A stretch of 63,880 bases of DNA from Ginglymostoma cirratum (lineage: Eukaryota), in NCBI GenBank assembly GCA_024137785.1, contig JAHRHZ010000024.1:10938846-11002725 (forward strand). The letters run 5' to 3'. The position numbers were made by a program, and so were the translations under genes. Under the pieces are notes generated by a model, which was not told where the DNA came from, did no database searches, and saw nothing but the letters and a program-made list of their open reading frames with translations. Every line of letters begins with the position of its first letter. The first letter of the stretch is position 1. This document shows, piece by piece, positions 1-63,880 of the stretch.

Positions 1-480
1 GGCCACAGCAATGTCTGTGCTCCTGACTATAGAATCCCTTGCCACCACCACTTGCCTACACTTTGACCCTGTCTGCTGTACAACAGTGCCAGTTGTGGTG
101 CCGTTCATCTGGCTGTAGTAGCTGCTTTCCCCTGAAAGGCCAACGACCCAACAGAATTCCAAAACGGTATCCAGTGCTTGTCTGAGACAGGAATAACCAC
201 AGGGGACTCCTGCGCCACCTGCTGTCCCTCCTGATGGTCACCCATTTACCTGGCTCAACTACTAGTGTGACTACATCCCTGAAACATCCATTTAGAAAAC
301 TTTCTGCATCCTGTGTGCTCCTCAGTGAGTTCAACTGCCACTCCAACTGATCCATGTGGTCCGAGAGAAGCTGCAAGTGGACGTGCTTCCTGAAGTCAGA
401 GCTGTCAGGGACATTTAATTTCCGCCTGTTCTCCCTCATCTCACAAGAGCATACCACACCAGTAACTGCTAGTACTACAC
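1..480 (-). mobile_element. CR1 LINE ORF1 N-terminal remnant (Zn-finger/coiled-coil region)
   Basis: ORF 56..457(-) CSCEMRE...RKHVHLQLLSDHMDQLEWQLNSLRSTQDAESFL...VVT...WVTIRR resembles the vertebrate CR1 ORF1p N-terminus; degraded. Confidence 0.7.
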
Positions 481-679
481 CTCTGGTATATGTTGGATAT
501 CATAAAAATAATAAGATAAGAAAATCCGATATCATAACAACCATTCAATATGATAAAGGAATACATTTTGAACTGGATCATTCATATAAACACTATGGCT
601 ATGAAAACAGTTCAAAGGCTGGGAATTCTCCAAGAAAGTCATCTCCTGTCTCCCTGTGTCTGTGCTCTATCGACAATTA

Positions 680-1500
680 ACGCGTCGGTTGTGTAATGGA
701 ATACAATCCACATGTTTGGATGGTTGCAGCTCCAAAAACACTCAAGAAACTTGATACTATCCAAGATCAGGCAGCCCACTTGATTGGTACTACATTCACT
801 CTCTTCACCATTGCACACAGAGGCAGCAGTGTTTACTATCTACAAGGTGCACTAATGACAACTAAGTCCCATTTAATAGAAATTTCTGAAGTCCTCTAAC
901 ACCAAGAACAGCAGATGCATGGCATCACTGCTGTTACTCCATTCTCAAGCCAATTGGTGAAAAATGAAACTAAACATTAATATTTTCTTTAATAATCATT
1001 TTGTTCAGACAATGCATATAGTATTGCATATCTATTCCCTACCTAGCAACAACACAATGTCCTTGCAGACTTTCTTTATCTGCGTTCTTGTATATTTTTT
1101 AATCAACTTGCTCAGATATATTATGACACACACTGAAATGGGGGACAAGAACCCAAGTCTTCTATGGATGCTACCACTGCACCTCAGAAGTCTCAAGTGT
1201 TCAATTTACTTTATTAACCAATGTCCTTCACTTAGGTATCTTAATGTTGTGATTAAAATACCGTTAGCAAATAAAACCTGCAAGTTCTCCTACATTTTAC
1301 ACACCATCCTGATTTGAAACAATATTTAAGTCCTTCACTGGCACTGTGTGAAAACCCTCAAAAACACTGTGGGTGTTCCTATTCTATAAGGACTGTACCA
1401 ATTCAATAAGATGGCTCACCACCACCTTCTCAAGGGAAAATGGGCATGGCCAACAAATTTTGGGATAACCAACAATGCCCATACCCCTGAAACAATGGAA
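680..1500 (+). mobile_element. L2/CR1-group LINE 3' fragment, interrupted at about 960-1300
   Basis: ORF 696..899 MEYNPHVWMVAAPKTLKKLDTIQDQAAHLIG is an RT C-terminal motif. The 3' end GGCTCACCACCACCTTCTCAAGGG...ATGCCCATACCCC follows at about 1413-1490. Confidence 0.7.
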
Positions 1501-2371
1501 AACAATTTTTCAAATTAATTGCAAACTACTAACAACTGAAAGAAGTATGGGTGAAATTGTAAAACTGTAGTGCAGTGTGGTCAATGAGTTACCTTTTTGT
1601 CAGACATCTATATCTGGTAGTTAAGGAGATGCTATCTGCACTGTGGAATTCATAGGACATCAAACATGTTAAGAGCTGTTAACATTTCAGTCATATGGAG
1701 AATGTGATGAAATGCTCCAAGTACTGATTCCATGATTGTAAAAATTTGTTTTTTACCAAATAAATTTATATTGATAATAAACTAAAATTACAGTATATAT
1801 ATAAATGAATGTTTTCCCCGGAATCAGAGAACGACTATGAAGATATTTGGCCATTGTGTCTGCACCAGCTCTCCAGATGCGCATTTTGTGGTCGCTTCAA
1901 GCTAATGATATTTGTTACATTCCCATTACTAGTAGCTTGAGCTGATTTCCAGAACATAACAACAATGAGCAAAGTTCTCTAACTGTGAGTCACTATTAAT
2001 GTAATGATAAATGTTGTTGCTTTATGCTGGTAGATACTGATTTGAAGTCATCCACTGCTGCAGAAATATACCTTTTAAGCACATGTTGTTAAAATAAACT
2101 AAACTAAAATATATGAGCATAATATTGTCTACATAATAATGTTCCCTTATGTTGCTGAATGTTAGATTTCACCAGATTAAGCTTCTGTGAGCTGCCTTGA
2201 TGTGCATTATTGCAATAAAGGTATTACATTAGGTACAAGCTGTTATTATTGTTGATAACCATTTTCAAGGTTGTTCAGAAATATAGTGATTATTAAATAA
2301 GAGTACAGGAATCTTTGAAGGTGACAGGACAAGTGGAGAAGACTGGTTCCAAAATGCACATAGCATCCTTG

Positions 2372-3860
2372 ATTTTTTTTTTTGTCAATGAGTTTTGCTG
2401 GCTGGACCAGTATTTCTTGTTCATTTCCAGTTGCTCTTGAGAAGGTGGTGGTGAGCTGTCTTCTTGAAACACTGCAGTTCATGTGCAGTAGCTAGATCCA
2501 CAATGCCTTTAAGGGAGGGAATCCCAGGAATTTAACCCAGCAATGCTGAAGAAGTGCCAATACCATTCTAAGTCTGGATGGCGAGTTAGTTGGAGGGGAA
2601 CTTGCAGGTGCAGCTGTTCCTATGTATTGGCTGTTCTTGTCCTTCTAGATGACGTGATTGTGGATTTGGAAGGTGCTGCCCAGAAAGTACATATCGCTGC
2701 TACTGAGTGTCAGTGATGGAAGGAGTGAATGTTTGTGGATATGATGTCAATTAAGTGGGCTGCTTTGAACTGGATGGTGTCAAGCTTCTTGACTGCTGTT
2801 GGAGCTGCACTCATCCAGACAATGGTGCACCCTTCATGATACTTCATATGTGATGGTAGTGGCACTGGACTAATAATTCAGGAACACAGGCTAAGATTCT
2901 AGGGTATTGGTTCAAAACCCAATACACTAATTTAATTCAATTAGTGAATGTGGACTTTAAAGATAGTCTCAGTGTCAATGATCACAAAACTGCCATTGAT
3001 TGTTGCTTGAACAGATGTGTTTCACAAATGACCTTTGCAGAAACGAATCTGCCATCTTTCTGTATCTTGCCCTGTGTGTGACTCCAGACCCACAGCAAAG
3101 TATTTGATTTGTAACTGTCCGCGAAATGGCCGAGCAAGTCACTCAAATCATTTCAAACTCAATTAGGGATGAGCAACTAATGCCGTTAGGGAGGGAATTG
3201 GCTATGGTGGCCTTGCCAGTAACACCCATATCCCATGATTTTTTTTGTTTAAAAGATAGCCACTGTTGAGCTAGGAGGTGAGCTATTCTCGGTAGGATTC
3301 CATGTTTCTGATCTGCTCTTGTAGCCACAGTATTTATGTGGTGATCCCAGTTCAGTTTCTTGTTAATGTTAGCCACCAGGAGGTTGATAATGGAGGATTC
3401 AGCAATGATGATGGCATTGAATGTCAATGGATAGTAGTTAGATTCTCTCCTGCGGAATGTAATCTTTGCCTGATACCTATGGTGTGAATGCTACATGCTG
3501 TTTGTCAGTCCAAAGGTCTGGCTGAGTTTGGACATGGACTGATTCAGTATTTGAGGGATCTCAAATAGTGCTGAACATTATTCAATCGTCAGCAAACACT
3601 CCGGCTTCTGGCCTTACGATAGAAGAAACGATCAGTAATGAAGCAGCTAAAGATGGTTGGGGACAGGACGTTATCCTGACAGACTCCTGCAATGATGTCC
3701 TGTGGCTGAAATATTGAACTTCAACAATCACAACCCTTTGTGCTAGGGTCTGACTCCAACCAATGGAGAGATTTCTCCTTTATTCCCATTGACCATATTT
3801 TGCTAAGGCTCCATGAGGACACTTTTCATCAAATCCAACATTGCGTCTCAATGCCAGTCA
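2372..3860 (-). mobile_element. L2/CR1-group LINE fragment split by a SINE
   Basis: Reverse complement of the same 3' end (TTGAGAAGGTGGTGGTGAGCTG, about 2437). ORF 3143..3427(-) includes INKKLNWDHHINTVATRADQKHGILPR, RT C-terminal. Confidence 0.7.
2852..3245 (+). mobile_element. tRNA-derived SINE with LINE-type 3' tail
   Basis: B-box-like GGTTCAAAACCC at about 2909; body TGACTCCAGACCCACAGCAA; tail AATTAGGGATGAGCAA...CCCATATCCCATGA. Same family as 9728-10082. Confidence 0.7.
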
Positions 3861-3914
3861 CTCTGAAAATTTGGAGTTCAACAAAAGAATAGAGCAAGAA
3901 TACACAAAAGTTAT

Positions 3915-4245
3915 GATAAACCATAAGCAATAGACATCGGTTTGGACCGTTTGGCTCCTTGAGTCTGCTCCACCATTTAATAGGATCATGGTAATCTGAC
4001 ATTCCTCTTGTCCACTTACCTGCATTTTCCCCATAGCCCTTGAGTCCTCTACTGATCAAGAATCTCAGCCTTAAATATGCACAAGAACTCTGTCCCACAA
4101 CGCTCTGTGGCAAGGCATTCCAAAGATTCACAAAGAAATTCCTCCTCTCAGTCTTAAATTGGCGTCGTTTTATTCTAAGACTCTTCCATAAGGAGAACCA
4201 CCATCTCAGATTTTAATGTGTCAAGTCCCTTAAGAATATGTTTCA
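3915..4245 (-). mobile_element. CR1 LINE 3' end
   Basis: ORF 3829..4131(-) NLWNALPQSVV...LKGYGENAGKW is the CR1 ORF2 terminus plus 3' UTR. Confidence 0.75.
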
Positions 4246-4554
4246 GGCCTTTAGAAGTCACAGGTTAGATTCTAGGTAGAGAACTATTTCAATTCTAGAC
4301 AGTACACTTTTGAAAGAATACCTAACATCCTAGAGAAATGCAGAAGAGATTTACTGTTACGGCACATGGAATGCTGGACTTCAGTTATGTGGAGCATCTA
4401 GTGAATCAGAGTCCCTGCTCCACAGAAGAACAAGTTAATGAGACTTACTTAATTAATCCTGAAAGAAATAAGAAGAAACTTGTTTCCTATAACTGTAAAC
4501 TGTAGATGAGGTCAATAGCAAGAGGGAACAGATTTACAATGGCAAACCAACTAT

Positions 4555-5670
4555 AATGGATCAGTACAAGTCGGCTATTCAGCCCATCAATTCTGCACCA
4601 GAACCAATGAAACCATGCTTGATCTGATAATCTTCAACCCAATTTTCCTGCCTTTTCTCCCACAACCCTTGATATCCAGACAGATTTTTAAATCAGTAAG
4701 TCTCAGCCTTGAAGACAACTAACAACATGGCCACTATGGTAAAAAATTTCACAGATTCATTACCCTCAGAGAAAAAATTCCTCATGCCAAATCTTTATCC
4801 ACTTGCTTAACCTGTTGATATCTCTCTGTAACATCCTCACCACTTACCTTCCAATTTATTTTTGTGTAATTCACAAACTTGTCTGCAGTTCATTTATGTT
4901 CCTATGGAATCCCAACAGTGTGGAAACAGGCCATTCAGCCCAATAAGTCCACACAACCTTCTGAAGAGCATCTGACCCAGACCCACTCCCCTAATTTCCA
5001 ATGTCTAACCCACCTCACCTAAACATCCCAGGGTGCTGTGGATAATTTAGCATGGCCAATCCACCTAACCTGCACATCTTTGGACTTTGGGAGGAAACCC
5101 ATGCAGACATAGGGAGAATGTACAAACTCCACACAGGCAGTTGCCTGAGGTTGGAATTGAACCTGGGTCCCTGGTGCTGTGAGGCAGCAGTGCTAACCAC
5201 TGAGCTACCATGCCATCCTCCTCCAAGACATTGATATATATTTTAAATAACAGTGGCCCCATCAATGAACCCTGTAGTATTTGACTACTTACAGGAATCA
5301 TTCTGAAAATACACTTCTGATCCTTTATCTCTCTCTTCTATTACATTGTCAATCTTCTACCCATGCTTATACAGTACATCCAACACCATAGGCCTTCATC
5401 TTATTTTGTAGCCTTATGTGTTGTACCTTATGAAATATCTTCTAGAAACCCAAAGGTATTCTGGCTGCTGCTTCTCCTTCAAACATTCTACTTGCTACCT
5501 CCTGAAAGAATTCTAATGAATTTGTCAGACATGATTGCCCCACTGTGAAGTCTCGCTGCCTCTGCTGAATTATACAATTGGTTCTAAATGTTCAGCTATT
5601 ACATCCTCCATAATGGACTCCAACATTTTGACAGTAACAGACATTAAGCTAACTGGGCTACAGTTATTTG
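4555..5670 (-). mobile_element. Degraded CR1 LINE hosting an HE1-type SINE
   Basis: CR1 3' UTR-like sequence at about 4560-4790; reverse strand reads GSLMGPLLFKIYIN (RT) at about 5230-5280. Confidence 0.65.
4903..5215 (-). mobile_element. HE1-type V-SINE, near full length
   Basis: Reverse strand: GTAGCTCAGTGGTTAGCACTGCTGCCTCACAGCACCAGGGACCCAGGTTCAATTCC (A/B boxes), V-domain-like TGTGTGGAGTTTGTACATTCTCCC, and a CR1-like tail. Confidence 0.88.
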
Positions 5671-7162
5671 GATTTTTTTTGGATCTTCCAAAAAGCAGAA
5701 AGTACTAGGGAAAAAAAACTCAACAATTCTGACAGCATTTTTGGCTAGAGCTTTGAGGTCTTCAAAACTGAAGACATATCAAATGTGATAGGTTTTAGGT
5801 TAAAACATGTTGGGTATGTAACAATGAAGGAACAGCTTTTTAACTCTAGTTAGATGGGCAACTAATTATCTATTATTAACTTATCAGTGAACACTGCCAA
5901 AGTTGACTTTATTGCAGAGTGAAATTTAATGCTACCCACTAACCCTCAATCAACTCCAGACAAGAGTGAGTTTGGATTCAGAGAGCATTAAAGCGGGAAG
6001 GGAGCACAAAGTAGGGACCCTGTTAGGATCCAGCCTTTACTTGATTAAATCCAGGCCTGTAAGGCTCAATACAGTCTTCCCACCCAATTGCTAACTAAGG
6101 CTCTCAAATGAACATTCATTGTGCTTGAGACTATCATCCTACCTTCACTGATGTTCAACCCAGGGATTTGCTTGTGAACCAACCAGGTTAGGGACTTCTT
6201 TGTTGGAAGGTGTTGTTCTCTGATCAAGGGATTTGCCATCAGGAAGCAGTATGGTTGCCAAATAACACCCCTGCCAACCTATCACCAGCGCCATCATGCT
6301 TTTCCCTCTTCGCCCTTCTCTTCATACGATCCTTCCAAACTTTGATCCTGATCTTGTGCTCAGTCACCATTTGGCTTCAGATGTCCTGGTCTCTGATAGG
6401 TAAATTATTGGCAACTGCCATTTTTCCAGTGGTTCTGTATTCAGTGGAGAACTTTTGGCTTCTGATTGCCAAGGAGTTCACTGGGTGGGGGTTTGGGGTG
6501 GATCTCTACCTCTGTTGGTCCTAATCCCTAGGAAGGCCCCAAGTGACCACTTCAGTTTCTGGCACTTTGCATGCTGGGCTTTGAGTAAGGAAGAGAGATT
6601 TGGAGCTCTCGCTGACTGTCCAGATGACAGCTCCAATTGCCCGGATTAAACTTGGCCCACACACTTCAAAATTATGCCAAGGGAGTTAATTTCCAAATTG
6701 AAGGGTTTGGAACTTTTTAGAAGCAGTGTAAACTACTTTTTTAAAATTTATGTTATTAGAGACACTTATATAATCAAACAGGGAATATTGCTGAATCTCA
6801 CTGGACTGTTTTATTTTAAATAAATTAAAATTCCTATCTTAATAAGCTTTATCCATTGAACCGGATTCAATGAAATAATATTAATAGTACTTCAATCTAA
6901 TTTTATGAAATGACACCTAGTTACCATGCTATAATTTGCACTGATGACAAACTTATTGAAATATTGTTTAGCATATTGGGACCTACAATGTAATCTTTTA
7001 AATTCAACCACCTCCAACATCGCAAATGTGGAATTTAATTACTAAAATTGTTGGTGAATTAAATGATTGTAAAACTTCAAACTTCATGTTCTCATTTCCA
7101 AGGGCACACTTCTGTTGGTTCAATCCCAAATAGATTTGAATTTAAAAACCAGGCATACATTC

Positions 7163-7295
7163 CAGAAAATGCTGGAGGAACTCAGCAGGTCTGACAGCAT
7201 CTGTGGAGACCGAAACTGAAACTTCCCCCCTCATGCTATCTTCAGGTTCTCTTTTATTTCAGATGTCCAGCTTCTGCAATATTTTTCTTTTACTT
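7163..7295. mobile_element. Degraded Penelope-derived fold-back remnant (older subfamily)
   Basis: CAGAAAATGCTGGAGGAACTCAGCAGGTCTGACAGCATCTGTGGAGA arm and TTTCAGATGTCCAGCTTCTGCAATATTT tail; homologous to 23418-23654 and 53757-53902. Confidence 0.6.
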
Positions 7296-7574
7296 TACTT
7301 CACTGTCACTTCTCTTCCTGGCATGTCCACCTTTAAGAAGTTCTGTTCTTCTTTCCAACGAGATTTCTGTTTTAATCTGTCAGCTTGCTCATTTTCATTG
7401 TTTTCTATTTCACTGAATAATGTTCAGTAAGATGTTTACCAAAAGTTTGTTTTACAGTCACAGCTTATTTCTCAGTGGCTGCCTCTGGCTCAGACTTGCC
7501 CTGTGGATTCCGATTGACATTTCATCCCTCATGTTTCAAATTCACCCATATATTCTCAAAACAACACTCCTCAA

Positions 7575-8395
7575 ACTAAGGTCGTAGGCCTAACCATCTT
7601 CAGCTGCTTCATGAATGACCTTCCTTCCATAATTAGATCAGGGATGAGGTTGTTTGCTGATGATTTCACAATATACAGCATCATTCCTAATTCCCCAGAT
7701 ACGGAAGCAATCTCAAAGAATGGAGAATAAAGCCATCACCCTTTGCTATCCAATGGCATCACAATTGCTGAACTGTGCCCTGCCCCAGCTCCCCAAGAGT
7801 TACCATTGACCAGAAACTGAACAGGACTAGCCATTAATATATTGTGGCTGTGAGAACAGATCAGAGTTAGGAATCCTGCAGTGCATAACTCCCCTCCTGG
7901 CTCTCCAGAGCCTGCCCACGATCTATAAAGCACAAGACAGATATGTGGTAGCATACACCCCACTAGCCTGGATGAGCGCAACTCCAACAACACTCAAGAA
8001 ACTTGACACCAGCCGAGACAAAGCAGCCTGCTTGATTGGCACCACATTCCCAAATATTCAATCGCTTAACCATTGATGCTCAGCAGCAAGAAACACATAC
8101 CATCCAAAAGATGCACTGCAGAAATTCAACAAGGCTCTTTCGACAACCACATCCATCTACAAGGACAAGGGTCAAAGATACCTGAAAATTCCCATCCAAG
8201 TCACCTACCCTTCTGACTTGGAAGTATATCACTGTTACTTCAGTGTCGCCAGGTCAAATCCTGGAATTTCCATCTTAATGGTATTGTTAGTTTACCTACA
8301 CGAAACAGATTGCAGTGGTTAAGGAGGCAGTTCACCACCATCTTCTCAATGTTGCCTCAGCTGGTGACACCCATAGCCCATGAGTGACTAAAAAG
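7575..8395 (+). mobile_element. L2/CR1-group LINE RT to 3' end fragment
   Basis: CTAGGCCTAACC-like GP..FSCFMNDL and LFADD (TTGTTTGCTGATGAT, about 7650) RT motifs, then LKKLDTSRDKAACLIG and the 3' CACCACCATCTTCTCAA end. Confidence 0.75.
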
Positions 8396-8399
8396 AAGA

Positions 8400-8750
8400 C
8401 AGATTTTATTACCACATCCTGAGATCCACGCTTGGTACCATGTGCCATCACAAATATCCAGCATCTTCCTCCATCGGCAGTGTCTTATGTATCTCAGAAA
8501 CTGCCCAGCTTCATTTCATTCTCCATCGCATTCAATATTGTAACAAGAAAAGTTTTATCTTCCTTTCGGGTATTAATGAACATAAGCTCGAACAACTCAG
8601 AGATAGCTGCATGTTTCTGAAGCTGAGTCATATCAGACTCAAAACATTAACTCTGTTTCCCTTTCTACAAATATTGTTAGACATGAGTCCTAATTGTTTT
8701 TGGTTTTTATTTCAGAACTCAGGCAAGTGCACGACTTTGATTTTTTTGAT
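8400..8750 (+). mobile_element. Old Penelope-like 3' fragment with degenerate hammerhead motif
   Basis: CTGAAGCTGAGTCATATCAGACTCAAAACATTAACTCTG at 8617-8655, followed by the PLE arm/tail sequence; upstream sequence only weakly resembles the PLE ORF end. Confidence 0.55.
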
Positions 8751-9727
8751 ACTATAATAGTTCAAAGGGTGATGTCAATAAGCAGTTGATGAGATTTTGA
8801 ACTCTGAGGCAGAGCGGGCTGTTTTATTTCAACTTTAAAGAGCAGGAGACTGAAATAACTTGACAGTTCCACAGACCCAATTCAGCTTTTATACACATTC
8901 ATGTCTAGTCATAAAAAAAATTGTAAGTCTTAACGTTCCAATAAATGTCTGTTTGAACTCAGCTCTGAAATGTCTCTGCTGAGTTCAGATTTCTCCCCTG
9001 TGTAAATCACTTGTGACTATGATACCCCACTCCTGTGGAAATAGGAATGGTCAGAAGTGGAGTGAGGGTGGTTTCTGGATTTTGGACGCTGGTACTATCT
9101 TGAAAAGTCATACAGTCTCCACAATTCTCTGAAAAACTGCACCTCCATCTCTGATTGAGATCATTGATACAACATTGATTCTCACCACCCACCTGTAATC
9201 TTCCACCCCACCTTCACAGAAGCTGTCGAAATCTTGGCAGATAAAAATCTTAGAAATCACATGATTGTAAAGTAGCCTTGTAAAAAAAAAATTCCTGAGG
9301 ACGGAGGCAAAGCTGGGTTTTTGATGGAACACACATTCATAATTATTGGTGGACAACCTAGCCCTGAAAGATGACTTTCATTTTACTTAAATGCCAAATC
9401 TCTGCATTATGGTGCACGCGATCCCATAGATTTAGAAAGTATTTCATAAAGTTTATGATATTTCAAGTCTACTTTAATCCACATATATGACTTAAATTTT
9501 ATTGCCCACTCTGTAAAGTGATTAAAAAATGAACAGTAATCAGTTCATTTGACTTCTGTCCAGTTCCTTGTAAGTGATGGTCTGATTAGCCTATTTGTAG
9601 ACATTACTATTGATGGATAGTAGAGGCTCCAAACAGGCAACTTTAAATCTATTGGATAATTTCAAGGACTCAGGATCCTTCGTTTCTACCTTCTTAATCC
9701 CTGTACAGGCTCATTCCTTTTAGTCCT

Positions 9728-10082
9728 TTATTCATTCACAGGGATGAGGGCATCACTGGCTAGGCAGCATTTATTGCCCATCCCTAATTGCCCAGTGGGC
9801 AGTTAAGAGTCAACCATATTGTTGTGGGTCTGGAGTCACATGTAGGCCAGCCCGGTAAGGATGGCAGATTTCCTTCCCTAAAGGATATTAGTGAAACAGA
9901 AGGGGTTTCTCTGACAATTGGCAATGGATTCATGGTCATCATTAGACTGTTAAGTCCAGACATTTATTGAATTCAAATTTCACCATCTACCGTGGTGGGA
10001 TTTGAACCTGGGCCCAGCAGAACATTACCTAGGTCTCTGGGTTAATAGTCCAGTGATAATACCACTAAGGCCATCGTCTCCC
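9728..10082 (-). mobile_element. tRNA-derived SINE, full length, with LINE-type 3' tail
   Basis: Reverse strand: GGGAGACGATGGCCTTAGTGG (A box), GGTTCAAATCCC (B box), central GGGAAGGAAATCTGCCATCC, tail GGCAATTAGGGATGGGCAATAAATGCTG...TGAATGAATA. Confidence 0.88.
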
Positions 10083-12464
10083 TGCAATTACATCTTCCTG
10101 TCTGTCAACATGGGCCAACTCAGAAGATCCAAGCCTAAGGATGTGACTGCCTTCCAGATTAAAATGTCTAGGTATCCACACTGACACGCTCCAATATCTG
10201 AAGATTTGCATCTAGCTCATGAAATCTGAGCTGGAGTTCCTCAAGTCAATGTGACTGATTGCCAACATGATGCCACTGATCATACTGGCATCGATTAGCT
10301 GCAACATTATAAAGCTGCAACATGTTCACCTGCACTGCCATCTGTGTTGTATTTTAATTAACAGTAATTTAATTCGTAATTTAAATTTTAATTAATGCCT
10401 CCATGCCAGCTTATTGTACATGTATGCATTTATTTCAATTAATGTTATACTTACCACAATTAAAAAAATACCTACTGGATAAAAGAATAAGACAAAATGC
10501 TCAGCAATCAATTGCTTTCCTTCTGTCTTATTAGTTCACAATTTGATTTCCTTTAGAATACTTTGAACCTAGGGATACACTTCTCTATCTCTGCAGATTC
10601 TCACCACTATCTCTGGGGTTAGGAGAGGCTAAATGCCAGCGATTTGATTGGAGTGGGTGGGTAGTTGCTTAGGTGTTGTGATTGCAATTTTATTCTTGTG
10701 TTACCTGAAGGTCACACAATAAAGGTGCATGCATTCCAATTACTTTGAAAATCTCTAACAGTTTTATTTGCAGTGAAACTAATATATAAAGTGCAAAGTA
10801 ATATCTAGTTACAAACTGTGCCTAGAGTGCTCAACAAGAAAGAGACTGTGCTCATGTGACAACATCCTGGTACCTGGTCTATTTGCCTATTGAGTTTCTT
10901 AAAGGGTTTTCATTCCAAATGTGACAATAAAAACGTCAGTAAGTCAGTTGGGTTTTTTTTATATTTATTCATTGAATGTGAGCATTACTAGCTGGGCCAG
11001 CACTTATTGTCCATCTTTAGTTGCTTTTGGGCTTTTGAGTCATCTGGGTAGTCAGGCTGAGATGGCAGTTGGATCGAGTGGTTATTGGCTGGGCAATAGA
11101 CCCAGAAGGGTCGTCTTGTGAGCGTTTGGGTCTAGGTGTTGGTTGGATTGGAGGGATTGGGTTTATTGTAAAGTGACTGGGAGATGGATCAGGTTGGGTT
11201 GGATGAATTCAGATCAGTGGAGAGAGTAGCTGGGAGGAGTGTAGCAATTGTGAGGAGGATGTTTGTAGTGCTCGGTTTAGATATGATATTTAAACTCTGT
11301 GGTAAACCATAAGGTGTGACTGTGTGTGTCATCTGCATGCATTAACATTGGCATGGTATACTGTACAATTACAGCTCATTTAACTAATGGTAAAGCTATA
11401 CCTAGGTAACTAGCAGCAGTTTTATCACGGTGTGTGCCCAGCAAGGCATGATATCTAATCAAATCAAATCAAATTTATAACTTTACTTATCTAGATTTCA
11501 GATCTCATAGAAGGGTTAATTTTGAGTTTGGAAGACAATATAAGTGGACAATACCAGATCATCTATCTGTTATACATAGCTTCCAACTTGCATGGGAATC
11601 TGCAGCACTTTATAATGTGTAGCTGATCCAATGTTACTCTATTATCATGATTGCATGAAATCAAAATTACTTTTTAGACAATTTATGACTTCAAACTAAT
11701 AAAAATGTCAATAATAGATCAAGTCATCTTCTGAAATCTGCTGTCTAAGTGATACAGTCACAGCATTTGAACGGCCTGAGAGATCTTAGATTTTAGCTTC
11801 AAGGAAATGGCAAAGTATGTCTAAATCAGGATAAAATGTGAGATGGAGAGGAATGTGGCGATATTCATTCAAGCTTCATTAAAGATGGGATTGAGATAAC
11901 TCAAAAAAGTAGGACTGGCATGGATGCATATATATTTTTTAAAGTTATGCATTTATTTGCCTGCAGAAATTTATGCAAACATCTTCCTTAGAATTTAAAA
12001 AAATATAGAAGTGTCTCTTGTCAGTAACTGAAGTTTGCTGCAGATAAGGCATCAACTCCCACCAGACCAAAGCACTGTCAATGACAATGTCAGTTAATGA
12101 GCCATTCCTATGACAGAAAGCACAATTAAATTCATAGTGTTGACTTCATTTATCACCATATATTATATGCTAATGTAATTAATTCTCCAAAATCTGTTCA
12201 GGATTTTGCAGCAACTACTCTATGATTTGATTTTCAAAACAAGTCTGAAGTTCCATGGGATTCAAGGTCTAATTTTGCTATTTTGATCCAACAAAGAACA
12301 CTATTCAAAAAGACAGCGTAAGAAGTTGAAGTTCATTCAAAGTCCTATGCCATCTGGAATTGTTTTACTGTATCAATGTTTTTCTCTTCCATATTAATGG
12401 GGATTGCGGCAATGATCACATGAGGACTGTCTTCAAATTTTATTGTTTGTTTTAAACTCATTAA

Positions 12465-12960
12465 TGACATCCAAGCATTTCTGTAAGGGCTACCATTTAT
12501 TGCCCATCCTGAATTGCATTTGATAAGATGATGGAGACTCACCTTTCTCAGCTGCTGTTATTTGTACAGTGTAGATACTCCCAGTGTACTGTTAGGGAAG
12601 GAGATCCTGGATTTTGACCCAACAATGATGAGAAAAGTTGGTATATTTCCAAGATTAAATGATGTGTTGGTTGGAGGGAGATTGTAGGTGGTAATGTTTA
12701 CCTTTTTCCTTATGTTGCTAAGCAGTAGAAGTCATGGGTTTGGGAGGTGCTTTGGAAGAAACCTTGATACATTGGTGCAACAGTGCATGTTGTCAATAAC
12801 GCACAAGATCCTGCTGTGATGGCAGGCCAAATGTCTAAAATAGCAGATGTAGCACCTAACAAGCAGTTGCTCATCCTGGCTGGTACTGAGCTTCTTGATT
12901 ATTGTTAGAGCTGGACTTATTTAGTCATTCGAATGCAGAATATTCCATCACACTGACATG
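12465..12960 (-). mobile_element. L2/CR1-group LINE 3' fragment
   Basis: CATTTATTGCCCATCCTGAATTGC tail, and body homologous to 2372-2850. Confidence 0.65.
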
Positions 12961-13244
12961 ACCAAATACAAAGAATATGTTCAGAGTACCCCACAAACCA
13001 TGAACTTGTATAATTCTGTATATGATCCTTCTTAATATTGACTGTTTCATTTTCCATACTCCAGAAGTATAACTTTAAGTTTTAAACAAGGTAAAAGGTT
13101 AACTCCTGACACAACTATTATTGACAGCTATGTAGTTAAGCAATGATAATATTATTTGCTAAAATACAGATTGTGATTTAAGTTGTGTGATTAAAATATA
13201 TATTTATTGACATAATTTACTTTCGAGTAACATATTTAGTTATA

Positions 13245-14620
13245 AAGGGAAGGACTCAAGAAATAGGTAACTAGATGCCAGTTAGCTTAACATCAGTTGC
13301 TGGGAAAATGTTAGAGTCCATTATAAAGGATGCAATAATGGAGCATTTAAAAATATGTAATATGATCATGTAGAGTCAGCATGACTTTGTGTAGGGGAGA
13401 TTAATCATGCCTGACAAGTTCATCAGAATTCTTTGAGGGGAAGTAGGTAGAGGGGAAGCAACAGATATATTTGGATTTTGAAAAGAGTTTCATAAGGTAC
13501 CTCACATTAGGCTCCTTAATGAGACAAGAACCCATGGTGTTAGAGGTAGTATATTAGCATAGATAGACAATTGGCTAACTACCAGAAGACAGAGAGTTGG
13601 GATAAGGTGGGCATTTTCAGGATGGCACCCTTAAACAGTGTGTGCCACAGGGTCAGTGCTTTAGCCACAGTTATTTGCAATATATATTCATAAATTGGAT
13701 TAGAAAAGTGAACATACGATGGCCAAGTTTTCAGGTGACACAAAAATAGTGGGAAGGCAAGTGGTGGGGATTACATGAAGAGTCTGCAGAGGGATATAAA
13801 CAGATTAATTGTGTGGGAAATAACTTGGCAGATGGAATATAATGTGGGAAAATGTGAGATGTGCACTTTGGTTCACAGAATAGATGAGCTGAATATTATT
13901 TAAATGGAGAAAGACTGCAGAAAGGCATGGAACAGAGAGATTTGGGAATCCCCTTCCATGAATCACAGAAGGCTAGCATACAAGTTCAGCTGGTAATAGG
14001 GAAGGAAATTGAATGTTGACCTATATGTCAAAGGGAATGGAGGATAAAAATAGGGACGTTTTCCTAACACTACACAAGGCACTAGTCAGATCGCAGCTGG
14101 AACACCGTGCGCAGATTTGCACCTTTCATTGAAAGAAAGATACACTGGCATCGGAGGAAATCCAGAGAAAGCTCACTAAGCTGATATTAGGTAAGAAGGG
14201 ACTCTTATGAGGAGGGTTTGGTAGTTTGGGCCTGTACTTGGTGGAATATAGAAGAGTGAAAGAGACCAACATGTTTTCTATATGGAACAAATGGGATTCT
14301 TAGGAATTTGGCAGATTAGATACAAAAAGGTTATTTCCCCCTGTGTACGACCAGAGGGCATGATCTCAGAAGAAGAGGTTACATGTTTAGGGCCGGAACG
14401 AGGAGGAATTTCAGCCAGTAAGAAATCTGTATAATTCTTTACTGCAGGGAGTAAAGTGCTAAGTATATTCACGGCTGAGCCAGACTTTTAATCAGTAAGG
14501 GGAAGCAAGAGTTATGGGGAAAAGGCAGGAATGTGCAATGGAGGATTATCAGATCAGCCATGATATCTTTGAATGGCATAGCAGACTCAATGGGCTGAGT
14601 TCTGCTCCTCTGTCTTATAG
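13245..14620 (+). mobile_element. CR1 LINE ORF2 RT through 3' UTR, degraded
   Basis: Broken reading of NYRPVSLTSV, SCLT, VPQGSVL, AKFSGDTK, WQMEYNVGKCE, then a CR1 3' UTR; many stops and frameshifts. Confidence 0.85.
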
Positions 14621-14654
14621 TAACAGTTTTTGTCCCTTTTTGTCCCTTTATCTG

Positions 14655-15080
14655 ATGTAACATGTATTGCCATTGGAGGTAGCCCAGAGATTTTTACTAA
14701 TTTAATCCTGCATATGCAGACACTCACTTATGAGTGGTTAAGTAGTTGGATCTGTATTCATTAGATTCTATAAAAATGAGAAGTGATCTTATTGAGATAT
14801 ATAAGATTCTTAGGATGCTTGATAAGATAGATGTAAAAAGATTGTTTCACCTTGTGGCGTGAGGAAAAAACTTCTGTCAGAGTTTAGTGAATCTTTGAAT
14901 TCTTTACCACGTAAGGTCATGGAGACTCAGTCATTAATTATATTCAAGGCTGGGATAGACAGAGTTTTAGTAAGTGGGTTATACCAGGAGAGTCGAGTTG
15001 AGGGTTATCAGATCTGGCATGAACTCACTGAATAGTGGAAAAGACGTGATGGCCTGAATGGTCTACTTCTATTTTTATAT
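14655..15080 (+). mobile_element. CR1 LINE 3' fragment
   Basis: ATGAGAAGTGATCTTATTGAGATATATAAGATTCTT (MRSDLIEIYKIL) plus 3' UTR. Confidence 0.7.
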
Positions 15081-15169
15081 CTCATCATGCATTGTACAAT
15101 TTCAAAATCAGCAGACATTTAAATAGATAGTGAACTCTGAGGATAATAATATAAAATTTTAAAAGGATA

Positions 15170-15965
15170 AAGAAAAATTGATGGAATGGGTTGTCAAGTA
15201 CCGGCTGAAATTTACTGCAAAAAAAGTGTCTAGCGATCTGCCTTTCCGGGAATAACATGGACAGACAACAAAATATAAACATTACAATTCTAAAGAAGGT
15301 ACAGATGCAGAGGGACCTGAGGATTTAATCGTAAAAACAAATTGACAGTAGCAAGACAGATAGAAAGATCAGTCAATAAAGCATTCAGTATTGTACAGTA
15401 TTCTAAGCTTTATTTATAGGTGTACGGAGCGTGGAAGCAAGGATGTTATGTTAATCCACTATAAAATATTGATTTGACCTCAAATAGAGTATTGGATACC
15501 CCACATCTGGAAGGCGTGAAGGTATTTGAGACAATGTGGAAAAGATTCATAAGAATGGTTTCCAGGGAGGAGGAGCTTTATTTACGTGGATAGGTTGGAG
15601 AAGTTTGGACCGTTTTCCTTGGAGAAGAAAAGAAATCTGTGAGCAGATTTAATAAGTGTGTTCAAAATTATCAGCAGACAAGACAAAGCAGAAACAATTC
15701 TGAGTGGTGCAACAATTGAGAACAAGACAGCACAAATTTAATGTAATTGGCAAAAGAAGCAATGGTGGTATCAATTAACAAAGTTCCAGCAAATGCTTAG
15801 GACTAGGTTCAATTGAGGTGTCCAGAGCAATGTGGATTACTATCTGTAAAGGAAGAATGTGCAAGACCATAGGGAGAAGGTGGGAAAATGTTCGCAATAC
15901 CTGGAGGTATTGCTCCTTGACAGAATGGCCTTCCAAACTGTAACTATTCGCTGACTATATGATTC
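15170..15965 (+). mobile_element. CR1 LINE 3' fragment, highly degraded
   Basis: CAGAGGGACCTGAGG, TATAAAATATTGATTTGACCTCAAATAGAGTATT (YKxLxxPxxEY), DRLEKFGPFSLEK. Confidence 0.65.
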
Positions 15966-17639
15966 TAGGTTCTGGGTGCCTCTTCAACTCACAATCATGA
16001 TTTAATTAATTCTAGGTAACCACGATACATAGTGATACATCCATCTGCACGGTTTCTAAATATACATATGCTTACCATTCTCAGGAACTCAATCAAACAT
16101 CTTGAGAATGCTTGAGTGAATCTTCACTCACTGTCCACGACTACAACACATTTCAGATGCTGACAATTCTATGTGAAAATAAACATTTCCTAGAATGAAA
16201 CCAATTTCTGCGTGTAAGTAACATATTCTTCGGCCTACCTGTCCTTTTTAATCCATCTTGATCAACTAGGTTGTTTGAAAGAGCTGGGTTTGATCGATTC
16301 ATGCTTTAAAGCCTTCACTAACGTATCTAAATTAAAAGTGCAGCCTTCCATTTTTGAATATATGTGCATTGAACTCATTGTTGGCAATGTGCGGATAATT
16401 CACAATATACTTGTACATAAAAATTATAGATGGGCTTTCCAAGTTAGCACTCTGAGCTCGAAAACTTACATGATGCAATAAAATATTGGGATCTGTGTGT
16501 AGAGGTCATTGACCAATCACATGATTTTCTGCCCTTTATAATTAATAGATGTAAAATTGCCTTAACATGCTGTTTTCCAAATCCAAATTGCTGATAGTGC
16601 TTTCCCTACTGCAGACCATCAGAATTAGGAATGTTAATTCATCAAATCTATTGAAATGTAAAATTATAGCTTGTTAAAAAAACTGATTTCCTTCACTAAT
16701 CTGAATTTTCAGGGCCAAGTTTTAAATTAAGTTTGGAATTTATACGATGCACCATTCAAGATGACATGATGGCACTAAACCTGCCTATGTGTTCAATGAA
16801 AATAAAGACATTTTTTCACAGAAATGCTCATGAAATGAATATAAGAACATTTTCAGCAGGTTATTCTTAGCTTCAATTATATAAATATGTTGCATTTACT
16901 TCACAATTAGTTTTGAATTTTTTTTTAATAGTTTGATTTCAAGTACCAATTTTAATTTTGGAAATATAGTCACAAATGTCATATGAAGAGCTGTATACTC
17001 TTTATCTATCGAGCTTGTAACTTGGGATCAAGTTTTCTTTTCAACATGTCCTAGATCCTAGTACAAACAATTAAGAACTATTTATTATCGTGGCCACCCG
17101 ACTGTAGTATTCAGAAAAGAGGCAAATTATTGAAATTTCAGACTATGGGCTCTAAATCACCAGAAGATATCCTGAAAAGTTCCAGAATCACTAATAATAA
17201 AAACAGTATTTAATTTTCCTTCAGTTACCACAGACTTTGGTGGAGTTATAGGTCCTCATCCAGCAGGGTTATATTACTGGGTGTGCGCAAACCTCCAAAC
17301 CTTCCTCAGATTAATGAATGGAAAATCATACACAATCCACATTTAAACTTGTGATGTGTAATTCTTCTGATTAAGGCTCATAATTGGATGTGTGAAGTTA
17401 GAAAATTAACCCTTGCTGTCATATATGCAGCAGAGCAAATAATCAGTGTAGATCACAAATAAACTCTCCATAATGAATCTCCCGCTGGAATGAACAAGCG
17501 ATTTAAATCTCTATTGTGAAGACCAGATATCACTGCAAACCTTTTTGAGGATAGATTGAAGCTTGACATTTCACCTGTTAACTGTTTATTCATAATACTA
17601 TACTCAATATATAATATTCAGAAACAAAATCAAAATTTT

Positions 17640-17828
17640 AAAAAGACAGAAGTTGCTGGAAAAACTCAACAGGCAAACACAGACAAGTTTGGATAAAAAG
17701 GTCACAATTTAACATTTTAATTCTGTTTTTCTCTCTCTACCTCTCTCTCAGCCTAATCTGCTGAGTATTTCCAGAATCTTCTGTTTTTAGTTCAGATTTC
17801 CAGTATCTTCATTATTTTGTTTTTGGTT
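17640..17828. mobile_element. Penelope-derived fold-back mini-element, degraded
   Basis: Arms ACAGAAGTTGCTGGAAAAACTCAACAG and CTGCTGAGTATTTCCAGAATCTTCTGT are inverted; one-sided tail TTCAGATTTCCAGTATC. Confidence 0.6.
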
Positions 17829-18205
17829 GAAAATTTCAAGTTGCATCAAGATATATTTCTTCCACTAATGGTTAAGACTTAGACGTCATCAATCTAAATA
17901 AAAAGACATGTTGTACACTTTAGGATTGATGATTTATGGAAAATAAGCCACCAAGTGAAACTGATTAATTTATGCACTAGAGACATAGGTATGAATCAAG
18001 AATTCTGCTCATGATAAAAATAATGTTACTTTTCTATAAAGCATTGCTGCATACTTTGTACACTGTTTATGCAGTGTGAATTTATGATCAAACACTCCTG
18101 GCACATAGCTTTGTTTAATGCGAGTGTGCGTCAGGAAACGGATGTGTTAGTTATTAATTAAAATGGACTGAACTTGAATCATTGTAGTCCATTTTGTGCA
18201 GGTAC

Positions 18206-18440
18206 TGAAATAGCTGCCCAAAGCTTGTAGCCCGTCGCTAAGCCACCCTTTGTTTACATGTGCATAATACTTGACACTTGTCTGGCTTCCTCAGAGCCAG
18301 CTCTCAGAGTGAACAAAACCTTTGACAGCCCTGTTTATATCTGTAAGCCAGGGCTCCCTGATTGGACCAAGTAAACAGCCCCAATCAGGGAACTCGTATT
18401 CCATGATACCCACCTGGCTGACCTCATTTCAATCACAGCA
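18206..18440 (-). mobile_element. Short (235 bp) solo LTR, probably Gypsy-type
   Basis: TG...CA termini; flanks GTAC (18202-18205) and GTGC (18441-18444) as an imperfect 4-bp TSD; internal CCCTGATTGG/CCAATCAGGG inverted pair; minus-strand GATATAAAC TATA-like box. Confidence 0.7.
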
Positions 18441-18499
18441 GTGCACCCACAGTTCTTTTGGAGAGGTAATTAAACAACTCTGACTTAGTGACAATGGGA

Positions 18500-19130
18500 G
18501 AGTTCCAAGTCAGGAAGGTGCATGACTTGAACATAATCTTGCAGATAATGATATTCCCAAGCATCTGCTGCCCTTGTTTTTGTAGCTGGTTTAAATTGCA
18601 GTTTTGGAAAGTGCTGTAGATGGAAGTTTGACAAGATTTTTCAGTCTGACCTGTGGATGTTACACACTAATTGGGTGCAAATGGCAGAGAAAGTGAAGGA
18701 TGAAGATGTTAGATGAAGTGCCAATGGCTGCTTTGGCCTGTGTGGTGGTGAGTTTCTTGATTGGTTTGAAGCTGCACACTTCCAAGCAAGAGGGGAAATC
18801 TACCATCACAATCCTGACTCGTGCCTGGTAGATGATAAACAGCTTTGAGAAGTCAGGAGATGAGTTTCTTGTTACAGAACTCTGAGTCCTCAAGTTCATT
18901 TTCTGTTAAATGGTGAGAGACTGGCCTCCCCATCCCAAATATTATGTGAATAATCGTGGGATTTGAGTCAGGGTAATGTCATTGAACAGCAAGGCAAATT
19001 ATTAGATGCTCTGGAGGCTGGTATCATGGTCTGTCATTTGTGTAGTGCCACTTTTTGGCCTACTCCTAAATATTGTCCAGGGCTTGATATGTGTAGATAC
19101 AGACAATTTCTCACATACACTGGAATTGTG
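18500..19130 (-). mobile_element. L2/CR1-group LINE fragment
   Basis: ORF 18660..18899(-) IYQARVRIVMVDFPSCL...IKKLTTTQAKAAIGT, same family as 696..899. Confidence 0.6.
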
Positions 19131-19382
19131 AGAGGATGCTCAGTAGTACAGAGGTAGGGGCACTGCTATAGTGTCAGAAGAAGTGATCTGGAAGCTTAAA
19201 ATGGGAGAATTGTCACAAAGTTAACTGTTACACTTGATTAGGTGTTAAAAGAACTTGTGAGAAGGCATTTTCATCTCATTGGTGGAACCTGGAATACTTA
19301 TCAATGATTTCCATAGCCTATCACTCTACAGAGCAGGCCCAGACAATAGTCTTAAGTAAAGTACTTGAGAAAAATACCCTAC

Positions 19383-19484
19383 GAAGATCCAAATCTCTTT
19401 CATTCACCAATATTTGCATGTACTAGGCAAGGAAGGTCCAAATCTCTTTCATTCACCAATATTTGCATGTACTAGGCAAGGAAG
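19383..19484. repeat. Tandem duplication, 2 x 49 bp
   Basis: GAAG(A/G)TCCAAATCTCTTTCATTCACCAATATTTGCATGTACTAGGCAAG at 19383 and 19432, one mismatch, followed by GAAG. Confidence 0.95.
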
Positions 19485-21747
19485 GAATTAAGTTCTGGTT
19501 GACAGCCACACATTTTGCAAGTCTGGAAAGCAACATTTTCACTCAACTTGCCAATCACCAGGCTTAACTTTGGTAGAAAACTCATGAGATATGATGATCA
19601 TTGATGACATTTCTCTGGGATATCACATAATCTCTCACCTCCATTTTGGCAAATGATCAGAAGAACTCATGGGAAATTACTTTTGTTGATTTATTTATGT
19701 GAAAATAAAAGCTTCTGAAAATTCAAACATTTCTTGTGTCTCTTTTGATCTTGTCTCTATCCCATCTGCTTATTTGCATCATCATATTCCTAATATGATT
19801 GATTTTCATGTGTTTTATTTCTGATACGCTTGACAGCTGCGTGGCTTAACACCTAATATGAATGCAGCATAGAAAGGAAGAATCCTAAGAGTAAAAAGAT
19901 GCTGCTTTTTGAAATAATGAACTACAACATGAAAATTGTTCCTTATATTCACACTTTGAATCAAAACATAGGATGACAATATTGATTTATTGGAAATCCA
20001 TTGTAAAAAGTGTAAAAGGAATCCACATTAATATTTTAAATTTGATGCTGTAGCTTTTTGTGAAAATAAATCTGCCTTTAGTGCAGCACCAGTATATTAG
20101 TGTGGAGAAGTATATCAGTAAAGGACTTGTGCTCTGTAATCAAATAACCTCAAGAGATTTTGTTTTAATTAATGAGCAAAATAATTAGTTGTCACAGCAT
20201 TAGTACAGTATTAAAAAAAGCATCAACTGCCAGACGCTATTAAATATACACATTGACAAATGATTTTATACTTTGCCAAGAGCTGCAATCAGCAGTTAAA
20301 ATGTAGACTTATACAGATTTCAACGATAGCCATTGATTTAGCATTAAATTTGCACAAATAAGTGTACATTTAAGCAAACACATGCACAAATATGTATCCA
20401 TAAAAACACAAAACAATATATACACAAATATACATACATGGATATACGCTCCCATATAAATGCAAATAGAAGCAGATGCGCACACAACTACACGCGTTTG
20501 ACATAATTTTAACATCCAAGGGGGAATTTTCCGATGCATGAGCGGTAACGGAATGTAGGAAACCTGACATGAGGCTGTTCATCTCTGTCTTTTAACTGGG
20601 GCATGTTTAGAGGTAGACAAGAACCACCACCCCAAGCCACCTGGTGAATGTGCCTTCATTTCAATATGTTAAGAGAGAATTAATTGTAAACTTAACCAGA
20701 ATTCTGGCTTTATCAGTCAGATGTTAATGATCCTTGATCTGTGTGAAATTCTCCAGAATCAATAGGCAAGACCACAACGGGGATTGGTGGCTCCATGAAA
20801 TTTACAGGCTAAAAAGAAACAAATGCCTCCCTAACCAGATTAAAGGCTATTGCTCTCATGGTTTGCTCTGCGAGTGAGCTTTCACTGCTTTACAGATGGT
20901 TTATAACATTCCGAGAGTCTTTTCTGATATCTTAACCATGTTTCACAGCTTTTCACAGCTGTCAGCTTTCTCAGCAGCATGGCTACATTGATGTTGCTCT
21001 ATCTTGGATTTCCAATGAGAAAATGAGCAGGAGTACAAGCAACATTAGGAGCACCAGCAACAGCAGGAACAATATCAAGAGCAGCCTCGGCAATCATCTT
21101 CTTGTTTACATCATTTTGATAGGAAAAGATGGATGTGAAGGAGTGGGACAGATGGACGCAAGATCAACTTTCTCAACACAATGGAGCAACTGCATCTTCG
21201 GCACCAAACTTTCATAGTGTTCCATTTCTCAAATTTGCAGCCTTCTGGAACATGGTCTTTTCTCCCTGTGGACCAGGTGGGCATGAATTTCTATTGGCCA
21301 TCAACGTCACCATCTCCCTGATGTCTTCACCTCCAATTTCTTCTGCAGAAATGCTGGCACATCTCCCAAGTAACAGCGTCCATGTTTGCTCCAGCTGCTG
21401 TTTACATCCATTTTGCTGCTGATGAGGACAGCTACAGCAAAGATGGTCTTACATTTTTTGTAGTATTTGGATCTCCCACAAATACATGGATTTATTGAAT
21501 GCACATAGGACAATCAAAATGCCCTCAAATCAAAACACAGTCTTTACTAATTAGATGGAGTGGAATCCATTCAATGTTCAGCCTGACTGTGATTTTCATA
21601 CATTACTGAGAAAGATATCATAATGGTTTCTGCAATGGTTTCTTCATTCTGCAGCAGTCACATCACCCAATGATCACCATGCTACCAATCATGGCCAACA
21701 GTTGATAAGCACTAACCTTTAAGGACATGAGCACTAACATTTGTGGG

Positions 21748-22088
21748 GATAACAAGGTGTGGAGCTGGATGAACACAGCAGGCCAAGCAGCATCATAGGA
21801 GCAGGAAAGCTTGACGTTTCGGGCCTAGACCCTTCATCAGAAATGGGGGAGGGGAAGAGGGTTCTGAAATAAACAGGGAGAGAGGGGGAGGCGGATAGAA
21901 GATGGATAGAGGAGAGGATAGGTGGAGAGGAGGCAGACAAGTCGAAGCTGGTTCCGTAGGCAGGGACTAAGAAAGGTGATGTGGCTGTAGTACCTGGTTT
22001 GCTTCAGGACATGGTCGAGCAGTTTCAAGGCCGAAGAGATTATGAGAAAGTTGCAGTCGGAGAGAGATCCCCTGAGGAACCTTGTTAT
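21748..22088 (-). mobile_element. Internally deleted Penelope-like element
   Basis: 21748-21945 is the PLE terminal-repeat sequence also at 63429-63660. 21946-22078 reads LKLLDHVLKQTRYYSHITFLSPCLRNQL on the minus strand, resembling a PLE ORF N-terminus. Confidence 0.75.
21813..21840 (-). ncRNA. Minimal type I hammerhead ribozyme core
   Basis: Reverse complement CTGATGA-A-GGGT(CTAG)GCCC-GAAAC-GTC: intact CUGAUGA and GAAA boxes, stem II and GUC triplet. Confidence 0.7.
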
Positions 22089-22484
22089 TGATACAGATGA
22101 ATAGGAGAATCAGAATCAAATGAGAAACAGACCAGATATTGATCAAGCTGATGTGACAGTGAAGAGATGGCTCAGATGCACCAGCGTGGTTGGCCAGAAA
22201 GGTACACAGCTGTTGTGTCTTGCACAGCATAATATTGAAGACCATTCAGCGCATCGTGTCTGCAATGGAAAGTGGGAACAGGAGGAGGAGGAGGCAAAGC
22301 AGAATGAGGAGGAGCTTAATGTGGCCAGTGCACCTGCAGCTACTCAACAACAGACTGAGTGCATGAAGACTTACGATACAACAATACTGAAACCACTACA
22401 TCGCACCCCCCTCCCCCACTGTACCAACAATGATCATTGGCCAGTCAAAATCTCTCCATTCCATTCATACCCATTGTGCATCTT

Positions 22485-22740
22485 AGAGTCATAGAGCTGT
22501 ACAGCATGGAAACAGACCCTTTGGTCCAACTCATCCATGCCGACCAGACATCCTAAATTAAGTTAGTCTCATTTGCCAGCATTTAGTCTATATCCCTCTA
22601 AACCTTTCCTATTCATGCAGTCATCCAGATGCCTTTTAAATATTGTAATTGTACCAGCCTCCACCACACTTCCCCTGGTAGCTCATTCCATGCATGCACC
22701 ACCTTCTGAGCGAAAATGTTACCCCTTGGGACCCTTCCAT
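22485..22740 (-). mobile_element. CR1 LINE 3' end
   Basis: TAGAGTCATAGAG tail, ACAGCATGGAAACAGACCCTTTGGTCCAAC 3' UTR and ORF2 terminus. Confidence 0.8.
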
Positions 22741-23417
22741 GCATTTCCTGAAGATGGCTGACTAATTGGAAGTTGCAAAAATTGAAAGATATAATATCTG
22801 TAGAAAGAAAATCTGTTGTTTCTGCTTGAGACTTTATATATGTTTATCCAACCATGACACTTATGTGCATACATTACATGCTTAAATTTGTTCAAAATAC
22901 ACTGAGACTTCGGGATCAGGGTTGATGGGGAAAAATAGCACTTTTTTTTTCTCAAAACTGAACTCTAAGAGGCTACTTTGATGTGCTATTATCATAAAAA
23001 TGTTAGTTGGACTAATTGAGAAAAACACAAAGAAGACTGTTCAAAATTTGTGTCAAAACAAACCTTGAGAATCTTGACAAACAAATATCTGTCAGTCTGT
23101 GACTTGAGAATTGATAAGCAGAATTAACGACCAAAGTACTCAGGCTTCATATGAGGAATATTACGTGTGAAGTGGGCCTGAACAAAATTCTGTCAAAGAA
23201 CATCAAAAAGTTCTGACCCTAAAGTAGCACGTGGTGAAAAACTGTAACTGTATAGAAAATGATAGTAATTGTTAAATTTTGATATTTCAGTCAACAAGTA
23301 TAGATGTGAACTGGTCAATCACTGAAGCCTGCAATCAATAAAAATCTAATCACTTGCAGAGGATTTAAAGGCAGAAAACTCATGCAACCTTCACATGACT
23401 AACAGTATATTCAATAT

Positions 23418-23654
23418 CAAAAGCAAAAACAGAAGTTGCTGGAGAAGCTTAGCAGATCTGGCAGCATCACAGAAGAGAAATCAGAATCAATGTTTCGGGT
23501 CTGGTGACCCTTCCAGTTCTGAGGAACGGTCACCAGACCCGAAACATTAACTCTGATTTCCCTTCACAAATGCTGCCAGATCTGCTGAGCTTTTCCAGAA
23601 ACTTCTGTTTTTATTTCTGATTTACAGCATCCACAGTTCTTTCAGATTTTATTT
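23418..23654. mobile_element. Penelope-derived fold-back mini-element (older subfamily) with hammerhead motif
   Basis: About 90-bp inverted arms meet at CCCTTCC-AGTTCTGA-GGAACGG; hammerhead-like CTGAGGAACGGTCACCAGACCCGAAACATT at 23519-23548; ~37-nt one-sided tail; imperfect 14-bp flanking repeat (23404-23417 / 23655-23668). Confidence 0.8.
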
Positions 23655-23979
23655 AATATACTCAATGTATTACATAACTAAAGAACAGTAAGAATTTTTG
23701 ATGGTTCCATGTATGTTTTCAAGTATTAAAATATTATCTTTAATAATTCTCAGGTCAAACCTCCAAAAGCTGGTAGCACGAGGAATAAACAATGGAAACT
23801 TGAAATAAACTGCAAGACTTCTTACGATTTTAAAACTGAGACAATCACTGTCTTTGAAACATCTAAGTAACAGAAAGATGCAATTGCAAGTGAGGCAGGT
23901 AAGGGTACCGAAATGGCAGGAATGAAAGAGTGTCAATTTCTGAAATTATCCAACAGATTTGAGGTTCTCTCAATGTGTT

Positions 23980-24545
23980 TGGATGAGATTGGGGCTGCAA
24001 GGTGAATCTGTAAAGAGACCATAACTCCATGGTACAGGAAGCCATTCAAATGGGATGAGCGAGGAATGTAATATTAAGAGGAGACTGCATGGTGAAAGGG
24101 ATGGACAGCATTTTCTGCAATAAAGTCTGTTGTGTTCTGTACCCAATGTCAGAGTTGAAAGTAAATTCTACTGAGGGGGGTTCGAACTAACAGTAATATT
24201 CCATGTGGGCACCAATGACAGAGGTAGAACTAGGAAACAGGTTTTACACAGAGAGTATGAGGAACTAGGCACATAATTATAAAGCAGAACCTCAAAATGT
24301 TATCATCTCTGGATTACTACTTGAGATGCATGAAAACTGGCATAGAGCACACAAAATGAGAGTGATGTATTTGAGTTTCAAAGACTGGTGTGGGACGAGT
24401 AGATTCTGGTTCATGGGCCACTGGCACCAGTCTAGGGAAAGTGGTAGCTATACCAATGAAACAACCTATACCTGAACCATACCAGGATCAGCGTTCTTCC
24501 AAACTGTGTCACAAGAGAAGTAGAGAGGACTTTAAACTAAATAAC
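23980..24545 (+). mobile_element. CR1 ORF1 SGNH-esterase-domain remnant
   Basis: CATGTGGGCACCAATGAC (HVGTND), REYEELG, SRTSK, VIISGLL are motifs of the esterase domain of CR1 ORF1p. Confidence 0.7.
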
Positions 24546-24764
24546 AAAACAAGGAATCAAATATGGAAAGACGTGGTGTATCAAAGAGTAAAGCCAAAGT
24601 AATAGACAATAAAAGTAAAATGAGGAATGGGGGTTAAAGTATGGTTGGAAGGGAGATAAAAAAAATCTAGAAATGCCACCAATAAAGACTCAATGTTACA
24701 AAAATAACAAAGTGCTAAGTCTAGAGGCGCTGTTTCTGACTTATTCATAATAGTAATATACATA

Positions 24765-25022
24765 AAACAAAGAACATAGAACAGTACAATACAGGAACAG
24801 GCCCTTTGGCCCACCATGTCTGTGCCAACCATGATATCATTCTAAATTAATCCCACCTGCCTGCACGTGTTCCATATACATCTATTCTCTGCCTATTCAT
24901 GTGTCTAATTGGCTTTTAAATGTTGCTATTTTATCTGCTTCTACTGCTTCTCGAGGCAGCACATTCCAGTTACCTACCATCCTCATTGTGAAAAACAGGC
25001 CTCACACATCTCCTTTAAACAT
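24765..25022 (-). mobile_element. CR1 LINE 3' end
   Basis: AAAGAACATAGAACAGTACAATACAGGAACAGGCCCTTTGGCCC tail and 3' UTR. Confidence 0.8.
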
Positions 25023-25269
25023 TCAGTCATTTAGCATCTCACTGAAGTGCAGTAATATGCTTTCTAGCTCTTGGCTAACAGGTACATTTGGTAAGCCATA
25101 AAAGGGAAGATGGAGAAAGGGCACATGGGAATTATTTTCTCCTCCTGGCCTACCCAACTCCTAATTTGTATGCCCCAAATGAGCCCCTAAACTTTGCTTG
25201 CACCTTTCCTGCATTGCAGTTCAAAGGCTGTGGAAGTGAAAGACATGAATTAGCACTGGCATAGGAGTT

Positions 25270-25495
25270 GTGATCACAGCCCAGTCCGTCACGAAAGCCA
25301 ACCTTCCATCCATTGACTGCATCTACACTTCTTGTTGCCATGGAAAGGCATCCAACATCATCAAAGACCCCTCCCACCACAGTCAAAATCTCTTCCAACC
25401 TGTTCTGTTTGGCAGACGATACAAAAGCTTAAACACACATACGAACAGGTTCAAGAATAGCTTCTTCCCTGCTATTATTAGACTTCTGAATGGAT
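25270..25495 (+). mobile_element. Rex1/Babar LINE C-terminal fragment
   Basis: ORF 25270..25524 LPSIDCIY...KASNIIKDPSH...GRRYKSL..HTNRFKNSFFPAIIRLLN is the typical Rex1 ORF end. Confidence 0.8.
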
Positions 25496-25639
25496 TCGAC
25501 TTCCTCTTTGGCAGGAGTTGTTAGGAACCTCACAGAGAGATACCTCTGGCTTAGATAACAAGTTGTGGGGCTGGATGAACACAGCAGGCCAAGCAGCATC
25601 ATAGGAGCAGGAAAGCTTGACGTTTCGGGCCTAGACCCT

Positions 25640-26039
25640 NNNNNNNNNNNNNNNNNNNNNNNNNNNNNNNNNNNNNNNNNNNNNNNNNNNNNNNNNNNNN
25701 NNNNNNNNNNNNNNNNNNNNNNNNNNNNNNNNNNNNNNNNNNNNNNNNNNNNNNNNNNNNNNNNNNNNNNNNNNNNNNNNNNNNNNNNNNNNNNNNNNNN
25801 NNNNNNNNNNNNNNNNNNNNNNNNNNNNNNNNNNNNNNNNNNNNNNNNNNNNNNNNNNNNNNNNNNNNNNNNNNNNNNNNNNNNNNNNNNNNNNNNNNNN
25901 NNNNNNNNNNNNNNNNNNNNNNNNNNNNNNNNNNNNNNNNNNNNNNNNNNNNNNNNNNNNNNNNNNNNNNNNNNNNNNNNNNNNNNNNNNNNNNNNNNNN
26001 NNNNNNNNNNNNNNNNNNNNNNNNNNNNNNNNNNNNNNN
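25640..26039. other. Assembly gap (400 N)
   Basis: Run of N inside the hairpin. Confidence 0.99.
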
Positions 26040-26050
26040 GCCTAGACCCT

Positions 26051-26078
26051 CTGATGAAGGGTCTAGGCCCGAAACGTC
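26051..26078 (+). ncRNA. Minimal type I hammerhead ribozyme core
   Basis: CTGATGA-A-GGGT(CTAG)GCCC-GAAAC-GTC. Confidence 0.7.
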
Positions 26079-27242
26079 AAGCTTTCCTGCTCCTATGATG
26101 CTGCTTGGCCTGCAGTGTTCATCCAGCCCCACAACTTGTTATCTTGGATTCTCCAGCATCTGCAGTACCTTTTATATCCAAGATACCTCTGGCTTTCTGT
26201 TACTCTGATATTTCACATTCCCCTCTCCTGCAAAGGAGAAATGTAGCATCACAGATGGATTGACAACATTTTTTCCACTATGATGGAAAGGTGCAAAATG
26301 ATAACTCTGATGACAGTGTTGGCTGCTTGGATGCAGATGTGAGGAGGTGCCTTGAAAAACACAGAATTACAAGAGGTATTGATCTAGGGATTACTGTGCA
26401 GGGCATTGCTGGAGTAGTCGATGTGTAGGACTGACACCTGAAATTGCAGTGTCAATCGCTTTGCCTGTACCCATGTGCTGATTGATTCATTTGGGTTATT
26501 GTGTCCAGGTTCAGAGAACCACACTGTTCCTCACTTCATCGGTCACTTGGCTTGGGTTAAAACAATGGTAATTTCCTCCCACTTGTGAGAAAACATGTTT
26601 CTCTGCAAACTTTTGCTTCCTACACAATGACCACCACTGAAATAGCAGAGAACTAGAGTGGGTGGGAAGGGTTTCAGGGTAGGGGCATCCATTCCCTGGT
26701 TGTTGTAACCTTGCAAACCCATCAACAAATGAATCATTGTAACCCTATCTAGGGATCATTTAAATGACAATTCTTCCATCATTTGACTGATACAAATTGT
26801 CATCATAGCTGCAGCTTTTGATTGATCAGAAAAACTGGAAGTAGATACTAATGTGATGTCTGAGTCAAATTGCTACAAATAAAAGTTGGCTTCTCTTGCA
26901 ACTGGGATCCTAACTCGCTGCCAGCTTTTACAATGGGAGCTGATAAGCTCCATTACAATCCCATCCAACTACACGCGGACACATAAACTAGTGGGTAGGA
27001 AAAAGCTAGCAACTAAAAATGCAATGATTATTTTCACACAAAAAGATCAACCCTGCAGAATGTTCAGTTGCCTACATTTAAAGTGTACCATTCACATGTC
27101 GGGGTTAGGAATTCTACATAACAGATTTGGGTTATTACATATCAGATCTGAACAAAAAAAATTACTAGATTAGACAAATGTTACTTGGTGTGAAATATCA
27201 ACACCTTCCCCACCTTGGTTCACTAAAGTCCTTTTGGGGCAT

Positions 27243-27385
27243 GTTCTGAAGAAGGGTCACTGGACCTGAAACATTAACTCTGATGTCTCTCCACAGATGC
27301 TACCACACCAGCTGAATTTTTCCAGCAATTTCTGTTTTTGTTTTAGTTTTTGACATCCAATACCTGCAGTTCTTTTGGATTTTTG
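27243..27385 (+). mobile_element. Penelope terminal fragment (hammerhead motif, arm, tail), older subfamily
   Basis: CTGAAGAAGGGTCACTGGACCTGAAACATTAACTCTG from 27246, then arm and tail sequence as in 23519-23654. Confidence 0.7.
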
Positions 27386-27530
27386 CTATCCTAATTGGGT
27401 CTGGCCTACATGCGACCCCAGACCCACAGCAATGTGTTGACTCAAAACTGTCCTTTGGGGCAATTAGAGATGAACAATACAGCTGGCTTAGCCAGTGATG
27501 CCCATATCCCATGCATAATTTTTAAAAAAT
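27386..27530 (+). mobile_element. 3' part of the tRNA-derived SINE
   Basis: GGTCTGGCCTACATGCGACCCCAGACCCACAGCAATGTG...GGCAATTAGAGATG...GCCCATATCCCATG. Confidence 0.75.
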
Positions 27531-27646
27531 ATATAGGATGTATTATCCTAGGGTTCCTAGGATAATGTGAAATACCAGCATGCAACTAATACAGTGTGAC
27601 GCCTATTAATTGCACACTGCAGCCCTGACTAATTTCTGCATCAGCC

Positions 27647-28095
27647 TTAGAGTTATAGAGTTATACAGCATGGAAACTGACCCTTCAGTCTAACCAGTCC
27701 ATGCCAACCATGCTCCCAAACTATACTAGTCCCACCTGGTTGCCATATCTTTCCAAATCTTGAACATTGTAACATTGCCTGCATCTTTCATTTCCTCTGA
27801 CAGTTCATTCCACACACCAACCAGTCTCTGTGTAAAAAAGATCCCCTTCATGTCCTCTCTAAAGATTTCTCTTTTCACCTTAAAAATATGACCCTCTCTT
27901 TTAAATTCCGCCACTTTAGAGAAAAAAAAACTTTGCTATTCACCTTATCTATGTCCCTCATGATTTTATAAACCTCAATAAGATCACGCCTCAACCTCCA
28001 ATGCTCCAGCAAAAAACAGCCTCAGCCTATCCAGTCCATTTTTATATCTCAAACCCTCCATAACTGGCAACATCCTGGTAATTTTTTTCTGAATT
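27647..28095 (-). mobile_element. CR1 LINE 3' end
   Basis: ORF 27726..27914(-) GHIFKVKREIFREDMKGIFFTQRLVGVWNEL; tail TAGAGTTATAGAGTTA. Confidence 0.85.
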
Positions 28096-29538
28096 CTAGT
28101 GATCGACTCAAATGACTAATTGGTCGAAAATGTAATAGAATCATTTCTAAACTGCATTTTGCTATCATCTCAAATCATATCTCTGTAACTGTCGAAATCC
28201 CAATGAAAGAACAATTTTCTTGGCAGTCACGCATGTGGTGAGTTTGTTACCTGTTAAAGTAGCTCTTGATGCTTAAATCTCTTCAGTGTTAAGTTGACAA
28301 CACTGGCTGGGAGTCTAGTCACTTTTGTAGCAAGCTGGTAGTGCCTTGGCAGGAAGCTGCGAGAATCATCAGCAGAGAGCTCGTCAAAACTTCAAGCATG
28401 AGAGGGTTGCTGCAGCAGTTCCCACATGCAGAATAATTTAAAAGCATAAATGTGGCATTATAGGTTTTACAGCTGTAGAGAATCCAATTATGCCCTGGTT
28501 TGGAAATTGTTGATTGATAGTTCTATTTGATGTTTAATAATGATTGCAGTTTCCCTGATTTAAAACAGAAATGCAGATTTTTGTGTCATTACAATGAGTC
28601 AAATAGGAAAAAAAAATTGTTTGCTTTATTTTTCTCCAAAAAAAGTTAGAAATTGACATTTAGTTTGGTTTTGATCCTGTTTATGCTTAATATTTTGCAA
28701 CATGGCATGATGTCTCATGCCCATCTGTTCATGGTACAAAGCACAAATCAGATTCAAGTGACACCAACTGGTTGACCAGTAACTTCCACATCTACAAAAT
28801 CCTCCCAGGGATGTTCATCCACAAACACTTATGGAGATTGGAACTCATTTAGTTTAAATAAATAAGAGGTCTGGCAGAACAGTACAAAAGAGGACATCAG
28901 TTTAAAGGTTAATTCCATGCAGTACGACTTTGAATGATAATGCTTCACAGCGCATAGCATGTGTAATTTGCAGGCAAGGAGCTCTGGCAGGAATGTTGCC
29001 AGATGAAGACTGACATGAAAGAATCAGGTGGGAACATGTGGAAGGTCAGTACTGGTGGGATTGTAAGGAAGAAATGAACATGAAGGTCTGGGTGTTAACT
29101 GGATTACTAGACTGAGCCTACTACTTACTCTATGAAGCATGGCCTGTGTTGCTTTCCATCCTTGCCTGAATTGCAAATGTACAATGGAAATGAAAATTGG
29201 CTGTGAACTCACACAAACTTGGTGAAGTGAGTGTTGTTTTTTATCTGTCTGAGCATACATGTGAGCAAGACAATTAAGGGGTAATTACATTAATCAGGCA
29301 CTTTCACAATAGAAGTTTAATACAACTGTAATCGAGGTACCCTGCATGTGAAATGAGTGTAGTGTTCAACAATGAATGTTACAAATCCTGGTTGAAAGCA
29401 ATCTTCACCTTGTAACTGGTCATTATCATTGAGCACAGTGATCTCTGTGAAGCAGAAGCCATCACCGGTGACTTTAAAACTGACATCTAGAAGCCACAAT
29501 TCACAAAATCAAGTCAATCCAAGATATAAGTATGTTGA

Positions 29539-31092
29539 GATAACAAGATGCAGAGCTGGATGAGCACAGCAGGCCAAGCAGCATCAGAGGAGCAGGAAAG
29601 CTGATGTTTCGGGTCTAGACCATTCCTCAGAAATGGGGGAGTGGAAGGGGATTCTGAAATAAATAGGGAGGGGGGGAGGCAGATAGAAGATGGATAGAGG
29701 AGAAGATAGGTGGAGAGGAGACAGACAGATCAAAGAGGCGGAGATGGAGCCAGTAAAGGTGAGTGTAGGTGGGGAGTTAGGGATGGGATAGGTCAGTCCA
29801 GGGAGGACAGACAGGTCAAGGAGGTGGGATGAGGCTGGTAAGTAGGAGATGGAGGTGGGGCATGAGGTGGGAGGAGTGGATAGGTGGGAGGAAAGACAGG
29901 TTAGGGAGGTGGGGAACGAGGTGGGCTGGTTTTGGGTTGTCCTCGTTTTTCAAGGACCGCAACTTCCCCTCCACAAGGGTTGAAAATGCCCTCGACCGTG
30001 TCTCTCACATTTCCCGCAACTCATCCCCCACACCCCATCCCCGCAATAACAACCAAAACAGAATGCCCCTATTCCTCACATCCCACCCCACCAACCTCCG
30101 GATCCAACGCATCATCCTCCGACACTTCCACCATCTGCTACCTGACCCCACTACCAAAGTCATTTTTCCTTCCCCACCGTTATCTGCTTTCCAGAGGGAC
30201 CACTCTCTCTGTCATTCCCTTGTTCGCTCCACACCCCCCTCCAGTCCCACCACCCCGGCACTTTTCCCTGCAACTGCAGAAAGTGCTACACCTGCCCCTA
30301 CACCTCCCCCCTCACCCCCATTCCAGGCCCTAAGAAGACCTTCCACATCAAACAGATGTTCACCTGCACATCTGCTAATGAGGTAGACTGTATCCGCTGT
30401 TTCCGATGTGGCTTCCTCTTTATCGGGGAAACCAAGCGGAGGCTCGGTCTGCAACAAATAACTGCACCCCCCAGTCGCGAATCGTTTCAACTCCCCTGTC
30501 CACTCCTTGGATGATGTCCATCCTGGGCCTCCTGCAGTGCCACAACGATGCCACCCAAAGGTTGCAGGAACAGCACCTCATATTTTGCATGGGAACCCTG
30601 CAGCCTAATGGTATCAATGTGGACTTCACAAGCTTCAAAATCTCCCCTCCCCAACCACATCCCAAAACCAGCCCAGCTCGTCTCCGCCTCCCTAACCTGT
30701 CCTTTCTCCCACCTATCCACTCCTCCCACCTCAAGCCCCACCCCCATCTCCGACCTACCATCCTCATCCCGCTTCCTTGACCTTTCCATCCTCCCTGGAC
30801 TGATCTATCCCCTCCCTAACTCCCCAACTACACTCACCTTTAGTGTCTCCATCCCCGCCTCATTGATCTGTCTGTCTCCCCTCCACCTATCTTCTCCTTT
30901 ATCCATCTTCTATCCACCTCCCCCTCTCTCCCTATTTATTTCAGAATCCCTTTCCCCTCCCCCATTTCTGAAGAAGGGTCTAGACCCGAAACGTCAGCTT
31001 TCCTGCTCCTCTAATGCTGCTTGGTCTGCTGTGTTCATCCAGCTCTACACCTTGTTATCTCAGAATCTCCAGCTTCAGCAGTTCCCACTTTC
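29539..31092 (+). mobile_element. 5'-truncated Penelope-like retroelement with inverted ~400-bp terminal repeats and GIY-YIG endonuclease remnant
   Basis: 29539-29936 is the reverse complement of 30661-31060. Internal broken frames read PLFLTSHP (RT thumb), FPCNCRKCYTCP (Cys linker), VDCIRCFRCG..FIGETKRRL (GIY-YIG) and EQHLIFCMGTLQPNGIN. Imperfect 14-bp TSD at 29525-29538 / 31093-31106. Confidence 0.92.
30968..30995 (+). ncRNA. Minimal type I hammerhead ribozyme core in PLE terminal repeat
   Basis: CTGAAGA-A-GGGT(CTAG)ACCC-GAAAC-GTC; a decayed inverted partner lies at 29603-29630(-). Confidence 0.7.
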
Positions 31093-32722
31093 TATAAATA
31101 TGCTGATCTTCTCACAGCTAGCACTGTATTTACTGCAAAGCTTTTGTTTGCAATGCGACGAGCTGGGGATGGATGGGCAAGTCTGCCCTCTTATAACCTC
31201 CTACTGTTGATGTGCAACATGGCTTGTGGTATGTACTTTGAAATAAGGTCTGCTATGTTAATGATCCATTTGCCAAACAATCTTTTCACACACAGCATGA
31301 ACAGTTCTTTCCTTTTACATTGGTACGTTTGTGAATTCAGGCTAGAGAAAGCCACAAAGTTTTAAGAAAATATATGTTTTCTTCAGTAATACTCAAATTC
31401 TGTATCACCATGTGACTAGATGTATTTTTAAAAGAAAATGATGTTAGTTTCTGTTGAAGTTAATTGGGCAAATTAGAAACTGTTGATTACCATCATTGCA
31501 AAAAATCAAATCTACTCCTTGTTAACATCAAAGGCATTGAATATAATGAGAAGTTTGATCACAACGATGGAACTTGTATCAAGTTAAACCAGTCAAGTTC
31601 CATTGACTTAATGGATGTATTCCTTCAATAGCCACTGATAACAGAACCTCACATTTGTTTTGCAGGGGCATAAATCTGTTGAAAATTGCAGTTTATGTGC
31701 AAATACTTACAGGTCATGACTAATACTCTCCATTTGGACAGAAAATATGAGACTAAATTTTCGAAGAATTGGCTTATCGTCAATTTTTGAGAGTCTCATG
31801 GAGGATTTCTGTCTATGAGCCCTAACATGTCTCCTCACATCATGTTACGCTGCTCCACCATTACTACTGGAGTCTTCATCACTGCCAGGAACCTTTAGGA
31901 TCTCTGCTGCAAGTGACATATTTAAAGCCTACTTGTGTGTCAGATGCAAATGCTGTCAGCAGGAGCTGCACCTCAAAGTTGCAGTGGCAGGAGAACTGTC
32001 CTGGAGGTGGCTGGTAGAGACAAGTTGGCGATTTGCATTACCCCATTGAAGCCAACACTGTTAATGAGCCCGCTGCAGCATCCATCGCCCTTCCAAGCTC
32101 CATTGTCCCCAAGCCCTAAATTATGAGTTGCCCCCTTTCGCAGTTATAAGCTGGTCTACATCCCAGCTTGCTGCCTCCAATCCATACAATTAATTTCCCC
32201 AACATTCACAACATTCCACTCACAAAACTGATCCTTGATACCCACCCCTTGACTTTCAATAAACGGAAACCCTGGGCTGAATGAAGCTCATTCTTCAGTT
32301 CAACTTGGAAAGACTGATGAGTGACCAGACCCCTAACAGATCCATGTGAAGCTCCCTGAATGATTTACTGCTAATCCTCGGTCTGCTTGAACTGCACTTC
32401 AGAATCTTTGACTTCCACCTCACTGTAGAGAAAAGGACATCTTGACCATGATGCCCCAAGTGGCCAGATGGCTATGTTTAAGACCCTGGACTGAGATTTG
32501 ATGATTTTCTTAACACACTGTGGCCATTCTGCCTGAATGAAGACAGTCCTCATAGACTTGACTGAGGACTATTCCCATTTGACTTTTACATTTTGGCTTT
32601 TGGTCGAAGCATATGCCACATAAGCTGCTGAAAAATGCTGCGGGTAAGACATTGATGGAGCTCATTGCAGTGCAGCAGCATGTCTACCTCCTTGACTAAA
32701 CACTGCTGACAATCATGACAAG

Positions 32723-32930
32723 AGATAGTAGGAACTGCCGATGCTGGAGTCCGAGATAACAAGGTGTAGAGCTGGATGAACACAGCAGGCCAGGCAGCAT
32801 CAGAGGAGCAGGAAAGCTGATGTTTCGGGTCTGGACCCTTCGCCAGAAATCAGACACAGAAACGTCAGCTTTCCTATTCCTCTGATGCTGCTTGGCCTGC
32901 TGTGTTCATCCAGCTCTACACCTTGTTATC
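32723..32930. mobile_element. Penelope-derived fold-back mini-element with 16-bp TSD
   Basis: Arms 32755-32826 and about 32859-32930 are inverted; 32-nt tail on the left; TGACAATCATGACAAG (32707-32722) vs TGACAATCATAGCAAG (32931-32946). Confidence 0.88.
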
Positions 32931-35091
32931 TGACAATCATAGCAAGTTGCCTGGCTTCGTGTTTGCACTAAAATGCAAGAATGACTGTGAACTTTTAAGG
33001 CAAGGTAAGGTAAAGCATGTCAGAAATGCTGTGAACATTGGAATCTGTGCAAAGTAAGTGAGCGCTTAGAGATCAGGCCAGGAGCCCTGAGCTGAATCGC
33101 TGTCAAATCCACAAGGTGTGTCCCTGCCCCTCAGCCTGACCTGGCAGCAGCATTATATTAAAAGGTGCCAGTGTGTGCCAAAGCCCAGGATAAGTAAGTC
33201 AGAGACGTGCCATTTGGTGAGGCTAGTGCTTGTCTGATGTCAATCTCCATGGATGGGCATGTGCAATTGGTTGCTCCCCACAGAGTAAAAACCTAAGATA
33301 TGGAGGGCTGCTGTCCAACACGGAGGCCAGAGGGGTAAATGGTGAGTTGGGGCCTCCAGGTACATTTATGTTGCAAATTGATGACGTTTTGCTTCTCTCC
33401 AGCCCATGAAAGAACAGGAACCTGCAAACAAAGATTAGGTACTAACAAGCATGAGGCATGATTAGGCACTAATGAGACACAATTTCTTCCAAATAGGTCT
33501 TTCACTTTTCACCAGCAAGATCCTATTCTCTCCATTCAAACTTCGGTTGGAAAATTGCATTTTTGCTTTTCAATGCAAGAATCTAATTTTTCCAAACCAG
33601 CCAAATTTTAAACTGACCCACCATTGACCATGTTGGTCAGGGGCTGGGAAAAATCCTCCCATACATTCTGCAGCGTGCTTTAGAAAATTTAGATTCTTGC
33701 TGATCCTATAACCATTGCAGATATTAGCCCAAAATCTTTCAAAATTGAAACTTAACTTGTGAGAGTACCTGCTGGAAGTCCTGTGGCACACAAATGCACT
33801 GACATTGTCTGCAAAGTTTAAAGTTTCCAATTGGCATTTTCCACTGCGAGGGACCCTGTGTAGAAGTTTCCAATCCAGACCTCTGTGCCTTTGGTCAGAA
33901 ATGTGGGAACTGGCTGTTCATCTAACCAGGAAATAACATACTTGTTAATGATGATCACCCCTATGTTAACCCACAATATTATCTACTCCAACCCAAAAGT
34001 TCAAAAACACACCCCTCTGCCAACCTGACTCAATTCTTTGTCTTACTACTGTCCCTCCACTGACCCGACCATGTCTTTTTATTTTTCTGCACTTTTGAAT
34101 ATGGATTGAAATGAGAAAAAGATTAAAAATTGTCAAAGAATGATTGCAGTTTTTAGAAACAAGTTACCTGACACTCATTGTAAATATTGTTCACACAGTT
34201 CTTGGTTCAAGCAATAGTGCCAGATGAGCTGGTACCAGGGGGATTGGGTACAAATGGGGATTTAGCCAGTAATAAGTAGCTGATCAGTCTGTGAAACGGT
34301 TACTAGTTTTCAATGACAAAGGCTCCAGCTGGCCAACAACAATGTGATTGCCCTCCCCTCCAGGGAGTTTTAACTGCTTTTGGGTGTGAATGTTTGAATC
34401 AGAAGCCATCAGATCTCTGGAAGGGAAGGAGCAGCTTTTGTTCTGTAGTAAAGTAGTATTGCAAAGTGGCCTCAGGATCTGGGAATCTCTCTCCCCTCTG
34501 TTTCACTTCTCCCATGCTTTCCAAGCTCTCCCCCAACCTGGTTCTCTCTCAAGTCCTGACACAATCCCCAAAACCCCAATCCTCCTCCTTCCTTCCAGGT
34601 TCTCCCTATCTTCCCCAACCTCCCCACCCCGTCCATGAATTTCCAGATTTCTCCCACCTCGGTTCCAATCACAATCACCTCCCCATCTTGATTCCTCACT
34701 CCTCTGAGCTACTTCCATTTGAAACCTGCTCACAAACAATTTAAAGCAGGGCACAGGATGCATGCATTGGTGTTAGCAAACACTGCCTTCCCTCCACCCA
34801 TTAGTCCCTTTTTCTGTGTCTGTTGGTATGTGTCTGTAGAGGGGGTGGTGAGGCTGCTTATAAATGGGTTAGAGCTTTAACTCACACTGTTATATGTGGA
34901 CAGTTTATGAGTGTTTATCTCTAGTTAAAATCTGTTCATTTGTAATAAATAGTAATTCATTTTAAGTAGAGAATTATGGTTCATGATTTCTGCAAACATA
35001 ATTCTAAAAGACTGGCAAATTGAGGAATTCTGAGTACTATTTAAAATCTTCAACTTTTGTGATGGCCCTGGGAATAGTGAGGTTTTTTTTT

Positions 35092-36130
35092 CCTTTATTC
35101 ATTAACAGGATAAGGGCTAGGCAGCATTTATTGTCCATCCCTAATTATCCAGAGGGCAGTTCAGAGTCAACCACATTGCTGTGGGTCTGGAGTCACATGT
35201 AGGCCAGACCAGGTGTTAGGTTCGTTTTCGGAGACCCTCACGGAGTTGATGCAATAACAAGACACTGACCTGTTTAGAAAAACACAAATCCTTTATTACA
35301 AAGCAAGTACAAGCCGTGGAGGATCATTGTACTCAACCCGGCACAGAATGCAGAGTCTCGTAAGTGATTCTCCCTGAGCAGCGGATAGTCCCCGCTTTTT
35401 ATACCTTATCAAGTGCATAGTACATAAAGCAATTTTACATCTCACAATGGCATGTTACATGAAACTATCACTACATCGGACAATGACATGATACAAAAAC
35501 AATTACTACATCGAAAACATAAAGAGAGCAGGATACAGTATCGATCGTTCGCGAAGTGACTGCTAACAGCAGGAGGCGATTTCAAGTTGCAGAAGTGACA
35601 AAATGTAATTTCAAGCCGCCGAAGTGTCTGGCTTGAACAAAAGTCAGTGCCCTGGCCCCTTTGGCAGAAACAAAAGTTACATACTTTACAGGATTTCAGA
35701 AGTCTCACACCTTTACAAACTCTTCCCACCTAATCTTATTTGAGACAGTTTCCACATACCCCTGTGCAGGAAGATAAAGATTTACAAAATTTATACCTAA
35801 TTCTAGTCAGGCAGGAAGTTTTAGGGCAGTGCCTGCATACCTCTGTGTAAGCAGATAAAGAGCATTAAATTATAGAGAATATAGAAATCAATGGGATGTT
35901 ATCCCAATAACATCTCACAGGTAAGGATGGCAGTTTCCTTGCCTAAAGGACATTGGTGAACCAGATGGGTTTTTCCCAAAAATCAACTGTCATCATTAGA
36001 CTCTTAATTCCAAATATTTATTGAACTTGAGCTCCATCCTCAGCTCTGGCAGGATTTGAACCCAGGTCCCCAGAACGTATGCCTGAATTAACAGTCCAGT
36101 GATAATACTGCTAGGCCATTGCCTCTCCCT
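35092..36130 (-). mobile_element. tRNA-derived SINE split by a solo LTR
   Basis: 35092-35213 and 35918-36130 join to give the same SINE as 9728-10082 (...GGCCAGACCAGG|TAAGGATGGCAG...). Confidence 0.9.
35214..35917 (-). mobile_element. 704-bp solo LTR (ERV- or Gypsy-type)
   Basis: TG...CA ends; exact CAGG TSD (35210-35213, 35918-35921); minus-strand TATAAAAA (35396-35403) and AATAAA (35292-35297) in U3-R-U5 order. Confidence 0.88.
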
Positions 36131-37235
36131 CTATAGGGGTATGACACTATCTCCCTGACCAACCCTGCAGTGATCCAATCCAACTATTCCCGCAACTGAA
36201 ACGAACTACCCCACCTGACCAACCCAAACTGATGCTTTTCCACCACCTCATCATTGACCTGACCAAACTACTGACTGACTCAGTCATCCACCCACTCTTC
36301 TACCTGCTCAATCACTGGCTCACTCACTCAATCACTCATTCTTTGTGTTCACTCTTCATCTGTCATTTCCTGTAGTCATTTGTCTTCCATAGGGATGGCT
36401 TCATTAACCATGATTAGATCACGTCTGGCAAAAATCATAAAGGGTCAGCCCACAGAAATCTTTGTTGACATAACACACGCAGCATTGATTGCTGACTAGA
36501 AAATCTGGACCACAGTGTATACAAAGATTTGGTCAATAATGTAATGCTTACCAAATAGATGGAAGAATTTCACAAGGGTCACAGTTTCTGCACTGGGACT
36601 TTCATCTGCAAAATGACTTGAGCACATTGAAATATTGAATATGCATTTCAGAGAGATAAGTCCATAATGGATTTTTATAGCTGATGAAATTTCCTTTCCA
36701 GCATATCACACAGCAACTTGATTCTGCAGTTTCCAGCAACAAACTGTTTGTCTGGTTTCCTCTTACAAGGATACGTTATGTTGATGTACATGGAGAGCTA
36801 TTGAAGGTATTTACATGTAAGTAACGCATAGGCTGGAGACTCGATAATGTTGTAAATTTTAAATGTTTTCAGAGTGACATCGAAATGACACTAGATTCTA
36901 CTTTTGCTTCATCTGCATCTATCTTACTTTGTGTAGGCTTCACAAACTACAGAGTATTATAGCAACATGTGCAATGGTGGCCAACTAAACCAGGCATGAG
37001 CTGCTGTAATGGGCAGCTCTCATGATAAAAGCTAAAATATGGAAATAATCAAAAGGTTTCAGGTAATGGTCCTGTGAATATTTTCTTTGGCAGCTTGTTC
37101 CATTGTGGATTGCCTTTGGGAGTCAAGATCGTTAACACACTGTCTTGGAAAAAAAAATTGGTATTTTCTGTGCATATCTGCCTTGTGTTATGTCATTACT
37201 GAAGGGCAACAGGGTATTTGTTTCCATTAATTAAT

Positions 37236-37572
37236 GGGCAGCACAATGGCTCAATGGCTAGCGCTACTGCCTCACAATACCAGGAATTCACGTTCAATTC
37301 CACCCACAGGTAACTGCAAATTTCCCTCTGTCTGTGTGGATTTCCTCAGGGTGTTCCAGTTTCCTCCTACCATCTAAAGATGTGCAGGTTAGGTGGGTTG
37401 GCCATGCTAAATTGTCTCATAGTGTCCATGGATGAGCTGCCTAGGTGGATTAGCCATGGGAAATGTACTGGAATGGGTCTGGGTGGGATGCTCTTCCAAA
37501 GGTCAGTGCCAACTCGATGGACTGAATGGTACTATAGGGATTCTGTTCTAATTCTCACCAGCTGATTCTATA
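37236..37572 (+). mobile_element. HE1-type V-SINE
   Basis: GGGCAGCACAATGGCTCAATGGCTAGCGCTACTGCCTCAC...GTTCAATTCC...AAAGATGTGCAGGTTAGGTGG...GGGATTCT. Confidence 0.85.
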
Positions 37573-39396
37573 TTTTATCAAACTTGTTCGGTATATTTTT
37601 CTCCATGCTTTGCCGTAGTGACACCCATTTGAAATCTTTTATCACTGATACTACACTGCTGTATTTCCCAAAGCTCTCTCATATTCTTAAAACTCTGTTC
37701 AAATTTGAATGTCTCATACCACCAAAATCTCAGTATTTGTTTCTCCCAAATAAATTCTACAACTATTCCAGTGGGATTTTTCTTTTGAAGTCCAAATTTC
37801 AACTGCTATGCTTGAGAATCATGCTGATAAACATTAAATATTGTAAGGTTACCTTTTCTATAATCTGAAGAATGTTTTGCTAATATACTCACATTAACAT
37901 GCATAACTTTCCCAATCATTGCTCTGTAAAATGAAATTCATTTATTGTCAGATGTTTTTCTTTTTGTTTTAATCCCTATCCTCAATAAATTTAGGCAATA
38001 GGCAAAGATTCTTTGATAAATCAAAGCTTAGAGTGAGACTGAACATATCATCTAAACTAACAGATTTTTTTAAAATCACGTATCCCTAAATTCTTCATTA
38101 TCCACTTCACACTGCTCTGTTCTTTGGATGTTCACTAGCTTTATCTCCTTTATCCCCTGCTGACTTCTCTCTCTGAAGTTCATCTTCAAACTTTCACATT
38201 TCTCTTTCTTATTAAAGTATTCATCATTTAATTTCAAATATGGATGCCATTATTTATTTTTCCATTTCTAGTTGCTTCACTTGTAATTAAATTCTAACAA
38301 ATTTAGAGGAATGATTATTTGCTTTAAAATTTCCTTCTTCCAATTTCAAATGCTGGCAGCACCTCAATTGTATCAGATTTCTTTTCCATGCTTTTGTTTA
38401 ACTCCATTTTTTCTGCTAATGCTATTAATCTAGCCTTGCTTCTTTTCCTTGGAAATTACACGGGGATAGATCTTTCCTCTCCAGAATACTTATAGCAATT
38501 AACAACACCATTTGCTTTTCAGTAAGGATCATAAATTCACCGGGAAAGTCTTATCAGCATTTACTTCAGCTAGCCCCAACATTCATTTTGATTGTGGATT
38601 TGTCATTCTGGATAATGCCTCAAATGATGCTCCAGTGTCAGAAGAGATGGCCAAATTTATATTATGATGCCAGAAAAGCCTAGAATATTTGCATTATGAT
38701 ATGGTTAAAGACCAAGAACATTTTCGTTTCACGTAGGTGATGTTTGAGATCTCAGGCACTTACTGAGAGAATAAAGTCATAAGATTGCATGGTTTAGAAC
38801 AAATAAAATCAACTTTCCAGCTCGTGGTTAGAAAAGTACAGCAATCTACTATGTATATAAATAATACTCCAACATTCAAAATTAACATGAAGTAAATACG
38901 GGTTAATGGACAAATTGTGGGTTAAACACACCATAGATCACATGAAATGCAAGAGCAGTCAATACAGATCCTATAAGTTTCTCAGCAAACAATTCAGATG
39001 TTAGTGACTCTGAGTCACCAAATCTCATTAAAATATTATCTCTTTCTCAAAGGAATTCAAACCATTGCTTTTGACGATTTAGGTTCTGAATATCCACAAA
39101 GGTCACTCTGATTTCAATCATGTTAAAGATTAAGTATCTCTTGATGTCTCATTCATTTTTTTCCTTGGGCTATGTTCCTCTGGATTCTCAAGTCTGCACC
39201 CCAGCATGTACCATGTACCCATGGCACAATTCCGATGCTTTTTTTGTAGACAGTAAGCTTCACTAAACTGGCACTGCCCCTCTGTTTCTCTGAGCTCCAG
39301 TCTCCAAGTTGCACTTAGTTATAAATGCTGCTTGGGGGCTTGAACATCAATTCTCAATTGCACCAAATGGTTACTGGATATTCAGAGTCTCAGCTT

Positions 39397-39560
39397 CATA
39401 GAATCATAGAATCCCTACAGTGTGGAAACAGGTCCTTCAGCCCAACAAGTCCACCCTGACCTTCAGAGCATCCCACCCAGACCCATCCCCCTATAACCCA
39501 CCTAATCTACACATCCCTGAACACTATCAGCGATTTAGCATGGCCAATCCACCTAACCTA
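39397..39560 (-). mobile_element. HE1-type SINE 3' half
   Basis: CATAGAATCATAGAATCCCTACAGTGTGGAAACAGG...TTTAGCATGGCCAATCCACCTAACCT. Confidence 0.85.
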
Positions 39561-40299
39561 AGCTTCTCAGAATTTAGAGGAGCTCTTTAGTGCAGGCAGA
39601 CACCTTCTCTGCTTAGCTACAACTGACCACTGGAATATTGTTCACACACTGTTGAATTGATCTGAATGAAGTTCCAGTCATCCTACAAGACTGGATCAAA
39701 CGTAACAGGTTCTCGATCATCCCACACTTAAATATACAAGTTGCTATCTTACACATCACAAATAGATAGAAAATAGGTTTAATCACAGACATCACAAAGG
39801 ACTTGCATTCTCCAGGACTGTACGAACAAATGCTGCTAAGCTATAATTTGGACATTACTGTTGCAATGCTAAAATGTCTACATCAGAAATCCAAGAAATC
39901 GCTTGAATGTTATTTACTGAATGTGGAATTTCTATTGACAATTATTTTTACAATGAACCCTTAGACATTGTTATGTATGTATTTTTGCAGAATTTGATTA
40001 CAAAATTTAAAGCCATCTGTAAATAGCAACTTTTGTTCAGGGCAATGTACAGTGCATAAAAATTTTTAGCATTAAGTTCCATTCTGCGTTGTCCCTGTTG
40101 GCTTGTAACTCCAGGAGTTTGTTGAGCATTGAATTGATAAGATCTTGAGTTTTCTCTGATATGTGTATATGATGCAGTCATTTGACAACAGTCAAACACC
40201 CTCTTTTAACATGTTGGGAAGGTTGTTTAAGCAAAGAAGAGCAAAGATCCCAATACAGTTCCCTGGAGAGGATACCTTGAGGAGAGGACAATTTCACAT

Positions 40300-40585
40300 T
40301 AATCCAGTGTAGTACTGAGTACTCTTTCCAATCAGATGTTAAACTCAGGTCTAGGCTGTGATCTGAGGTAGACATAAAATATTTCACATCACTATTTCAA
40401 AGAATGGCAGATATTCATCCAAGGTGTCCTGTTCGATAATTATGTCCCAGTTAGTATTAATTAAGAAACAGATTGTTGGTCATTCTTCCGTCTTTTTGTG
40501 AAAACTTGCTGTGTTTAAATTGGCTGCTAACTTTTTCAACATTTTGAAAGTACTTCACTTGTTGTAAACTTGTTTTGAGCTATGA
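40300..40585 (+). mobile_element. Deu-domain SINE remnant (SacSINE1/AmnSINE1-like)
   Basis: AGATGTTAAACTCAGGTC...ACATAAAATATTTCACATCACTATTTCAAAGA...GGTGTCCTG...AAACAGATT...CTTGCTGTGTTTAAATTGGCTGC...AAAGTACTTCA resembles my recollection of Deu-SINE body and tail; diverged. Confidence 0.6.
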
Positions 40586-40859
40586 ACTAAAAATACTTGT
40601 TTAACGGATCAAAATATTCTGTTGCTCTGAAAAGACAAATCGAATCTTTTTTGAGTGACTCATTAATTTTGATATTAGCTGCTGTGGAATAATGCTGAAA
40701 CTGATAGCAGTGAGGTGAGGGAAGATTGTATTATATGCAAGAAACAAATATGTTCATTTTATTAAAAGTCAACCTGTGGATATTACACATATGATACATA
40801 CCTGCCTAATTATTAAATATTTCTTCTCCTTCGGTTCTCTGCCCGAAGGCAGATCTTTG

Positions 40860-41160
40860 GCCACTATTCCCTAAGTGACAACATTTTTATTTATTTGATT
40901 TTTTTAAAATTGCAAGTGGGGTGAAGGTATTTTCTAATGAACCTGTTCAAAGATATTCTTACACATCGAAGTGGAACTTGAACCTGGGCCTCCTGCTCAG
41001 AATTAGAGCACTAAGACTGTATCACAAAAGCCTCTAACAGGCAGGGTGAACGAGCAGATCCTGAACCTACCTCAGCTGAAATGGAGTTGAATCCTTTGCA
41101 ATTGATATTAATCTGATAATGGGCACAACTCATTTAACCAACTGAGTTAAGTAGCATCCC
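40860..41160 (-). mobile_element. Two degraded tRNA-like SINE heads
   Basis: Reverse strand: GGCCCAGGTTCAAGTTCCAC (B box, about 40975-40990), and TAACTCAGTTGGTT...GGATTCAACTCC (about 41085-41150). Confidence 0.5.
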
Positions 41161-42214
41161 CTCCTCCCCAAAAAACAAAACATGCATTCATATATTACAA
41201 AGCTAAGCTTTTACAGACTTGCCATGACTCTATAATAAATGAATTCCTAATAAAGTGAATATACTTGTTTATCAATGCAATACAAAATTCACTAAGCGCT
41301 CATCAAGCCTGGACTGGAGATCACCAATTTCATGAGAATTTTACAGATGAAAAAATCAAAACTGACAGCTCACCCACAAACAATGGCAGTAGCATTGCCA
41401 TTCTGGGCACTTGTCCAGATCAGATTATAAAAAGACTTATGATTCTATGAGAAACCACATGCTCATCAAATAAACAAAGCATGTAGCAAGTGAGCAATGA
41501 TTTCAGAGATCTGCAATCAGAGCCTAAAGATGGTATTCGTCTTCTGCATTCAAAAGAGAAAAATAAAGCATTGCAAATGACTCTTACTATTGAAATAATT
41601 ACTACTTATTTTTCACATCCCCTTTTAATCACAGCTTGTTAATTGAGATACTATTCTATAGATGAAATTTTGCCTCATTGTTCAGAATTTTTCATTGTCT
41701 TGAGAGATAGCTTCATTCTGTCAAGGGCGCACTTAACATCCACAATAAGAGAACAATGACTTGGTCTAGTTGATATCAATGATTTTGAAAATCTTTTAAA
41801 CTTCTATTAATCTGCCAGTGCTTAGAAAGAACAGGAATGAGCTGTTAAATTATATCTTCAGTTGATTTAGTCATAGTTATGCTAGGAAAGAGCATTGATA
41901 GTGGGAAATGAGAAGCTTGTCAAGACTAGCAGATCTAAAAGTTCATCCAGGTGACTGACGCAAAAAAAATCGACTAATAACCTCTTTAGTTTGATTCATT
42001 GATTTATGCAATGGAAGATTGTTATTTTAAAAAAAAACTAACATTGTAATAAAAGCTGAATTCATTTCAAATTGGTATAAAAAACCTTGTGGGCCCACCG
42101 ACTTGTTATATTGTTATATAGGGTCAAAAGGAAATTGGATGCTTTTCTTTGTTGTTGCCAATCTTGCACAGATGGTGCACAAGAAATATTAAGATTATAT
42201 GGCTTAACCTAACT

Positions 42215-45200
42215 GAGACCATAAGAAACACAAGAATTATGAGCAGGAGAAGATTATTTGGCTTCATGAGCCCACTCCCCCTTTCAATAAAATCGTGTCA
42301 TATGACCCCTTAACTTCACTTTCCTGTCACTCTCCTTATAACCCCCAATTCCCTTATTGATCAAAAAAAACTATCTAACTGAATAGTGAACATGTCCCAG
42401 ACTCCAGCTCCAATGTTCTTTGGGGAATGGAATTCTACCGATTAACCCTCTGAGAAAAACAACTCTTTATTTCAGTCTTAGGTGGAAGACCTCTAACTTT
42501 TAAAAGGCGTCCTTCATTTTAAAACTCCCCCACGAATGGAGAAATCCTCTCTGCAATCAATCTTATTGAGTTCTGTCAGGATCTGATATATTACACAAAG
42601 ATAATCTGCCACTCTTCTAAATTACAATGGATATTGACCCGGCTCAACCCTTCCTCTTAGGACAAATCTTTTATTCCATGAATTAGTCAACTGAACCGTC
42701 TCCAAACTGATTTGAGTGCAATAATATCCTTTATTAATAAAGGAGACCAAAACTTTGTACAGCATTCCAGATGCAGTAACTTGTAGACCCTGCATAACTG
42801 TAGCAACATTTCCCTCCATTTTGACAGAATTCCCATTGTAATAAACATCATAATTCCAGTTGCATTTCTAATCACTTGTTACACCTGCAAAACAACTTTC
42901 TGCAGTTCATGCACCAGAATGCTCAGATCCTTCTGTGCTGTCAGGCTGAATTTTTTCGGGACTACGTGACATGGTCTATAGGGAGACGTGTGGCAGAATT
43001 GGACAAGAAATGAAATAAGGCACAGCTCGAATTCGGAAGGAACTTGTGCCAGATTTTATGTTTTTATAAGTGTTGTGGTAAGGCTCTTGCTAGGAAATGA
43101 CACAGTGACAAGTTGCCAATGAAGAAGGTTCATAAATTGTTGAAGGTACAACTCGCTGCATTAGCTTTCAGCTTTATATCTTACTAAACTCATCAAACAT
43201 GCTGGATATCAAGAAAATATAACATGAAATTCAAAGGATGTACCTGGTGAATCAATTCATTGCTTTGGTTTGAATGACCTCCATGGTGGCCACACATGTT
43301 AGGGCAAGCTCCATGGGCACCAATCTCATACACCCCATATCCACAGACATTGGTATCCAATATATATCAATCTCTAAGAACTCTCATGTCATATCTCTGA
43401 TTCATGTACTTACTGGATGCTTCAGCACTTCAATGCTGCATCTCAAGTAGCACCAGCAACTATCAATGTAATGTTCCTGTAAGGACACTGTGCACTCAGC
43501 AACACGCATCCAACTTACAGGCTAGACTGGACTGCGCCTCTGGGCTCTTTGCTCATGGTCATAGTGCTCATTCAAACTGAACCTGCCTGGATGTTCACAT
43601 TTTTACACATTGCCTCTTCATCCAAAGATGCCAGGATCCTATTGCTTCTGTCTTGCTTTGTTATTTAGCACAGGCGAGAAAAGAAGGAAATTTGTCATAG
43701 TTATCATCAAGTCTTAGTCATATCAAGTGAGATAGCCTTTCTTCAGGGGTTTTTGACACAGTAAGTCAAGGGCAGCCTCCAATACCAGTCAAAGGGCCAG
43801 AAATCATTCTGTTAACAACTTGGGCAGTCAGAGTCAGGCTGCTGTCCACGTAAGGCACTATACTACCTATCTGCAATCCATCAATATCTGCAACAGTCTC
43901 CATTCAAATAATATACTGCTTTTCTGTCCTTGCCAGATTGGGCAAGTTCACATTTCCCACCTTATACATTTTCCTACATTATACACGTTGCCAATTTTTC
44001 ACCACTCAGTTCCCTACCTAAATTCTCTTGCAAACTCCATATACACTCTGCACAGTTTAATTTCCTACCTACTTTTGTGTCATCAGCAAATTTTGCTACC
44101 ACACGTTCAGTCTTTTCATCTAAGTCATTGATATAAATTAGAAATAGTTGAGGCTCCAGTACTTATCCATATGGCACTCTACTTGTAACAGCTTGACAAA
44201 CTGAAAATGATCAATTTATCTGTGCTTTCTGTTTCTTGTTAGCTGGCCGATTCTCTATCCATACTAATGTGTTACCCCTACAATATGAGATCTTACTTTG
44301 TGTAGTAACCTTTGGTATAATGATTGAAACATAAAATTCTGACATTACTATACAGTTCAAATCCAGAAATTATGTTACCACTGTCTCAGCATCTAGAGAA
44401 AGCAGTTACTGTCTCAGGAAATGTTGTTGACCATTTTGGACTGAAATGAAGCTGGGGATCCTGTGAAATTCCCTACTACATAAGACAGTGGAGGCCAAGT
44501 CACTGAATATATTTAAGGAAGAAATAGGTAAATTTCTAGCCACTAAAGCAATCAAGGGTTTTGGGGAGAGAGTGGCAGTGTGCCACAGAGACAGAAGATC
44601 AGCAATGATCTAATTGAAAGGCATAGTGGGGTTGATTGGCTAGATGCCACTCTGTCTGCTCTTTGTCATGTTTCAATGTGGCACATTGTTGAATGCCTTT
44701 GAAAATATGAGTACATCATTGCAAGATTGCTGTTATCCACCTTGATTTTTACTTTCTCGAAAATTTCTACTTAGTTCATCGAATGTGATTAATTTTTCAC
44801 AAAACCAGACAAACTCTGCCTGATTGTATTATGATTTTCTGAATGCCTTGTTATTACCCCCTCAATAATGGATTCTATCTTCCTTTTGACAGACAATTAG
44901 GCTAACTGACCTATAGTTTCCTGCTTTCTGTCATTTCCTTCTATAAATCACCATAACTTTAGCAACTTTTCCATCTGCTAGGATGTTTCCAGAAGCTAAG
45001 CAGATTTGGAAGATTACAATCAATATATCCATTTAAAAATTCATTCACAAGACAAGGGCATCGCTGTATAAGCCAGCATTCATTGCCCAGCCCTAATTGC
45101 CTAAAGGGCAGTTGAGAGTCAACCACTTTATTACAGGTCTAGAGTTATGTGTAGGCCAGACCTGGTAAGGATGGCAGTTTCCTTCCCTAAAGAAATTAGT

Positions 45201-45560
45201 GATCCAGATGAGTTCTTCCCATCTGTAGCTACTCTGTCAAGCTCAAAAGATGAAAGGGTTCACAGAATTTGTTAACTCTTATTTCTAATAGCTTTACTAA
45301 TGTATTTTCCCTGGTCGTTATGATTGTTTTAAGATCCTCCCTCCCTTTTATCTCTTGATTTTCAAGTTTTCTTAATTTTTTAAAAGTCTTCTGTGATGAA
45401 AGAGATGCAAAATACTTGTTCAACCTTTTAGCTATTTCCTTATTGATTCCCTAGGCTCACTTGCTCAGGACCAAACATCATTTTAGTTCCTCTTTTCCTT
45501 TTCTTAATGCTTGTAAAAACTATCTATTGTTAAATTTTCTAGTTAGCGTTTTTCCAATGT
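42215..45560 (-). mobile_element. Fragmented old CR1 LINE with nested insertions
   Basis: CR1 3' UTR at about 42220; HLECCTKFWSP (ORF 42687..42875); RT region 43890-44320 and 44680-45030; MNKYFAS (45229..45423). Interrupted by about 42943-43885, a plus-strand CR1 3' end (about 44480-44680) and a SINE. Confidence 0.65.
45033..45225 (-). mobile_element. tRNA-derived SINE 3' half
   Basis: ATTCATTCAC...CATTGCCCAGCCCTAATTGCC...GTAGGCCAGACCTGGTAAGGATGGCAG. Confidence 0.8.
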
Positions 45561-45914
45561 GAGATCCCCTTTTGATAGTAACATATCTGAAGAAGATGTA
45601 CCAGAAATTCTTGCAACAATTTTTGGCGATTTATTTTTTGTTATAAATCACTAATTACTGACAAAAGATCATTAATAATATTGTCATCAGGTTTGCCAAG
45701 GAGCTGTATTCTTCTATTAAATCTTGGTCTTTCTATTACACAATTGTGAATGGATTTAAAGTAATTCTCAATGCTCTTACAGTATTATCACAGGCATCTG
45801 CCTTGTCTATTAGATTCTGTCATTTTAAAACATGATTTGCTCAAGACCTATAGCATAACAAAGTATACCCATTGCTCTCTGGGCTTCCTGTGTAATTCTG
45901 AAGCAATTCTTTAT

Positions 45915-47345
45915 AAAGAACAAAGAACAACACAACACAGGAACAGACCTTTCAGCCCTCTAAGCCTGCGCTGACACATTTTGCCCTTCCATCTTAAAAA
46001 TGTCTTCACGTACAGGATCTGTATCCCTCTATTCCCTTCCTATTCATGTATTCGTCTAGGTGTTTCTTGAATGCTGCTATTATGTCTGCTTCCACCACCT
46101 CCTCTGGTTGTGTGTTCCAGGCACCCACCACCCATTGTGTGAAAAACGTGCCTTGCAAATCTCTTTTAAACTTATCCCCCCCTCCCCCGACCCCCCATTC
46201 CATATCTTGGATCTGCGTCCCTAGTAATTGACAAACCCCCAAACCTGGGAAAAAGCCTTACACTTTCTACTCTATCCATGCCATTCGCAAACTTATAACT
46301 TCTATTAAGTCACCTCTCAACTTCTTATGTTCCACTGAAAACAAACCCAGTCTATCCACCTTTCTTCATAGCTAAAATCCTCCAGGAAACTTCCTGATAA
46401 ACCTTTCCTGTACCGCCTCACAAGATTCCACGTCCTTCTGGTAGTGTGGTGTCAAGAACTGCACACTATATTCTAAGAGTGGCCTAACCAAAGTTCTATA
46501 AAGCTGCAGCATAACTTATTTATCCTTATACTCAATGCCTCTTCCAATGATGGCAAGCATTCCATGGGCCTTTTTTACTACCTTATCTACCTGTATTGCC
46601 ACCTTCAGTGAGCTGTGGACCTGTATTCATACAGATCCCTCTCCATATCAATACTCCCAAGGGTTCTACCATTCACTGTATAATTTCCACTTGTACATGA
46701 CCTCCCAAAATGCATCACCTCACATTTGTCCAGATTAAACACCATTTGCTATTTTTTTCTGCCCATGCCTCCAACTGATCTGTATCCTGCTCAATCCTCT
46801 GACAATCCTCTTCACTATCTGCAACTCCACCTTATCTGTGTATCGTCAGCAAACTTACTAATCGACCAGCTACATTTTCCTCCAAATCATGCGCGTAGAC
46901 AGCAGGGGTCCCAGCATTGATCCCAATGGAACAGCACTAATCACAACCTTCCATTCCAAAAAGCATCTTTCACTGTTACCCTGTCTCCTATGACTAAGTC
47001 AGTTCTGTATCCATCTTGCCAACTCACCCCTGACATCATATGACTGCACCTTTTGTACCAGTCTGCCATGAGGGACCTTGTCAAAGGCTTTACTGAAGCC
47101 TATGCAAATAACATCAACTGCTTTTCCCTCATCAATCATCTTCGTCACTTCCTCAAAAAACTCGGTCAAGTTAGTGAGGCATGACCTCCCCCGCACAAAA
47201 CCATGTTGTCCATCACTATTAAGTCCATTTGCTTCTAAATATGTATAGATCTTGTCCGTGAGAATATTTTTGAATAATCTCCCTACCACCCACGTGAGGC
47301 TCACAGGCCTGTAAATTCCTGGATTATCCCTGTTACCCTTAAACA
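45915..47345 (-). mobile_element. CR1 LINE RT through 3' tail
   Basis: ORF 46999..47346(-) YRPVSLT...QHGFVRGRSCLTNL...FSKAFDKVPHGRL; ORF 46006..46242(-) FFTQWVVGAWN; AAAGAACAAAGAAC tail. Confidence 0.92.
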
Positions 47346-49283
47346 ATGAGCTGCTGAATATTTAAAGATTTTCTGACTTTTTTTATTCTCCGTGGATGAT
47401 AGTGCAAAACTAGAGACTTTTTTAGATGCTCGCCACTACTAGCATATTATATGCAGCAGAGGTGCCCACCACTATGCCATTGGGTGTCAGCAATGCTAAA
47501 TGATGTGGCTGAGAAGCATGGAGTAGATTCACTGCGACTAGATCTTTTACATTAGTATTAGTTTAAGTTACTAATACCATGTAGGAAAGGATACCCACTA
47601 AAAACTTCAGAAGATAGGTTTAATCTTGATAATCAGTTAAGGTTTATCACATAGCACTTAATGGCTAGTTACATTATATTTCGGAAACAATTGTTTCTTC
47701 TGAGACAAGATACTCAACTTAGGAGCAAGCACACATCGCTGTTAGCCACATTGACTTAACGCTAGAATAATTGGTACTGTATCACTTGTCTTAGAACAAA
47801 TACATTGGTAAGCTTGTCCCAGGAACAGTCCCTTAAATCCTGATAGGTGAGGATCATCTTATGATGTTAGTGAGCCTTTACAAATACTAACAACATGAAC
47901 TGCCTGGAAAAGGCAGAAAAATGGCTGGATCTAAATTAACATAAACTTGGTTTGTAAATTGGTTGCCTTTTTAAAGCAAAGATTCTATCTTTAGCTGTAT
48001 ATTGTGGTGTAGTTGATGAACTATCAATCTTTTTCACTGTTTTGGAGACATTTTTGATTGGGTTCATGCAAATTATTTTCAATAGCAGCTATGTGATATG
48101 ATTGGTGGATTTAGAAGCAGAAGCAAATCAAAAGATAACAAAGTTAAAAAGCAAAACCAATATAATGGAACAATCATGAGTAAGGGAAATATTGCCAATT
48201 GGGTTGATTGTGATTTCATCACAAACTCAGCATTCACTGCTGATGCAGAAATATTGTTAAGGCACTAAACGTTTATTTATTATTAAAATCCTCCATTAAA
48301 CTCCAGAACAATTCCTTCTTAGACTGGACATTGCAATAAAATGATGGTTCTTAGAGTTGTTTAATCTCTTGTGATAGTGCCTTTGAGAAATCCACTCATG
48401 CTTTAAAATTAGACTTCAGCTGAATAGTTTTCATTTCCAGGGAACAAACGGGAACAAACACAGACTCTCAAAGTAGAGTTAGGTACTTCAACATGCCATT
48501 TTTTGTTTGTAAAGCCAGCCAGTGAAATTAATATAGATACTCCATGACAACACAGTTAAACGCATATGTTGCAGGCACCTCTTTGCTTAGTAAGAGTGCC
48601 TTCTGAGACCAGAAATAACATTCCTGATTGGTCACAAGTATAATAATGATTTATCATTTCAGTCACAGTGGAATGTTATTTTCGGAATCCTAGATCTAAC
48701 TGCGCACTTAGGGCACTAGCTTTGCTTCAATCATAGTTTATAGGGCAGTAAGGTCATTGCAACAACAGATTCAGAGTCTCCATGTAATCTCAGTGCTATT
48801 TCTAACCATCATTACATAGTTCCACTTTATGGGAACGATAGTGTTTTGTGATTTATGTCAGTGTCTGAACAGAAGTTACAGCTCATCATTTTTTCGCCAG
48901 ACGTGATATTTTTTAACTCTTCAGAACCTGCAGTTTTATGAATTATAGAGTTATAACATCATAACTGCTTCATGTGATGTGTTTAACGGCTGCCACAAAC
49001 TAAACTGAAAGCAAATTCAGAGGTGGAGGTTACATAACTACAGCAAGCCAACTGGTGCATGGTGTACAAATGTATTTCTCAAAGCATTCTTTTTTCACAG
49101 AAAACAACAAAAAGATGCACACATTAACATTACCAGTTGCAGGTTACTCAAGTTATTCAATATCTATGTTTCAAGAAGAAAATTATAATGTATAACAAAA
49201 CACCATATTAATTCTATTTCATCTCAATTTCATCCATCTCCACACATATATTTCACCCATTATCTCTGAAGCATTCAGGTCTT

Positions 49284-49357
49284 TCTATTATGTTATATAT
49301 AATTATATTATTATAATATATTATTATATTATATATATTATATATCAGTCTATTATG
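49284..49357. repeat. AT-only low-complexity filler bounded by duplicated TCTATTATG
   Basis: TCTATTATG at 49284-49292 and 49349-49357, with about 53 nt of A/T-only sequence between. Confidence 0.8.
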
Positions 49358-50222
49358 GATAGACTGGAGAGTTGGGCGGAGAAGTGGCAGATGGAGTTCA
49401 ATCCGGGCAAGTGTGAGGTGATGCATTTTGGGAGGTCTAATTCTAGAGCAAACTATACTGTAAACGGAAGAGCCTTGGGAAAAGTTGATGAGCAGAGAGA
49501 TCTGGGAGTTCAGGTCCATTGTACCCTGAAGGTGGCTGCACAGGTGGATAGAGTGGTCAAGAAGGCATATGGTATGCTTGCCTTCATCGGACAGGGTATT
49601 GAGTATAAGAGCTGGCAGGTCATGTTAAAATTGTACAAGACTTTGGTTCGGCCGCATTTAGAATACTGTGTACAGTTCTGGTCGCCACATTACCAAAAGG
49701 ATGTGGAAGCTTTGGAGAGGGTACAGAGAAGGTTTACGAGGATGTTGCCTGGTATGGAAGGTGCTAGCTATGAAGAGAGGTTGAGTAGGTTAGGATTGTT
49801 TTCATTAGAAAAAAGGAGATTGAGGGGGGACCTGATTGAGGTCTTCAAAATCATGAAGGGTATAGACAGGGATGATAGAGATAAGCTTTTTCCCAGGGTG
49901 AGGGATTCAATAACGAGGGGTCACGCATTCAAGGTGAGAGGAGAAAAGTTTAAGGGGGATACACGCGGAAAGTACTTTACACAGAGGGTGGTAGGTGCCT
50001 GGAACGCGTTGCCAGCAGAGGTAGTAGAGGCAGGCACGGTAGATTCATTTAAGGTGCGTCTGGACAGATACATGAGTAGGTGGGGAGCAGAGGGATACAG
50101 ATCCTTAGGAATTGGGCGATAGGTTTAGACAGTGGATTTGGATCAGCACAGGCTTGGAGGGCCGAAGGGCCTGTTCCCGGGCTGTAAGTTTTCTTTGTTC
50201 TTTGTTTTTTGTTGTTTTTTTC
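49355..50222 (+). mobile_element. Young 5'-truncated CR1 LINE with open ORF2 C-terminus (255 aa)
   Basis: ORF 49355..50122 WAEKWQMEFNPGKCEVMHFG...RDLGV...YKTLVRPHLEYCVQFWSP...RRLRGDLIEVFKI...FTQRVVGAWN with no stops and CpGs retained; 3' UTR and TTCTTTG-type tail. Confidence 0.95.
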
Positions 50223-51019
50223 ACTGTTACGTGAAAAAGTTTGTTAGTTTATCCCTGTTGATCCCTGCATTATGCTCCCTACGCGAAAAGGCCTTCCCCT
50301 GGTTGAGCAGAGCAAGATGCTTGACTTTCAGATTCATTGTCTCTGCTTAGTTCATGACTCTCAGAGCGTATCAGGTTGTTGTTGCTAGACTTTGGATTGA
50401 GTGAAAGCTGCTTCTTGGTCTGTGTCCTAAAAGCATTGCACATCCTTAGCAGTGAGCTTGAATACAGGCTCATATTCTGATGTCAAATTAGGCAGGAACA
50501 TCTTTAAATAATTCACAAATCCAAAACTTCTTTGCATTTATTTAGCATTTGTTGATCACTGCATCTCTGATACGGCTCTTAACTTGTCAGGGTCTGGGCA
50601 AAGTCCTTTCAGTGCCAAGATATGACTTCTGTACCTGACCTCCAACTTAGTCAATAGCCATGTGTTTCTCATTCAGCTGCAATTTTATCCTGAAACAGTT
50701 GGATTAGATTTTGTTTGGGGTGTACAATGCTGGTTCCATTGTGTCTCCACATCCATTTACTAACATCCACAATGGCTTCCACTCCACAAAGATCACTGAC
50801 CATTTTGTGCTGTGTGCATTGACACTCTTCTGGAGGAGTGGAAATAACAAAGCATGGATAACCATCTGTATTTCCTGAAATATCTCCATAATGTAGTTAT
50901 AAATTTTTTGATTTCATCCAGCTTTATGCCAATAACTATCTTTCACAGTGACATTAGTAAAAAAATCTACCTTGGAGATTGCGTACAAAGCATCTTCAAA
51001 GGGTGGCATGGAATAACAA

Positions 51020-52845
51020 AGTGTCTTAGAAACAGAAGAACAGGAATGGGCCAAACAGCCTATTGAACCTTCTCTGCCATTCAATTAAATCATGGCTGAT
51101 CATCCATCTCAATGCCACATTCTCACATCCCATCTCCATATCCATTGCTGATATTAATCTCCAGAAACCGAACAATTTCTGTCTTGATCATATTGTGATT
51201 AAGCTTCAACAGTCCTCTGTTGTAAAAAGAATTCAAAAGATGCTTCAAACTGAGTGAAAAATTGAAAAATTCCCTCCCCATTTCAATCTAAATGGCCTGT
51301 CCCTTGTGGGATTACATCCCTTGATTTTAGGCTCGTTAGCCAGAGGAAACTTTTGTCTACATAAATCCTGCCATATGCTGTAACAATTTTTTACATTTCA
51401 ATAATGTTACTCCTCATTCTTTGAAACTATAAGGAATACAGAGCCAATCTCTTCTCTTAAGACGATTGTACCATCCTAAAAGGCATCTGAAATTCCAAAA
51501 ATACTACATCCATCTGTTTCTCCTTTGTCAAAAGTAGAATTAACATGAAACTTCAGTGTAGTATATTTTATTCTGAAACTAGGACCTTAAATCTGAAGAA
51601 AGGGAATTATGATCAAGCTGGTTATGGTGGATTCTGAAAATATACTCAAAGATTTGATGGTAGACAGCTAATGGCTAGTATTTAAAGAAGTAGTGCATGA
51701 CCTTTCTTAGGTAAGGAGACCAAAACAGCATGCAATTATCCAGGTGTAGTCTCAGCAAGGCCCTGTATAACTAGAGTAAGATGTCTCTATTCCAGAGCTC
51801 AAATCCACTTGCAATGAAGGCCAAAGTACCATTTTTCTTCTGAATCACTTGCAGTACCTGCCTAGCTACTTTCATTGACCGATGTACCAGATCCCTCTGT
51901 ACATCTGCAATTCCCAATATTTCACCCATTAAATAATACCTGGCATGTTTTCACACTGAAGCTTATAACTTCATGTTTATTTCTTCCTTCACGGTGGGGC
52001 GGAGGTTAGCACTGCTGCCTCATAGCACCGGGCACCTGGGTTCAATTCCACCCTCGGGTTACTGTCTGTGTGGAGTTTGCACATTCTCCCCTTGTCTGTG
52101 TGGGTTTCCTCCAGGTGCTCTTGTTTCCTCCCACGGTCCAAAGGTGTGCAGGTTAGGTGGATTGGCCATGCTAAATTGCCCGTAGTGTTCAGGGATGTGT
52201 AGATCAGATGGATTTTAGGGATGGGTCTGGATCAGATGCTGAGTGTTGGTGTGAACTTGTTGGGCCGAAGGGCCTATCTCCACATGGTAGGGATTCTATG
52301 AGACCTCCAATTGATATGTATTCCTCTCAGGCTCAGGCACCTAAAAATTAGATAAACTACTTTGTTTATCCTTTATCGATGCAGTAAGTAATGTTCTCAA
52401 AAGCTCCAATGTGTTTGTCAAATGTCATTGCTGTTTCATAAATCCCTGTTGATGCTGCCACTTTTATCATTCTTTCCTAAATCTACAGTTAACGCATTCC
52501 TTAAAATAGATTCTAATATTTTCCCTACCACTGACATCAAACTAAACAGGTCTGTAGATCCTCGTTCTCTTTCTTCCTCCTCTCAACTTAAACAGTGACA
52601 TTACATTTCTTACTTTCCAGAATGCACAGAATTTTGTAGGATACCACCAGAATATCCATGAGATCTCTAGTAAACTCCTGCGGCACTCAAATGAAGCTCA
52701 GCTGATCCAGAGGATGTATCTAATTTCAATGAAATTTATTTTCAAGTGCTACTGTTAATTAAACTGATATCCTTTAGGTCCTCAGTCTCACAGGTCTCTT
52801 GTTCACCGAGCATTTCTAGGAGTTCATATATCATCTTCTGAGAAG
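51020..52845 (-). mobile_element. Fragmented old CR1 LINE
   Basis: CR1 3' UTR at about 51025; reverse of PHLDNCM at about 51730-51750; reverse of YRPVxLMSVVGKILES at about 52505-52560; a short opposite-strand CR1-like piece at about 51580-51700. Confidence 0.6.
51990..52300 (+). mobile_element. HE1-type V-SINE
   Basis: GGTTAGCACTGCTGCCTCATAGCACCGGGCACCTGGGTTCAATTCC...TGTGTGGAGTTTGCACATTCTCCCC...GGGCCGAAGGGCCT...GGGATTCTATGA. Confidence 0.9.
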
Positions 52846-52990
52846 GCTAAGATTACCATGAAGGTCCTGCTATCTCAACTTCACCATCACTAGAAGCGTG
52901 GTGACCCTCAAGCTAAACTCACCACCAGCCATCTCTCTCCCATGAGTGAGCAACTCTATGGCCCACTGGAACGATGGCAACTTTTACTGA
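52845..52990 (+). mobile_element. SINE-like body fragment
   Basis: GCTAAGATTACCATGAAGG...GTGGTGACCCTCAAGCTAAACTCACCACCAG...TATGGCC...ATGGCAACTTT, recognised as a shark interspersed repeat; family uncertain. Confidence 0.45.
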
Positions 52991-53756
52991 TTCGGTTTAA
53001 CCTGTCTATGTGCAGATTGAAGTTACCCGTTATGACTGTAGTATCCACAATTTCCTCACTTATTCCATGCCCAACATTATCAGTGGTTTTGTGGCCACTG
53101 AAAACTCCCAATATTGTTTTCTCCTTATTGTTTCTTTAGCTCCACCTAAACACCTTGATTATTTGATCCAAGATCCTGTCTTATTAATATAAGGATTGCA
53201 TCCCTTACTAAGAGTGCTACACCAGTTTATTTTACTTGGCCTTAATTTATGTACTCAAATCAATTGATAAATCTGATAAATATTTAACACAGTTTAATGG
53301 TTGCAATACATTTTATTAAAAGCAACTCTTTCACTATATAATCACATGAACCTAATTCACTAGCCCCCAATTCAGCACTGGGTTTCTTGACTCATACAAT
53401 CTGATAGATTTTGCCTTTTATACTCCCCACATGGAAATAACTCCAGTCGTTGCTGATTGAATGCCAATAGTGAAGTGATGAGGACCTTAAGTGAGTATTA
53501 ATTGCCCATTTAAAAGCATTGATTATCATTTGGTTTGGAAGCCTATCCACAAGCATTCATGCTCTGAACTTAATCAGGTAGGACCTGAGAAGGCTCGTGG
53601 TCCCCATTCTGTTCCCACCCAATTAAATAGCCCCCACCATCTCTAAACACATCACGCAGGGGACAGTGGATGGGGGGCTTACATTTTAACCTTGTCCCAG
53701 AGCATGGAGGAGTCCAGACCCAAATTAGCAATAATCATGCCTATAGTGAATGTAAT

Positions 53757-53902
53757 GAAATAAAAAGAAAATGCTAGAAACACTCGGCAGATCAGACAGC
53801 ATTTACGGAGAGAGAAACAGAGTTAACATTTCTCTCAGACTGACCTGCTGAGCATTTCCAGCATTTTCTGATTCTGTTTCAGATTTCTAGTATTCTGTTT
53901 TT
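53757..53902. mobile_element. Penelope-derived fold-back mini-element, degraded
   Basis: AGAAAATGCTAGAAACACTCGGCAGATC and GACCTGCTGAGCATTTCCAGCATTTTCT are inverted; tail TTTCAGATTTCTAGTA. Confidence 0.7.
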
Positions 53903-56194
53903 AGACTGATTCAATGTTGAGTTGACCATGGCAGAATGGTGGATACTGCATTGCCAGATGCAACGTGTGCACACGGCCTGCCTCTCACATTGGAGACTTC
54001 AGAAATTGTGCAATACTCCATTCTCATATCTGGATTTTTAGGATTTTTAATAAAAAAGTCAGTATTTTCTGTCAACCGAAGATTATTAAAATGTGAAGTA
54101 TTTTGTCACAATTGCTATTGAGGCAGAAAACATATTATCACTTAAAATATGGAATCTGACATGTAGTTGAAAAGGTAGAATATGAAAGGATAGGGAAAAG
54201 AGAAAGGAAATAAGATTAGAGTTGAAAGTAAACAACAGCAAAGCTCCAATCAAATGATGGTCTGCTTCTGTATTAAATCTATGAAAACTGCTTCACACGA
54301 AGATAAAAGAGATATTGCAGCACCAGGACCAAAACAACATTAACCTTTTTCTTTCAGTTTAATGTCTTATGCTAAGCTTTTGGTATCAAACAGAACAATC
54401 AGCCGTCAAGCTTTGAACACCGAACTTGCACAACTCAATGGCGTAGTTGACTCAACTCACCTGGGCCAAAGATGTTGATGAGCTATTTGGTTCAGATTAC
54501 TTGTGGGATTAACAACATAATTAATGAATTAACACCGGGGATTCTCCATGTATTTGTGTTGGCTTTGAAACTGGGTCATTTGTATATCACCAAACTGGTT
54601 TGTGCATCTGCGTCAGGCAAGTCCTTTTTGTTTATAAAATACAATCTTCTTAACATAGTTGCAAAAGGATTTAGCAAAAAGTCACTCTTCAAAAGTGCAG
54701 GTTAGTTAATATTCTCGTGACTTGATTGCTTGGTAGATTGTGCATTTGTATGGATCTACTTTTCTAATATCTTTCAGAATTAATAAGTAAATCGGAATGA
54801 AGTCTTAAAAGCTTTGTTGTTTCACATTGAATTTTAGCAAAAATCACATTGTTAAACTCCACCGAATCCATGTGGTTATATAACTTCTTGAAGCCATTCA
54901 ATGTAAGCATGTACCAGTAGGTCAAGAAACTCTCAGGGCAGACCCTCCAAATCAAATTGGAAGTGACAAAGGAGCTCAATTTCTGAAAGTGGTCCTGAGG
55001 AATTGACAATAGCTTCACAAGAAGTTTAGTGATGTCAGATGAGTGTTCAAGGTCTGTGAAAGCATTCACACGTAACATTACAGCTCAACCACATCCTGCC
55101 ATCTTGTTTAATACAACTCAGACTCGCTCACTTCTCCAGGAGCAGTCTCTGGCCCTCTGGACTCAATTTAAACATTTAGATACTTTTTCACAACCTTATA
55201 TATCTTTCACTAATAATTGTCGTACGCAAACCTCACACTATTCAGTCCTAGCAGACATAGCAGGCCATGGTGCAGCAAAATCACTGACGCCCCTCACTCT
55301 CTCTTGCATGATAAAGTGTCCCATGAGACAAGAAAAGAGCTGAAAACGAACATAGTCCAGGAACACTTTTACTGATAGAGCCCAATAGTGCAGATGATGA
55401 TCTGCAACACAAAGATGAGCTGGCTGCAATAAAGCTCGTTGTATCCTGCATTGCTATTATCAGCCATGATGATGCTATGGTAGTGGCTGATCATTCTGTT
55501 TCTCTGTAATTAGGGACAAAATAATAAACTCACATATTCATGCTGACCTGGTCAGCATAGGTAAAACAATTTCACAATTTATAAAATTTATATTTTTTTA
55601 AAAGAAACTGGAGTTAATGGGAATCAAGTATCCTTTGCAACTTCACCACAGACTATCATACAAGCATATAATGCTGAATAGTATCATAGTCTTCCCCCTC
55701 TGAATTGACATGCCTAAAAATTTACGTCTTTGTGGAATTAATAGCTTTAATGTTTATCCCAAAACACAGAACTAATGACCCCTAGATTATGTCTCCAGGT
55801 TTGTGATTTAACTACTATATCACTGAAGGTGATTCACTGATACTGAAAGACCATCACTTACCTTCCATTGTATATCATTGAACACTGCTTGTGAGATACT
55901 AAGATCTGTTTATTCCAAGACACAGAGAACATATGGGACAGTCTGGAGAATGATATTGATAATGCAACACTTCAGAGAAAGGCCATGCCTTCTTATCTTT
56001 CAAGAACAGAGAAGCCCTTAAAGAGCCTTCCAACATGATTCCAAAGCTCTGAGCTCAACTAAAAATATTTTTATAATATTTTAGTAATATAATGTCTCAA
56101 CATGAAAGTGTTAATCTGACAAAGTGGCTGAAACTGCAGGCACTTGAAGATTCTTAACCTTATATGAGTACACATTGTGAAATTGACAACAGGT

Positions 56195-56990
56195 CTCTGA
56201 GGTGCTGAACCTCAATGTAACCAGCTTGTTCCAAGGAATGACCTGTGTTGGATCTCTCAGTTGTGCACCCACAACAACATCAGGGCAGTCACCAGTGATC
56301 TCTGCACAGGTTCATTTGGGTTCTTCAATGGAGAAGTAAAAGCTGCAGCCCAGGCAGTAGAGTTCGGGAACACAGTTGGGTGCTCCAGGAGCAGGGTGTA
56401 ATTAACTGCACACATGTGCACACATGGGCCATATTGCAATGCTGCAGAATTCATCAACAGAAACGGACGATCAAATGACCTATCATCACCATTAACACTA
56501 TCTGAAGGTGTTTGCCGCTGCACAAGCATCTGGTATGTCTCCTACATCCTGTAGAACTCTTGAGCACCTGGTGTATTTGAGGATCCAAGTGCCTTACACC
56601 CAGGTGCTTTACAAAGCTGGTTACTGGGGGAACAAAGGTTACCCATAGTGACCATGGCAGGTGACATCATTGTGCAGCTCCCTGACTCTAGCAGAACACA
56701 AAATACTGCTGCATGTACCTCATTCAGGGTCATAATGGAGAGGAGATGCACTTCTTGGACAGGTCTGGGGTGACCCTCCATTATAGACTGGACTGAGGGT
56801 GTTGCATCATCCTGGCGTTTTGTGCTCTATACAATTGGAGCAGGCAACGAGGCACTGTGATAGTTGCAGATGAATAAGGGGAGCAGGAGCAGCTTTCCAA
56901 GGATAAGGAAGATAGGACAGTTTGGAGGAGGAAGCTGACATAGTCCTCAGTTTCATCAGGCACCACAGGCCAAACAAAACATTTTTGATA
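56195..56990 (+). pseudogene. Fossil PIF/Harbinger DDE transposase
   Basis: Broken frames read LNLNVTSLFQG, ISQ..H..IRAVT.DL, QGVINCTHV, EFINRNG, WLLGEQ (cf. LLGDxGY) and IILAFCALYN in the expected order, then an acidic tail. Confidence 0.72.
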
Positions 56991-59900
56991 CGCACTTCCA
57001 AAAGATGAGAGATGGATGCAGCAGACAATGATGGACTGTAAATTAATCTTTGGTCATGATGTAGAAATCAAGTTTGTATTTGTCTATTTGCATGTCTGTA
57101 CATGATATTCTTGTACTGGATAATGACAAGATGTGGGTCTACAGTGGACATCGAGGATATGGTAGCACTGACTTAGACGGTGTTCAGATAGGATGTAACA
57201 AGGGAAACGTATGTGTCATTTAAATGGCAATGAAGAAAAAGAATGGGGTCATATGTATAACGGAGTGTCAGCCATGGACAGAGTGGCTGCTGGACCATGG
57301 AGTTGCTAGTGAGAGCAAGACCTAATTGCCAATACTTGTTCCCATGCACAGAGGCCTTTCAAAGATACCACAGAAACAAGGAATGCCAGTCATTCGCTGT
57401 ATGTCCTCTGAGTGGTAGGTAGTGTGGGAACAGAGCATGGTGGGTAGAAATTGGGTGTGAAAAACACCAAAGCAGCACAGTCAGTAATGAAAACAGCAAA
57501 TTTAATAAGATATTGTGTGGAAACTTACTAGGCCTCGTGGCAAAATAAAACTGCCTAAAAAACTCAACGCAATTCAGATTTAGCCAAAAACAACCCACTA
57601 AATTCAGTCCAAATGGTTGTTTATAGGCAGAGCACAATTTAAGGAGGGTAAAAGGATAATGGATTCGGAGGAGACTGTGTGTAATGAACTGAGAAGTGAA
57701 AATAAATAAGGATGAGGACTCAGTCAGTGTAAAGAAGAGGGAAAGCTGTAAGTGTGTCTTAGTGCGAAAATTTTAGTTGCACTTAAATTGATGGAAGAGA
57801 TTTTAAATAAGAGATAAGAGGGTGGAAATAAGGTGATGCGCTTGAGCAAGTGTCTGGGGAACAAGGAGACAAACAAAGCTAATAGTCAGGACCACCTGCA
57901 CCACCATCTCTGTACCCATCTCTTTCAACACATTAGGGTTCAACTCTGTGGAGGGGCTTATTCAAAGGCATTCAGTGGATGATTGCTAGGCCTGGTTCTG
58001 TGAAGGGAGTTTGCACCTAAGAGTCATACCTTCTCCCCTTTCTCTGTAATTCCCAAAATGTAAAACCCATCCCACAAAGGTTTCCCTCTGGCCTGGATTG
58101 TTCTGTGCTCCTGAGTCTCTGATGCCTGTGGTTCTTGCAACAGCCAGTGCCTCTCTGGTGTTGCTGATGAGCAAAGCTGGCCTCCTGTCTCTGTGGACAG
58201 GATCTCTGCTCCCTGAGATCCTTGACACGGGAAAGGGCAACTAGTAGCCACTTAGGGGAGGCATTTAATACTGGCAAGCTCTCCTAGAGGAGGCAACCCA
58301 GGTCTCTTGCATGTTTTCCAACCTGCAAGTAAAACACATGGCACCTCCATAATATCACCACCACTGATACCTACGTGGCACCCTTTAGTTTCAAACAATT
58401 TGTTTTTTGTAAAACCTATCAAATTTAATGACAAAACAACATTAATCTGAAACTTCATTTCAGAAAAAAAGCCTGGTTGCCCTACTTTTAGCTAATGTAC
58501 AAACAGTGCAAGGCAAATAGTAGGATATTAAATAAGGTTTATGATTCCACTCATGGTGAGACCCATACCACATGTATCTGCTAATTATGTTAACAACTGG
58601 TTGCCAAGAGCAGGCAAGAACAGGCAGATTGACTCATCTTACAATAAGCCCTTCTTCCCTGTGGAAACTTAAAATTGAAGATATTCCACCAGTCCTCCAA
58701 CAGAGAGTCAAACCAACAGATGGACTCAGCAGCTAAATATAAGACAAGCATTAGGCTGTACATTTTCATTTCTAAAACAGCTGGATCTAAGTCCCAGCAG
58801 CAGGCTTGATTTCTCAATTTTTGCAAAATGGCCAATTTTAAAAGTGGGATTAAAAAAAACACAAACTGCAAGAACTGACAATTTGGCTTTGATAGTTCAT
58901 GCAAGTTTCAGCAGTGAGAAATCCTATTTGTCAAGAAAGACTTGGATTTGAACAAAAAGGGGATGTTACAAAATGATCTATTTAGTTCTTCTTCTCTGTT
59001 CCCAGAAATACTCCCAGTTCATTTATTTTTTGGTGTGTGCATGTGTGTGTGTTTGTAACTGTGTCTGTGATGGTAGTTGTTAGTAATGCAAAAAAAAAAG
59101 CTTTGAACTTCGCTTAAATCTGTCCCACATAAAATTCTTAAATTCTTCTTTCATCATTCAGAATATATAATTTTTGATAATTAAAATGCTATGACTATTA
59201 TATGAGTAGAGACAGCACAAACGCACTCTTGTGCGTAGAATTTACCAACAAATGAGATTGCACATTTTTTGGTATCTTTGGCTAATTTTAAGACAGTCAC
59301 TATTTTACAGGAAATTACAAGTTAATGTGCTATGTACTTGTATTTTTATTCTAAAAACAACGTGCAGTGGCATTGTATCTGAATGTGATGTGCTTGTACA
59401 TGTGATGCTCATTTGTATAGAATTATGGCAATTACCTTTGTTTCCTTTCTACTGTTCTAATGGATTTAAGAATCATAATCCTTGAAAATCATAAACTCGT
59501 GGTATTTTAAATTGTGCAATCCACAGGTAAAGTCAGCTAATTGGTAATACTTAAGGAATAAATTCGTGATGAAATACTAATGTAGTCTTATTGAAGGATT
59601 ATCCACACATCAATTTAGAACTAGAATATTAGCACTTAAAATGTGTGATGATTCAAAATACCTTTTCATGTCGTTAGTCTATTTCAAATCTTTACAAATT
59701 TTATATCGTTAAAGTTCACTTTTAAATGCTAACAAAGAATGATAATTTGTTAATCTTGTCCATCAAAGAATTCAGTAGCTGTACAGTTAATGAACAGACT
59801 AAAGTTTTGATTTTTTTCGTTGTGAACATAATATTGCACAGCAAAGTTTGTCACAGTTGCAACTGACAGTCCCCAGCAGGAGATAAAACATTATTGGCAG

Positions 59901-60224
59901 CAATGACTAATTTCCATATCACAAAGCTATAACTGTTAGGACAACATGGCATGTGATAAAGTGATGATGTCAAGTCACAGTATTTTAATAACAAATGTAT
60001 TTTTTTTTCTTTTGTGTCAAATTAATTGATGAGAACCATAGTTTATCTTTGCAAAAGGACTGAACAAAACTCAAATTATGATATTTAGTCAGACTTTTAG
60101 CCACTATAAGATATTAAAAGGCAGCATATGCTTCAATTAAATCTATTTGTGCTAAAGTATGATGTCAACAATAAGCTTACAGATAATATATTGAATAATC
60201 CACATTCTTAAAGATACCCAGTCC

Positions 60225-60570
60225 ACCACCAGATCACTGTGTAATATGATGCAGTGCAATGACCTATTAAGGCTTCTTCAACAGCATGTTCCAAACCCAA
60301 TAACTTTAACCAGCTAAAAGGAAAGAGGGTAACAGGCACATAACCATCAGTTCTGAGTTCCACTACAAATGGAGTTTCGCTCCAGTGCCTTGACCTGGAC
60401 CTATATTACAGTTCTTTTGTTGTCACTGGGTTAAAAACTGAATTAAGCTGCTATGGGAATATTGTTACCACATGAACTTCAATGGTTGAAGAACCTGGTT
60501 GTTAGGACAACTATAGTTGAGCAATATCTTCCATACGTCACCCATATGTCAAGAATGAATTACTAAAATA
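60225..60570 (+). mobile_element. L2/CR1-group LINE 3' fragment, old
   Basis: GATGCAGTGCAATGACCTATTAAGGCTTCTTCAACAGCATGTTCCAAACCC...CTTGACCTGGACCTATATT...GAATGAAT, homologous to 8050-8395. Confidence 0.55.
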
Positions 60571-61849
60571 AACATTTTTACGGTTCAATCTGTTGATAAG
60601 TAACTTTTCTGAATTCTAACATCTCCTATATCATTGTTTCCTTTCCCTTCATAATCTGAATTCTTAAGGAATCCTGTCTCATAGACTCTTAGGAAACTGA
60701 CTCAAAAGGAGGAAATTTAGATTATAAACTGTAAGAGATAAATAATACCTCCATACTAAAAGCAACTTAGAGGCTACTAAAAGCGAGATATCTGTAGGCA
60801 CCTGTGCAAACAGGAAACAATTCTAATGAAAACATTTTAGAAATAGCTTGAGAAAGTTAGGATAGACGTTGATAGAGACTGCTAGGGTTACATCGATTGT
60901 TTTTTTCCTGACTGAGTTAAGGAGATCTTAAACATTAACCTATGACATAGAAGGGACATGTGTTTTATGTACTGTACATGAAGGGAGATTGGAATGTGGG
61001 TAATGGAATGTGAACAGTATAAAGACCATTAACTTCTCTGTGTGCTTTCGAGTTTTACTTCAGTCCAGTAATTAAGACAGATTTCTCCTGGCATCATTTG
61101 AATGAAATGATTGTAAAAGCCTATATTCAGTCTCCAGCAGTTAATTATTTACAAATCAAGAAAAATACTCTAAATATCAGATATCTGTTGATAGAATCAG
61201 ACCTGAGAGGAATCGCACAATCCTCAAATATTTCCAAATATACGTCCACCAAAACACTGAAGACCTTGAAATCAAGCTCTGTTCGGATCTAGGATAACCA
61301 AAAGTACCATGCCATCTGGATATTTCAGCAAGGTCAAATTGGCCCAACAACAGTGAGAAGTGCTGGAATAGGGACTTGCATCATCTTTGGTAAGGAAGCA
61401 ATACAATCAGTGAGTTCAACCATCAAACTCCTTATTTAATATGATCTGAAGCAAAGAGATTTCAAACTGAGTGGACACCTGTAATCTCATATAGACAGAT
61501 GTGAAAAACAAAGCTAGCACTGGGAGAATCCAACTCTAATCCTGACCTCTCCTCAACTGACAGAGCTTTTATTTTATTTGGGTTTGCGTCAATTGAATGA
61601 CCAGCCTGGAGTATTTTTAGGCTGTGAGTTTCTGCACATACACTGTTGCTGATGTTACCTGCTCCCAAACACTATGTAAGGCTTTTCAATTCCTCATGAA
61701 TGGTAATGCTCCTGTAATGTAGCTGTGCATAGTAGGTTATTTAATGCAACCTTAGTGTAGATTCTGAGACCTTTATCTTAATGTGCTCTTTCTAGAATAA
61801 TATCTTTTCTCTCTATCAGAATCATATTATCAATTATACCATAATTTAT

Positions 61850-62545
61850 AGTCATAGAGTTTTACAGCATGGAAAGAGGTCTTCTGTCCCATCCTGTCCA
61901 TGTCAGTCATCAAGGACTTATTTACTCTAGTCCCATTTTCCAGAATCGGCCTGAAGCTTTGTTCACTACACTCCTATTAACTGTTGTGGTGGTTCCCAAC
62001 TCACCCACTCTTTTAGGCAGTAAAGCCCAGATATCCACCACTCACTGGATGAAAAATTATTTTAAAATGTCCTATAAAATTCCTGCCCTTCATGTTTTTT
62101 CCAATCTATGCAGTCTATTCATCTCATAATTCGGTACACCTCAGTCATGTCCTCACTCAGCTTTCTCTTCTTCAAGGAAAATATCCACTGTTTGTATAAT
62201 CTCTCTTTATTGCTGAAATACTCATCTCGGCAACATCCTGGTGAATCTCTTCTGCACCCTGTCTAGTGCAATCCTACAGTGTGGCAAACAGGATTACACA
62301 CCAGATTCCAGCTATAGCTTATCCAACATTGTATGTAGCTCCACCATAACCTCCCTCCTCTTGTTTTCAATGCCTTGACTAATAAAGGCAAGTGTTCCAT
62401 ATTATCCACCTTATCCACCTGTCCTGTTGACTTCAACAATCTGTGGACAGAGTCACCAAGATCACTCTGACCCTCTGTACTTCACAAGTCCTAACATTCA
62501 TCCTGTGCTCCTTTGTCTAGTTAATTCTCCCAAAATATGTACATT
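61850..62545 (-). mobile_element. CR1 LINE 3' fragment
   Basis: GTCATAGAGTTTTACAGCATGGAAAGAGG tail; GGCAACATCCTGGTGAATCTCTTCTGCACCC is the reverse of RVQKRFTRML. Confidence 0.8.
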
Positions 62546-63054
62546 CAGAATGTACATAAACCTCATTATCCTACATACCCCTCAGGTTTTTCTTTACTTG
62601 GCCTGCATTATAACAGTAATTTACTTTAACTTACATAAACTTTGAAATCACTAACGTAATTACAACATCATTATCACTGCTATCACCATTACGACCCACC
62701 ATTATCACCTACCTACCCACTCTTTCACTTGAATCTCATAATTGAGATGAATTGGAACACTGGCTACGCATCTTGATCTGGTTCACTTGAGTTCAGCACA
62801 AAGATTCTGGCATTATTCCAAATCTAGAATATTTGTACCATTCTGTGCAGAAACGTACCATTATACAGTTGTAGTAGTTCTTTGTACGCTATACAAGTCA
62901 ATTGTCTGCTGTTGTCTAGGTATGATTGTCCCTTATTCTGTGACCATCATACTTGGTCTCAATTCTTAGCTTGAGTAAGATTATTGCTTTCTTGTTCCTT
63001 CTGAATGCCCATTAGATGTTCTGACAATTTAAGTTCTTTATTTTTTTGTTTGAC

Positions 63055-63428
63055 TTCATTTTTTGTCATATGTACCAAGATACAGTGAAAAGTATTGCTT
63101 TGCCTGCCATCCAGACAAATCATACCTTACATAAGCACATCAGGGTAATGGAACAGAACGCAAAATATAGTGTGGCAGCTACAGGGAGAGTGCAGTGAAA
63201 GTTCAAGTTTAATACATGAGGGGTCTTTTCATAAATCTGACAAAAAGAAGGAAGAAGCTCGTCTTGAATCAGTTGGTACATGTTTTCAAACTGTTATGGC
63301 TTCTGCCTGATGGAAGAGGGTTGAAGCGTTTGTAACTGAGGCGGGAAGGGTCCTTGATTATGCTGGCTGCTTTCCCAAGGCTGCAGGAAGCATTGACTGT
63401 GTCAGAAGAAAGAAGGTTGGTTTTCATC
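63055..63428 (-). mobile_element. Rex1/Babar LINE 3' fragment
   Basis: ORF 63269..63502(-) GKAASIIKDPSR...PLPSGRSHNSLKTCTN plus 3' UTR; truncated by the adjacent PLE. Confidence 0.75.
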
Positions 63429-63880
63429 AGAGATAAAAGGTACTGCAGATGCTGGAGAATCCAAGATAACAAGCATGGGGCTGGATGAACACAGCAGGTC
63501 AAGCAGCATCATAGGAGCAGGAAAACTCGACGTTTCGGGCCTAAACCCTTCAACAGAAATGGGGGAGGGGAAGGGGGTTCTGAAATAAATAGGGAGAGAG
63601 GGGGAGGCGGATAGAAGATGGATAGAGGAGAGGATAGGTGGAGAGGAGGCAGACAAGTCGAGGAGGCGGGGATGGAGCCAGTAAAGGTGAGTGTAGGTAG
63701 GGGGGTAGGGAGGAGATAGGTCAGTCCCAGTCGCGAACCATTTCAACTCCCCCTCCCATTCCTCAGATGACATGTCCATCCTTGGCCTCCTACAATGCCA
63801 CAGTGATGCCACCCGAAGGCTGCAGGAACAGCAAATCATATTCAGCCTGGGAACCCTGCAGCCCAATGGCATCAATGTGG
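63429..63880. mobile_element. Penelope-like element with inversion, running off the window end
   Basis: 63429-63726 is the minus-strand terminal repeat with tail and hammerhead-like motif (63529-63556). From about 63726 the plus strand reads PVANHFNSPSHSSDDMSILGLLQC...QEQQIIFSLGTLQPNGINV (GIY-YIG C-terminus). Confidence 0.9.

Follow-up and report, generated by a model that had tools for sequence, protein, structure and literature searches.

Endonuclease-bearing (EN+) Penelope-like elements (PLEs) are described as inserting in a characteristic unit that consists of a 5′-truncated copy, an adjoining inverted copy and a one-sided tail of 30–40 bp (PMC8557442, PMC3846280). The Poseidon protein PAc from Anolis carolinensis cuts and extends both target strands and starts reverse transcription at two sites in the RNA. 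The tail of this element corresponds to the stretch between the two RT start sites, and cleavage by the ribozyme is not needed (PMC11167929). Minimal type I hammerhead ribozymes in metazoan PLEs occur as opposite-strand pairs 100–700 bp apart, together with many solo motifs left by truncated PLEs (PMC4209133). Finally, non-LTR retrozymes are short, non-coding, ribozyme-bearing elements derived from PLEs that have been reported in one cartilaginous fish (bioRxiv 10.64898/2026.07.22.740005).

Here we compare these systems with ribozyme-bearing hairpins from the shark Ginglymostoma cirratum, starting from a stretch of 63,880 nucleotides (contig JAHRHZ010000024.1, positions 10,938,846 to 11,002,725; hereafter the window). 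Element positions are numbered from the C of CUGAUGA (+1). The shark copies resemble the described EN+ PLE unit in having a head-to-head inverted copy, a tail at one end, a target duplication and palindromic junctions; assembly gaps at such sites and TATA- and Inr-like motifs in the terminal repeat are further points of likeness. In contrast to that unit, the form found here is shrunk to about 230 bp, occurs in thousands of copies and has its inner ends concentrated in an 8-nt window, which is unreported in the accessible text of PMC8557442 and PMC3846280. As in the anole element, the ribozyme lies about 100–130 nt upstream of what would be two tail-bounding RT start sites, and both strands appear to be extended. 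The PAc ORF starts inside the ribozyme (PMC11167929), whereas the ORF of the shark element begins at about +170, and the question where the cDNAs end is not addressed in the accessible part of that paper. The hammerhead shares its core, the bulged base before stem II and the palindromic helix III with those described in PMC4209133, which in its accessible text includes no shark and gives no account of break points. Non-LTR retrozymes are defined by head-to-tail tandem units; the stubs described here are head-to-head or solo.

The inverted-copy-plus-tail layout, the ribozyme, the tail and the opposite-strand ribozyme pairs are therefore already in print, as these four PMC papers attest, and the hairpin, although an ordinary sequence feature, is useful as a test bed. 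Among the main texts of mostly open-access papers covered by our literature search, we found no account of the stop cluster reported below or of shark stubs.

Results and Discussion

The Focal Hairpin

The original prediction described a fold-back element with two inverted arms of ~87 bp, a 36-nt one-sided tail and a perfect 15-bp flanking duplication. All of these parts are present at 25538–26195:

25538–25552, no strand: left target-site duplication, 15 bp, identical to 26181–26195
25553–25639, minus strand: inverted arm, element positions +94 back to +8, from arm comparison
25640–26039, no strand: 400-N assembly gap with the same 11 nt on both sides
26040–26050, no strand: inverted-arm end repeated across the gap, and fold-back junction; the same junction is ungapped in two other copies (L010 and L027)
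26050–26144, plus strand: forward arm, positions −1 to +94, from arm comparison
26051–26078, plus strand: minimal type I hammerhead core (CUGAUGA, bulged A, stem II, GAAA, palindromic C-GUC), from motif match to PMC4209133
26145–26180, plus strand: one-sided tail, +95 to +128 plus 2 extra bases, between two outer-end clusters
26181–26195, no strand: right target-site duplication, 15 bp, identical to the left copy

The arms (25553–25639 and 26058–26144) measure 87 nt each and are 99% complementary, and 34 of the 36 nt in the tail are templated. The inverted arm is likely a cDNA that was primed at the inner RT start site. The hammerhead core is present once, on the plus strand, with a predicted cut after 26078. 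An Rfam search returned no hammerhead family and only weak, sub-threshold matches to microRNA hairpins; the ribozyme label is therefore taken from the motif and from the description in the accessible text of PMC4209133. In an ungapped copy with the same apex, a long hairpin (about −181 kcal/mol) is predicted to conceal the hammerhead core.

The earlier description had placed the hammerhead at the apex. The core motif does lie at the fold-back, with self-cleavage as a prediction from this motif, but the description omitted the 400 N that interrupt the hairpin. The contig to the right of this gap opens with 10–11 nt from the end of the left arm, and the CUGAUGA box comes next; the fold-back junction itself has therefore been sequenced. 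The genome contains 33 exact copies of this junction. Since both flanks share 11 nt, the gap probably hides no sequence. Gaps recur at such hairpins, with 30 internal 400-N runs in 90 sampled loci, and the real focal element probably measures about 250 bp.

The Source Element and Its Copies in the Window

A 32-nt piece of the tail occurs in 40,261 exact copies in the 4.36-Gb genome. One copy (L083) carries, upstream of the ribozyme and in one frame with a single in-frame stop, a YIDD motif, a thumb, a CxxxxCxxC linker and a GIY-YIG domain. The latter matches Pfam with an E value of 0.0016, which is below the cut-off, and Pfam found no RT match on this partial fragment. The ribozyme segment is found both after the 3′ UTR (L083) and before the start of the ORF, as expected from a pseudo-LTR shared by the 5′ and 3′ ends. 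Copies that run on behind the tail open the ORF behind the ribozyme. The RT and GIY-YIG remains upstream of the ribozyme segment bear out the predicted Penelope origin and the placement of the hammerhead in a terminal repeat. With RT and C-terminal GIY-YIG in one ORF, a pseudo-LTR hammerhead, and an inverted copy with tail and target duplication, the source element is, by its sequence features, an EN+ PLE. The Zn-finger-like CxxxxCxxC between RT and EN is a feature stated for Neptune and Nematis (PMC8557442, in its accessible text) and, by this linker motif alone, points to Neptune (or Nematis), unlike Poseidon PAc.

The family of the focal copy (E1) is accompanied by a second ribozyme-bearing family, E2, which is ~70% alike to E1 and is represented in the window at 23416 and 27243. 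At least 18,567 E2 sites in the genome stop at the same place as E1, as counted with a pattern that left out the template base at −19 and hence read-through copies. The window contains the following copies besides the focal one:

7163–7286, no strand: decayed remnant, one arm and a tail piece, without core (alignment)
17630–17825, plus strand: decayed inverted remnant of E2 type, without ribozyme core (alignment)
21748–21945, minus strand: arm spanning +94 to about −100 that continues into other element sequence
23416–23650, plus strand: hairpin of the related family E2, core at 23519, degenerate flanking repeat (alignment)
27243–27383, plus strand: solo E2 stub that starts 3 nt upstream of the core, with tail
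29536–31093, plus strand: long form with an inverted arm of ~400 nt, a forward copy that retains traces of RT-thumb and GIY-YIG, a ribozyme, a tail and a degenerate 14-bp duplication
32705–32943, minus strand: older-subfamily hairpin with a left-hand tail, a mutated core and a 12-bp duplication (alignment)
53762–53886, no strand: decayed inverted remnant of E2 type, without ribozyme core (alignment)
63430–63880, minus strand: copy that reads through the stop point, with a TATA-like box (63583–63591) and an initiator-like motif (A at 63560)

Six other copies of the hammerhead-centred design had been predicted. The hairpins at 23416 and 32723 indeed turn at or near the ribozyme. The remnants at 17630, 53762 and 7163 are without core and hence not hammerhead-centred, and the copy claimed at about 5690 gave no alignment at E 0.01. 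Four further copies with other break points (21748, 27243, 29536–31093 and 63430) were missing from the earlier list; the one at 29536–31093 has the inverted-copy-plus-tail layout at a length of 1.55 kb, with coding remains. Pfam searches of the window ORFs gave no match for the PLE pieces, and a PDB sequence search gave a single unrelated weak match. As separate observations, the reverse complement of the E1 TATA-like motif at 63583–63591 reads AATAAA, which might act as an antisense polyadenylation signal and is missing from E2, and the window contains two inverted copies of LINE-like reverse transcriptase ORF 3′ ends (49196–50122 and 45915–46749) with a weak RVT_1 match.

Outer Ends and Forms of the Insertions

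We sampled 90 loci (30 + 60) among the tail matches listed. These gave 116 tail-bearing entries, some of which represent the two ends of one insertion. Fifteen entries are hairpins whose two arms end between +10 and −8, and 19 are solo stubs whose start falls in this interval at the ribozyme edge. An inverted arm with a break elsewhere was found in 43 entries and no inverted arm in 22, while 14 run into a gap and 3 were unparsed. None of the copies read is full-length, and many apices are hidden by gaps. In this tail-enriched sample the outer ends are bimodal, with 112 of 277 arms ending at +88 to +97 and 132 at +125 to +137. The outer end of the inverted arm is fixed at +88 to +97, irrespective of the inner end. 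Target duplications measure 13–16 bp in 45 of the 59 that were found. Given these duplications and the one-sided tail, the insertions do not have the full TIRs and the short fixed duplication that mark DNA-transposase products.

Head-to-tail tandems with at least two ribozyme units, the mark of retrozymes, were found neither at the focal locus nor among the sampled copies, which include only a few partial tandems. In six of these (L153, L155, L169, L170, L172 and L174) a copy that starts at the front edge of the ribozyme is preceded by a piece that ends 130–370 nt into the early ORF. In these arrangements the RT appears to have switched template from the 5′ end to a point in the early ORF, which implies that the ORF lay behind that end on the template.

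Three sampled loci have singular structures. On the minus strand of L073 (4800–5150) an E1 insertion lies inside an E2 hairpin, beside a stretch common to both families, and the E2 ribozyme piece between the E1 arms is either a cross-family chimera or a nested insertion. L078 repeats a ribozyme-bearing hairpin junction at 140-bp spacing (minus strand, about 1034–1174), a short tandem that may be retrozyme-like. At L112 (minus strand, 4861) a solo stub follows a run of 21 T, possibly an untemplated tailing of the cDNA end.

Inner Ends Stop at the 5′ Edge of the Ribozyme

The inner ends proved to be sharply clustered. Among the tail-selected copies, 53 of the 113 arms at risk end at −1 to −8, compared to 19 of 135 at +1 to +8 and 1 of 52 at −9 to −30. 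The rate between +9 and +44 predicts about 3 stops at −1 to −8; the observed number is ~17 times this background. This estimate excludes 30 query-biased loci, and rates beyond −100 were left out, as the arm walk ends too early in long arms for which BLAST shows a longer match. Both arm types stop at −1 to −8 (31/73 and 22/40). Genome-wide, 17,680 copies read through the five C's upstream, and 5,253 are without C at −9, although some of these are point mutants. Two apex patterns match 2,318 and 1,818 genome sites, which amounts to at least 4,100 exact-pattern sites, some counted twice across gaps. Common apices in this list are AAATTT, AAAATTTT and AAATGCATTT, all of them palindromic and zero-loop.

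Thus, the fold-back points cluster relative to the CUGANGA box, as the original prediction had anticipated, rather than being spread uniformly. The GUC cut site, the other candidate break point, shows no excess: only 2 of 160 arms stop at +27 to +29, and we rejected it. As the stops concentrate at the 5′ border of the ribozyme and not at GUC, ribozyme activity probably does not set the apex. A 3′ splice site was also dismissed as the stop, given that the nearest AG lies ~24 nt further upstream, where stops are rare.

A Probable Mechanism for Stub Formation

We consider it probable that the stubs are short PLE insertions made anew at each site, with both cut target strands priming reverse transcription close to the start of the RNA and the two cDNAs extending until the template runs out at its 5′ end. 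The endonuclease would cut the target with a stagger of ~14 bp, and the two cut ends would prime cDNA at about +94 and at +128 to +136 in the RNA leader. Each cDNA would then extend as far as the capped 5′ end at −4 to −6, or terminate slightly short of it. Their 3′ ends could anneal through 1–4 self-complementary bases and prime each other's second strand; apices such as AAATTT would arise because the cDNA ends pair through AT or GC and extend each other. A single cDNA alone would leave a solo stub of 130 bp, and longer copies would reflect cDNAs that were initiated elsewhere on the RNA or transferred to another region of it. According to this scheme, the apical position of the ribozyme reflects its place at the extreme 5′ end of the RNA rather than cleavage at that point. 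Having lost both the upstream promoter and the coding region, the stubs are expected to be dead ends. The scheme builds on end positions, duplications, the sharp stop on both arms, arm identity and the lack of a clade; to these we add, by inference, a transcription start, cap copying, RT start sites as in the anole element, twin priming and annealing.

L1 twin priming is similar in that two cDNAs from one RNA are annealed at short complementarity and an extra G is found at full-length 5′ ends, but according to the accessible text of PMC2912911 the second priming site in L1 is variable and the two cDNAs cover different stretches. In the shark element both starts are fixed and both cDNAs would cover the same stretch, so that a palindrome results.

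Two cDNAs or One

Unlike the run-off of two cDNAs, a fold-back would require only one cDNA, which self-primes, possibly on an antisense template, so that the second arm would be copied from the first; even then, the stop may mark the end of the RNA. The agreement between arms is close enough for either process. At subfamily sites the two arms agree in 41/42, 39/41 (position +32), 42/43 and 42/43 hairpins, and the agreement holds in 27 ungapped hairpins, with no change specific to the left or right arm. The arms also share private variants and the length of a T-run. An extra T in the ATTT run occurs in 26 of 127 stopped arms, compared to 2 of 82 read-through arms, and in all 9 scored apices the two arms have T-runs of the same length, although by eye about 2 of ~19 apices in the apex-pattern list have unequal T-runs. 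Equal T-runs are what slippage at the transcription start would leave if a single RNA fed both arms. Matching arms fit the copying of one arm from the other equally well as twin priming, and self-priming has been used to explain palindromic inverted junctions, as proposed for rotifer Penelopes on an antisense template (PMC3846280, in its accessible text). Nevertheless, we judge a single folded cDNA unlikely: the outer end of the inverted arm stays in place whatever the inner end, a strand that folds back cannot form a zero-loop apex, the shorter arm at the apex may be either of the two, and the anole protein is described as extending both target strands from two sites (PMC11167929).

The Stop as a Likely Transcription Start

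The sequence upstream of the stop could be read from copies that run through it. In E1 (87 copies) it contains TATTTAT from −35 and CCATTT with A at −4; in E2 (8 copies) it contains TATAAA from −33 and TCAGTT, again with A at −4. TATA-box and initiator consensus sequences, spaced ~30 nt apart, match the register of the E1 and E2 stops, as far as such short consensus matches go.

The junctions offer a second mark. At 18 of 31 junctions the last untemplated base before the 5′ end is G (expected 28%), compared to 13 of 66 control stops elsewhere, or 13 of 51 without C (p 0.005); the 31 include a few doubtful donor calls and come partly from loci selected for a non-C upstream base. Over all flank junctions the excess is weaker (27/64, p 0.012), many of the junction G's are explicable by micro-homology, and by-eye counts in lists of 100 point in the same direction. 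At E2 junctions, which are confounded by variants, no G excess could be demonstrated. A copied cap G has been reported for full-length L1 and SVA (PMC2912911). RNA reads (4 runs, 2 of them raw) amount to unstranded passive coverage, with equal depth on both strands and no pile-up of molecule starts. The Drosophila Penelope promoter is described as internal and TATA-less, with a start 46 nt before an intron (PMC2377424), and the promoter reading proposed here therefore does not carry over from Drosophila. Taken together, these marks suggest that the stop is likely a capped transcription start with A at −4 and a TATA-like box ~30 nt upstream.

The stop could also be set in another way, by an RNA structure that stalls the RT, by an endonuclease nick at ATT or by ribozyme-linked processing. 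It coincides with the 5′ edge of the predicted helix I, and in E1 a C-rich tract lies just upstream, while ATT at −4 to −2 is the motif preferred by the anole enzyme (PMC11167929). We find this improbable, because the stop comes only after the RT has traversed the entire ribozyme, the GUC site shows no excess, E2 stops at the same place without ATT or a C-run, and the untemplated G and the T-run slips are specific to the stop at the ribozyme edge.

Descent of the Hairpins

The original prediction left two options for these hairpins, products of abortive integration or a non-autonomous, MITE-looking family mobilized by PLE proteins. The first is supported, as the apices cluster at the ribozyme edge and no clade points to a shared master. 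The second, in which whole hairpins would be transcribed and then inserted again by the PLE protein, we regard as very unlikely. Shared descent from a short master should leave one apex, a clade and side-specific changes, and we found none of these, with the exception of one pair. The 36 ungapped hairpins contain 29 distinct apices. Of the 33 copies with the exact focal apex, which are spread over subfamilies and in which either arm may be the shorter at the apex, 30 could be read; 10 carry the tail on the CUGAUGA arm and 15 on the opposite arm, and no tail could be seen in the remaining 5. Nor do copies with the same apex form clades: in a tree of 20 scorable same-apex arms and 21 read-through arms, 14 label changes are needed compared to 13.6 after shuffling, a result that, with 82 columns and no well-supported branch, speaks only for an absence of clustering. 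Moreover, hairpins in which the two arms reach the ribozyme make up 15 of the 116 entries and belong to a continuum of forms. The large number of exact-pattern apex sites, even with some counted twice across gaps, would fit a MITE-like family.

So does the exceptional pair. L244 (G000:C4, ~2.442 Mb) and L250 (~3.819 Mb) lie 1.4 Mb apart and have different flanks and duplications, but they have in common a complex seam that comprises several jumps, and their arms differ in the same way at +32. This seam has exactly 2 copies in the genome. A shared seam and asymmetry in different flanks indicate that copying as a unit happens, although it founded no family here. Hence stubs are not always dead; this single case of unit copying is a rare exception.

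Ordinary random 5′ truncation with inversion, or an artefact of gap assembly, deserves next to no credence: the focal copy does span a gap and 43 of 116 entries have an inverted arm broken elsewhere, but stops at −1 to −8 far exceed background, ungapped hairpins exist, raw reads of one RNA run contain strand-changing joints near the ribozyme edge, and the inner-stop histogram (53/113) refutes random truncation as the whole story.

Implications for PLE Replication

The run-off of two cDNAs lends itself to a more tentative extension, on which we remain somewhat doubtful: PLEs may replicate via a step akin to retroviral strong-stop synthesis, with the hairpins and solo stubs as tens of thousands of failed jumps, and this one mechanism would account for the pseudo-LTR, the inverted copy and the tail. 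A pair of enzymes would use the two target strands as primers, each at a fixed site within the 5′ leader of the capped RNA, and copy up to the cap. An obligatory jump to another part of the RNA would follow, whose destination, for a full copy, would be the repeated ribozyme segment at the 3′ end. Jumps from the 5′ end to the early ORF can be read directly at L153, L155, L169, L170 and L172.

For annotation the stubs call for caution, as they resemble MITEs or microRNA hairpins and break short-read assemblies. The 2024 in vitro study of a PLE leaves the later steps of tandem and inverted insertion unvalidated. A family with more than 40,000 copies, in which cDNA starts and stops are resolved to the base, provides sharp predictions for these steps, namely run-off at the 5′ end, copying of the cap and end-to-end annealing. 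If the run-off reading is true, the stubs are a record of how PLEs copy themselves.
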